Source: Octopus vulgaris (taxonomy: Eukaryota). From it: DNA of 64,000 nt. The notes under the pieces were generated by a model, which worked only from the letters and a program-made list of their open reading frames with translations, made no database searches and was not told the DNA's origin. This document shows positions 1 to 64,000 of this stretch, in pieces; the stretch's first letter is position 1, and each line of letters begins with the position of its first letter. Location: NCBI GenBank assembly GCA_951406725.2, contig OX597824.1, positions 1,984,001 to 2,048,000 on the forward strand. Reading direction: 5' to 3'. The position numbers were made by a program, and so were the translations under genes.

Positions 1-101
1 TATATATATACATACATACATACATACATACAAACATACATACATACATACATACATACATACATACATACATACATACATACATACATACATACATACA
101 T
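1..101. repeat. (TACA)n microsatellite, representative of dozens of (AT)n, (AC)n, (ATCT)n and (ATGT)n arrays across the window
   Basis: Direct tandem repeat visible in sequence. Confidence 0.97.
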
Positions 102-1022
102 AAAGATACACAATCGCTCACGCATTCCATATACACCCAACTATAAACATAAATTTATATTATATAATATATCAGATAGCATGGACATAATATGTTTTCC
201 ACCTTTTCACCTTTTTCTATGATATACATACGACAATTATCCTTTTTATTTGGAAAATCTCAACAATGTTTCGACTCCAGGTAAAAAAAAATATGCAAAC
301 AAAACTTTTGAATTGAAATATGGAATTATTGAAACACCGTATAAATAGAATTATCTACATTGGCATGTAGTTGTATGGAACGGGAAAACAAATTCTTTGC
401 TCTTAGGAACATGTGTAGGTGTGGAAGAAAATTAATTTTTCCATTAATATGTTTTTAATATTTTTAGTTTAAGTACCTGAGTGCACCGTAGATACATGTT
501 CTGATCTGAGTTTTCTTAAACTTATATTGATGTTTAGATATACAGAATACAGGTTAACGTACAGGATTCCATCCAAATTTTGGCTAGGTTACTTGGCTAA
601 CAACGCTGGCATCATCCTAAGATTATTGAAGAAGGGAAGATATTCAGCATGTTGAGTACTACAAATCTAATGTCGGACCTCAAAATTGTCAAAACGATTT
701 TTTTTATTATGCAATCATTTGACCACTTGGGTCATATAATCTAATAGAAGAAAAAGAGCTAAAATAGCAAAATTATATGTTTAATGGGCCCCAAAATCAG
801 AAATTATTAAAGGATTATTGCTCACCATTCAAAAAGCAAAGATTAGATATTAAGAATTTTGAAGGAGGAAAGATTGCTGGTGTTGCTGTTAAGAAGCTTG
901 GAAGAAAGAACTTCTAGATTAAATTCCTGTTGAGTGTAATTAACGTTAATGATTACCACTGCAGTCTTTTCATGGGAATTCGGTTGACGGAAATTACGCG
1001 GAATGCTCGTAGCCGTGTGTAT

Positions 1023-1436
1023 ACTCTTTACTCTTTTACTTGTTTCAGTCATTTGACTGCGGCCATGCTGGAGCACCGCCTTTAGTCGAGCAAATCGACC
1101 CCGGGACTTATTCTTTGTAAGCCCAGTACTTATTCTATCGGTTTCTTTTGCCGAACCGCTAAGTGACGGGGACGTAAACACACCAGCATAGGTTGTCAAG
1201 CAATGGTAGGGGGACAAACACACACACACAAACACACACACATACACATATATTTATATATATATACATATATACGACAGGCTTCTTTCAGTTTCCGTCT
1301 ACTAAATCAACTCACAAGGCATTGGTCAGCCCGGGGCTATAGCAGAAGACACTTGCCCAAGATGCCACGCAGTGGGACTGAACCCGGAATCATGTGTTTG
1401 GTTAGCAAGCTACTTACCACACAGTCACTCCTGCCC
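1023..1436 (-). mobile_element. tRNA-derived SINE, family A, full-length
   Basis: Minus strand has an A-box-like TGACTGTGTGG (1417-1427) and a B-box-like GGTTCAGTCCC (1374-1384), an internal (TA)/(TG) tract and a 3' tail of (AAAAGAGT)n. Near-identical copies at 7091 and 33143. Confidence 0.9.
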
Positions 1437-1689
1437 CTATGTGTACGTAAACATATTTTTCTTTACTAGTTTCAAAACTCGAGAGCTGCGGCCATGATGG
1501 GACACCGCCGTTAGCCTTGGTACACTTTCACTGCTTGAAACTTCCTCTGATATGTGACATATGTTTAATGAGGGAGTTTGATGTCACTGTCCTCATTTGC
1601 ATTCCCTGTCTCGAGGTAGGTTCAACCGCAACTCCCGACACGAGGAAATCCTGCTACACCTACCTCATACAGGTCTCCCATGCGTTTTC

Positions 1690-2560
1690 GGAGGATGTTG
1701 AAGAGCTGTGGACACTTGAAGCCCAAGCAGATGAAGTATTTGGTCCTGTATGGCAAAGGCTTGGACGACCTGAACCTGCTACCAGCAAAGGAAACACCGA
1801 TCGTATTCACTAGATGGTGATGAATGACAGGTGATAGACTATAAATCACATCGCCAATGCTATTAAAATATCCCGTAAGAGTGTTGAGAATATTCTGCAC
1901 AACGAACTTGACCTGACGAAGGTTTCTGCTGACTTCTAATTAAAAACGCGATGAGACGGATCACATCACGGGAAAATCTGGCATTGTTTGAGGTCTCCCA
2001 GCTGGTTTCTATGAACGTTTCTTTAGTCAGCTTCCGTGTCGTCGGTTTCATCCTTTTAAGCCAGATACAAAGAGACAATCCATGCAGTGGAACCCCCCAC
2101 TTACTTCTCCTGATCCAAAGAAATCCAGTGTCATTTTATTTGGAGAGTAGGCGACGGCATCAGTTCTTTTCGGATGCAAAAGGCATTGTGCTTATTGGCT
2201 ATCTTCAAAAGGACCAACAATGGAGAGTACTATGCCAAATTCCTGTGGCTGTAATGACTCTGTACCAAAATGAAACAACTAATAAAACTGAGGAAAGGGT
2301 CTTATTTCATCTGGACAGTAATTTCCAAGAAAATAACACTTGGGTGGGATCCACTATCGTAGTGTTGATAAGTTCATATCTGCTGTTGGTAACCTTTTTG
2401 ACCAACAGGATGAAATTTTCATCATGAATGGAAATACAAGCATTGCAACATGAGTTGAAGAATCTGAGGTTCGCAGGGAGAATTTGTTAAAACATAAACC
2501 TCATTTGGTCATATTAAGTGAGAGTAACTTAATCAGCATGAACGTTTCAGCCGATCCTAG
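1690..2560 (+). mobile_element. Decayed mariner transposon
   Basis: Frame-broken translation gives GRP..T..N.DRIH.MVMNDR..TI.HIA, ILHNEL..KVSA, SMQW and DAKGIVLIGYLQK..GEYYA, all mariner transposase motifs, with stops and frameshifts. Confidence 0.8.
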
Positions 2561-3099
2561 GGCGCATGTGCATGTGTGTGTGAAATGAATATCCGTCCAT
2601 AAATACATATGTATATACCTGTCTGCACACATGTATATATATATATATATATATATATACATAAACACGAACAGATAAGCATAGTCGCAGTTTGAACGAA
2701 TGGTCGGAGAGCTTGATTCCGAACAGCAAAGTCACAGATATATTATCATTGCGGGATATCGTCAGAAAATATTGCTTTATACAACCTGGATTCTACTCCT
2801 TAGTATATAAGTAGAATCTAAGGAGTAATTTATAGAAGCCCTGCTTATGGATTGAGCGTCTAATTCAACTATACTCCCTTGTCCCATAATATATCAAGTT
2901 GATTCTACCGGAGAACTGTGTTCATTGAACACGAACACGCAGTATTTCCGTGTAATGTTCCGCCACTGAACTCTTCGTTTAATGAGCAAGTTATTCAGTT
3001 TATCGAAAAACTGAATACGCATCGTCGCAAATGACGGAAAGCCAAATTGTTTCCCCACACACGTATATACATAAATAAGCACCCCACCTCACATAGACA

Positions 3100-3385
3100 T
3101 ATCAGTTGGTAAAAAGGAGAAGTCAGTATTATTGGAAAACTTGTTACATCAGAAAAGCGACAAACACGTTGTCTGTCATGATGAAATGTTCTGCATCTCA
3201 GTTACTGGTATCTGGTTCTATAAATAAACATGAAACCATTGTTATGACAACATGTACCAGAATATGTTTAAGTAATTGACAAATCCTGGCACCAGAAAGA
3301 TTAAAAGTTGGATATGTTCTAGAGAACGTTCAAAGATTCGCTAACCTGATTAAAGAGATAAAGACGGCGGTCTCTGGCATCCTTC
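3100..3385 (+). mobile_element. Possible highly decayed R4/Dong-like LINE C-terminal remnant
   Basis: Traces of RHD, WY.H.PE and KILW-like motifs across frames. Weak. Confidence 0.3.
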
Positions 3386-3535
3386 TTTTCCTTCGCTAAA
3401 TACCGTCAAGGTGCAGCTTGCTGCAGTGTCGTTTCCTGTCACAATAATTATTCGTTTTCTTTCGCTAATCTGATTATGTAGGAGTGCACGTTAACTTCGG
3501 TGACACGTACGTATGGCGGTATATGTGCATACAAA

Positions 3536-3634
<99 letters not shown>

Positions 3635-3652
3635 TATATACACGTACACACT

Positions 3653-3721
<69 letters not shown>

Positions 3722-3826
3722 TATATATATAAACAGGAGAAAATTGAAAATATAGCCAGTATATATACATATACACGTACACACTCACACACATATATGT
3801 ATAAATATCTATGTATATGAATATAA

Positions 3827-3877
<51 letters not shown>

Positions 3878-3910
3878 ATTTTAAGATGTATATATATCTA
3901 TATCTTTATA

Positions 3911-3986
<76 letters not shown>

Positions 3987-4029
3987 AAACTTGCTTCCCA
4001 AGAACATGGTTCCGAATTTACATCACCAA

Positions 4030-4199
4030 CAAAGGTTGTCAAGCGTTGATCACCAACAAAGGTGTCAGCGTTAGGGGGGGGGGAAACACAGACACAAAGA
4101 CTCACGCATACATAACGATGTATGTATATATATGTATATGCATGTATGTATGTATATCTATCTTTCTATCTGTATATATATATATGCACACACACACAC

Positions 4200-4247
<48 letters not shown>

Positions 4248-4350
4248 GAGTGGGTTATTTCAGTTTCTGTCTACGAAATCCACTCAAAAGTCTTTGGTAG
4301 TCTGAGGCGAGAGTAGAAGATACTTGCCCAAGGTGCCATGCAGTGGTACC
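4030..4350 (-). mobile_element. SINE family A, partial and degraded
   Basis: cagtttctgtctacgaaatccactca...agaagatacttgcccaaggtgcca matches the 1023-1436 copy. Confidence 0.75.
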
Positions 4351-4394
4351 TTGGGCATTATAATGAAGGTGACAGCATCAACTTTATCAATATC

Positions 4395-4500
4395 CTTTCT
4401 GCTATAGCCACAAAGCCCCAAATTTAGAAGTTGGGGACGAGTCGATTAATTTGTCGACACAGAAACGACAAAAGACAAAGTCGACCTCAGCGGAATTTGT
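4395..4500 (-). mobile_element. SINE family B fragment
   Basis: aaagacaaagtcgacctcagcggaatttg matches the 24487-24716 copy. Confidence 0.65.
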
Positions 4501-4594
4501 CAATATCAGAATAATATCAATAAAGAATACGATTATCTTCCCAAATAATAACACAAATAATAACACCAATGACCACGGGGTAATAATGAACCGA

Positions 4595-4801
<207 letters not shown>

Positions 4802-5420
4802 CGTGCATGTATATGTGTTTGTATATGTGTAGCGATATGTTTGTGTGAGAGTGAGTGCACGTGTGTGTGTTTATGTATGTGTGTTTATGTGTGTGTGCAT
4901 GTGTGTGTATGTGTGTGTGTGTGTAGAGAAAATGAAATCAGGGAGTGACAGAGAACCTGGGCGTGACAGCAATTATAGAAGGAGAAATGTAGAGAAAGTA
5001 AAAAAAAATATATATATAATATATAGAAAGAGAATATACAGGAAAAGAAAGAATCTGTTTGGTTTAAATGCATCTGTTATAATGATAATTGATGGCACGT
5101 TAAGTAAACTAGACATTTCCCTCTTAAGGACAGTTACGTGTCGAGCGAGCGAGTCGACAGGAGCTAAAGAGAAACATGATTAAAAGAGACAAACCAATAT
5201 TAAGCGCATCATATAAATATTAAGGTCAAGGAAAAACTATCTGATCAGAATAATTCAGTTCGCCTTACCGTTGGCCACAATCGTTTATTTGAAAAAACTC
5301 GTCAAAACCTGGAAGTTTCATTGCTTTGCTCTCTCTAAGAGCATCAGTTTAGAATTTCGTTTTTGTTTTTAATAATTATAGAGAAACAGTCAGTAAAGTA
5401 TTGCATATCTATGCCAGAAA

Positions 5421-5523
<103 letters not shown>

Positions 5524-5571
5524 CATCCATCCATCCATCCATGGATCTAGATAGATAGATAGATAGCCATG

Positions 5572-5608
<37 letters not shown>

Positions 5609-5628
5609 CTGTGTATGTATATATATAT

Positions 5629-5671
5629 GTTAGTTAGTTAATTTTGCTCAAAAGCAAATAGCAAGTCCATG
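5629..5671 (-). mobile_element. Extreme 5'-truncated 3' end of a CR1-like LINE with (TAAC)n tail
   Basis: ttagttagttaatt-tgctcaaaagcaaatagcaag-ccatg is nearly identical to the LINE 3' end at 23457-23502. Confidence 0.7.
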
Positions 5672-5715
5672 TGTGTGTGTGTGTGTTTGCGTGTGTGTGT
5701 GTGTTTGTATGTTTC

Positions 5716-5753
<38 letters not shown>

Positions 5754-6368
5754 TGTGTGTTTGTATATATGTACGTTTTACATCCTCTTCACATTCCACT
5801 GCTGAATTCAGATCTGAAATATCAGTTGGTGTGAACACATGGATAAGTCTCATCTGGCGAATTGGAGCATACCACCCGCTTCTCCGGATTCAACCGCTGT
5901 ATCAATGACTATAGGCCGCTGTCCATTCAGGCTCCTAAATTTACGATCAAAAGAACATAACTCTAACTTCCAACCTTATTTTCTATTTTATCCATTTCTC
6001 TTCTGGTGTTTTCAAAACTTTCCATCTTTTACATCTACTTTCTCCAAATCTTTTATGATACATTCTCCCAATCCATCGTTCTATTCTAGCTTGGTATGCT
6101 ATATAACAGAACATGAAGATTGTGTAGAGCTACACACACACACACGCACGCACACACACACGCACACATACACGTACACACATATATAGAGAGAGAATAT
6201 GTGTATTAATGAAAATATACATATATATATGCGTGTATGTATGTGTGTATATATAGATATATTTACATGCATGTATATGTATATGTACATATTTATATGT
6301 ATATATATATATATACACGCACAAACACCAAACACATACGCGCACACCTATATATATATATATATATA

Positions 6369-6509
6369 TTAGGAAGGGCATCCAGCCGTAGAAATTTGCC
6401 AGATCAGACTGGGCCTTATGCAGCCTTGTGGCTTCCCAGACCCCAGTTGCACCGTCCAACCCATGCCAGCATGGAAAGCGGACGTTAAACGACGACGATG
6501 ATGATGATG

Positions 6510-6512
<3 letters not shown>
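6369..6512 (+). mobile_element. 3' portion of a SINE or RTE-type tail ending in (GAT)n
   Basis: aggaagggcatccagccgtagaa motif (resembles a conserved SINE central domain) followed by ccatgccagcatggaaagcggacgttaaac(gat)n. Confidence 0.65.
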
Positions 6513-6582
<70 letters not shown>

Positions 6583-6595
6583 TACATATATTTAT

Positions 6596-6800
6596 GTATC
6601 CGCGTGTCTTTGCGTGTGTGTTTGTTCCCCCATCAACATCAACGCTTGACAACCGATGCTGGTGTGTTTACGTCCCGGTAACATAGCGGTTCGGCAAAAC
6701 TGACTGATAGAATAAGTACAAGACTTACAAAGTATAAGTACTGGGGTCGATTTCTTCGGCTAAAAACGCTGTAAGGCGGTGCTCCAGCATGGCTGCAGTC

Positions 6801-6802
<2 letters not shown>
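6596..6802 (+). mobile_element. SINE family A, 3' half
   Basis: Reverse complement of 1050-1230 (cttgacaaccgatgctggtgtgtttacgtccc...gcggtgctccagcatggc). Confidence 0.85.
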
Positions 6803-6840
<38 letters not shown>

Positions 6841-7090
6841 GTGGAAAGTTGAAAACACCGGAAGACAAATTTAGAAACCTGAATGGACGGCGGCCTGTAT
6901 ATAAGGTGGTATAAATGGTCTCAATAGCGTTTTTTGTATTGTTTCTACAGGAGTGTCGTTCACATGTTTGTGGACCGGTATACTGAAGCAATGTTATAAG
7001 ACTAAAAATGTATTACAGTTTAAGCATAACACAAACTGATATTTACGCCAGCATGTATGTCCATAAACATCTTACGCATACATATCATAG

Positions 7091-7312
7091 ACTCTTTTAC
7101 TCTTTTACTCTTTTTCTTGTTTCAGCCATTTGACAGCGGCCATGCTGGAGCACCGCCTTTAGTCGAGCAAATCGACCCCGGGACTTATTCTTTGTAAGCC
7201 CAGTACTTATTCTACTTGTCCCTTTTGCCGAACCGCTAAGTGACGGGGAAGTAAACACACCAGCATCGGTTGTCAAGCAATGCTAGGGGGACAAACACCG
7301 ACACATACACAT

Positions 7313-7358
<46 letters not shown>

Positions 7359-7523
7359 GACAGGCTTCTTTCAATTTCCGTCTACCAAATCCACTCACAA
7401 GGCATTGGTCGGCTCGAGGCTATAGCAGAAGACACTTGCCCAAGATGCCACGCAGTGAGACTGAACCCGGAACCATGTGGTTGGTAAGCAAGCTACTTAC
7501 CACACTTACCACACTCCTGCGCC
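7091..7523 (-). mobile_element. tRNA-derived SINE, family A, full-length
   Basis: Colinear high-identity match to 1023-1436, including head and tail. Confidence 0.9.
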
Positions 7524-7591
7524 TATGCTTATATCTATGCATTATATACATACACATACATACACACACACATACACACATATATATATAT

Positions 7592-7657
<66 letters not shown>

Positions 7658-8158
7658 CAAACTAGATAAATATTTAGATATATAGATAAATAGATAGGCA
7701 GATTGATACATAAATACATAGATAGATAGATAGATAGAAAGACAGACAGGCAGATAGATAGATAGATAGATAAAGATACACATTTAAATGCATGTATCGT
7801 AATAATGCTAAACTTTGATTCCAAAATTTGCAACGTAACAATTTGGAATTTTCCTTACAACGTTATCTTCACTTTCTCTGCCTCCAATCAACAATTTCCG
7901 TCTTCGGTCTACCACCTTTACTTACCATTCTGATCCTACATTAAGTTGTCAAAATTCTGAATTGTAATTCCTTTTGTTCTTTATGTTTGATGCTTTCGCT
8001 CGTAATCTTCCAACTACATTTACATTCGTTATTATCTCGAATGCATCTTTATGTAGAACAGTTTACTTTTACACACATTAAAAGCAATCAAATACATGCG
8101 TGTAGACATAGATGGAATCGACGGCAAGCTGGAAGAAGCACGTCAGGCGCCAATTATA

Positions 8159-8200
<42 letters not shown>

Positions 8201-8589
8201 CTTATACTCATACCCACTTACACACATTCACGCACAAACATATATATATATATATATATATATTAATATGCATGTATATATATATGTATATATATATACA
8301 CACATACTTATACTCATACCTACTCACACACATTCACGCACAAACATTATATATATATATGTATATATATAAATGTATATATATATATATGTATGTATAT
8401 AAACATATATATACATATATAATCAAAAACAATAAAGAGTAAAATTTATTAATTGATTAATAATTAATAATTTTACTAAGTAGTTCATTATGTTAAAACA
8501 GCCATTTTCGGTAAACTTATACGAAAATTCTATAATTATGAGTATAATTGTAATCAGCAGCCTGATTTCACAGGACCCGCCGACACGCC

Positions 8590-8840
8590 AATTGCAGGGT
8601 TACAGGCAGTGGGAGACTTAAGGATCAGCATTTGTGATGATGCATCATTTCATATGCACATCACCAAGATGGAAGAAAAGTGCAGACTACTGGCAGGATG
8701 GATATTAAGGTCCTTGAAGACAAGAGACCAAGGAGTTTTGCTGACCCTGTGGAGGACCTTTGTTCTCAGCCCCCTTAGCTACTACTCTCAGCTATGTTCA
8801 CCACATAGTGCTAAAATGACAGCGGACTTGAAGTGGTCCA
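8590..8840 (+). mobile_element. CR1/L2-like LINE reverse-transcriptase C-terminal fragment
   Basis: DLRI..DDASF..HI...GWILRSLKTRD..VLLTLWRTFVLS.L.YYSQL.SP motif. Confidence 0.8.
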
Positions 8841-9184
8841 GTGTCAGTTATTTGCGCATGTACCGCACTCCCTGTCCCTTTCAAACTATTTGCTTCTGCA
8901 GATAACCAACAATTCACTCTCTCAGCCTTTTGTCTCAAAGCCGTGACTGTTCATGTTGGATATCCGGCGAAAAATCGAGTTTCGTATTCCTGCCCACACC
9001 GTGTTTTATGTTTGTCCTCATCTTATACAGTACTTTGTCTTCGACTTGTCTGATTTCACTAATATGATTTTTCCCCATATATAAAAAAAAATATCCAGCT
9101 GGGTAACACATACGCCATTGAAACCGAGAACCCGGGCCCATGAGCCTAGCTAGGGTTTAAAATGGCGCATTTATTTTTATATCT

Positions 9185-9219
<35 letters not shown>

Positions 9220-10435
9220 TACGAGAATTACGTAATATCGATGATGGCGAAACCAGTCTACGATTAATTCAGTATTTTGTTTATTTCCATCTGTCTTACT
9301 CGCTTATGTTCTGGTGTTTGCTGAATTTCTCTAGAGAACATTCTTTTCTTTGTAGTTAGATCGCAGGTGATCTTCTTCTAGCATATTGGATGTCCACTTA
9401 GCGGTCTTCTCTACTCTATTATACGCATGTATTACAATTTATCTGAATTTTCAGATTTGTGTATATGCTAGGCTACTGGTTTTAAATTGATGTTAATTAA
9501 ATTAATACTCAATTTATCAACCTCATTATTTAAATTATATATATATATATATGCATGTATAGAGAGAAAGAGAGAAAGAGAGAAAGAAATGCTCACAAAC
9601 AAACGCACACATATGTATATATATACACACAGCCACATATATATACACACGCGCACACATATTCGTCAGTGTGCATGCGCATGCGCTTGTATCTGTATGC
9701 AAATGAATTCTTTTAAAGTTATTCATCTGAAGATTAAAATTGATTTTCCTTAAGTATCTTTCGCCGCACCGTGGTGTGATACGTCAATGCAACGATCACT
9801 TAGGAGAAAACACAATAGATTCACTTGAAAGCGAAGCCTGTTGAAACACGTCTCACTCAGACTTGGTTTCAGTAATAAACTGGAATCGATACAGCATTAC
9901 CACGTAGTTTACATGTGAGTCATCAATTTTGATAACTATTAGTATTCTAGACTTAACTGATCAGGGAATAGTAAGATTAACATATCTCTTGAGAAAGAGA
10001 GAGAGAAAAATCGAAAAGTGAATATATTCAGGTTGCAATAATTGTTGTGTTTATCAAAGATGTTATAAAGTTATGAACCTCTGGAAGTTGTATTTAGATA
10101 TCTTTGCTTCTCATTCATTAAGATGGAATGAAAGAGTAGAAAATATGGCTAATTTGTCAAAATGGCCGACGAAGAAATAATAGTGAAAGCAATTACTTCA
10201 CGGAATATAATTACTGTTGTGAGTTCTGAGAACTATATTAAATTCTCGACGTTAATATGCTGATGGCATTTAATTTGAAGTGATTTACGGGAAATTATTT
10301 TCTTGTTGTGTGCCAGCAAATTGCTGTCCCCGTAATCTAGAGGCATTTATGGGTGCTGCAAAGCTGACTGAAATAAATTAGGTATATGGCAGTGTAACTA
10401 TTGTACCTCCTTCTTTGTATCCCAGTCTATTAGAA

Positions 10436-10745
10436 TGTGGTTTGAGCTTCGAATTTATGATCGTGAGGCTGTGAATTCGATTCCAGGACCATGTTGCGTG
10501 TTCCATTCTTGAGCAAGACACTTTATTTCACGTAGCTCCAGTTAACTCAGCAGTAGAAATGAATTGCGTGCACACTGGTGCCTAGCTGTATCGGCCTTTA
10601 CCTTTCCCTTGGATAACATTAGTGGTGTGGAGAGATGAGGCTGGTATGCTGGCCTTCCATAAAAAAACCTTGCTCGGACGTGTGCCTCGGAGGGTAACAT
10701 TCTATGTGCTATCCCATGGTCACTCATGACCGACGGAGGTCTCCT
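10436..10745 (+). mobile_element. tRNA-derived SINE, family C
   Basis: B-box-like gaattcgattcc followed by a CORE-like cttgagcaagacactttatttcac...ccagttaactcagc body. Confidence 0.7.
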
Positions 10746-10750
10746 CTCCT

Positions 10751-10907
<157 letters not shown>

Positions 10908-10994
10908 CATTTATATATATATACATGAATATATATATATATATATACATATATGTATATATATATATATATATTCATGTATATATACATATAT

Positions 10995-11025
<31 letters not shown>

Positions 11026-11211
11026 TTTTCCGTATATATATATATACGTATGTAATATATATATATATATATATGTATATATAAATGTAAGTATATATAT
11101 ATATACATGTATATATACATATATATATATAGTGACCACTCTCTTATATATATATATATATATTATAAAATATATATAATCCAGGTTCTCGGAGCACTAG
11201 GCCACTTGGTG

Positions 11212-11261
<50 letters not shown>

Positions 11262-11376
11262 CGACAAAGAGAGGGAAATAAAAACAGACGGACTTTTCTC
11301 CTTGGTCCGAGAATGATGTAAGTCGAACTAGGTAGATGAAATCTATTTTATTAGTTATTGCGGTCAATATATAGCC

Positions 11377-11497
<121 letters not shown>

Positions 11498-12075
11498 CAT
11501 ATGCCTGTACGAATGTATGCACGCATTTGATGAGAAATAGTAAAGCATTCTGCAGGCGAACGTTGCCGTTTATGTATGTATGTATGTGTGTATGTGTGTA
11601 TGTATGTATCAATTACTATATTTGTACGCATGCAAAATTTGAGACAAGCAAATATTTAAATGGATAGAGACAAACAGACTTTCGAGAATTCTCATGCGTG
11701 GTTATACTCCCGCAGTTACTCACTCCTCTTCAGAACTACTCACATCCTCTTACAGGGACACACACACAAACAGAAAAACACTCACTCATACACACATGCA
11801 CATTGATGTATACCGACACTTCCACATGCATACAAAAATAAATACGTTCACGTACACACACACACACACACACACATAAACATGTATACCTTGAAAGATC
11901 TACTGAATCACGGGGAGGAAAAATCACATCAAAGCTACAGCAGTTTTTTTTTCTGAAATGTATAAACTTCATCTGATAACCAATATTATTTTACTGTGAA
12001 ATACCCCCAGGAATAAAACTGAAATCAATGAAAAAAAATATAGTTGCGTCATAGTTCATATCCGTTTAATATACA

Positions 12076-12238
12076 ATGATAGTAATGATGATGAGGACAA
12101 CAATAACAACACCGATGATGATGATGATGATCATGATAATGGTAATGATGATGATGGTGGTGGTGATGATGATGATGATGGTGATTATGATGATGGCAAC
12201 GACGATGATGACGGTGGTGATGATGATGATGTTGTTGT

Positions 12239-12282
<44 letters not shown>

Positions 12283-12286
12283 TTGT

Positions 12287-12345
<59 letters not shown>
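12076..12345. repeat. (ATG)n trinucleotide array
   Basis: Direct tandem repeat that explains the poly-Met ORF. Confidence 0.95.
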
Positions 12346-12348
<3 letters not shown>

Positions 12349-12599
12349 TTTCTTCTGACCCCGAGGGAATAAATCTGTCGCCTTTTAGTAAATACGACGA
12401 TAGTTACGTTTATAATAATTATGAGAAAAATAATACATGCAATAAGATGGTAATGATGATGATGATGGTAATATATTGGTCATAATCATAATTATAATAA
12501 TAAGTTTTCCTATGGCATAACGTCAGCCATTTTGTGAGGCGGGGTTTAAGTTTATTTCATCGGCCCCTGTGCTTGAAGGGTAGTTATTTCATTAAATTC

Positions 12600-12778
<179 letters not shown>

Positions 12779-12854
12779 AAAATACATACTCATCTAACAT
12801 CCCCAGTTACCAGTTACTGGGATGTTAGGTGATTGTGTCAATTTGTATTCGCCA

Positions 12855-13060
12855 GAGGTTCTGATTGTGAATGATGATAATGGGATTTTATGGAGTTTCT
12901 CTTTGTAGCAAAGACACCTGATATAATCATGGAAGATTTATCGGAGCAAACAACGGGCCATCTCGTAGGATGCTAAAGAACATATCAAGGAAATCGAAGA
13001 AAAATTACAAATATCATTACATAGCAAGTAAAAAAATAAAAAAGCTCGTGGAACATTACG
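12855..13060 (+). mobile_element. R4/Dong-like LINE restriction-like endonuclease remnant
   Basis: V.NDD..ILW, PDII and E.EEK..KY..I..KKL.W-like motifs with stops. Confidence 0.5.
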
Positions 13061-13653
13061 ATGAAAAATCCGCTCAACACAACACCAAAGCTGAGTAAAC
13101 TGAAGTATGTAGGTTATAGTTTGCGAACAACCTATGAAAAAATCGCGACTGAAATCGATATGAATTCAGGAACTGTGAACTGGTTATATCATTACATATA
13201 CTAGTCAGCCATCTTGTATCAATATCTCTCAGATGTAACTTTTCAAATTCATAATGGTTAAAATCATGTTTTGTAAAGTTCTAGAGGAAATCCTGCTACA
13301 CCTACCTCATACAGGTCTCCCAGAGTTATGTCGAATATGTTCCTCTTATAAGCTGTATAGCTGAATGGATTATTTAAAATACCTCAAAAGCAGACATTCC
13401 AGATCGAACCAAGAAACCTAGTGTAGATTTATTAACTTTATGCAACTGACAAAATATTTCCTAATGCAGAAAAATTATAATGGATTTTATTGGTGAGTTC
13501 AATGAGACATCTACTCTTTGGATGCACTCCTCCAGATCCTAGCAGCTGAATATTGATTTATAGCTGTACTTCGAAAATAAAATCTATATAAGCAATACAC
13601 ACACACACACACACAAATACACACACAAACACACTTACACACGTACACACACG

Positions 13654-13721
<68 letters not shown>

Positions 13722-14267
13722 GGTAGGTAGGTATGCATCTGTATGTTTTTATGTATTGGGAATAGTGATAGAGAAAGTAGAGAGAATGCGGACAGTAAAA
13801 GCAAAGAAATGCTATTGCATAGAAAGAGAAATCTAACCGTTCAACGGAAAACAGAAATTGTAAAAAATGAGAAAAGATCTGTATATAGAAATCCAGTAAG
13901 CAGAGTTGGTATAACTTTGTATCTTATATTAAAAACACAGTTTACATGATATCATTGAAAAACAAATATACACATCTATCATGGCATAGCTAAATCTAAG
14001 GAATTAAAAACTTCATTTCACAAAATTCTGAAAATCTCATGTATTTCGTCAAAGCAGAAAGAAATTAATCAGTTCGCATACTTTCAGAATCCATCGTTGT
14101 TCTCCTCTTCTCGAACCGTGTTAGTTGTATGAATAAATAAATATCCAGAGGAGCATCATACACGCTGAGAAACTCACTGAGAGGTGTAAGAGTATTTAGC
14201 GCTTGCATAAAAGTTCTGCCTGGCACACATGAATACAAAAGATATATATATATATATATATACATAC

Positions 14268-14705
14268 GTATACTGCTGCCCACTGTGGTCTCCTCACACA
14301 AGACAAAACATCTCCAGAATTGAGTCACCCCAGAGGGCTCTCACTAAACAAATTGAAGGCATGGCTGCTCTCGACTATTGGGATCGCCTTAAAGCCTTGA
14401 AACTTTACTCCTCCAGCGTCGCCGTGAGCGGTACATCATTTGTACGATGTGGAAAATATACCGCCAACTTTGCCCAAACAGATTCTGGATAGATTCCTTC
14501 AAAGAATACCAGACAAGCCACCCATAATTGGATACAACACACCCAACAAGAACTCACTACTTGAACAAAACTGGATACAACTCACCCAACAAGAACTCAC
14601 TACTTGAACAAAACTTGACTTAAACAGGATTCGAATAATCCTATCAGGTGGTGCTATTAAGTTAGACATGGCCTGGACCAATCTCTGGTCGAAACATATC
14701 TAAGT
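14268..14705 (+). mobile_element. CR1-like LINE 3' fragment with an internal 43-bp tandem duplication (14529-14614)
   Basis: YCCPLWSP...IESPQRALTKQIEGM..LDYWDRLKALKLYS, then QRRRERY after a frameshift. Confidence 0.85.
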
Positions 14706-14754
14706 TATATATATATATATATATATATGTATGCATGTATATATATATATATAT

Positions 14755-14985
14755 ATAATAAAATATTAGGGAATAAATCCAAACTTACAGGGAAAAATCA
14801 GATTTAGGATTAAATCCAATTTTATAGTATAAATATATTATATTATATTAAATTAGAGATAAAAACCACTATTGGGCAAATCAAACAGTGAAAAACATAA
14901 GCCAATACATAAAATTTATTTATATTATTTTAAATATATATCAAAAGTATTAAAAGTTTAATAAAAGATAAAGAGTAAAACACTA
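14755..14985 (-). repeat. Copy of the PLE pLTR-like repeat that forms the 28810-29293 palindrome
   Basis: ataataaaatattagggaataaatccaaac...gagtaaaacacta is colinear with 28815-29045. Confidence 0.85.
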
Positions 14986-14999
14986 AATATATATATATT

Positions 15000-15057
<58 letters not shown>

Positions 15058-15504
15058 AATTTAAACTGCAGTTTTTACCTCTGTAGAAATGGAATGCTCT
15101 ATGACTCACGTGGGCGGACAGGGAGAATAATAGATCTCATTCGTATTTTTGGATTCGCTAGTACTGGATGTCTGGCATAGTTTGTCCGATGTTACAGATA
15201 TCGGACGGGTATGTTTGATTCTTAGTATTTTCAAATCTAAATCAAAAGAAATCTCTGAGCTGATGAAGGAAAAGTGGCGTTTTACCCACAAATCCAGAAA
15301 CAGACTGTCCTCGGGTATCGTATATGGATGTGATCTTTCATTGTTTTTCCCTTATTCCTATGTGAGTTATTTTTCTGAGTATACATTGTCTGGAGACTTT
15401 TATTTGCAGTTGAAGAAATAGCCAAGTTTTTGGCTGCTATTTCGGAAAAGTTCGGTGTGTGGTAAAGTGAATTCTTTTACTTTACCATATTTTTATAAAT
15501 TATG

Positions 15505-15553
<49 letters not shown>

Positions 15554-15605
15554 AGATGTACTCGCATAGCAAGTAATTTGATCTGAGATCGTGTGCTGAA
15601 ACGAA

Positions 15606-16128
15606 AACAATTGCAGCGTGGAAGGTGTTTATAAGCCATTTAAGAAACACACAAAAGCCGTTCGATTCACTTCAACATTTAAGTTTAATTTGTCAAAATA
15701 TTTTCGTCGCTAAAATCTGCGATCTGTTCACTGACAAAGTCCGTGCTGCATCTAAGAAAGTAACAGTTAGTTCGTCATATATATGTACGTATGTATGTGT
15801 GTATGTATGCATACATGTGTGTATGTATGTACGTATGCATGTACGCACATACGCCTGTGTATGCATGTATGTATGTATGTACATGCATACGTACATGCAT
15901 ACGTACATACATACACACATGTATGCATACATACACACATACATACGTACATATATATGACGAACTAACTGTTACTTTCTTAGATGCAGCACGGACTTTG
16001 TCAGTGAACAGGTCGCAGATTTTAGCGACGAAAATATTTTGACAAATTAAACTTAAATGTTGAAGTGAATCGAACGGCTTTTGTGTGTTTCTTAAATGGC
16101 TTATAAACACCTTCCACGCTGCAATTGT

Positions 16129-16129
<1 letters not shown>
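15606..16129. repeat. Near-perfect inverted repeat with 240-bp arms (15606-15845 / 15890-16129) and a 44-bp spacer, PLE pLTR-like
   Basis: Arms are reverse complements with one mismatch seen (15723/16012). The ORF track shows the same peptide on both strands. Confidence 0.95.
15997..16046 (+). ncRNA. Hammerhead ribozyme variant with G3-C8 core (mirror copy 15689-15738 on minus)
   Basis: UUUGUCA-GUGAACA-G-GUCGC(agauuuua)GCGAC-GAAAAUAUUU-UGACAAA: 7-bp stem I, 5-bp stem II, palindromic stem III. Confidence 0.7.
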
Positions 16130-16163
<34 letters not shown>

Positions 16164-16169
16164 ATATAG

Positions 16170-16660
<491 letters not shown>

Positions 16661-16702
16661 TATATACATATATGCGTGTGTGTGTGTGTGTGTGTGCGTG
16701 TT

Positions 16703-16751
<49 letters not shown>

Positions 16752-16761
16752 ATATGTGTGT

Positions 16762-17482
16762 GTATTATTCCTTTAAATGTCACAGTACATGTATTAATGC
16801 GCTATTAATAAACTCATATATTGAGAAAACTCAAAACATACACTTCAGGCGCAAACCACGTATCATAACGATCTAAAGAATTTGAATAATAGGAGAAACA
16901 CATACACAAAAAAAAATGGGAAGTCAGTATATAGAAAATCCAGATAGTAAACAACGGAAAACGAAAAACTTAAAACGAGAAACTGAAGCTAAAATGCAAA
17001 AAATAAAAAGTAAAAAGGCAAACGAGCTTAGACGGTAAATAATAAGGCTGGAAAGGTATCACTCAATCAGGAATAGGCAGAACTTTCCATTCCTTCAAAT
17101 TATATTTATACATTTTTTTCAGTGGTTGCATGCATATGCATAAATATATTTTGAAGAATTGTATAGGTCCGCCTATTTCTGACTCACTTGATATCTTTCC
17201 AGCTTTATTATTTAAGGTCTAAAGAGGATAACTTTTTTACCTTTTTACTTCTTATTTTTTTGGCATTTTAGTTTCTGTATTTCGGTTTTTGTTTTCCGTT
17301 GTTTACTGTCTTCGTTTCTTATACGATGCCTTCTCTGTTTTTTGTGTTACTTCTATTATTCAATTTCTTTAGTTCCTTATGATATGTGGTTTGCGCCTGA
17401 AGAATACATATTTCAGTTTTCTCAATATACGAAACTATTAGCAGCGATTTAATACATATATTGTGACCTTAAATAAATAATA
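16762..17482. repeat. Old inverted pair (arms about 250 bp, spacer about 220 bp) with decayed hammerhead motifs (16798-16853 minus, 17392-17446 plus)
   Basis: cttcaggcgcaaaccac/gtggtttgcgcctgaag and atattgagaaaact/agttttctcaatat are mirrored. The right arm reads UGCGC-CUGAAGA...AAUAUAC-GAAAC. Confidence 0.75.
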
Positions 17483-17546
17483 TTTATCTCTCAACAAATG
17501 AAGCACTCGTTTAGTTGAATTTTTTTTCAAGGATCAATACATTTTA

Positions 17547-18390
17547 TATCGGGTCATCCCATAAGTTCTGTCCGATTTTACACTTTTCAAAATTGAATGA
17601 AATTTAATGGTATTTTAGAATGTCTAATGGAACTTAAAATTATTTCTATGTATTTGCGTACGTTTAAGCTAATTAAATATTATTTTACTGAATAATATAA
17701 TTAAAGTTTCTTTGATTAAAACCCTTTCTAACATGGAAGTATCCAAAGAGCATTTGAGGTACATAATGCTTTATGAGTACAAAAAAGGAAACTCTGCAGC
17801 CGAAGCGACTCGAAATATACATTCAGTTTATGGGAAAGAATGCTTGAATGAAAGAACTTGCAGAAGATGGTTTGCAAATTTCAGAAGTGGAGATTTCATC
17901 CTAGAAGATGAAGATCGAACAGGACGTCCAGTTGAGTTTGATGATAAGCTCCTTGAAGCATTATCAGTTGAAGAGTTGGCAATAAAGCTTAGTTCAAACC
18001 ATACAACTGTTCATCGTCATCTTCAACAACTTGGAAAGATTCCTAAACTTGGAAAATGGGTGCCTCATGAATTGTCCCAAAGCAACCGCAAATCCCGAGT
18101 TGACATCTGCTCTTCTCTCCATTCTCGCGAACTCATTTCATCCTTTTTGGATAGACTTGTGACTGGGGACGAAAAATGGATCTTCTATTGAAATGTTAAA
18201 TGTCGAGAACAGCGGCTTGGTAAAAGGAAAAAAAGCTCAATCACAACCGAGAAGGGAACTTCATGGGAAACTCAAGTCTACTGTCAGCAATTAGGGCGTT
18301 TGAAATAAGCTTTAAAGAAAAAGACTCGCTTTAGTGAATCGAAAAAGGAGTGATGTTTCATCAGGACACACTGCACGACCCCGATACTTA
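17547..18390 (+). mobile_element. Mariner transposon, 3'-truncated pseudogene (ATG at 17733, stop at 18189)
   Basis: MEVSKEHLR..LYEYKKG.SAAEA..NI..VYG, WF..FRSGDF, WVPHEL and LVTGDEKW motifs, then FHQD..RP. A TIR-like tatcgggtcatcccataagttc lies upstream. Confidence 0.93.
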
Positions 18391-18599
18391 TGATGAATAG
18401 AGATAGAGGTATAAAAATAATAATAATAAGTAGACAAATAAATAGATAAATATATAGATATATCTGTCACATACCTGTAATAAATGAAAGGCAGAGATAT
18501 ATAAAATAAATAAATAAACTATATAAAGGTCATAGATACAGTAATAAACGAGTGAAGAAATAATATATGGTGCGTGTGTTTATTTGGCAAAATAAAACA

Positions 18600-19335
18600 T
18601 GGCCATACCAAAATACAACAATAATACAAGATTTATACAAATATCAACAAAACACCGGCGAAACAAAGTAACATCAGGCTGACGAAAACATTTCCAAGGC
18701 AATGAAATCAACGAAGCAATTTTTGACGAAGCTGTAAGTTAAAATAGAATGGAGTAATAAAATGTATGCTAAAACAAAAATAGGAAAGGGCACGTGATTT
18801 TACAGTCTCTTAGAAAATATAGAAGTTAGGTGGATATAAGTTAATAAATAACCGAAATTTGAAGGATACCAGATTGTGAACACAGGATGAAAGTCTTTTC
18901 ATGGAAATATATTAAAACTTGCAGAATATATGTGATGAATAAAAGCAACTGCTAGCATTCACTCTTGCCAGTCAGTCTTTGCCAATGTCGAAATGGATCT
19001 ACCAGCTTTACAGCTATATTTTTCGTTCAATGTCAACAGAAAATAGATAGCACCTTCTTACACTGGAATAGTTTCAAAGAAATCCTAGGATATATGAGTG
19101 AACCATATAAATGAAGATACCCAGTTTATAAAGAAAATGGAAAATTTTTTTTCTAATATAAAGATCTGGAAATCGAGATAAATAGAGTATTGGAAATGAA
19201 AAACGAGCGAACCGCTATCTTAATAGATACGTTGGAAATAATTTCAGAAAGAAGAAAAATACGCAATTAAAATGCTTCTTGTTACACAAATAAAACAGCA
19301 TGGAGGAAAGATCATCATTAGGCACCAAAAAGAGA
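18600..19335 (+). mobile_element. R4/Dong-like LINE C-terminal remnant
   Basis: EG....QD.SL, CRIC-like knuckle and YKDLEIEINRV..MK...LGT motifs, heavily frameshifted. Confidence 0.6.
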
Positions 19336-19715
19336 GTGGATCGTGTTCTACTGATACACTAAAAGTATCAAATCAACACAAAATAATGCGTGAAAGAACG
19401 ACACACAAAGCTCCGATGAGCTGAGTTTAAAGCAGAGAATAACGTTAGAGTTACTGGGAAAATGGCTAATTATATTCAACAAGAAAAAGCAACAAAGAAA
19501 CAAGAGTACTAGCCGTTGCGGGTGATGCTGCTTGTTTATATATAATCTAGAAATATATCACGGAGAGTTTCAGCAAGTTGAACAAATTAAAGTAAACTAT
19601 TTCAAGTTATTTCATCAATCCTCTGCCGAAAACCTGATGAAGAATATATGGATAGCAATAAAGAAAAGGATTAGGTTCATGATGACGACAGCCGAAATGA
19701 TGATGATAAGGATGA

Positions 19716-19749
<34 letters not shown>

Positions 19750-20796
19750 GGGGATGTTGATGAAGGCGCTGGCGGTGCTGGGTCGGTAGTGCTAGTGATA
19801 TAGGAATAACGAGGACAATAATAATTGATATTACCATGTTTAGTAGGAGATCATATCGATTAGCCCGATCAGCCCGTATGTAATTAGACAGATGTATGTA
19901 ATGCAAACTAGCCAGGTTAAAAGAAAGATAATGAGCCTGTGTGTGCGTGTGTGTCTGTGCGTGTGTCTGTGTGTGCACATTGCAAAAACAGATACGTATA
20001 TATATACGCCCACTATTCTTATGCATGTGTTTAAGTGTATATATATATATGTGTGTGTGTGTGTGCGTGTACACACAATAATACTTTCACAATAATCCAC
20101 ACTCGAACAAACACGAACGCATTCATAATGTCATTCACTCACGTAAATATTATCTTTGAAAAAAATTTTCTTTCTGGGAAGTTCATTGATTTTTCCACTG
20201 ATTGCTTCCCTCCATCTTTGTGGCTTTTTATTTGTCTCTCTCTTTCTCCCCCTCTCTTTCTCTCCCTGTACCGTCCTCAGTTGCCTCTACTTGTTTTTTT
20301 TTCCTTTTCTCTAGTCTCTCGTGTTTTCTTTTTTCACTCCCTTCATTCAATATTGTTGATGCATTTCTTCTCGTAAGTTCTATTACATCTGAGTTCTACT
20401 TATTACAACGTTATCCTTGAAATTTCTTCTCTTTTTAGTTTCAGAAACACAAACACAACAACAGCATTTCCATTCATCTCATCCTTAATGCAGTTCTAAA
20501 TATTGTTCCGATTTCCTTTCTTGCTTTGTTATTTCATCCTGAACAATATATATCGCTGTTGAGGCCATGGAGCTATAACACCTTGATTGTAAATTATTGA
20601 AACGTTAGCCCAATGCCACTGAAATCACACTATGTGCGTTTTTGAAAAGGCACGACGGTACCCAGAGAAAACTAGCCCTATGAGTATTCAGCACCTAAGG
20701 GGCTGGTCCAAATCACGCGTTACGTTGAATTGTACGTTGATGGTATACTCTAGGGTGTCCTACAAGTCATAAATCCCCTTGGTGTATTATAATTAA

Positions 20797-22670
20797 AGGA
20801 ATAATAACATGCGATGGATAATTACAGCTGTTTCTTACATCTGTTTCATTGCAGACGTTTCTTACGAATCTTTTTAATAAAAGAACGAAAACATTACTCC
20901 ATTGCAAAGAAAACCGTAATCAGCAGATGAAACGTAATTTTACAAACAAAAGAATATCCAAGATTTCAGCAGGGACGTGGATGAAGTCTGTCGAGGCCAA
21001 CTATGAAATGAGAGGATGACCAACTAAGTTGACCGTTGAGGTTAAGAATATAGTCTGTAAAAAGAGTGTAAAATGATATCTAAGGTCAGCGACTCAGATG
21101 AGATAGGAGTCGGCAGGACTGGTTCTTATATTGGCTGATGTGGGGTGTAGGTGATATTTTATTATAGTAGGCTTAGAGCAGTAGGCAGCTGGGGGAAGAC
21201 CGAAGATGAATTAAGGACAAAGAAAGAAAGAATAGAGAAATCATAAAGTAAAGTGAAGAAACATACATGCATAGAAGCCAAATAGGCAAAGGGTCGGGGT
21301 TGAAGGTAGGTTAGCTAAGGCTAAAAGACAAAGGGAAAAGAGTGGCGATACACAGAATTTAGGGGCATTTTGTGGATCTTGGTTGAAAGTTGGGGGAGGA
21401 TACGAAGGCAATCGATGAATAAGATGTAACTTTTAAGAAACTGTTGTGTTAAGCGCGAAAATTTATTTGGGAACGTGGAAAGACGTAAAATGTTACTTTA
21501 GATACGAATATAAGTTAGTGGGGACCGCTTGTAATATGTATAGTGATAAGTGGGGACCGTTTGTAATATTAGGGCGTGTTTTCCTGGAAGAAGGGGTTAT
21601 ATAACAAACTACAGTACGGAGTTAGAGGAAATACCAGATGGGATATCAACGAAAACTAGCTGTATGGAGTAGTCTGATTATTAAGAATATGGAATGTCAT
21701 ATAGGTGGCATTGATATTATTTAATTAGATAGTCTAATCACCAAGGTGAAAATACAGTAATGCAGCTCAGACAAGAGTCGCGGGTTTGGACTGTGTGTTC
21801 CTTCTATTATTTAAGAAGCGCAGCACAAAATGACTGCATCTTGGTGTGAGGATTACTTACCTAGTGGAATTGGAAAAGAACTGGCCACGGTGTGCAAGCT
21901 TTTGCTTCTAGGTTAGATATCTTTGCTATCACTAATGTATAATACTTGGTACACCACAGATAGAATGGTTATTTCCTTCAATATAGCATACCTTGCAACT
22001 ATGGAAAGAGCGATTAGAAAGTAAAGAAAAACGAGACTAGAAGAACTGAAAAGCAAATAAGCAGATCGATCGACTTTGGGGGCAGAAATAGAGGAAGTAA
22101 ATTAGATTTGCCTTAGGTTAGGAGCTATTATAGGAGATCTTTACTGTCCTTAAAATACCTAAAAGTACGCGGAGCCTTATATATACAAGAAAGACGAAGG
22201 TCTAGTCTACTATCTATTAGATTTTCACTATTTGATCTCTATAAAATTTCAAACAACTCCATGCATCAATGACCGTACCCGTATCCGCTGTTTAAGTATG
22301 TTTAGCGACCTTAATGATGTCCCAACTCAAATCAAATTTAAGATTGACGTCCTTGAGCTCCCAAATCTTCTTGGCGAGAGAAGTCCTGCCATCCCAATGT
22401 CTTAATTCAAAGGAAGAATAGTGGTTACTTCAGATTTAAGGAGCAACTGATATAAGTATAAGTGTTGGTCTCCGTCACAACACTATCTGTGTAAACCACA
22501 TTTACTGCTAGACAGTGTCCTTGCTTTGGGTATTCTTTTGCTTGTAAAGTTATGTTCCATTTGATGATTCCGATTTTTTGTAATGGAGCAATATCATCAT
22601 CCTTCTGTTAAAAAGATGCGTAAGAAACAGCTGTAATGAGCTGACAATTATCCATCGTATGTTATAATCC
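20797..22670 (-). mobile_element. Decayed Penelope-like element bounded by inverted pLTRs (about 20797-20962 / 22526-22670)
   Basis: Minus 22520-22260 translates to GHCLAVNVVY..V....YI...NHYSSF....TSLAKKIWELKD..F.LSWDII (PLE GIY-YIG endonuclease). Flanking repeats of about 150 bp are inverted and each carries an HHR-like core. Confidence 0.75.
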
Positions 22671-22729
22671 AACTCATTATATCTGTCTATCTATGTATCT
22701 ATCTTTCTCTCTCTCCCTCTGTCTCTGTC

Positions 22730-22832
<103 letters not shown>

Positions 22833-23068
22833 CACGGTGGTGTAAAAGTAGGTATATAGTTATGAAAAAAGAAAACACCTACAATACTCATTTATTTTTA
22901 TCCCCAAAATTAAAAGTTACGATGAAAGTATTATGTACTATTATAATTAATGACACTGAAAATATCATAAAATGAGGCTAACTAATTTAATACGCTAATA
23001 ATTTTAGTGAATTAATTATTATAACATTCATGTCATACTTACCGTGATACCTACTTTTGTACACCCTG
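22833..23068. mobile_element. Tc1/mariner-type MITE
   Basis: Imperfect TIRs CACGGTGGTGTAAAAGTAGGTAT / ATACCTACTTTTGTACACCCTG, flanked by TA. Confidence 0.8.
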
Positions 23069-23456
23069 TATATATATATATTTTTGTCAACAAAAGAAGG
23101 TGAGAGATAAACAGTATTCAAAAGACATGGAACATGTTTTTATGCGCTAATAATAGATTCTTGTACTGAGAACATGCCAAAACGATGCCTACCTTGCGTG
23201 CACATAAATTCTGTCGCAAAACATCTGCACAGTCAAAACATTTTGAAGCAATCGTCCACCAGATTTGAAGATAATCTAACTAAATTTTTATCATTTCGAG
23301 CCACTCGCCCGGTGAGTATTTCTTCCAAATTTGGCAAAAATCTGATCGACCGTCTTCCAGTAATTTTCCAAAAACACACACAAACAAAGACGTGTGTTTA
23401 CAATATCCTGCTTTCGCTTACGCGCGTAGAGTAGATATTACGTTTCATAACTCCTC

Positions 23457-23790
23457 TTAGTTAGTTAGTTAATTTGGCTCAAAAGCAAATAGCAAGGCCA
23501 TGTAGGGGGACATGGAGTTAAGTACAGGGTGGTGTTCATGTAAAGAGTTCAGGCCACTTGAGGTCAAGGGAGGCTTTGAACAAAGCGGTCGTCGGCATCT
23601 TCACCATCTCGTCTGGCAGCTTGTTCCACGGATCCAGCTTCTGGACTCTTTCGAGATGCTGTATGTCTTTGAGGAGATAAGGAGAAGAGGCTTGAATCCC
23701 GTACTCCAATATGGGTCTCACCAGCGTGACATAAAGTGGTAGGAATATGGCTGCTGTGAGCATTCCGAATGACCGTCGAATCAAGCATTA
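23457..23790 (-). mobile_element. CR1-like LINE 3' end with internal deletion and (TAAC)n tail
   Basis: LYVTLVRPILEYG....SPYL.KDI.HLERVQ...WNKLP..V.....FK..LD. Confidence 0.88.
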
Positions 23791-24486
23791 AATATGTAGA
23801 CAAAAAAGATCAAGTATCAAGCTTTAACTGGCATTTTTCACCTCACACAATTCTGAAGACGTTAGGAATGAGAAAGTTCGGACTTCTAGGTTAAATGGAT
23901 GGTTCGAGTATTTTACCTTTTCCTTTCTCGCTCTGTTCCAGTTAGGATAGTAAGTAGTACATTGAATGGAGGGTCCTATATTTCTCAATATATAGTCAAT
24001 CCTCGCTAATACCTCACTATAAAGGAGGGTGACCCTCCATCGGCTGAAAATTTAGGAATTCTTCTACTTGTTAAAGAATAAAAAATCTATTCCGAGGCCA
24101 ACAAACGCACTGATCATCTGACCAACAACCTAACTACATTCTTTTGGGAGTCTGCATCATCTGAAGTTGAAACACTTAAGCATACACGCAGCTAACAACA
24201 AAGCTCTACATTCACGAATAAATTATATGCTTACAGTCAAATAACTTCGGCGAAATTCAGTTACAAGGAAATAGAGGACACCTAGCGCAGTTTTGGGCTT
24301 AACGGGAAATTACGTGGTTGACGGAGAGTCTTCTTGCCACAAACTAATAAGAGAAGGAAAGTAACAGCCGTGAAATTTGATGTATTTCAAACACTGGTTA
24401 GCTTGACTCAGCTGTTGGCTTCCTGCAACCTTTGAAGTTTTATGTTACTAGCAAAAGAATAATACGAATTCGAACTTACAGATTCA

Positions 24487-24716
24487 TTTCTTTACTACCC
24501 GCAAGGGGCTATACATAGAGGGGACAAACAAGGACAGACAAACGGATTAAGTCGATTATATCGACCCCAGTGCGTAAATGGTACTTAATTTATCGACCCC
24601 GAAAGGATGAAAGGCAAAGTCGACCTAGGCGGAATTTGAACTCACAACGTAACGGCAGACGAAATACGGCTACGCATTTCGCCCGGCGTGCTAACATTTC
24701 TACCAGCTCACCACCT
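24487..24716 (-). mobile_element. tRNA-derived SINE, family B, full-length
   Basis: Minus strand reads ggtgagctggtagaa (A-box-like), gagttcaaattcc (B-box-like), gtcgactttgcctttcatcc. Related copies at 55345, 55592, 46600 and 26000-26330. Confidence 0.85.
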
Positions 24717-25232
24717 TTCGAACTTACAGATTGATGAGAGAGAGAGAGAAAGAGAGACAGAGAGGAGAGACAGACAGAGACACAGAAAGAAAAAGGAAGA
24801 AAGAAAGAGGGAGAGAGGGAGAATGTTGTTCGAGTGATCTTGCATTGAAACAGAATGCAGTTACCACAAAGAACGGTAGAAGGAAAAGAAAAAAAATAAT
24901 GATAAACAAAGCCATGCTGGGCGAACACGAATTATTTTGAAATCAAAGAGTGGACTTCGTTTGATTTACTAATTTTTAGTGCTGTGATTGAATGTTTTCA
25001 AAAGTGAAATAATCATGAAATACATAAATATGCATTAGCTAAAACGAGAAAAAAGCGTAGAAAATGTGTAAGACGTGAGATAAGAATCAGTTGTCGTAAT
25101 TAGAAACGAATTTCAGGAATAATGAGTATAGCGAGTTTTTCAAACAAAGTATAACGAATATGGTTAACAGATCGTTCTTGATAATCTATGTAAGAAAATA
25201 CTATTGATGTAAAGATGAATGATAAAGTGAAA

Positions 25233-25331
<99 letters not shown>

Positions 25332-25354
25332 CTCTCTCTCTATCTCCCTCTCTC

Positions 25355-25427
<73 letters not shown>

Positions 25428-25786
25428 CATCAATACAAATGAAATGCGCAAAATATATAATAGAAATGGATTTCTTGCATATGCTTATTAGATTAAAGAT
25501 ATGCGTGCGTTTAAGTCTATATTTATGCGGGTGTGTTTCTATGTAAGAGAATACGTACGTTTTGAGGTATTTATTCTGTCAGTAGGTGTTGTGAGTTCGA
25601 ATACCGCTGAGGGTAATTTGCCAATCAGTTGAAGCCAATAAAATAGAATACTAGTCTGGTAACCGAGTCGATGGTATTGAGCAACTACCTTTACATAAAT
25701 GCTAACTTTGTTTCTAGATTAAAGCTCACTATTTCAGTGTAGTGATTTGACGGCATCTTTAGAGCGTCGAAAAATGGTTTGTGGTA

Positions 25787-25991
25787 CAGTAATCCTTCGA
25801 CTATCGCGAGTGTTACATTCCAAAACATCCTACAAAACCAATTAAAATCTAAGAAAATATAAATACCTATCGGCCGCAGAGACCCGGATGTACTGAAGAG
25901 TTCGCGATATAAATTTACATATATTAGGCAGAGAAATCCGCGATTGACTGAGTGCGCGATAGGTGAACCGCGATATGGCGACGGATCATTG
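25787..25991. mobile_element. Tigger/pogo-like MITE
   Basis: Imperfect TIRs CAGTAATCCTTCGACTATCGCG / CGCGATATGGCGACGGATCATTG, flanked by TA. Confidence 0.7.
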
Positions 25992-26564
25992 TATTTCTTT
26001 CCTTCTGGTTCAGAACTGAAAGTCCGCCCGAGCCATCTTTACCTTTAATCCCACTGGGATGTAATCGACTTTCCCAATTCCCTTAAATTTGCTGACTTTT
26101 TGCCAAGATTTAAAACAATGTTTCGGTAAGATGCCAGGATTGGTAGCGCGTCGAACAAAACGCTAAGCAAGTACGTCTTCCGACTCATCAGGTTCTGAGT
26201 TTCAATATATCCAGAGTTAAGCTTAATCTATTATCCATCAGAAATCGATGAAATAAAATTCTGCAAACCAAGGTGGGGGTGGCCGTGTAAATCCCCCACC
26301 TCATAATTTTTAGACTTGTTTCAAACTTTGAGCCTAGAAATATTGCTGTTGTTATTATTATTTGTGTATATACAGTGGTTGACATTCTGTCGGTATTGGA
26401 TGGCCATTCAGCAGGTTTGGGTTCCGGGAAAAGATCACATCGACATTATCTGTGTTGCGATTCCAGAATGCCGCAGCAAATAAAAACCTGACTTTTCACT
26501 TAGAATCTAGTTTCGAATAATACATACCAACTCCACACACACACGCACGCGCAGATATATCTTT

Positions 26565-26781
26565 TATCTTTTACCTGTTCCACCCATCAGACTGAGACCA
26601 TGCTGGGGCACCGCCTTCAAGAATTTTGCTTTAGTGTCAAATTTATTGACTCCAGTACTTATTCTATTTGAAGCCTTGTACTTCTCCAACGTTCTCTTTT
26701 GCCGAACCGCTAAGTTCCGTGTATGTAAATACACCGACAATGGTAGTCATACGATCGTGGGGGTACAAACACTGACACAAA

Positions 26782-26825
<44 letters not shown>
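26565..26825 (-). mobile_element. SINE family A, 3' half
   Basis: ccatgctggggcaccgcctt...ttttgccgaaccgctaag match. Confidence 0.75.
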
Positions 26826-26826
<1 letters not shown>

Positions 26827-27379
26827 ATACAATCTTTTTGTTCCAGCATGTCCTATGGAAGTTTGATCTTTTACCTTAATACTTCCGTTTCTTCTGCTTC
26901 CAATGACTGCTACGTCTAACAACATTTTAAATCATTCTCGCTCTTATTCCACGGTGGCAGTCGTTGTTGGATGTGGTTATCTGATTACTTTGTATTTTCT
27001 TGCCCACAAATGTGTCGCCCTTGCTGATTATATCAGCAGACTTAAAATTTCAACGTTAATTCAGCTGACATTATTTTTTTTAATTTATTTCCACCATGTT
27101 GTATCCATTTATTAATTTCGCTTTTATACTTCGCCGTTAAAGTTTTATATTCTGCTTATCAACTAATATTTTTTTCCTGTCTAAGCTTTGTCTTGCTTTC
27201 TATATTCTAATCTTTTGCAAGCAATGTCAACTCACCTTAATCGTAACAGAATGTCTATTAATTAAAAACTTAAACCACGAAATATCACTCACATATTATA
27301 AATCTGTGTATAATAACTCATCGCCAAAGGTATTTTGCTGCTAATGGTTAAATTTTATTCAAGGCAAAGATGGATTAAT

Positions 27380-27720
27380 CCATAGACACAATGCTCTAAT
27401 AATTCCCATGGCCGTTGGTAACAACGTGACAATAAACGTCCCTTCTAAAAATCTATTCATTTTCGCGATGAAGTGGAGAGGGTGTAGAAATAGTGATGGT
27501 CACGTCATCTAATATCAAAGTAAGCCGGTCGAAAGAAAGATATGGCTGCAGGATTTTAACTTTTAGGATATTGGAGATATTGTGCTTACTTATACTTTGA
27601 AATTTCTTGCTAATTAATTTAATCTCAGATTTAAGCAGATTTATCATTTTGCATTGAAGATTAGAAGCAGGTTTATTAGGATTACCTCTGTGATCATCCA
27701 CATGCCAAACGCATTACATA
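27380..27720 (-). mobile_element. Penelope-like reverse-transcriptase remnant
   Basis: DH..N......CKMIN..KSEI.LISK resembles the PLE motif KDHK..F...CRLINP.KSEIG.ISK. A TAMG-like motif lies near 27405. Confidence 0.5.
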
Positions 27721-27775
27721 TTGCCTACGATGTCGTTTATCAACAGTAGTTCGTAAAATTATTTCGTTTGCCCTT

Positions 27776-27809
<34 letters not shown>

Positions 27810-28218
27810 AATTTCATTCATTTCAGTCATTAGGCTGCAGCTATTCTGGGGCACCGCCTTGAATGTGTTTTAGTTGAACATATCGAGCATAGGACGTACA
27901 TTTGAGGTTGAAGATGTCTGACTACCCTTACAGAATTTTAGTTTCGATATCAAATCCATCATGAATCATTTCCATGCTAACGATGTATGGAAAGCTGCAT
28001 CGTAATTCACTTTTTTTTTATATCAAGTTATTATAAATCTTGAAGAATGGAGATGTTTCTCCTGTACGCTTGCGAACAATAGTTTATGATTTCACCCAGC
28101 AGTTTCCAACGCAGATGTTCACTCATTTCGTGTATCTTTTAAACAGTTAGTAACAAGATTTGACAGGTTTATAGAATTTTATATGGCCTGCTCTATCAAA
28201 TATATCTATCTATCTATG

Positions 28219-28316
<98 letters not shown>

Positions 28317-28347
28317 GCTATCAATCTATCTATCTATCAAATCTCTC

Positions 28348-28437
<90 letters not shown>

Positions 28438-28475
28438 TATATCAACCTCTCCCTCTCTCTCTCTCTCTCTGTTTT

Positions 28476-28532
<57 letters not shown>

Positions 28533-28906
28533 GGAGAGAGAGAGAGGTAGATGCAAGCACGAAAAACAGAACTCAAGATATGAGTATATGTCTATTTTTA
28601 TTAATGCTTAGCAAAAATAACGGAGTGACTCAAGGTCTGAGATTTTCATGCGTTGGCAATGGACGAAACTCGCTGACCTTGATTCACTCTATTACTTGTG
28701 CCAAATATCAATAAATATATGTATTTATATTTATACGTATATATTTGCATATCTATCTTTCTATCTACCTATCTCCCTCTCCCTCTCCATATATATATAT
28801 ATATATAAAAATTAATAATAAAATATTAGGGAATAAATCCAAACTTTCAGGGAAAAATCAGATTAAGGACTGAATCCAATTTTATAGTAAAATATTATAT
28901 TATATT

Positions 28907-29287
28907 AAATTAGAGATAAAACCACTATTAGGCAAATCAAACAATGAAAAACTTAAGCCAATACATAAAATTAATTAATTTATATTATTTTAAATATATA
29001 TCAAAATTATTAAAAGTTTAATAAAAGATAATGAGTAAAACACTACGATCGTTTCATGGCTGTCCAATTCGAGTTCTTCAGGTAAGATGAATATTTCAAT
29101 CACCTAAAGATTGACTGTAACCATAACTCGAATTGGACAGCCATGAAACGATCGTAGTGTTTTACTCATTATCTTTTATTAAACTTTTAATAATTTTGAT
29201 ATATATTTAAAATAATATAAATTAATTAATTTTATGTATTGGCTTAAGTTTTTCATTGTTTGATTTGCCTAATAGTGGTTTTATCTC

Positions 29288-29293
<6 letters not shown>
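28907..29293. repeat. Inverted repeat with 169-bp arms (28907-29075 / 29125-29293) and hammerhead-like motifs at the centre
   Basis: Arms appear to be exact reverse complements by eye. Minus arm has CUGAAGA...GAAACGAUCGUA, and plus arm (29101-29159) has CAC-CUAAAGA-stem II-GAAACGAUCGUA-GUG. Confidence 0.93.
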
Positions 29294-29352
<59 letters not shown>

Positions 29353-29875
29353 GTGTGTGTGCCTATGTGTATACAGATTTTGTACATATACTTTTTGCTG
29401 GTGTATACTAGTAGTGAGCAACGAAAATGGTGAGAAACGAGAAGATGTTAATTATGAGCAAATAACCGAATGATATTTGCTCTGCCCGAACATATAACAA
29501 TCCCTTTATATTTTCGGGAACAGAAACGTGTTGAACCACCATTGACTCCAGTGGAAATTTCTATCCAGAGTAGATGCAATGGAAAAAAAATCGATATAAA
29601 TAATTAAATATTTTTCTACATTTACTTAAAAGACCATACATGGTTATTAATGGCGAAATTGAATAGAGATGTGCGCAAACGCATATGCGCACACACGTAT
29701 TTATATATGTATACCTGTGTTTGTGATTATGAAGCTATGTATGTCTACATGTGGAATTTAAAAAAATTCTATGATCTTGCATATTGTAGGTGATTGTAAC
29801 TGTTAGGAAGCAGCTAACGTTTAACAAGTGACACTCTGCTTTCTTCAATATATCTTTCATTTGCCTCTACCATTT

Positions 29876-29912
<37 letters not shown>

Positions 29913-30224
29913 GTTTTTGGCTTCTTTCTACTCTCACTCTTCTCATTGAAAAAGCTACGCCCAAACTCTTGTGATTCTTTATATCATTCTTTGATAGATG
30001 ATGTACAAAAAATAAACTTTCGTGTAACATCAGATAAATATATTCTGAACGTATATGATCTTCAAAATGAATTTATAATTCATGAATAAAACCTGCTTTT
30101 GCCAACGCAATGCAACACTAGTTCCACTGAATAATTTCTGCTGCCTTTACCTCTCACGTGTATGTCAATATTTATATACATATATATGTATAATTATATA
30201 TACATATTTATTTATATACATACA

Positions 30225-30324
<100 letters not shown>

Positions 30325-30432
30325 CATATATATATATATATTTATATACATATGTGCATGTGTGTGTATGTTCTTATAGGGTGTAAGAGTGATGTATATA
30401 CATATATAGATATATATAGATATATATTTATG

Positions 30433-30480
<48 letters not shown>

Positions 30481-32040
30481 TATATGCATGCTTATATGTA
30501 TATGTACGTATACATAAGACAAATGCAGGGAAAGACGAATAACTACTCACACAGTAATTTTTAACACAAACACAGAGACACACACACATACACACGCACA
30601 CACACACACACGCACGCATGCACGCACATATTTGGTATTATATCATTTTCTCTAAAGTAATTCCTGAAAGATTCATGAAAATTCTTCTGAAAGTATAAAT
30701 ATTATAAATGAAAGAGCGATTCTATTGCCCAAAATATCTATAAAGCAAATAGAATTTTGAATATTTCGTCTCTCATTCTTCACCGTCTCCAATATAGAAT
30801 CGGAACTAAATCTACGTAGAATATAACAATTCATGGTTTCAACAGCTGAGGAAGCCAAGCCAAGGGTATAAATACTAGAATAAACTTGACAATTGAACGG
30901 TGGGAGATGGAAGCGGTCTGATAATATGGAAAGAAAAGAAACGGAATGAGCGTAGAAATGACTTTAACGCTGTAAAATCTCGAGAATTTTGACGAGGACA
31001 AAATACAAGCTTATCCAAGACTTCCACCTCCAAAAAACATAAATAGTTTTCTTAGAGCGTTTCTGCAGTGTACGATAAAATGATCGCAGAATCACATTCG
31101 TTGATAAGCTTTTGAACATAGAACCCTCAACGTACAGCGTTTGAAACAAAGTTGCTAAAAAACAAACAAAAAGAAAAATGTTTTTTTTTCCGTCACATAA
31201 TCTAATAATAAAGGATTTAAATACTAGTAAAAGTATCTTAATTCTTTGCTAATTTCACTACTTCGATTAGTGTTAAAGCAATTCATTCAGTCACCAAACA
31301 ATCAATTTAAAGAATAACCGTTCTGATATACATCGAGAATCTCCCGTTAGAAAAGAAATTTCACACTCGTTTTTCTTAACGCATTTTCACATAATATTTC
31401 ACAATATGCTTATTACCCATGGAGACATACTAAATCTAGGGTTATTGATAAATTTCATTGGATATCAATCAATAGATGAATCTTCCTTTTCATCCATTTC
31501 TATAGCAGTTAATTGTATTTCCAATGCATCTGGTTTCCTCTTCGTTTTGTTTTAAAATTCTTGATTGTCATTTTTCATAAAGTAGACTAAAGACATGGAA
31601 AAAAAGTCCCAGGCAAAGAATATTCAATCATTGAATGAACTTCGTTGCTTTGGGAAGATATCTTTTGTTCTTGTCGCATGCACGTTTTTTTCTTCTGTTC
31701 GTGTATATTACCTAGAGATTAAATGGCAAGCGATACAAATATTTTTTTGAAATCTTCATTAAATATTACACAGAAATATAATGGCACCCTGCAGCTATCG
31801 GCGATATTATATTGTAAATATAAATGGTGATTTTTTTGGTTTTTATTTTATTTTATTTTTACTACATTAGAGATTGCGATTATTTCTCTAATAGCGAAAA
31901 AGAAAACACTGAAGAAATACAAGTTAAAAATATTGAGATTTGAGTTGGTTGTAAACTTGCAGATTGCTAAGGAAGATAATTCGTTTTCTTCGCCATTTTT
32001 CTTTCATGCCTTTACTCTCTCCCCTTTCGCTCTTCCCTCT

Positions 32041-32078
<38 letters not shown>

Positions 32079-32684
32079 CACCGTCTCTGTTCAATACGTA
32101 CAAGTCTTTATTCTGCTCCACCCATCTAATTTTATAATCGTATATACAACCACTTTAAAATTTGCAGGAATTTTAGGAAAATATGACAGCATCTGTGGCG
32201 ACCAATTTTTTTTTCTTTGCATGTTATAACTACAAGGAAATAAATCATATATTTCTCAAAAATTAGATTTTGTCGAATAAAACTTCTTTTTTTTTTCAAA
32301 AATACGTTTTCTGAGTTTACATAATTGTATTCCGAACTTTCTAAAAAAAATTTCTCAATAATATTTTAGATGATAACAAATTTGTGCAACGTTAATAGAT
32401 GTAAGTTTCGATAGGGTAATAAAATATCTCGCATTGGTGACGTGTAGTCTAGGAACTTAAACTAATGGAAAATTGCAATATTTCTCTTCAAATTAAGATG
32501 AAATTGCATGCCATCAAATTTGAATACTTCCGAAATTTTCTCTTCTGTAAATCGCGGTTTGAATAAAGAAATAATTGAGTTGATAGGTTAATGATGTTAT
32601 TTTTGTTAGAGAGTTCTTTAATTCATATCACGTCAATTTTGTAGCGGTAAATACTTGGCAAAGTTGAAATATCTCACTGGTGAG

Positions 32685-32720
<36 letters not shown>

Positions 32721-32727
32721 GTATGTA

Positions 32728-32774
<47 letters not shown>

Positions 32775-33067
32775 GTGTATTTAGCTGAGAGCCTTTACAT
32801 AGATACGATTATTTCGTAAATTCTGCAAATTTTGTTTCAGTTCCTTGCATGGTAATGCATTAGCAATACATTGTGTGATGTTCTATAAAGTTATCAAAAC
32901 AATTCTACATTGAAACAAAATAAAGACTTACGCAATATTTTCACGAGGATATATATTTCATTTTTACAGGAAAAGGTTGGAGCGTGACTTAATTGTTTCC
33001 GTTTACTGGTCGTCATACAACACTGTGACAACCAATACTACACCAAATCGCATCAGCCGTCAAGTAC

Positions 33068-33109
<42 letters not shown>

Positions 33110-33142
33110 TTGTGTATGTGTATGTATGTGTATATATATATA

Positions 33143-33523
33143 TACTCTCTTTTACTCTTTTACATGTTTCAGTCATTTGACTGCGGCCATGCTGGAGCAC
33201 CGCCTTTAGTCGAGCAATTCGACCCCGGGACTTATTCTATTGGTCTCTTTTGCCGAACCGCTAAGTGACGGGGACGTAAACACACCAGCATCGGTTGTCA
33301 AGCAATGCTAGGGGTACAAACACAGACACACAAACACATACACATACATACATATATACATATATACGACAGGCTTCTTTCCATTTCCGTCTACCAAATC
33401 CACTCACAAGGCATTGGTCGGCCCGGGGCTATAGCAGAAGACACTTGCCCAAGATGCCACGCAGTGGGACTGAACCCGGAACCATGTGGTTGGTTAGCAA
33501 GCTACTTACCACACAGCCACTCC

Positions 33524-33524
<1 letters not shown>
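33143..33524 (-). mobile_element. tRNA-derived SINE, family A, full-length
   Basis: Colinear match to 1023-1436. Confidence 0.9.
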
Positions 33525-33560
<36 letters not shown>

Positions 33561-33624
33561 TTTATTGCGTAATAAGATAAAAAAACCAAGGGTGTGTAGA
33601 TATTAGAATATTTATTGATAGAAG

Positions 33625-33676
33625 GTCTTACAGCTGTTTCCAGGATATTTATTAATTATATCCTTTCATCGGAGAC
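33625..33676 (-). ncRNA. Hammerhead ribozyme motif downstream of a PLE RT fragment
   Basis: GUCU-CCGAUGA-A-AGGAUAU(9 nt)AUAUCCU-G-GAAACAGCUGUA-AGAC. Confidence 0.7.
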
Positions 33677-33779
33677 AGTGTGAAAGGATGGTTAAGTAAT
33701 AGTAAATTTAGATAGGATACAAAATAGAGAGTGAGGTGGAGGAAAGAAAATAGATGTGTGATATGTAGTAATATATGTG

Positions 33780-34445
33780 GCTTTTAATATTTTTTATGTA
33801 TGTGTAAAATTTCCTTTAATTTTGGTCCTTATGTAGCATTGTAACATTGGTAAATTTTGGGTGATGATGATGAAGGCTTCTTTGTTTCTGAAGTTGTATG
33901 TGGATATGTACGGCAGTATTTTCGGGGAAGATGTGTTGCTGTGACGAACTTTTCTTAAGGTTTCTATGTCGATTTCTGTTACTCGTCTGGCTCCATCTTC
34001 TGTAAGTTGAACTGGGTCTGTCAATTAGTGTGTTTTTGAGTTCTTGCAGTCTAAGATTTCTGGTATTTTTCTGACGTTATTGTGCATATCCTTGCAAGGG
34101 TGAAGGGAGCGTTTGTTTTGGTGTGTCTTGGATGGCATGAATTAAACAATAGATATTGTTTGGCGTCTGTGGTTTTGTAGGATATGTCTGTTTCTATTTT
34201 TAGGTTTATTTTCTTAATTGCTATATCCAAGAATGGGAGCTCCTTTTGGCTGTATTTCAATGTGAACTGTATGTTAGGGTTGACGCTGTTCAATAGTCTT
34301 TTGATTTTCAGGAATTTGTGTTTTCATTCCAGAGGATGAAGCAGTCGGCTAGGAATATTTTCCAATTTTCCTTTATGTATTAGGAAAGAGAGTTTCCCAG
34401 GGTAGATAAAGATTCCTGGTATATTATTATATCCAGATAGCCCAT
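33780..34445 (-). mobile_element. Penelope-like RT C-terminal/thumb pseudogene fragment
   Basis: YIKENWK.FL.DCFI.W, NSVNPNIQFT......LPFLD, TD..YK.TD.KQYL.F.SCHP.HTK...PF.LAR.ICTI. Confidence 0.9.
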
Positions 34446-34513
34446 TCATAAATATATATGTACACACATATATGCATATTTATATATATACATATACATA
34501 TATATATATAAAT

Positions 34514-34544
<31 letters not shown>

Positions 34545-34573
34545 TACACACATATATATATATATATACATAC

Positions 34574-34623
<50 letters not shown>

Positions 34624-35430
34624 ATATATATATATATATTTACAGCAGTGCTCGGAATGAAGTTGTGTAACGTGTGATCGCCGTATTTAATATAATTAGG
34701 TTGCTTGTCGGACAATGTTCTTTGCTTCGTTATATTTCAGATATCTTAATCAACATGTTTACCAATAGAAAATTACTATAGTCTTACGTTATACGTCGCT
34801 TTCGACGTATAATGGAGTAAAGTTCCCTTATTTGCCGGTGTGTGAAAGTGTTGCATTTCGCTGCTACAATGCACTCTTGCATGCATTCGCATTACTTTAT
34901 AATTTTCCTTTGGGATGAAAAAAATCTAGTTTTATTCTCTTGAGTTGTTGAAAAAAATATTGATAGTGTAGACGATATAATACTGCGCATGCTCATCAAA
35001 CAACATTGTATTATGTAGAATTATTAATCGATTATATTGCGAATATCGGTATGGAAAAAAAAACATGTAGATGTAATCAGCTTGTGAAAGCAATGGAAAA
35101 CTATTTTCCAAAGGCTATCTGCAATTTACTTAATACAGAAATGTAGTTCGATAATGTTTTGTATGTTTGTGTTTAATGTATTTCCTTTCTAATTTTTTAC
35201 GGTGAGTGAAGATGTTCTTGATAAAAAAATAATCCACTTCTGTAGATTAACCATTTCTATAATTATTACTTTTAACAGGCGTTGAGGTTCAGTTGTTTCT
35301 TGGATTCGCGTGTTACATTAGTTTATTATCTCTCTACATATTTATTTACTTATTTAATGAACAGGTAATGTTTGACAGGACGTGGCAGCAATACTAAAAT
35401 TGCAACAGGTGTTTCTCTGATAATGAAATA

Positions 35431-35471
<41 letters not shown>

Positions 35472-35708
35472 TACACATACACACATATATAGGTTTTAAA
35501 AAATGAAACAACGAAGCCACGAGTGTGTGAAATGACTAGGATATTTATGAAGATAAATGTAGTCTTACAGTTGTTTCTGCTCTCTCTGAGTGCTCTTGTT
35601 TATTATATGATATTATATCAGTAAATGAATATATTATATTATAGTATTATGTTAATCAAGTTTAATTTTTGAATTGATAACTGTAAATATCTATTTTCTA
35701 TTCATTTA

Positions 35709-35750
<42 letters not shown>

Positions 35751-35808
35751 TACATATATACATATATACATATATATATGTATATATGTATATATATGTA
35801 TATATGTA

Positions 35809-35901
<93 letters not shown>

Positions 35902-35975
35902 GTATATATATATTTGTAAAAAATGAAGTTCGAAAATGCTGCTATAGTAGACAAATTTTTAATTTTTATATATAC

Positions 35976-36016
35976 ATTATAACATGTTTCGGTTCTTGCG
36001 AACCTTATCAAAAAAA
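35976..36016 (-). ncRNA. Hammerhead-like motif with U3-A8 core
   Basis: UUGAUAA-GGUUC(GCAA)GAACC-GAAACAUGUU. Stem I is weak. Confidence 0.5.
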
Positions 36017-37074
36017 GTTATATATAAAAAAAGATAGTTCATGCTATCAAATATAAAAAATTCATTTATAATATACAATAGAGTCAGACATCAAAAGTTC
36101 ATATATCGTGAAGTGAGTTCGTTCATGCTATATGTTTAGAGAGTATGATGTAGTGGTTCATAGTGGTGATATGCATTCAATATAAAACATAGATCAAAGT
36201 GGTGATATGCAGTCAATATAAAAAATTGGTGTTCCTGAAAGAGCGAGGAATTTATTTTAGATTTTACCTTGAGGAACTGTGATGACTTTTGGTCGGTGTT
36301 CGCTGGATCGTTCTGAAGTATATGTATCTCTGTGGGGATAAACCCAGAAACAAGTGATCGGGAAGTAAACATGCTACCACACAACCACGTCTGCGCCTGC
36401 ACAGTTATGAATGGCATTTCTACTATGACGTCATTCCTTAATTACCGAATACAGAAACAAATGTAAGAGATTAAATCAACGAATACTGACAAAATGCTTT
36501 ATATTTTTCTCACGTTTTACAAATGATAAATACTTCAGAATAAGCTCTACCAACGTAGTTATTCACAAACGATTAAAACTCTCTCGTTCACAAAAACCGA
36601 CTTATTGCGAATTCATTCACTATCGCTAGTAATTCTGTAACCATATATTATTGCTATATAGACTGTAAACAACCTGATGACGACGTCGTCCATTCTTTCC
36701 ACACATTTATTTTAGCCACGATGATATTCCATATATTTAACACACCACTCGCTATCACCAGTGGGCGCGCTGATACATTAGTGAGAAAATTACCGTAAAC
36801 TGCTTTGTACTGGATAGCAGTCAGAGCGACCTGACATACGTATGAGTGTATGTACGTATGTATGTATGTATGTATGTATGTATGTATGTATTATGTATGT
36901 ATGTATGTATGTATATAGGTAGGTAGGTAGATACAAGGGGAGGTAGATATCAAGATAACCATATATATTATGTACGATTACACAAACGTATAGGCACATT
37001 CACACATAAATATGTCTTTAAATGGATGTGCATGTCTACAGAAACAGTGATCACTGTCTATACACATACATGAG

Positions 37075-37123
<49 letters not shown>

Positions 37124-37735
37124 ACATGCAGGAATACTTAGATATGTAATATATTTATGTATGAGACAGAGAGGGAGAGAGAGAGAGAGAGAAAGATTAA
37201 GAGAGGAAGAGATAAGTAGAAATCTCTCCCGATGTTGTGCAAATAGGCAACACATTTCAAAGCTACTCATATCTGTGACACTTGGCATCTCGTTTATCGA
37301 TTATTCATTAGGCGCAACATCGTTGAGTGGATGATGTCTTATTTAATTACAAAACCAGTGTTTAAGTTTCCTATGAATTCAAAATATTGATTGACAATGT
37401 ACTGTTTAGCGTAATTGAATTTCTGAAGTTACTTTCAACAGATAATTGTTCTGGGTAGGAACAGGATATGAAATGAATCGTAGATACACTATGTTTTATA
37501 TATGTGACATATGTGTGTGTGTGTATTTATGTACGTATATAAATATATACATATGTATATACGTATGTGTGTGTGTATGTGTGCGTATGTAGACAGGTAG
37601 ATACATGTATGTATATTTATGTATATATATATGTGTGTGTGTTTGTGTGTGTATACATACAAATGTATATGTCATTGCGTCACTATATATGCTTGCATAT
37701 GAACACTGTATGGAAGTATGGAGCAGAGAGAGTCA

Positions 37736-37784
<49 letters not shown>

Positions 37785-38100
37785 CGTAAGAGAAACAGGG
37801 AGGGAGAGGGGAAAGGTGAGAGACACTGAAAGGAAGTGCAAGAGAAAGAGTGCAAGGGAAAGAGAGAGGGTATGTTACTGAAAATGTGGTATTGATATCT
37901 CTGAAATATATCATGAGACTTTATTTCAGAAAAGGCACATACATACATAAACACACACACATACACACACACACACACACGCACGGACGCAGGCGCGCAC
38001 ACACACACACACACACTCACACAAACACATATATATATATTTGCATAGATGTGTATACGTTTACACACACACCCTTATATATAGGTAGGTAGTTATGTAG

Positions 38101-38137
<37 letters not shown>

Positions 38138-38176
38138 CATATATAGATAGATAAAGAGACAGATAGATAGATATGC

Positions 38177-38231
<55 letters not shown>

Positions 38232-38308
38232 CACATAGATAGATAGAGAGACAGATAGGTAGATAGATAGACACATAGATAGATAGATAGATAGATATAG
38301 ATATATAT

Positions 38309-38379
<71 letters not shown>

Positions 38380-39347
38380 CATAGATAGATAGATATATAA
38401 ATATATGCATATATATGTAAATCCTCTCGCTATATATGTACATATGTATATAAGTATTTGTGTGTATGTTTGTATGTACGAGTGTGCGTATGTGCCTCTG
38501 TGTGTTTGTGTGCATGATTCGAGACTTCCCTCACAACCACCGCCATCTTCGTGCATGATAATTTCCAATGATTATTTTCCACTACAAACGTACCAAATTC
38601 ACACCAAACTTATCTGCATTTTGTAACGATATACGTAAGATGTGGAAGCAAGAATTTGCTGACTTTGCATGCATACATATATCCATACACACACCCACAC
38701 ACAAATATAGATATATTTATTTAGTTATATATATATATATTAAATATACATTATATATATCTATGATATATATATATATATGCATGTGTGTGTGTGTGTG
38801 TGTAACTTCATACACATAGGTGTACACATAACGCAGTACTTTCGCGCAAAAATTATTTGATGTTAACTGCATTAGAGAATAAACGAGTATTATGCAATTC
38901 CGTTCTACTTATTCATTTCATATGTTGTTGAATTTTATGTGATGCTTTAGGCAACATAATTTGTGTGGTGTGACGCAATGGGCTTCCCTAGTTTCGAACG
39001 GCACACATCTGTGTGTCATTTAAAGTATCCGTTGCAGCCAGGAAGAACTTGGTAAACATCTCTTGTTTCTACGATACAGCATCTGTTTTTACAATTCGAA
39101 ATCGGAACTAAGCTTAATTTGAACTCCTGTTGTAATTGATATGACACGTTAAATCTTAAATGGTAATCAGCAGAGACATGAACGTCTTATTCCATACGTG
39201 CTAATTTCCGCTCTATATTTTTTTAAACAACTGCATTTTAGAGAGAAGAGCTTTGCATTTTTACATAATTGGGGTACTTACGTGCATTCATGGCATTGTG
39301 TCTGTTTTTCTGTGGGTATATTTAAATGTTTCATTGATTTCTTCGGC

Positions 39348-39407
39348 ATTGACTGCTGATGAAAGAAAAACCTTGAGGTTAATCTAGAAATTAGCCGATC
39401 TAGCGAT
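39348..39407 (+). ncRNA. Hammerhead-like motif
   Basis: CUG-CUGAUGA-A-AGA..AACC(UUGA)GGUU..UCU-A-GAAAUUAGCCGAUC-UAG. Confidence 0.5.
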
Positions 39408-41166
39408 AACTGGATTTTGTGTATTTCCGTTAACTTGCTCCATCGCTTTTCGACACCTTTGTAACAATAATAGTGAAAATATCTAATGTGGTTCGACGAC
39501 TTAGCGTCTCCTTTCAGCGTACAGGCTAGAATTTTTTCTATGCCCTTAATTATACACCTACACACACACACAAACATACACATATATATATTTATGTATA
39601 TATGTATATATGTATATATGTTATATATAGATATATGCATGTATTCATGTGTATACGTATGCGACTATGTATGTATGTATGTATGTATGTATGGATGGAT
39701 GGATGTATGTATGTATGTATGTATGGATGTATGTATGTATGTATGTATGTATGTATGTATGGATGGATGGATGGATGGATGGATGGATGGATGTATGTAT
39801 GGATGTATGTATGTATGTATGGATGTATGTATGTATGTATGTATGTATGTATGTATGTATGTATGGATGGATGGATGGATGGATGGATGGATGGATGGAT
39901 GTACACATGTATGTATCTAAATAGAAGTGTGCTTGAGTGTATTTGTGTGAAAACACACGCATGGACCCATGAAAGCGCGCGCAGTTATAAATAATACATA
40001 CTGACATAGCTCTCGATTTATTGAATAAAAGTATACCCCGACCCATTGTCCACAAGTAGATGAATAAATCGCGTGGGACAATTTTCCGTTTTCGTTTATA
40101 CTCCATATCAGAAGATACCTAGAATTGCTCAAGCATCCAGGTGGAAGACACGCACCTATCATGTTTTTAATGTTAAACTTTTCAAGTACTGTGTATATAT
40201 GTATGTAGAACATTTTCAATAAGGATCAGTGGGTAGTTGCATATAGGTAGTTGCATATAGATATATACACAAGCACACACAAACACACACACACATCCAC
40301 ACACACAGACGCACACTCACATGGTCATGTATAGAGGGGGTGGATGGCGGTGCGGATATTGGGTTGCCAGTTACACTTGTGTTTTTTTGTTTAGCTTCTT
40401 CTAATCATTTCCAATGTTATTGGAATAAACGAGTAAAATATATATCGAAATCTTTTATGGTTTTCTAGCTCCATTATTCCACTAAATTTGTTTATCATTT
40501 TGTAAATTTTGATAAACGTTTGTTATTTCAGAGATATAGAATCTGAATGCCAAGTAGAAAAACCGAGCGAATTTATCTGACGACCATAGATTTGGAAAGC
40601 TATAAATATTAAAACCCCTTATTTAAAAAGATATCTTTGACACATTCGAAGCTCTTCGAAACTGAATAAGAAAATAGAAAACATTCTATTCAATCATTCT
40701 CTCAACTACAAAAACGACGGGGAAGAGTGTAAAAGGTAATCTCTTCTATCAATCTTTAAAATATAAATTTATTCACACTTCTGTAATACTCATGTGTTAT
40801 ACATTATAAATTTAAGTGGTAGTTTTATAATAAATAAATTCAAATATATTGAAACAATATGAAAATTGCAGTCCGATTTAGAGAACATAAAACTGAAATA
40901 GTTTAGAAATATGCACAAATTTAAAAGTGAGATAATGAAATATAGCATTTTTCTATCTCTGGTGGTTTAGAACACCATATTGGATATTTCCGAAGACATT
41001 ATTGAAATTAGAAAATGGAATTTTTCTAACAATTCCAAATATATATTTCTCGCACTCTCTACCTCTTTCTTCCTCTCTCCGTATTCTCTCTCCCTCTCCT
41101 CTCTTATCTGTGTGTGTATATATATATATATATATAATTATATATAAATACACACTCATATATATG

Positions 41167-41217
<51 letters not shown>

Positions 41218-41256
41218 ATACATATGTATATGTATACAACTGTTTCCTATCATTTT

Positions 41257-41304
41257 GTCTTTGATGAAAGGATAACTTTTATATCCCTGAAACAGCTGTA
41301 AGAC
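41257..41304 (+). ncRNA. Hammerhead motif of the same family as 33625-33676
   Basis: GUCU-UUGAUGA-AAGGAUA(7 nt)UAUCCCU-GAAACAGCUGUA-AGAC. Confidence 0.6.
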
Positions 41305-41514
41305 TACCTATCTCCTTATAAATGTTCTAGAAAGTTCACACTGCCTTGGCTTTGTTGCAACATTTTATTTAACATGCACAGACTTACACACGACCCTCAG
41401 TCTCCACACTCATGCTATCATCGTATCGGGAGTTTAACAGCGCTACTTCCGTAGCACTTGCATAGGCTTACCTGCCTTTTGGATCTTCTGGATGCCAAAA
41501 CGTCTCATATTATA

Positions 41515-41716
41515 TATGCAGCACAAAGTTTTGTCAGTGATCAGGTCACAATTTCAAAGCGACGAAAATATTTTGACATAAATTTAAATGTTGAAGTGAA
41601 TCTAACGGTTTTTCGTGTGTTCTTAAAATGCCTATAAACATCATCCACGCTGCAATTATTTTTGTTCTAGCACACAATCTCAGTTCAAGTCGCTTGCTAT
41701 GCAAGTACATCTCTGT
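41515..41716 (+). repeat. Third copy of the 15.6-16.1 kb pLTR-like repeat, with a G3-C8 hammerhead at 41532-41578
   Basis: UGUCA-GUGAUCA-G-GUCAC..GCGAC-GAAAAUAUUU-UGACA. The downstream part is colinear with the reverse complement of 15550-15690. Confidence 0.85.
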
Positions 41717-41850
41717 AATATACATACATACATACATACATACATACACACATATACACACACACATATATATGGAAAGAGAGAGAGAAACATATATAGA
41801 TATATATGCCTTTATATTTATAAATAAATTGAAATCTATAGTTATAAATG

Positions 41851-41920
<70 letters not shown>

Positions 41921-43209
41921 CATGTACATGTATTTAGTTTTCCTAAATGTATATACCGAAACGTTCCCCGGAGTAGAGCATGTTATGATAATATATAGGT
42001 ATGTCATGAAATATTCATTAACTGAATCGCTCTCATAAGAATGAAGCCTGTCTTCAGGAATATCAACTCACTGAGTCGAATGGAGGAATGCAGAAATCTC
42101 ACGAGAACAATCAGACGATTTTGTAGACTATTTATATTTATGTATAGTGAGAGTCTGATTCTGCATCCCATAGTTTTAATATTCCCAGACGTTTAATGTC
42201 TATAAGTTTCCAATCTCTTACACGTAAACGTATTACGTATCTTTAGAAGCTAGTTCTGATCACATGCCGCGGATTAAAAAGTCATGATATGTTATATTTG
42301 TTATAACGGGTTCCATATAAATTGTTCCTATGTTGTAATAGAAGTCTCTTGTAATAGCAATAGATATATCATGGAAACGTAATTTAAAGCGGTCTTTTTC
42401 CAGATACTCTACCTCTTAAAGATATCCTGATTTTAAGAACATATATCGGAAAATACGAATATCGCCGCCGCACAATCATTTTGGACACGTTGTGATTTAT
42501 CAATGGCGTGTACTCACAGTCAGTCCCATTGTAAGACGACATTTGTTGCCTCAGATATATGGGAAACATAGAATATAGCATTCACCGGTGTTGCGAACAC
42601 CCATCTAGCAGAATATCAATCTGATGCCATTGATGAAGTGATAAGACAGTGGGAGATCGAAATGCATCTGATGACCTTCCTGAGATGATTTCGTTTTCTT
42701 CCATTACATATTCTGCCTTTAAAGCACAGCACACCCACAGAAAATGCTATCTTTGATATCATCAAAGTAAATTGCATTTCAAAGATGTATTAACATAATC
42801 GTGTATATGCTGCTCTTATGAAATTAAATTATATTGCTTCGTAGAGTGTTTGGGTTCCTGTAGATTTCAATTTGCACAAACATACCTGAATGGTTTTCAA
42901 ATATATTCCTCTCCCAAGTCAAAGGACGTTTGATTTAACCAAAGAACCTACTTGTACAGAGGGTCTAAATTTAGGATTGCAAACGATAAACATGTAAATT
43001 CCTTTAAATTCCTTTACAATTCTGGCCCACACATCTATCCTCTCAGTACTTACACAACTGCATCATTTTCTGTGATTTCATATAAACATATATACTCACT
43101 AACATTTGTGCATCTATGTCAATAAATTTGTACATATGAAAAGGATTGTATGCATGTACCTATCTATCTATCGATCGGTCTTCTGCCTGTCTGGCTGTCT
43201 ATGTATCTA

Positions 43210-43870
43210 TCTGTCAATATATTTAATTAATCAATTTAGGGTAGTAAAAAATTCGATAGAAATTTATCACTACCAGCGGCCCAGTGGAAAAGAAAAATAG
43301 TCATGAGACTAAAATGTAAATATATAACAATTTAGGAATGGCCTTAACAGGCCATTCGTCCACTAGACAGAGCAGCCATAACTCTAACCGCAAAGTAATA
43401 TAATTCGGAAATAGGTGAAAAATTAAAAACGTTTACCCTAATTCATCTTTTAGACGATGCATCGTTTCTGCGTTTTTAATGATAGACCAGCCTAATTAAA
43501 TTAAATTAAGCTAATCTACCATAGGTCACGCTTCGTCAGTAAAGAAACCTTTGGTAGAGGCAGATATACACGAGGCTAACGCATCGAAGCCTCTGGAATA
43601 TCTGTCTTAAAATTTTCGAAGACCAGCGCAATCGCGCCAATCTTATCAGCAGCAAATATAAACTGCCGATTCAATCTCAGAATTAGTCAGAAATTAATCA
43701 ATTAATCAATTTAGGGTAGTAAAAAATTCGATAGAAATTTATCACTACCAGCGGCCCAGTGGAAAAGAAAAATAGTCATGAGACTAAAATGTAAATATAT
43801 AACAATTTAGGAATGACCTTAACAGGCCATTCGTCCACTAGACAGAGCAGCCATAACTCTGTCAATATAT
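43210..43870 (-). mobile_element. Non-coding partial-tandem retroelement: 475-bp monomer, 161-bp direct repeats (43225-43385 / 43700-43860), TSD (tct)gtcaatatat
   Basis: The repeats differ at one base. tctgtcaatatat occurs at 43210-43222 and 43858-43870. An internal canonical hammerhead is present. Confidence 0.85.
43448..43543 (-). ncRNA. Type I hammerhead ribozyme with canonical core and GUC cleavage triplet
   Basis: UUUA-CUGACGA-A-GCGU-[19-bp helix with 4 G.U pairs]-ACGC-A-GAAAC-GAUGCAUC-GUC-UAAA. Predicted cut between 43453 and 43452. Confidence 0.85.
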
Positions 43871-44302
43871 ATATATCCATATACACACATGCATATATAT
43901 ATATATATATATAAATGCAGAGATTGAGATGAAGTGAGGGAAAAGGTGTCTTTGTGAACTATTGGCATAGCAAAATTAATGTCTCTGCCGGGGCTAAAAA
44001 TGTAGGCAGTAATTTGATAACTGAATTGAGCGAAAATGTTACGTGCAATTAACGTATCTATGCACACACGTATGTGTGTATGACGCAGTCATGCTTACAC
44101 ATGTCCCTTCATTTACCCAAGTAATATATGCTTATATATATATATGTGTGTGTAGAGAGAGAGAGAGACAGAGAGAGAGAGAGACACAGAGAGAGAGAGA
44201 TAAATAATAGATAGGCATCAGTCATAAACACACTTGTAAATACATACATACATTCACATATATTGCTATTGTTTTATTCATTCAACTGGTATTTCTTTCC
44301 AG

Positions 44303-44511
44303 GTCCACGTACATTTGATATCAGCGTAATGTTGATGTCGATAGACGATTCGGAAACGGATTGTGTAGATTTGTCCCCTCTCATGCACCAAACATTAGAA
44401 TTGAGAGGATATAAACTACTGGAGTATGGAAACTTTAAATACTATGATGTATTTAAAGAACACAAGAATGTTTACATCATTACGTTAATCTGGCATCCTG
44501 ACAATTTATAA
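44303..44511 (+). CDS. Candidate terminal coding exon of an unidentified host gene
   Basis: Acceptor atttctttccag| precedes about 69 codons of complex non-repetitive peptide (PRTFDISVMLMSIDD...YIITLIWHPDNL*), an AT-rich downstream region and AATAAA at 44730. Confidence 0.4.
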
Positions 44512-46086
44512 TGGAAAATTGGTGTTATGTATCGATACACAAGGAAATATGAAATATATCATCAGTTTGAGGATCTGTTGTAAGAAGCATTATATAATGA
44601 AAGCGATATTTTTATCCTTTATTTAGTCATTAATTGTAATTTAACACCACATATTTCACTGAATGCATGAGAATTACTTAGAAATGGATGAGAATCTTTC
44701 GTCTTTCATAATGTGTTATGTGTTCGAAGAATAAAGATTTATGTCTCCCATTGAGAATACCGATTCTATACTGTTTCTCCAGTCTATTTCTCAAGTAGCG
44801 GAATCAAATAATATTTGAAAAGAAATAGACACATAATTTACTAAAAATAATTCCATACTTATGCTATACATGAGAAAGTAAAGACCCTGCCAATGAAATC
44901 TAAGGATTTAGTGCAGACGAGCTAAAATGCCACGTGCTATGTATTATTTGTAAATAAAGAAATGCAATATAAGTTAATTTTGCAATTAATAGAAATAGAT
45001 GCACTTTTATTGATTCATATATCGCGAAAAATACGGTTTTCTGATTTTTCTATTTCTTTAAAATGCAGCTTTTCTTGTCCAAATCTTTGAGATTACAATA
45101 TTTTAATCTCTTGAACTATTGTATGGCCAAGCCCGACCATGACAAATATACAGGATTAATTATCAATCGTTCACAAAGATTGAAGGGGTCTCTAGAGGTG
45201 CCCCCGTAGGATCTGGACCAGAACTTGCTGTATCGTACATGTTTGTTAGGTAATAAACGTGCAATATTGAAATGTACAATATATATTGTTCTTGTAAGTT
45301 TTTCCGTTTCTGCAATGTTTGTATAGAAATGTATGTCAATATATTTTCCTATATTTACTCGGAAATATATTTAAACGATATTGATGTTGTAATAGATCAT
45401 AAAAATATATGGAAATGTTTCAAAGGAAATATTATTAAATTCAAACATTGGTTATTCTGTGATATAATGCCTAGGATGTAATATGTAATAAGGAACTGAA
45501 ATAGAAACCTTAGATTAGCAACGGCACGAGGTTAGATTAATAATGTATGGGATCATATATATACATGTTCATATGTGTACATATCTATGTAAATATATTT
45601 CACTGGATGTGGAAATACTTGGTACACTTTTTCGGATTTTAATCAGCAAACACAGGATACAATCAGAACGTTTAAAAAAAGAATTGACCGTTATACTTAC
45701 TCAAACTATTTTATTTTAATTACTGTATTATATAGAATGTATACACTGTCCGACACGTGTTTCTACTGCATAAATGTTCTGGGGATATGGCATTCAGTTG
45801 CATCCTATTCGTTCAATTGCATTAGAAGTTCATCCATGCTAAACGTATCCATTCATGCATATATATGTATACATGTATACATACATATTTATTTTATCTT
45901 ATTTTATCTACTTTCAGCTCACGAGCTGTAGCCATGCTGGTGTGAGTGTATGTTTGAAAAATAACTTCAAAAAAGAACAATTCAAACATTTTGACGAGTC
46001 TAAAAGGAGAGAAAGAATGATTTCTAATTAAGATTCATAATATTCATAAAAAACAGCCAGAGCAAGTAATAAGAATATGAAAATAG

Positions 46087-46245
46087 TAGTTGAAGAATAT
46101 CGTTATAGGTATAAAAATATACCATAAATAATAATATAAAAGTGGAGGAGAAAAAGATGTTGCACTAAAATTAGATTTAATACAAATTTGGATTCATTAA
46201 TACGTTATATATAGGTATATTTTTATACCTATAACGATATTTTTC

Positions 46246-46250
<5 letters not shown>
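46087..46250. repeat. Inverted repeat with 37-bp arms (36/37 identity) and a 90-bp spacer
   Basis: tagttgaagaatatcgttataggtataaaaatatacc / ggtatatttttatacctataacgatatttttcaacta. Confidence 0.85.
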
Positions 46251-46304
<54 letters not shown>

Positions 46305-46929
46305 CATACATATATATATATGTATACTTACATGTTCTTTATAATTTTCACATTTTATTAATCGAGATTATATTCATTAATCCTACTTTCTCTAACCTGC
46401 TCCTCTCGTTAAAGTTGTTTAAATATCTTTCCTGATTCCTTTAATCTTTATTTTGTCATCATTTATAGTATTAGGTAATCTCCTAACCCATATCCGTGCA
46501 TTAGATCTTTGCTTCAAAACTGATGACTGATTAATTACTTTAAAATTACTTGTCATAGCTCACCCGCTTTGTGATTTTCTTGCAATAATTGATTTGATAT
46601 TGGTTTCAAATTTTGGCACAAGGCCAGCAAGTTCGGGTCTAGGTGGAAGTCGATGATATAGACTTCAGTTTTCAACCGGTAATTATTTTCCTGACCCAGA
46701 AATCATAAAGGCAAACTCAACCTGTTGCTCTTTCTCTCTTTCCCTCTCGCTCATTCTGTTTTTTGCTTCTCTTCAATATATGATCCTCTAGCACATTTTC
46801 CTTCGTTTTTATTCATATCTCTGGCGACGCTCTATTATTTACATGTTCTAGATCACAAAACACGCATACCCTTCCTAACTCTTTCAAACATTATCTGTGT
46901 TTGGCCAAATTAATTTTTCGATTCTATCT

Positions 46930-47420
46930 CATATTCAGTAAAACATGGTCGCCTTTTAAGTAATTCTTATTTCCCAAAATTATTTCAAGTGGTACTTCTC
47001 AATTTATAAGATGACTCTATCATAAAATCATTGCCAAGTCGCACTAATTTCCATACATCATACTGATCCCTATTTTCGCCAGACTACAAATATTCAAATG
47101 TTTACGCTTCATTTCATCCATATAATCTAAAGTATAATCCTAATCGATGACCAGTGCTACCACTTCCCTACTTTATTTCCTTTGTAGGGTAAAAATAATC
47201 TAGCTCTTGGAATTCAGTGTCAGAATTATTTTCTGCACGTGATCATAATCAAATAAGACCGAACGTTTTACATAATTTCGGTCAAAACAATCATGACATA
47301 ATTTTTCTCCTTTTCATATTTACTCGGCCTTGGATTACCGATTATCTTCATACACCTTACTCTACTGATTTGCCTCTATTTATCAATAAATCCTTTTCTT
47401 GTGCACGAAGGTCTTAAAAG
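46930..47420 (-). mobile_element. Decayed non-LTR RT remnant, R4/Dong-like
   Basis: Minus strand gives LYMDEMK (YMDD-like) and IQG-like traces. Confidence 0.4.
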
Positions 47421-47795
47421 TTATTAGCACATGTTATGCAGCGTCGTTTCCTAATTTTGTCGACATTGATCCATCGTAGAGATTCCGATGTAAAATCCGA
47501 GTCAGAGATTTCTGCACCATCGGACAACATCGAAATTTACAAAATATATTTTACGGGAACACAAATGTTTTCCCACAATGTTTGAACACACACGCACAGA
47601 TAGCATCTTGCGCATGTGTCATCTAAAATAGCCTCGTACCTCCACAAGATCTGTTAGTTATTTGGTAAACAGAAATATATATATATATATATATATATAC
47701 TATTAATATAGGATAATTTAATTTCTTTTTTCAGAAAACAATGTCATCAAAAGTGGCAGCATATTAAAATACCTTTAAAAGTTAAAATTATAAAG

Positions 47796-47921
47796 AACTT
47801 ATAAACAAGAGCAAAGGAAAAATTATTCCCATGCCAATATGCTGATAACAGACGATTTAAAAGTCTGTTATCAGCATATTGGCATGGAAATATTTTTTTC
47901 TTTTGCCCTTGTTTTTAAGTT
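47796..47921. other. Long hairpin with about 58-bp arms, a 25-bp perfect core and a 9-nt loop
   Basis: ccatgccaatatgctgataacagac-gatttaaaa-gtctgttatcagcatattggcatgg, with imperfect extension. Confidence 0.85.
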
Positions 47922-48049
47922 GTATATACATGTGTGTGTGTGTATGTGTACGTGTGTGTATGTGTACGTGTGTGTATGTGCGTGCATGTATATATATCCA
48001 TATATGTGTGCATGCGTGTGTGTGTATGTGTAAGTGTGTGTATATGTGT

Positions 48050-48272
48050 GTGCACACGGGCGTGAGTTTCTACTCATCCCTCACCGACGCCTCAACAACG
48101 GTGCTACTTTCTTTACCGTGTGTGTGTGTGTGTGTGTGAGTTAGTGGTTAGGCAAAAGACACCAATACAATAAATACTGTGCCTTAGAAATTTACACTTG
48201 TGTCGCCTAAACTTTTGCTGTCCGTTTCTCAGCATGGCCGCACTCCAATGACTGAAACATGTAAATACAAGC
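48050..48272 (+). mobile_element. SINE family A 3' part, degraded
   Basis: cagcatggccgcactccaatgactgaaacatgtaa tail. Confidence 0.6.
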
Positions 48273-48599
48273 CACAAAAGATGATATTCATTGTAATGTA
48301 TGTTACTTAAACTAGCAAAAAACTCGCTCCAAGACTTCTTTTTCTGCTCTACATTTTCTGCTTAAATCTTTTATACATATAATATATATACATTTCCTCT
48401 CTCTCTCTCTCTCTCTCCCTTTCTCTCTCTTACACACACACACTCACTCACACATATACATTCACTCACAAACAAACACACCCACATATATAGGTGCATA
48501 CATTCATGCATACATATATCTATAAATAAACATCATAAAAGCTGTACATTCAGGTGACAGTTACAGGTATTATAGATAAGATATGATGGACCCATAAAC

Positions 48600-49300
48600 A
48601 AAGAGAAAAGCTGGGCTGAATACCCCAGGACATTAATGAGAATGTGATCATGAAAACTCGATCTTACAGCATGCATACTGCCAACAACACTATTGCAGTG
48701 TCTGTCTCCGAGCCTACATTTGGACTTCTGAACTGGTCACTACAGGAACTTAATAGCATAGATGTCCGAAATCGCATGCTGATCAGTGTTACAGGAAATT
48801 TTAACACCAGGGAAGATGTAGACAGGGTGCACACACCATGTAAGTATAGTGGTTGTGGTCTCAAGCCTGTATTAATGTGATATGAAGCACCGAATGTGAC
48901 AATGGAACAATATTTGCAGCAAAGGAAAGAAACTAACAACTGCTTTGTCCAAGTTTGTGATTAGGAAATCAACAACGAAATTGAGATAATGAACTTTAAG
49001 AGAAATATAAAATAAGAAGTGATACAGATCTTTCGTCAGGGAGCAAAAATAAAATCTATTCATCGGAAGAAAATGATCGAAGCCACTAAGAAGATAGTAC
49101 CAGAGTGCCAAGGGGAAAGCAAGCAGAAACCAAAGAGAGGACTGATCATGTGAAAAGCTAGGCATGTAGCACCCACAGATGTTTGACATCCTAAGATAAG
49201 TATTCCGAGAACAAGAGGTCCCCACAAATTCCTGTAGCATAAAAGCTCCATCTGGAGCAAACTATGATTGAATTTGTGTTCTTGGGAGGAGGAAACTCAT
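48600..49300 (+). mobile_element. R4/Dong-like LINE RT-thumb remnant
   Basis: ANN.IAV....PTFGLLNWS.QEL..ID.R.R.L......N...DVDR..TP.K..G.GL matches the AIN..AVP..Y.FG...W...EL..LD...RK..DRLY.PR..GGRGL motif. Confidence 0.75.
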
Positions 49301-49572
49301 ATCGTTGATTCATGTACTATAAAGGACCACGATATCTGGGAATAGAAGCGGTCTTCCTAAGATTTAAAGGATGATGAGCAAAGGAAAATACTTTCCTTCA
49401 TAACCTTGCTACCAAGACGGTGGCGAGTGAAAATTCATTCTAAACTAAAAAAAAAAAATGGAAAAGAGAAGAATACAGTTCTATATTTAAGAGATGAGGA
49501 ATTATGTACACCATTTACATTAATTACCTTATTTACATTTGACGGATATATGTCTTGATCTTGTTTGTTGTT

Positions 49573-49618
49573 AACACAACGTTTCGGCTGATATACCTTC
49601 CAGCCTTCATCAGGTGTC
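49573..49618 (-). ncRNA. Minimal type I hammerhead with palindromic ACGU stem III
   Basis: GACAC-CUGAUGA-A-GGCUG(10 nt)CAGCC-GAAACGUU-GUGUU. Confidence 0.8.
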
Positions 49619-49667
49619 TTGGAGAAATTTCGAACCTGTGTTCTCATTCCTAAGGTATTTTTGGTTG

Positions 49668-49707
<40 letters not shown>

Positions 49708-49711
49708 ATTC

Positions 49712-49785
49712 AGGTTACTGCCTGGAATCGAGCTCGGAATCTTGGGGTTAGTAGACCGCACTCTTAACCACTACTCCATATGCCC
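49712..49785 (-). mobile_element. tRNA-derived Pol III head (pseudo-tRNA) upstream of (AAT)n and the hammerhead
   Basis: GGGCATATGGAGTAGTGGTTAAGAGTGCGGTCTACTAACCCCAAGATTCCGAGCTCGATTCCAGGCAGTAACCT: A box, anticodon-like loop, B box with one change, broken acceptor stem. Confidence 0.75.
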
Positions 49786-50586
49786 GTGTGCAATTATGGA
49801 GTGAATTATAGAGCTTATAAATCTAATACTTTCCTACTCTTCCTTAATACCCGGTTCCCATATGCTGTTCATATCTGCGCTCGGTCTGCTTATGAGATTG
49901 TTGTGTCCCAGCATGTGCGCTGCTTCTTTCAGTTTTCGTATACAAGAAAGCAAATATGGACACACGATCACTGACACACAGAAAGGCACGCGCTCTCACA
50001 GTGCAATACATACAAGCGCATTTGCATACGTCCTTCAATACATAGTGTTTATTGTTTTTGTATCGATGGCATCGCGTACAAAGACCGCATTAATCAACAT
50101 TTAGGTTGATCAATGTGACCTAATTCTATTTTGAAATGTCCTCCTTCGATTGACTTCCGCTTATAAATCCCGTTATGCCAGACTTCACATTTGATAAGTG
50201 GAAGAGTGCTTTCTTCCGATAAAATCATTTCCTATTTAACTTTCATTCTTTTAATTATTTACCATTATTATTACTATTTCTTTTTCTTTGGAAATCCTGT
50301 CGTTTTGTTTTCGGTCTGATACGATTCCACCAACTTAAAAGGAGAACAAGATTCATTATTCATGCACTGGTGTTGTCGTTCCTGTTGTATTTACTTTTTC
50401 TAACACAGCCATTGTTTACGTACTATTTTAACTTTCCACTTTATAACATTTCACTTTTATCCTTCCACTTACATCATGTTTTAATTAAATTTAATGAGAT
50501 ACATTTAATTCTACATTTTTGGAATTCTTTTTGAAAGTGAAGAATTGTTTTATTCTTTTTTATTATTGTTTTATATTTGTGTACGG

Positions 50587-50650
<64 letters not shown>

Positions 50651-51794
50651 CTATAAAACATTAAAACAGTCGCCATTTATGTTACCGTCATTGAAGTATA
50701 CTAAGTGGCATGATTGTTTTAAGTGTTGATTAATGAGGTAAGCTTTCAGCAAAATGCATCTAAGATTAGAACTTAATTTCGACTTCTAACTCATATTATT
50801 TGATTTCACTTTCTGCTTAACACCATTGAAGTACTTAAAGAGGAAACGAAGGTCGTATATCCTTATTGAGTGAAAGTTTTACCGAAAGCATGTCTGAGTA
50901 ACGAAGCAAATAATCTCCAACATAAGCATTTAACATGAGCAATTATAAAGTTAGATTACGACATATTTATTATCTTTATCTAAGGTTTTATATTTAACCT
51001 TTTGAGAAGTAAAGTGGAAAGAACATAATATTTGTTAACTATCAAATTTCGGAGAGAAAGAAATTTAAATGTTAGAATTGGAAAATTTCATTGTGCGAGA
51101 AGAAAATCGAATAGATTCGGATTACTGGAAATAGGCAACTTTAAGATGCATAAATATTTAGTACTCCCTATGTATGTATGTATGTATGTATGTATGTATG
51201 TATGTATGTATGTATGTATGTATGTATGTATGTATGTATGTATGTATCTATCTATCTATCTACCTGTTTGTCTGTATGTCTGTCTGTTTGTCAGTCTTTC
51301 CTTCTCTCTGTCCTGTAGTCGCTTCAGACATATGGACAGTGGCCATGTTAGGGCACCATCTGGTAATACTCAGTAATACCAGAATCGACAGTTTTACACA
51401 TTCCAAGTCTCGCATTCCCTCTATTTCCCTTTGCTACACATCAGATTTACGAGGACGTACACATACCCACACTTGCCAAGTGGTGAGACACAGACACACA
51501 GACATTCATACATACTCATATATATATATATACACACACCACCACCCCACAGACACGCACACATACGCAGGTACGTACAGTCAACACATACACTTATATG
51601 AAAATTATTCAATCAGAAATGAAGATGGCTTGATATTCAAAAAATCGAGTTAAAGGTAACAAGAACGGATAATATTAGACAGATTCAAAGTTTTGTCAAA
51701 AAATCTTCGCCTTTATTTATTCAGCAGTTTCTTGGAGATGCTAAAGTACGGGAAGCTAATATGATGCAAGGTGTGTGTGTGTGTCTATTCTTTT

Positions 51795-52101
51795 TCTGTT
51801 ATTTGTTTCAGCCATTTAACTCCGGCCATGCTGGAACACCGCCTGTAGTCGAACCAACCGACCCCAGAACTTTCTAAGCCTAGTAGGTATTCTATCGGTA
51901 TCTTTGGCCGAACCGTTAGGTTATGGGGACGTAAACATACCAAGATCAATTGTCGAGCGATGGTGGGGAACGAACACACACATACATACGGGCTTCTTTC
52001 ATATTCTGTCTACCAAATCCACTCACAAGACTTTGGTTGGCCCTAGGCTATAGTAGTAGAACCATATTGCTAGGAAGCAAGCTGCTTTCCACACAGTCAC
52101 T
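51795..52101 (-). mobile_element. SINE family A, internally deleted
   Basis: Colinear with 1023-1436 except for a gap in the head region. Confidence 0.8.
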
Positions 52102-52114
52102 GACATGCCTTATA

Positions 52115-52164
<50 letters not shown>

Positions 52165-52213
52165 GTAATAAATTCTTGATACACCTAGACATGTCTTCCT
52201 CTCTCTCTCTCTC

Positions 52214-52258
<45 letters not shown>

Positions 52259-54184
52259 GTGCGAGAGTTTGGACTTCTGTGTCTGTGTTTGTGAGTGTAA
52301 AAGTGTGTACATGTGTATATGTGGGGGGTGTTTCAGTGTATGCGTTTATATGGTTGATTTTGTTTGCCGAGTTACGTATAAGAGTGCAAAGTTTCAATCA
52401 ACAAAAAGTCCTATGAAATAAAAGTGCCTGGAAAGGGTTTGAGTATTCCACAGTCACGTATATCATCAAAGCAATTCGCACCTGTTTGACAAAACTAGGT
52501 CATTGAATTACAGTTACAATTCGTGTGACGGGATTTTACACAATTTCTCATCACCTCTTCGCCCGATTTCAGAGAGCTTGAATTGATTTCAGCCTATGAT
52601 AAATGATGTCTCGTATTGGGATCGAAACCAGCTTCTGGTGATAGCAGCGAAAAGCACTAATACAGTTTTACAGGACGGACCTCCATATTGTTTCTGTCGA
52701 CCAAATTCGAAGGCATTGGTAAAGAGAGGAGTTTCGTACAAGATGCTTATGTTACTACATAGTAACGAAATAGAACACTGAACCACGTGGATTCGGAGTC
52801 AGCTCCCTATCTCCACATCCATACATGCCCTTGATCGCGGAAATACGATCAGAAAATTGTTTACGTGTGGCATGGTGGGAATTTGTCTTTAAGAAAAAAC
52901 AAGTTGTTTAATGTCGTCTGCTGATTTAATTCTAACTGATTTAAGGACGTCCAACTAGCAGAGTTGTTAGAATATGGGGGGGGAGAGATGTCACTGTGGT
53001 ATTCCTTCTGACACCTTACATTCTAAGTTCAAATCCAGTCGATTTCAATTTTTTTCTCCCTTTCCGGCAGTAAGGTAAGTGTCAATCTGCAGCCGACGGC
53101 ATCAACTAATTCTCCGTTTAAAATTTCCGGCCTCGTGTCTGAATTAAAAAACCCTTGTCTTATGTTCTTTAATCTCTGATGCATTAGTAACCATTTTCTT
53201 TACTCTCTTAGAATGTACATTACTTTTCAGAATGCATTTTATTGACTTGAAACGCATCTTTATTTATTTATTTATTTATTTATTTATTTGGTATGGTGGA
53301 GAGATTGTTTAATAATATGTCTGTAGTATTACAATTTAAACGAAAACTTGTAAAAAGAAAAAAGAAAAAAATAAGTGAACGCAAACCAGACATCTCATGA
53401 TTATATGTTAAAGCATGATATAAGAAAAGAAAAAGAAAAGGTAGACAATCACATCTCAGTCATTGAACATATTGGAATATTCGCGTTGCACATTCTTCAA
53501 TTAATCGCATTAATCCAAGTAAAGAAAAAAGCGCAAATAAAATAATCTTAATTTAGACGATACCAGACTGTGTCTTTCAATCAAAGTCGCGTTTCGAGGC
53601 ATTACCAAGGACACCGGTTATAGAGTCTCCCACTTTTGTATCTATTCGACCTTAGGCGTGACACACATTCCATCTAGTCATCTGGTGTATTATGCTACAA
53701 GCTATTTGTATCGATAGAAAATTTTAAAAAATAAGTTAGTTGATTAATCGATACCAGACTCAACAGCCACAAAGCTCGGATGAAATTAGTATCTGATGCT
53801 GATAAATTACCGCTTTTTTTGTGTTTGATTTTCGTTATTTTTTTGTTTCACAGAAAGACGTTAGAAGCCTTGTTATCAGCCATCTTTGCCCTTTCATGTT
53901 TCAGGAAATGCTGGCAGTGAAATAACTCTTATATCGATTCAACAGTCCTATGTGTGCATATATTTAGAGATTAAAAGATAAACATATACGCATATACAGA
54001 CAACAGACTATCTACACACACGCCGCACACTCACACACATTCACACACACACATACACACACATACACATACAAATGCAAACACACTCACACAACTCGCG
54101 CTGGCATACTTTCAAAGAAATGTGTCTTATACATAATGCTGTAGAGATATGCATGTATGTATATGCATTTATATACATACATGA

Positions 54185-54228
<44 letters not shown>

Positions 54229-54248
54229 GTATGTGTGTACGTGCGTAT

Positions 54249-54284
<36 letters not shown>

Positions 54285-54369
54285 GCACGCGAACCAATGT
54301 GTGATAACAGGTTTTGAAACGGTGAATGGACAGTCCGTATGCATATGAAAACTACTCTTTCATTTCTTG

Positions 54370-54610
54370 AAGACAATATGGTGATTCTGATTATTTGATG
54401 ATTTAGCTGCGATATGTAGCGTGTCGAGAACTTGGGCAAAGGTTCAGTCGTTGAATCGTTGATGTCATATTTCTTGTTTAGCCCCAGGACACCTGCGATC
54501 AAACATACTCATTATACTGTCATCTGTGACAGCCTCGTCCTTTCCGAAGCAGATGTCAGAGTGAATCAACGCATTAAGAACCACATCAGCAATGCCCTTT
54601 TCCAGGCAGC
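54370..54610 (+). mobile_element. RTE-like LINE RT remnant
   Basis: S..LS..D..VNQRI....NAF-like motif, degraded. Confidence 0.4.
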
Positions 54611-54777
54611 ACGACATAACGCATGCGGCCATATATTTCTTTGCTTGTGTGTGGGGTATATGTAGACACATACATATATACAAGTAATATATATTTGTTG
54701 GTTCATATATGTAGCCATCGTTGTATAAATATATACACACACGCAAGTGTATATCTAACTATCTATCTATCTCTCTC

Positions 54778-54880
<103 letters not shown>

Positions 54881-54905
54881 ATATATATATGTATATATCT
54901 GTCTA

Positions 54906-54977
<72 letters not shown>

Positions 54978-55344
54978 CCAACACATATAACATTACATCG
55001 GAATCATTCTTACCCCTACACCGTCGACATCTCACATTTTAATGCCCTGTCTCCTTTCTTCTCTCTCTATCACTTTCTTATTACTACGTCACTTTCTTTC
55101 TCTTTATTTCTCTGTCTGTCTCTGTCTCGTTCTCTCTGCCTGTTTCTCTTCCTTCCTCTCTCCTCCTTAGTCTCTGCCACTACCTAACCCATCGTATATC
55201 TCTTAAACCTTCCTCTTTTCACAAGACACATTTCTTTTGGAACTCATGTCCTGCTTAAATCTCTCCCAAATCGAAAATTCTAAATTACTGGAGAATTCTA
55301 ATAATTAGTAAGAAGCGTATCCTTATGCAATGTCAACAACAATA

Positions 55345-55560
55345 TTCTTTTGTACTCTAGGCACAAGGGGCCCGAAATATTTGGTGTGGGGACCAGTCGA
55401 TCAGATCGACCCAATATGAAACTGGTATTATATTAATTGACCCCCAAAGGGTGAAAGGCAAAGTCGACCTCGGCAGAATTTGAACTCAGAACGTAAAGAC
55501 AGACGAAATACCGCTAAGCATATCGCCCGTAGTGCTAACGTTTTTGCCAGCTCACCGCCT
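55345..55560 (-). mobile_element. SINE family B
   Basis: Colinear with 24487-24716. Confidence 0.85.
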
Positions 55561-55591
55561 TATACACAACCAAAATTACCTCATCAAGTAT

Positions 55592-55792
55592 GCCGGCGAG
55601 ATAGCAGAATCTTTAGCGCGCCATTTTACATTCTGAATTTCCATTCCGTTGAAGTCGATTTTGCCTTTCATCCTACCTGAAATGTAGAATCGTTTGAGAG
55701 TCGATAATATAAGTACCAGTACAGTACCGGGGTCGATATTATCAAATTTTCCCTCCACGCAAAACTGTTGGACTTGTAGCAAAATTCCAAAC
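55592..55792 (+). mobile_element. SINE family B, diverged, head-to-head with the previous copy
   Basis: ggcgagatagcagaatc...gtcgattttgcctttcatcc...ataagtaccagt...ggggtcgat. Confidence 0.7.
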
Positions 55793-56834
55793 GAATATTA
55801 CCCTTTGAAGCACTTACAAATCTCGTTCATTTTCAGGATACATCAAGGAAAAATATCATCCATCTTACTTATTCCTTTCCTCACGATCAGAGCATTTTAA
55901 ATAAATTCCATCTGGTAACAACTCATCACGGTGCGCTACAGCTTCGTGACAATGCATGACACATGGTCGTCGTTGCTGTTCTTTCTTTTCCTTTTTGATA
56001 CATTTGCTGTTGCTTCGATGGAGGACAGTCTTAATGAGACAAAGTGAGATGCCTGCCTGCTGCGACGGCTGACATTTTCCCATACAGAAACCACAATGCG
56101 TCTGTTATATTTATGACATTATTCAAGATAGTAGAATTTACGCAAAGATTTCCCTACAAACACTAGAAGCTCGCAGCGACGATAGACAGGCCCCTTAGTT
56201 GACCTGTCAATAATATATCTGAAGCTACAAATTTAGGGCTTGCCACATGCATTAATAATAATCTGCTGCCCTTCTCGCCATCTCATCGATTACATTCTCT
56301 GTTTCAACTTCGCACTGTCAGCAAATCGAAATGTTGCCGAAGAATGTCTTTTCTGAAAAGCGCTGCAAAAACAAATTTACACATTCGCGCACAGCCACGT
56401 CTCTCCTACACAGACACACACAAACACGCACACACATACACACATACACACGAATATACACACATATACACATACATACGCACACAAGCATGTTTCTTTC
56501 TCAGTTCAAAAACAAATGCCTAAATAATATGAAGCGAGAAAATAAAACACAAATACGTGAATGTGTATAAAAATATATATGAAAAATTGTGTGCATGCGC
56601 GTATGTCTTTGCGCGCACGTGTGTTTGTATACATTCGTTTTTTTATAAGTTTAAAGAATAAAACATCAAGCAATGACTGCATTCGAAAACGAAATCCGTA
56701 CATCACATTCATGCTTGCAACCATTTATCGATCCATCCATCGAGCCATCCATCCATTCTTACACACATAATGCGCATACATACACACATGAGTGTGTGGG
56801 CGTATGTGTGTGTGTGTGTGTGTGGCTTGCATAT

Positions 56835-57092
56835 TTTACTTGTTCCACTCATTCAACCACGGCCAAACTGGGGCACCTCGAAGAATTTTAGTCGAACGAA
56901 TCGGCCTTAGTTATAATTCATTCGCTTTCCTCAAGTCTAGTACTAATTCCATCAAACGATTTTTGCTGAACCGCAAAGTTCCTGGGACGTAAACACACCA
57001 ATATCGGTTGCCAAGATGAGGAACAAACACACACACACATATACGATTGGGTTCTTTCAGTTTCCGTCTGCCAAATCCATTCGCAAGGCATT
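56835..57092 (-). mobile_element. SINE family A, 5'-truncated
   Basis: gacgtaaacacaccaatatcggttg...ttctttcagtttccgtctgccaaatcc match. Confidence 0.8.
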
Positions 57093-57112
57093 AGACGTTC
57101 CGAAGCTATATT

Positions 57113-57195
<83 letters not shown>

Positions 57196-57501
57196 ATATA
57201 TATACAAACACACACACAGACATTTATGAATTTGTTTTGCACGATTCCAGATGTCAAACCATGTGTTGAAACATATTGTTGTATTTCGGGATGGTCATTC
57301 TATCCAGGTGTCTTCTGTTCTATGAGCAGGAAGAGATGCGTTGGACTGAAAGTCACTGAAGAGGTCACAGGAGTGCAGTGAAAGATTGCCTGGCAATATA
57401 TATAAAGTAAGAACGGTAATAAACAAATAAAAAACGAATATATAGTGCGTTTGTTTATTTGCAAAAAGAGAAAAAAGCCCCATCTCGAAATATAAAACGT
57501 T

Positions 57502-57555
<54 letters not shown>

Positions 57556-58365
57556 CGCATAAATTTGTGTCGCCATATCATATGGAACTTGCAAACTTTC
57601 TTAATTTTATACTTTCTAAAATAATTTGCAGAAATATTTTTCGCTTGCAAATAATATTGGGACATCTGTCGAGTATTAGTATGGCTTTCTTAATCATTAA
57701 TGCAGCCCATAATCACATCAGCTGCTTTGCTGGTGGTCTGTCGAAAGTCTGACAGGTCATACAATATGAAACTGTAATTCTTCAGCCTGGACTTTGCTGA
57801 AGACATGTTACATCCGACGATGCAAAGCACACGCACACTTATGCCCTCACACATACATAGACACGCATATATTCGCTTACAAAACAAAAGAAAAAGAACG
57901 AATCGAATCTCGATTAGCTAAAATATGGTTTCTTCTCAAATTTCATCATGTAACCGTCAATACACTACATTTTTTAAAATATTTTTTTCATATTTATACA
58001 TCATAACTATATATGATTCAAAATAGGAAGGAACTCTTTCCACATATACGCAAATGTATTTATACATGCGTATACACTCAAACATGTATATATGTATTTA
58101 CATACACACACACATATGCACACAGAGACAAATGCATGCACACTTGCATGTGTATAAGTATATATGTGTGTGCGTGCACATATAGAATATGCGTAAATAT
58201 GTAATATATGTGCACATTTGGGTGTGTTTATTTATGTATTTATATGCATCTATATATTCATATATGCAAACACATCTACACTTATATGCTTACATATATA
58301 CCTACACACACATATAGATATATATGTGTATGTATGTGTGAGTATATATATATACATATACATAT

Positions 58366-58399
<34 letters not shown>

Positions 58400-58534
58400 G
58401 CATATATATATACATATATATACATACACATAGATACATAGATATATACATAGATACATAAATATATATATATATATAAGGATAAGATGGTTAATTTCAA
58501 ATAAAATAACGATTTTATCAAGTGGCCAGCATGT

Positions 58535-58577
<43 letters not shown>

Positions 58578-58581
58578 GTGT

Positions 58582-58636
<55 letters not shown>

Positions 58637-58720
58637 ACAGAGAGAGAGAGAGATGCATGCATATATATATATGTATATATACATATATATAGGTATAGAT
58701 AGATTGGTGGACAGATTGAT

Positions 58721-58821
<101 letters not shown>

Positions 58822-58822
58822 T

Positions 58823-58889
<67 letters not shown>

Positions 58890-59530
58890 GATAAAGAGAC
58901 AGGTACATACATACATAGACAGAAAGATAGTTAGATAGATATCATACACATACCCATGTATATACATATTTCAGTAGGATCTTCGGAAGCAGTTTTGTTG
59001 AAGGACGCCATGGCAGTTGTTAAACTGAAAGCGACCGAATGCTACACGGTCTTCTGGCCAAAGTATTCTCTCTGTTGCCTGAAAAATGTCATATCGGGTT
59101 TACCAGATGCCGGTTGCAAATAGGGAGTAGATCGGCCGTAGTTTTCATAATTGGTCTGATATATTTTCTTTCCCTATACTACTTGCTCTGTTTCGAACTC
59201 CTTCTTTCTCTTTCTCCGTCTTTCTTTTCATCTCCCGTTCCAAGATGGTTATATGACATCAGTAAACTTTCTCCAGTCTTTTTTTAGTCGAATACGCTTA
59301 AAGATTTATACAAACGACTGTGTAACGATATTTGACGATATTGATATACGGATATTGTCATCTTTTCCCATGTTTTTGCCTTCTTTCTTTTTTATGCTTA
59401 GCGACTTCGCCTTTCATCTTTTGGGAGTCTATATACGAGTGCCAGTTCGTTACTGGAATCGATGGAATCGACTAGGAGCTTCCAGAAAGATTTCAGGCCT
59501 TGTGTCTATAGTAGAAAGGATTATTATATA

Positions 59531-59584
<54 letters not shown>

Positions 59585-60539
59585 AGTTGAAGCATGATAT
59601 GGGGAACCATATTTAACGCTGAAGGTATGTACACACAATCTATAATCAGAGAATTAATATTAACTCGATGATTCTGTCTGACATGTTTGAATTACGAAAT
59701 ATGCTAAATCTGTTGCACGCTTGCAGCTCACAGCTAGATTCCAAGAAGGTTTTACTTAAATATAGTGTTGACTCGCTTCAATTCATTTACGGAGGAGGAG
59801 AAGATTTGCTGCTAGCATTGTTAGGAATTAATGAGGTAGAATCTTAACAGAGCGACTTTGAAATTAAATACTTCTTTCCTCCAATGATGTACATTAGCGT
59901 CATTCGTTACATCAGGCAATAGACTATCAATATCTCAGTGTTAAACTAATACGGTTATCATGCACAAAATGGGAAACGTAATGAAATAAAACGCGCATTT
60001 CTTGTCTGAATCGTTTGACATAGTTATTTTTTGCCATGTCAGCAAATCTAGTATTAAGCATCCTCAAGCGAAATATTGAGTAAATGAAATAATGCCCGAG
60101 ATATATTTATTTGGAATTATTTTATTTTTTCTGATGTTCTAATGAATATATTTACTAATTCGATCATACATCGAAATAGAACATGTAAATCCGTTACCAT
60201 CACGGAAATCTATAAATGAAATTACAATCCGGTCTTGAAACACTGAGACATGCAGACAGGCCCGTGATCATATGTATTTATGTATATACCTGACTTTGTG
60301 CAACCTGCAATTCTCTGTGTAAATGTGATTACATATTTGTAAGCAACGATATTCTTAATATGTAATATTAAAGTTTATCTCTCATAAAAACTTTAGCATA
60401 TTAAACTTAATATGAAACTGTCTCGTGAAATATAAGAACCGTTTCTATAAAATAATTCGCAAAGATTAGATAGAAGCAATATACGAGAAAATAACAACTT
60501 GATACAAATAACTGGTCCTCCGTCAACTACGACGATTAG

Positions 60540-61482
60540 GATTCCAGATGCATTTTCGACACCGCCTACTCTTTGCTCTCAATCAAGCTTCTAAGGCCGC
60601 AAAAGCTGCTCACAACATTTGTGCTGTGTATGGAGAGGGTGCCATAGATGAAAGAACTGCTCGTGATTGGTATGTAAAGTTCCAAAATTGAAATTTTGAC
60701 CTCAAAGACGCATTTCGTTCTGGCCGTCCAGCTGAGTTGGATGAAGAGCGATGAAACCGACTTTTGCACGAAAATTCTGGTCAATTGACAAGAGAACTGG
60801 CAGAGAAAATGGAATGCTTTCACACTGCTATAGAGAAGTTTCTTCAATCGATGGGAAATGTTCAGAAGTGTGGAGCATGGTTTCCGCATGCTTTAAGTGA
60901 CAACAACAAAAATCAACGAGCCACAATCTCCGCTGGTCTACTTGCTCGTCACCGCTCAACTCATGGACACAAGCAACAACTTCTTTACCGAATCATTACT
61001 GACGACGAAGAATGGTGCCTGTACATCAATATGAAGCAGCGTAAGGAATGACTTGACTCCGGTCAACAAGCTACACGCGCATGAAACAATATCCTCATCC
61101 GCGTAAAACGATGTTGTGCGTATGGTGGGACTGGGAAGGGATTATCCATTACGAATTACTTGAACGGAACCAAACAGTCAACACAGAACTCTATGTTCAA
61201 CAGATGGAACGACTCAACACGGCTATTCAAGAGAAAAGACCTAATCGTCAGCATGGAGTTCTGCTGCACGACAACGCCCGCCCTGATATCGCCAACATGA
61301 CCAAGGAAGCCATTCAAACGCATGCCTGGAAAGTGCTGCCACACCCACAGTACTCTCCTGATTTGGCACCAACAGATTTCCACCTCTTTCGATCTCTTTC
61401 AAATGATATGCGCGGAATTTCGTTTCATACTCATGCAGCATTGAGAGCTTGGTTGGATCAATTTTTCGAGTCGAAATCGGTT
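60540..61482 (+). mobile_element. Mariner transposon pseudogene (D,D34D)
   Basis: HFRH.LLF..NQ..KAA...NICAVYG, SGRP, WFPHAL, IITDDEEW, KTMLCVWWD.EGIIHYELL and HDNARP...YSPDLAPTD with 34 residues between the catalytic Asp residues. Premature stops are present. Confidence 0.93.
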
Positions 61483-61873
61483 GAACACACACACACATAT
61501 ACATATATATCGTTTGTACAAATACATAAATCTGGAGGAGAAGCACACTCTAAGATGCAGAGCAGTTTATATTATAATGGGGGGACCGGTTTATGGGGTC
61601 ACCCTGGATTTCTCACTCATAAGGGGTTTAACCTTACGGCGTATCTTCAGAACCCAGACATCGCTGGCCTAAGACCTCTGCAAAATATGGAATGGGAAAT
61701 ATCTCGTTATAAAAGTAAACACTAATTGATTTACTCCCTTTGGCATTAGCCATCGAGCTTTGACTGCGGTCACCAAAGAGCCACAAAAGTAAATGATTGT
61801 AGCCCTTCGGCCTTGGCTATTGGTTTCCAGCTGAAGCGTCGCATTGCAGACTCCAAAAAGCCAGCAGGAATCA

Positions 61874-61931
<58 letters not shown>

Positions 61932-64000
61932 CAAATTTAACCATCCCCATACTACGGTATTAATAATTAAAGAAAAATGTGTATAAAGGTGTACATCGTA
62001 ATGTTAAAAAGTGTATATTACTATTTCGTTTACTTGTATACGTAACTCTGATTACTCAGAGAATACTTAGTTCATACTCCCATATGGCTTCAATATTGTT
62101 GTATTCGTAATTTGAGTTGGTTATTGTTTTTTGTTTAGTTTTGGAGTGGTATTTATGAATAAAATTATCTTCATTGGTTTCTAGGAATTGTTCATCATCT
62201 GTCCAGGGGAAAATATATAATGGTCTTCTTTGACAGGGGTCACAGAGCCATAAAGGCTAGGAACTTCTACAGTAGACAATCTATTAATAACACTCATTGA
62301 GTGGTTGAAATACATTATGAATCGGTTGTAATATGAAGTAACAAATATATGTAATCATTCTTGGTCAATAGTATTAAAAGAGATCAAAGAATTTTGTGTT
62401 TTTTTGTTTTCATTTCATTGCACTGATGTCAATACAGAAATTTATATTGATTTTCATTTTTGATCTTCAGAGAAGGTTAGGTTTATGAAAAATTTATTTT
62501 CTAAATCTTTTTAAATAAAATATCACAAGAATATTTAGAAAGTATATCTGCTACCCGCGAAAAAAATATAAAATTATATAAAATAACATGTTTTCAGTTT
62601 TTATTAAAGTTAAGTTAATTTCAGTATAATGATGTATAAAAACATTTCGCAACTTACAGTTATTGAACAGGGGAGGAAAAATGGGTAAATTGTTATATAT
62701 CGATTGATTTCCTACAGAGAAACAAAACTAATTTTTAGAGAGAATGATTATGTTCGATAGTTAAAAGAACTCCAATATTTTTGTTATCCAATACGTAGAG
62801 ACAAGTATGTAAGTTGAGTCAACGCTTGTTGTTTATAACCGCAGGAATTATGTAGCTGAATCGAAAATTCTATAATTCCTTTAGTTCTGTGCTCTGCTGC
62901 CTATCCTACTTTTGTAACTAGGAAATACCATATATTACCATTTTCCTATGAAACATTTTATGCTACGGCATTGTTCAATGATTTTATATTAGTTTCTTCA
63001 GATTATTTCAATCAGTTTATGCAGAAATCCTCTTCCGAGCCATATCACATTCGGTGCAATTATATAATCTGTAACTAAATATAGTAATTATAAAGAAATT
63101 TAATATTAATTCAAAAGAGTGGATGTCTTAAATAAGCTCTCATTACACTATAATTACAATCTTGATTTCTTTTACATAACTAATGTATATATTCAATTGT
63201 AGTGTTTTCTAGTCAATTCGCGATGCAAATCATTAAACATTTTGTAAATGTCTGTGAATAATAAAGCCATTGCTAGTTGCAAATGGCTAAATTCTTCGTT
63301 CTTGGTTAAGTATTTCATAACTAAGGACTTTATCCTTTTTTTGTATACTAGAGTTTAGGATGTGTATACATTTCGCCAAGATTTCAACATCAGCTTACCT
63401 AAGAGTATCTCGAGATAATTTTGATTATTTTGTATAAATATAAATATCTATCCTTATATATTGTATCGCAGGATTATTAGAATAGAAAGAATAACGGTTT
63501 TTTTATCAAAGTAATTGTCTAGTCTAACAGAATCCGAAGCACCTTGTTTTATGTAAAACGGAGCATTTTTCATTAAATTCGATATTGGCAAATTTCGCGA
63601 TTGACTAGAGATGTTTATCGTAATCTTTATATACATTTTAAGGTTTTATAATATAATGTTTCAGAAAATGTTACTTTTCCTTATTTTGCATGTAAGTTGA
63701 TATATTCTATTAAAAATAGTATTAATCACATATGAGTGTGAATATATAAATATTACTCTCAGAGTGTTTCGTTTCTGATAGATATTGCCATAAATTTCTA
63801 ATACGGTTATTCAAATAACAATATATTTTTTTGTAATGCAAGTATTCGAATAGCAAGATATTTTTTCCAGTACTGTCATTCTGTTGGGTCAAGATCTATT
63901 CAGAGTAAACTTGGCACCTATCGATTAAACCAACCTCAATATGATATATTGTTTAACACACGACAGAGTAGATGCTAGCAGAAGACAAAATTCATGAAAT

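What the first reader, a model, noticed from the sequence alone, without database searches (positions are those of the whole stretch)
43210..43870. Retrozyme-like element: 1.3 copies of a 475-nt hammerhead monomer inserted with a target-site duplication
Seen: 161-bp direct repeats 475 bp apart with one mismatch, flanked by a 10-13 bp duplication (tct)gtcaatatat, and no coding capacity. The minus strand carries a canonical hammerhead (CUGACGA/GAAAC/GUC) with a 12-nt palindromic stem III. Its extended stem II is a 19-bp helix containing four G.U pairs that only pair on the minus strand. The single difference between the repeats lies in a 9-bp hairpin (GAAUGGCCU-GUUA-AGGYCAUUC) and changes G-C to G.U on that same strand. 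Established: metazoan non-LTR retrozymes and PLE pLTRs are partial tandems with type I HHRs, and retrozymes yield circular RNAs. Inference: this is a young non-autonomous element copied from a circular or multimeric RNA of about 475 nt, probably by a PLE RT. It may be an undescribed cephalopod family.
Basis: partly seen in the sequence, partly recalled or inferred. Interest (0 to 1): 0.9.

Follow-up and report, generated by a model that had tools for sequence, protein, structure and literature searches.

The report
Hammerhead retrozyme riding Penelope machinery
This is one truncated copy of a large family of non-coding, hammerhead-bearing tandem repeats whose insertion ends match the signature of Penelope-type retrotransposons, so it is likely copied by their enzyme, and a sister subfamily carries what is likely a genomic footprint of its ribozyme cutting.

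Summary
In detail: 161-bp repeats 475 bp apart, a 13-bp target duplication and a minus-strand type I hammerhead motif. It is a 1.34-unit, 5'-truncated copy of a high-copy, ORF-less tandem family (subfamilies A1, A2, B, C; units 440-494 nt) of the non-LTR retrozyme kind.

Copy anatomy points to Penelope-like (PLE) mobilisation. 3' ends fall at two sites 88 nt apart, next to (TA)n. Of 88 head-to-head two-arm insertions, 76 carry one end of each type and none two alike (9 cut off, 3 aberrant). An autonomous PLE in this genome does the same (3 of 3). No homologous autonomous partner was found.

Corrections: the hammerhead is not canonical (A.A at 10.1-11.1; the active fold costs 7.8 kcal/mol), and a circular RNA is unproven. 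In subfamily B, whose core is well formed, 46 of 122 5' ends pile up just after the predicted cut (9 expected); A1 shows none. This favours partly cleaved linear multimers as one template and suggests cleavage is dispensable. New member of a known kind, useful mechanistically.

The parts
43226..43860 (-). Whole insertion: 1.34 units of the 475-nt monomer, single arm, 5'-truncated at about 43860, 3' end at the distal (tailed) site 43226
43210..43222 (.). Left copy of the 13-nt target-site duplication (extends to 43225 with one mismatch), at the edge of a short (AT)n run
43858..43870 (.). Right copy of the duplication; first 2-3 bases shared with the element's 5' end (microhomology)
43226..43313 (-). 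88-nt 'tail' between the proximal (about 43314-43321) and distal (43226) 3' end sites; inferred to be the two reverse-transcription start sites
   Evidence: concept from PMC11167929
43240..43274 (-). Tail stem-loop ending 14 nt before the distal end; stem compensated across A1, A2, B and C
   Evidence: (helix 8)
43276..43391 (-). Predicted long-range helix (43276-43287 pairing with 43360-43366 and 43387-43391) enclosing the proximal end and the 43336-43357 hairpin
   Evidence: helices 5-7
43446..43546 (-). Type I hammerhead motif; predicted cut 3' of C43453; A.A at 10.1-11.1; self-complementary 12-nt stem III (43454-43465)
43479..43522 (-). 19-bp extension of stem II with four G.U pairs
43321..43795 (-). 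One complete 475-nt unit, no ORF over 22 aa from ATG; folds far better than shuffles as a circle (z -7.8; opposite strand -6.5)
43700..43860 (-). Upstream partial unit (the second 161-bp repeat, equivalent to a pseudo-LTR)

Best explanation
It is a 5'-truncated copy of an ORF-less tandem family with a hammerhead motif in every unit and two fixed 3' ends at (TA)n targets, likely reverse-transcribed in trans by the RT/GIY-YIG protein of a Neptune-type Penelope-like element from a multimeric RNA. Shown: fixed ends, variable 5' ends, one tailed and one tailless arm in inverted insertions, microhomology or filler at arm junctions, near-identical units within an insertion, compensated RNA helices around both ends. 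Inferred: the PLE protein binds the structured 3' region, nicks both strands of AT-rich DNA and primes one cDNA at the proximal and one at the distal site; the two cDNA ends are joined head-to-head; if one arm prevails, as here, a direct partial tandem with a duplication results. Templates are read through uncleaved or re-joined hammerheads; in subfamily B many stop near the predicted cut, which suggests partly cleaved linear multimers. The window's subfamily likely cleaves poorly yet kept moving. Circles may supply the monomer-to-multimer step (about 40%) but are not shown.
For:: 1822 candidates, 40 scored, 93 matches on many contigs; in 55 A insertions 85 of 87 visible 3' ends lie at two sites; of 88 two-arm insertions (A and B) 76 have one of each, 0 have two alike, 9 are cut by the locus edge, 3 have one aberrant end. 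Control: the autonomous 753-aa PLE shows the same in 3 of 3 two-arm insertions. 196 of 203 3' ends abut (TA)4+ against 9% background (partly built in, as three queries ended in TA). 40 of 55 filler-free junctions share 2 nt or more, null 17%. Many intact PLE ORFs with RT, CxxxxCxxC and GIY-YIG exist in the genome. 97% of cells paired and 7 of 60 pairs changed on both sides, against at most 47% and 2 when slid. B: 46 of 122 5' ends in the 30 nt from 3 nt before the cut, 9.1 expected; A1: 5 of 50, 4.1 expected; by insertion 29 of 65 against 5 of 26, Fisher P 0.03. Active fold costs 7.8 kcal/mol in this copy, 1.8 in B.
Against: No autonomous PLE with a homologous terminus in 109 PLE-related loci, so the driver is inferred from footprints only; the autonomous families seen carry different, mostly UUGA-type hammerhead-like cores. 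The 88-105-nt tail is longer than the published 30-40 bp. The B pile-up coincides with a U/A-rich, self-complementary tract that could cause stalling or joining without cleavage, and most ends lie 5-25 nt downstream of the cut, not on it. The covariation rests on three related subfamilies, and the count of doubly changed pairs did not beat the shuffle control (107 of 500). Period-2 and period-3 variant patterns in three arrays show later duplication or multimeric templates. No RNA or cleavage data.
Confidence: 0.85

Rival explanations
1. Rolling-circle version: hammerhead cleavage and ligation give a 475-nt circle, and the PLE RT runs round it; all multimers come from circles.
For: Arms up to 7 units cross the cut site repeatedly. 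Units within an insertion are far more alike than between insertions (A2 0.4% vs 3.9%, B 0.3% vs 0.6%, A1 1.0-1.3% vs 2.4%). 18 of 70 insertions with overlapping units carry sample-private variants in all covering units, 10 of them across both arms. The unit folds well as a circle. Mussel, coral and axolotl retrozymes make circles (PMC7229834, parts read).
Against: A homogeneous donor array read as a linear multimer gives the same pattern. A circle has no 5' end, yet B arms, including 2.3-2.5-unit ones, stop just after the cut. Variant periodicity in L070, L072, L197 does not fit one monomeric circle. The A core is predicted to misfold.
Confidence: 0.35
2. The unit is only the tandemly amplified terminus (pseudo-LTR) of an autonomous PLE that my capped searches missed.
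For: All end features are those of PLE termini; only 117-150 of 6,000-18,000 candidates were scored per protein search.
Against: 134 family loci: none continues into a PLE ORF; the 6 with ORF pieces nearby look like separate neighbours by position, orientation or an intervening (TA)n run (one read in full). A, B and C are colinear over the whole unit at 47-69% identity, so the ORF-less unit is old.
Confidence: 0.07
3. A DNA-level satellite or Helitron-like repeat with an incidental hammerhead.
For: Some arrays show later DNA-level duplication; no Rfam hit.
Against: Fixed 3' ends with ragged 5' ends, tail asymmetry, target duplication, strand-specific G.U pairs and a conserved core across 50% divergence.
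Confidence: 0.03

Closest known systems
Metazoan non-LTR retrozymes (Cervera and de la Pena 2020, PMC7229834, parts 2-3 read; Li, Clavereau and Pollet 2026, bioRxiv 10.64898/2026.07.22.740005, parts 1-3 read)
   Same: [quoted passage not shown]
   Different: Here the link to PLEs rests on insertion footprints (two fixed ends, tail on one arm), not on pLTR homology, which I did not find. Long stem II extension, 4-bp stem III, A.A at 10.1-11.1. Circles not shown. In the parts read, neither paper treats a cephalopod.
EN+ Penelope-like elements, Neptune/Nematis type (Craig et al. 2021, PMC8557442, passages; Arkhipova et al. 2013, PMC3846280, passages; Frangieh et al. 2024, PMC11167929, parts 1-2)
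   Same: Partial tandems, inverted 5'-truncated arm, tail often on one end only, AT/microsatellite targets, two internal RT start sites, hammerhead not needed for insertion in vitro.
   Different: No ORF; tail 88-105 nt (77 in C) against 30-40 bp; arrays up to 7 units.
Non-autonomous Chlamys elements such as MRC1 (PMC8557442, passage)
   Same: Non-autonomous PLE derivatives forming pLTRs and multicopy head-to-tail insertions.
   Different: Those resemble an autonomous family at the 3' end and their clade lacks canonical hammerheads; this has a hammerhead and no identified partner.

Membership tests
Non-LTR retrozyme | Short tandem unit, no ORF, GC under 50% | tested here: met
   475/494/440-nt units, arrays to 7 units, longest ATG ORF 22 aa in A
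Non-LTR retrozyme | Type I hammerhead motif in each unit | tested here: met
   Core boxes and three stems in 75 A and 96 B cores; 65 of 75 A cores have A.A at 10.1-11.1, 94 of 96 B cores A-U
Non-LTR retrozyme | Two consecutive units with complete hammerheads (Li et al.'s 'active' copy) | tested here: not met
   This copy has one hammerhead; many other copies of the family meet it
Non-LTR retrozyme | TSD longer than 4 bp when present | tested here: met
   13 nt here; readable in only 6 of 112 insertions, most of them weak, because targets are (TA)n
Non-LTR retrozyme | Self-cleavage | not testable with these tools
   Only folding energies and the B pile-up
Non-LTR retrozyme | Accumulation of circular monomer RNA | not testable with these tools
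   No read data obtained
EN+ PLE (autonomous) | RT plus GIY-YIG ORF | tested here: not met
   No ORF in the unit or joined to 134 copies
PLE-mobilised element | Partial tandem, inverted 5'-truncated arm, tail on one end | tested here: met
   76 of 88 two-arm insertions, none with two like ends
PLE-mobilised element | AT-microsatellite target | tested here: met
   196 of 203 ends, partly biased by the queries
PLE-mobilised element | Terminus homologous to an autonomous PLE of the same genome | tested here: inconclusive
   None in 109 loci; searches score only the best candidates
PLE minimal hammerhead (PMC4209133) | Extra base after A9 with G10.1-C11.1, palindromic stem III | tested here: inconclusive
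   Palindrome met; A can be read with the extra base and G-C only if a second extra A precedes GAAA, as in part of subfamily C

The most novel reading that the evidence does not exclude
An old cephalopod-type retrozyme lineage is inserted by a PLE dimer that primes two cDNAs at two structured sites on opposite target strands and lets them join head-to-head; sister subfamilies form a natural experiment in which hammerhead cleavage, visible as a truncation hotspot in B, limits copy length, while A has damped its ribozyme and still spreads. The ribozyme would then be a brake or an optional step, not the engine.
Probability: 0.35. Interest if true: 0.72.

Novelty: new member of a known kind. Interest (0 to 1): 0.5.

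Why it matters
How animal retrozymes move, and what the hammerhead does in the Penelope cycle, are open questions: the PLE link has rested on co-occurrence and pLTR phylogeny, and in vitro work found the ribozyme dispensable. This family gives countable genomic footprints for both, a strict one-tail-per-insertion rule in an ORF-less element, and matched subfamilies with good and poor ribozymes that can be compared in one assay. The window copy itself is an ordinary truncated member.

Tried and rejected
Rfam found no hammerhead.

Partner search: GIY-YIG family and two protein queries in the own genome, blastn and nhmmer of the element against 109 loci. An 80% match in L033 turned out to be a separate subfamily B insertion, not a pLTR. 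A weak hit in L138 was subfamily C.

Sequencing runs: no RNA holder listed on record; 20 of 24 rows under four organism codes hold part of the unit, none was laid, so no claim on expression, empty sites or polymorphism is made.

The idea that all arrays are one circle copied many times was rejected for three arrays. A pile-up at the cut site was looked for in A1 and not found. The neighbouring 98-aa frame at 44215-44511 has no Pfam match; gene context is unknown.

Earlier findings of the scan: nothing. Lunse et al. 2016 on PLE hammerhead variants is not held. Repbase and Dfam could not be checked, and paper supplements were not read, so a consensus may already be catalogued without its ribozyme.

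Full report
Observation. The repeats, spacing, duplication and hammerhead boxes are as described. The local fold is strand-biased (z -5.4 minus, -2.2 plus). Positions 10.1 and 11.1 are both A, and stem I has a mismatch. The predicted minimum-energy fold hides the GAAA box, and forcing the active fold costs 7.8 kcal/mol. Rfam does not detect the motif.

Host and copy number. The window lies in a 2.8-Gb assembly with about 30 large contigs; this fits an octopus by my recall and was not tested. The element gave 1822 candidates, of which 40 were scored, in two identity groups: A1 at 94-99% and A2 at 87-89%. A match beside a PLE locus led to subfamily B: 494-nt unit, 70% identical, 681 candidates, 40 of 40 scored identical over the query. 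Another led to C: 440-nt unit, 54% identical, 2057 candidates. A, B and C are colinear over the whole unit and lack ORFs, so the ORF-less unit is an old lineage. All counts are lower bounds or candidate counts.

Ends. Read on the hammerhead strand, 5' ends scatter and 3' ends do not. In 55 A insertions (duplicates removed), 48 ends are at a proximal site, 37 at a distal site 88 nt further on, and 2 elsewhere. B was sampled twice with queries that fixed one end. Over A and B, 88 insertions have two arms head-to-head: 76 have one proximal and one distal end, none has two alike, 9 are cut by the locus edge and 3 have one aberrant end. The autonomous 753-aa PLE of the same genome follows the rule in 3 of 3 cases with a 45-nt tail. 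196 of 203 ends abut (TA)n; three of my queries ended in TA, so this is partly built in. Of 83 arm junctions, 28 have inserted bases; 40 of the other 55 share 2 nt or more, against 17% for random joins. Craig et al. (PMC8557442, passages) and Arkhipova et al. (PMC3846280, passages) describe partial tandems, an inverted truncated arm and a 30-40-bp tail often on one end. Frangieh et al. (PMC11167929, parts 1-2) show that the tail is the stretch between two internal RT start sites, that both strands are cut and extended, and that the hammerhead is not needed in vitro. The window copy is a single distal-ended arm with a readable duplication.

RNA structure. On 16 natural copies of A1, A2 and B, 97% of cells pair, with 7 of 60 pairs changed on both sides; slid controls give at most 47% and 2. 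The pair count did not beat the letter shuffle (107 of 500), the structure came from these sequences, and there are only three lineages, so this is supportive, not proof. The tail stem reads GGUAGU/ACUACC, GGUAGC/GCUACC, GGUGGC/GCCACC and GGUAAU/AUUACC in A1, A2, B and C. Both end sites lie just downstream of a conserved hairpin, a plausible RT-binding element (inference).

Template. Arms run up to 7 units and cross the predicted cut repeatedly, so templates are uncleaved or re-joined multimers or circles. Units in one insertion are more alike than units of different insertions, and 18 of 70 insertions carry sample-private variants in all covering units, 10 across both arms. This excludes jumping among a pool of monomers, but not a homogeneous donor array. 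Three arrays show period-2 or period-3 variants. In B, 94 of 96 cores have A-U at 10.1-11.1, stem I is 8 bp, and the active fold costs 1.8 kcal/mol. There, 46 of 122 5' ends lie in the 30 nt starting 3 nt before the cut, 9.1 expected, and the best of all windows starts 4 nt before it. A1 shows 5 of 50, 4.1 expected. By insertion it is 29 of 65 against 5 of 26 (P 0.03). The stronger 19-bp hairpin upstream causes no excess. Against this reading, most ends lie 5-25 nt downstream of the cut in a U/A tract with slippage-like fillers, so stalling or joining by sequence remains possible. I noticed the B cluster in part of the data before defining the window.

Partner. The genome holds many intact PLE ORFs of 750-780 aa with RT, a CxxxxCxxC motif and GIY-YIG; the motif marks Neptune/Nematis. 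None of 109 PLE-related loci shares the element's terminus, and none of 134 family loci runs into an ORF. The driver is therefore inferred.

Literature. Cervera and de la Pena 2020 (parts 2-3) define the class and show circles in coral, mussel and axolotl. Li et al. 2026 (parts 1-3) argue that such elements are non-autonomous PLEs and found cleavage in 1 of 9 tested. Cervera and de la Pena 2014 (parts 1-2) describe PLE hammerhead variants. PMC6765202 was seen as passages. Searches listed no description of this family; the 2026 Octopus vulgaris repeat annotation has no mention of hammerheads or ribozymes in its main text (supplements not read). Repbase and Dfam were not available.

Verdict. A real, apparently undescribed member of a known class, best read as a non-autonomous PLE passenger (0.85). 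Circle involvement about 0.4; efficient self-cleavage of this copy about 0.3. Interest 0.5, carried by the family-level footprints rather than by this copy.

Noticed in passing
window 28806-29295: A second, unrelated two-arm head-to-head insertion with a small hammerhead (GAAACGAUCGUA) between (TA)n runs, again one short and one tailed end; 1298 candidates in the genome, no PLE ORF in the 5 loci checked.
   Followed up: partly
window 33600-34450 (minus strand): Decayed, truncated Neptune-type PLE fragment, up to 65% identical to the 781-aa protein, between (TA)n runs.
   Followed up: partly
L061, L132, L137, L138, L149, L116 (3' ends): Autonomous PLE families here carry hammerhead-like cores starting UUGA instead of CUGA, recalling the U3-A8 covariation reported for Schistosoma PLEs. 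Folding not checked.
   Followed up: no
L172, L191, L194, L206, L223 junctions: Runs of a short TTTAAAAA-type repeat fill the arm junctions of B copies at the U/A tract; could be RT slippage or polymerase-theta templated insertion.
   Followed up: no
L061-L069, L131-L142: Two very young PLE families with many intact ORFs (781 and 753 aa, often 99% identical), candidates for currently active elements.
   Followed up: partly
L003, L004, L006, L231 (contig C31): Four copies share one arm junction, so they are one insertion duplicated within a larger segment or by assembly; counted once.
   Followed up: yes
L243: Two-arm insertion flanked by an unusually long duplication of about 35 bp (by eye).
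   Followed up: no
L082:296-407: A still more diverged, decayed relative of the unit (weak nhmmer hit, E 0.02).
   Followed up: no
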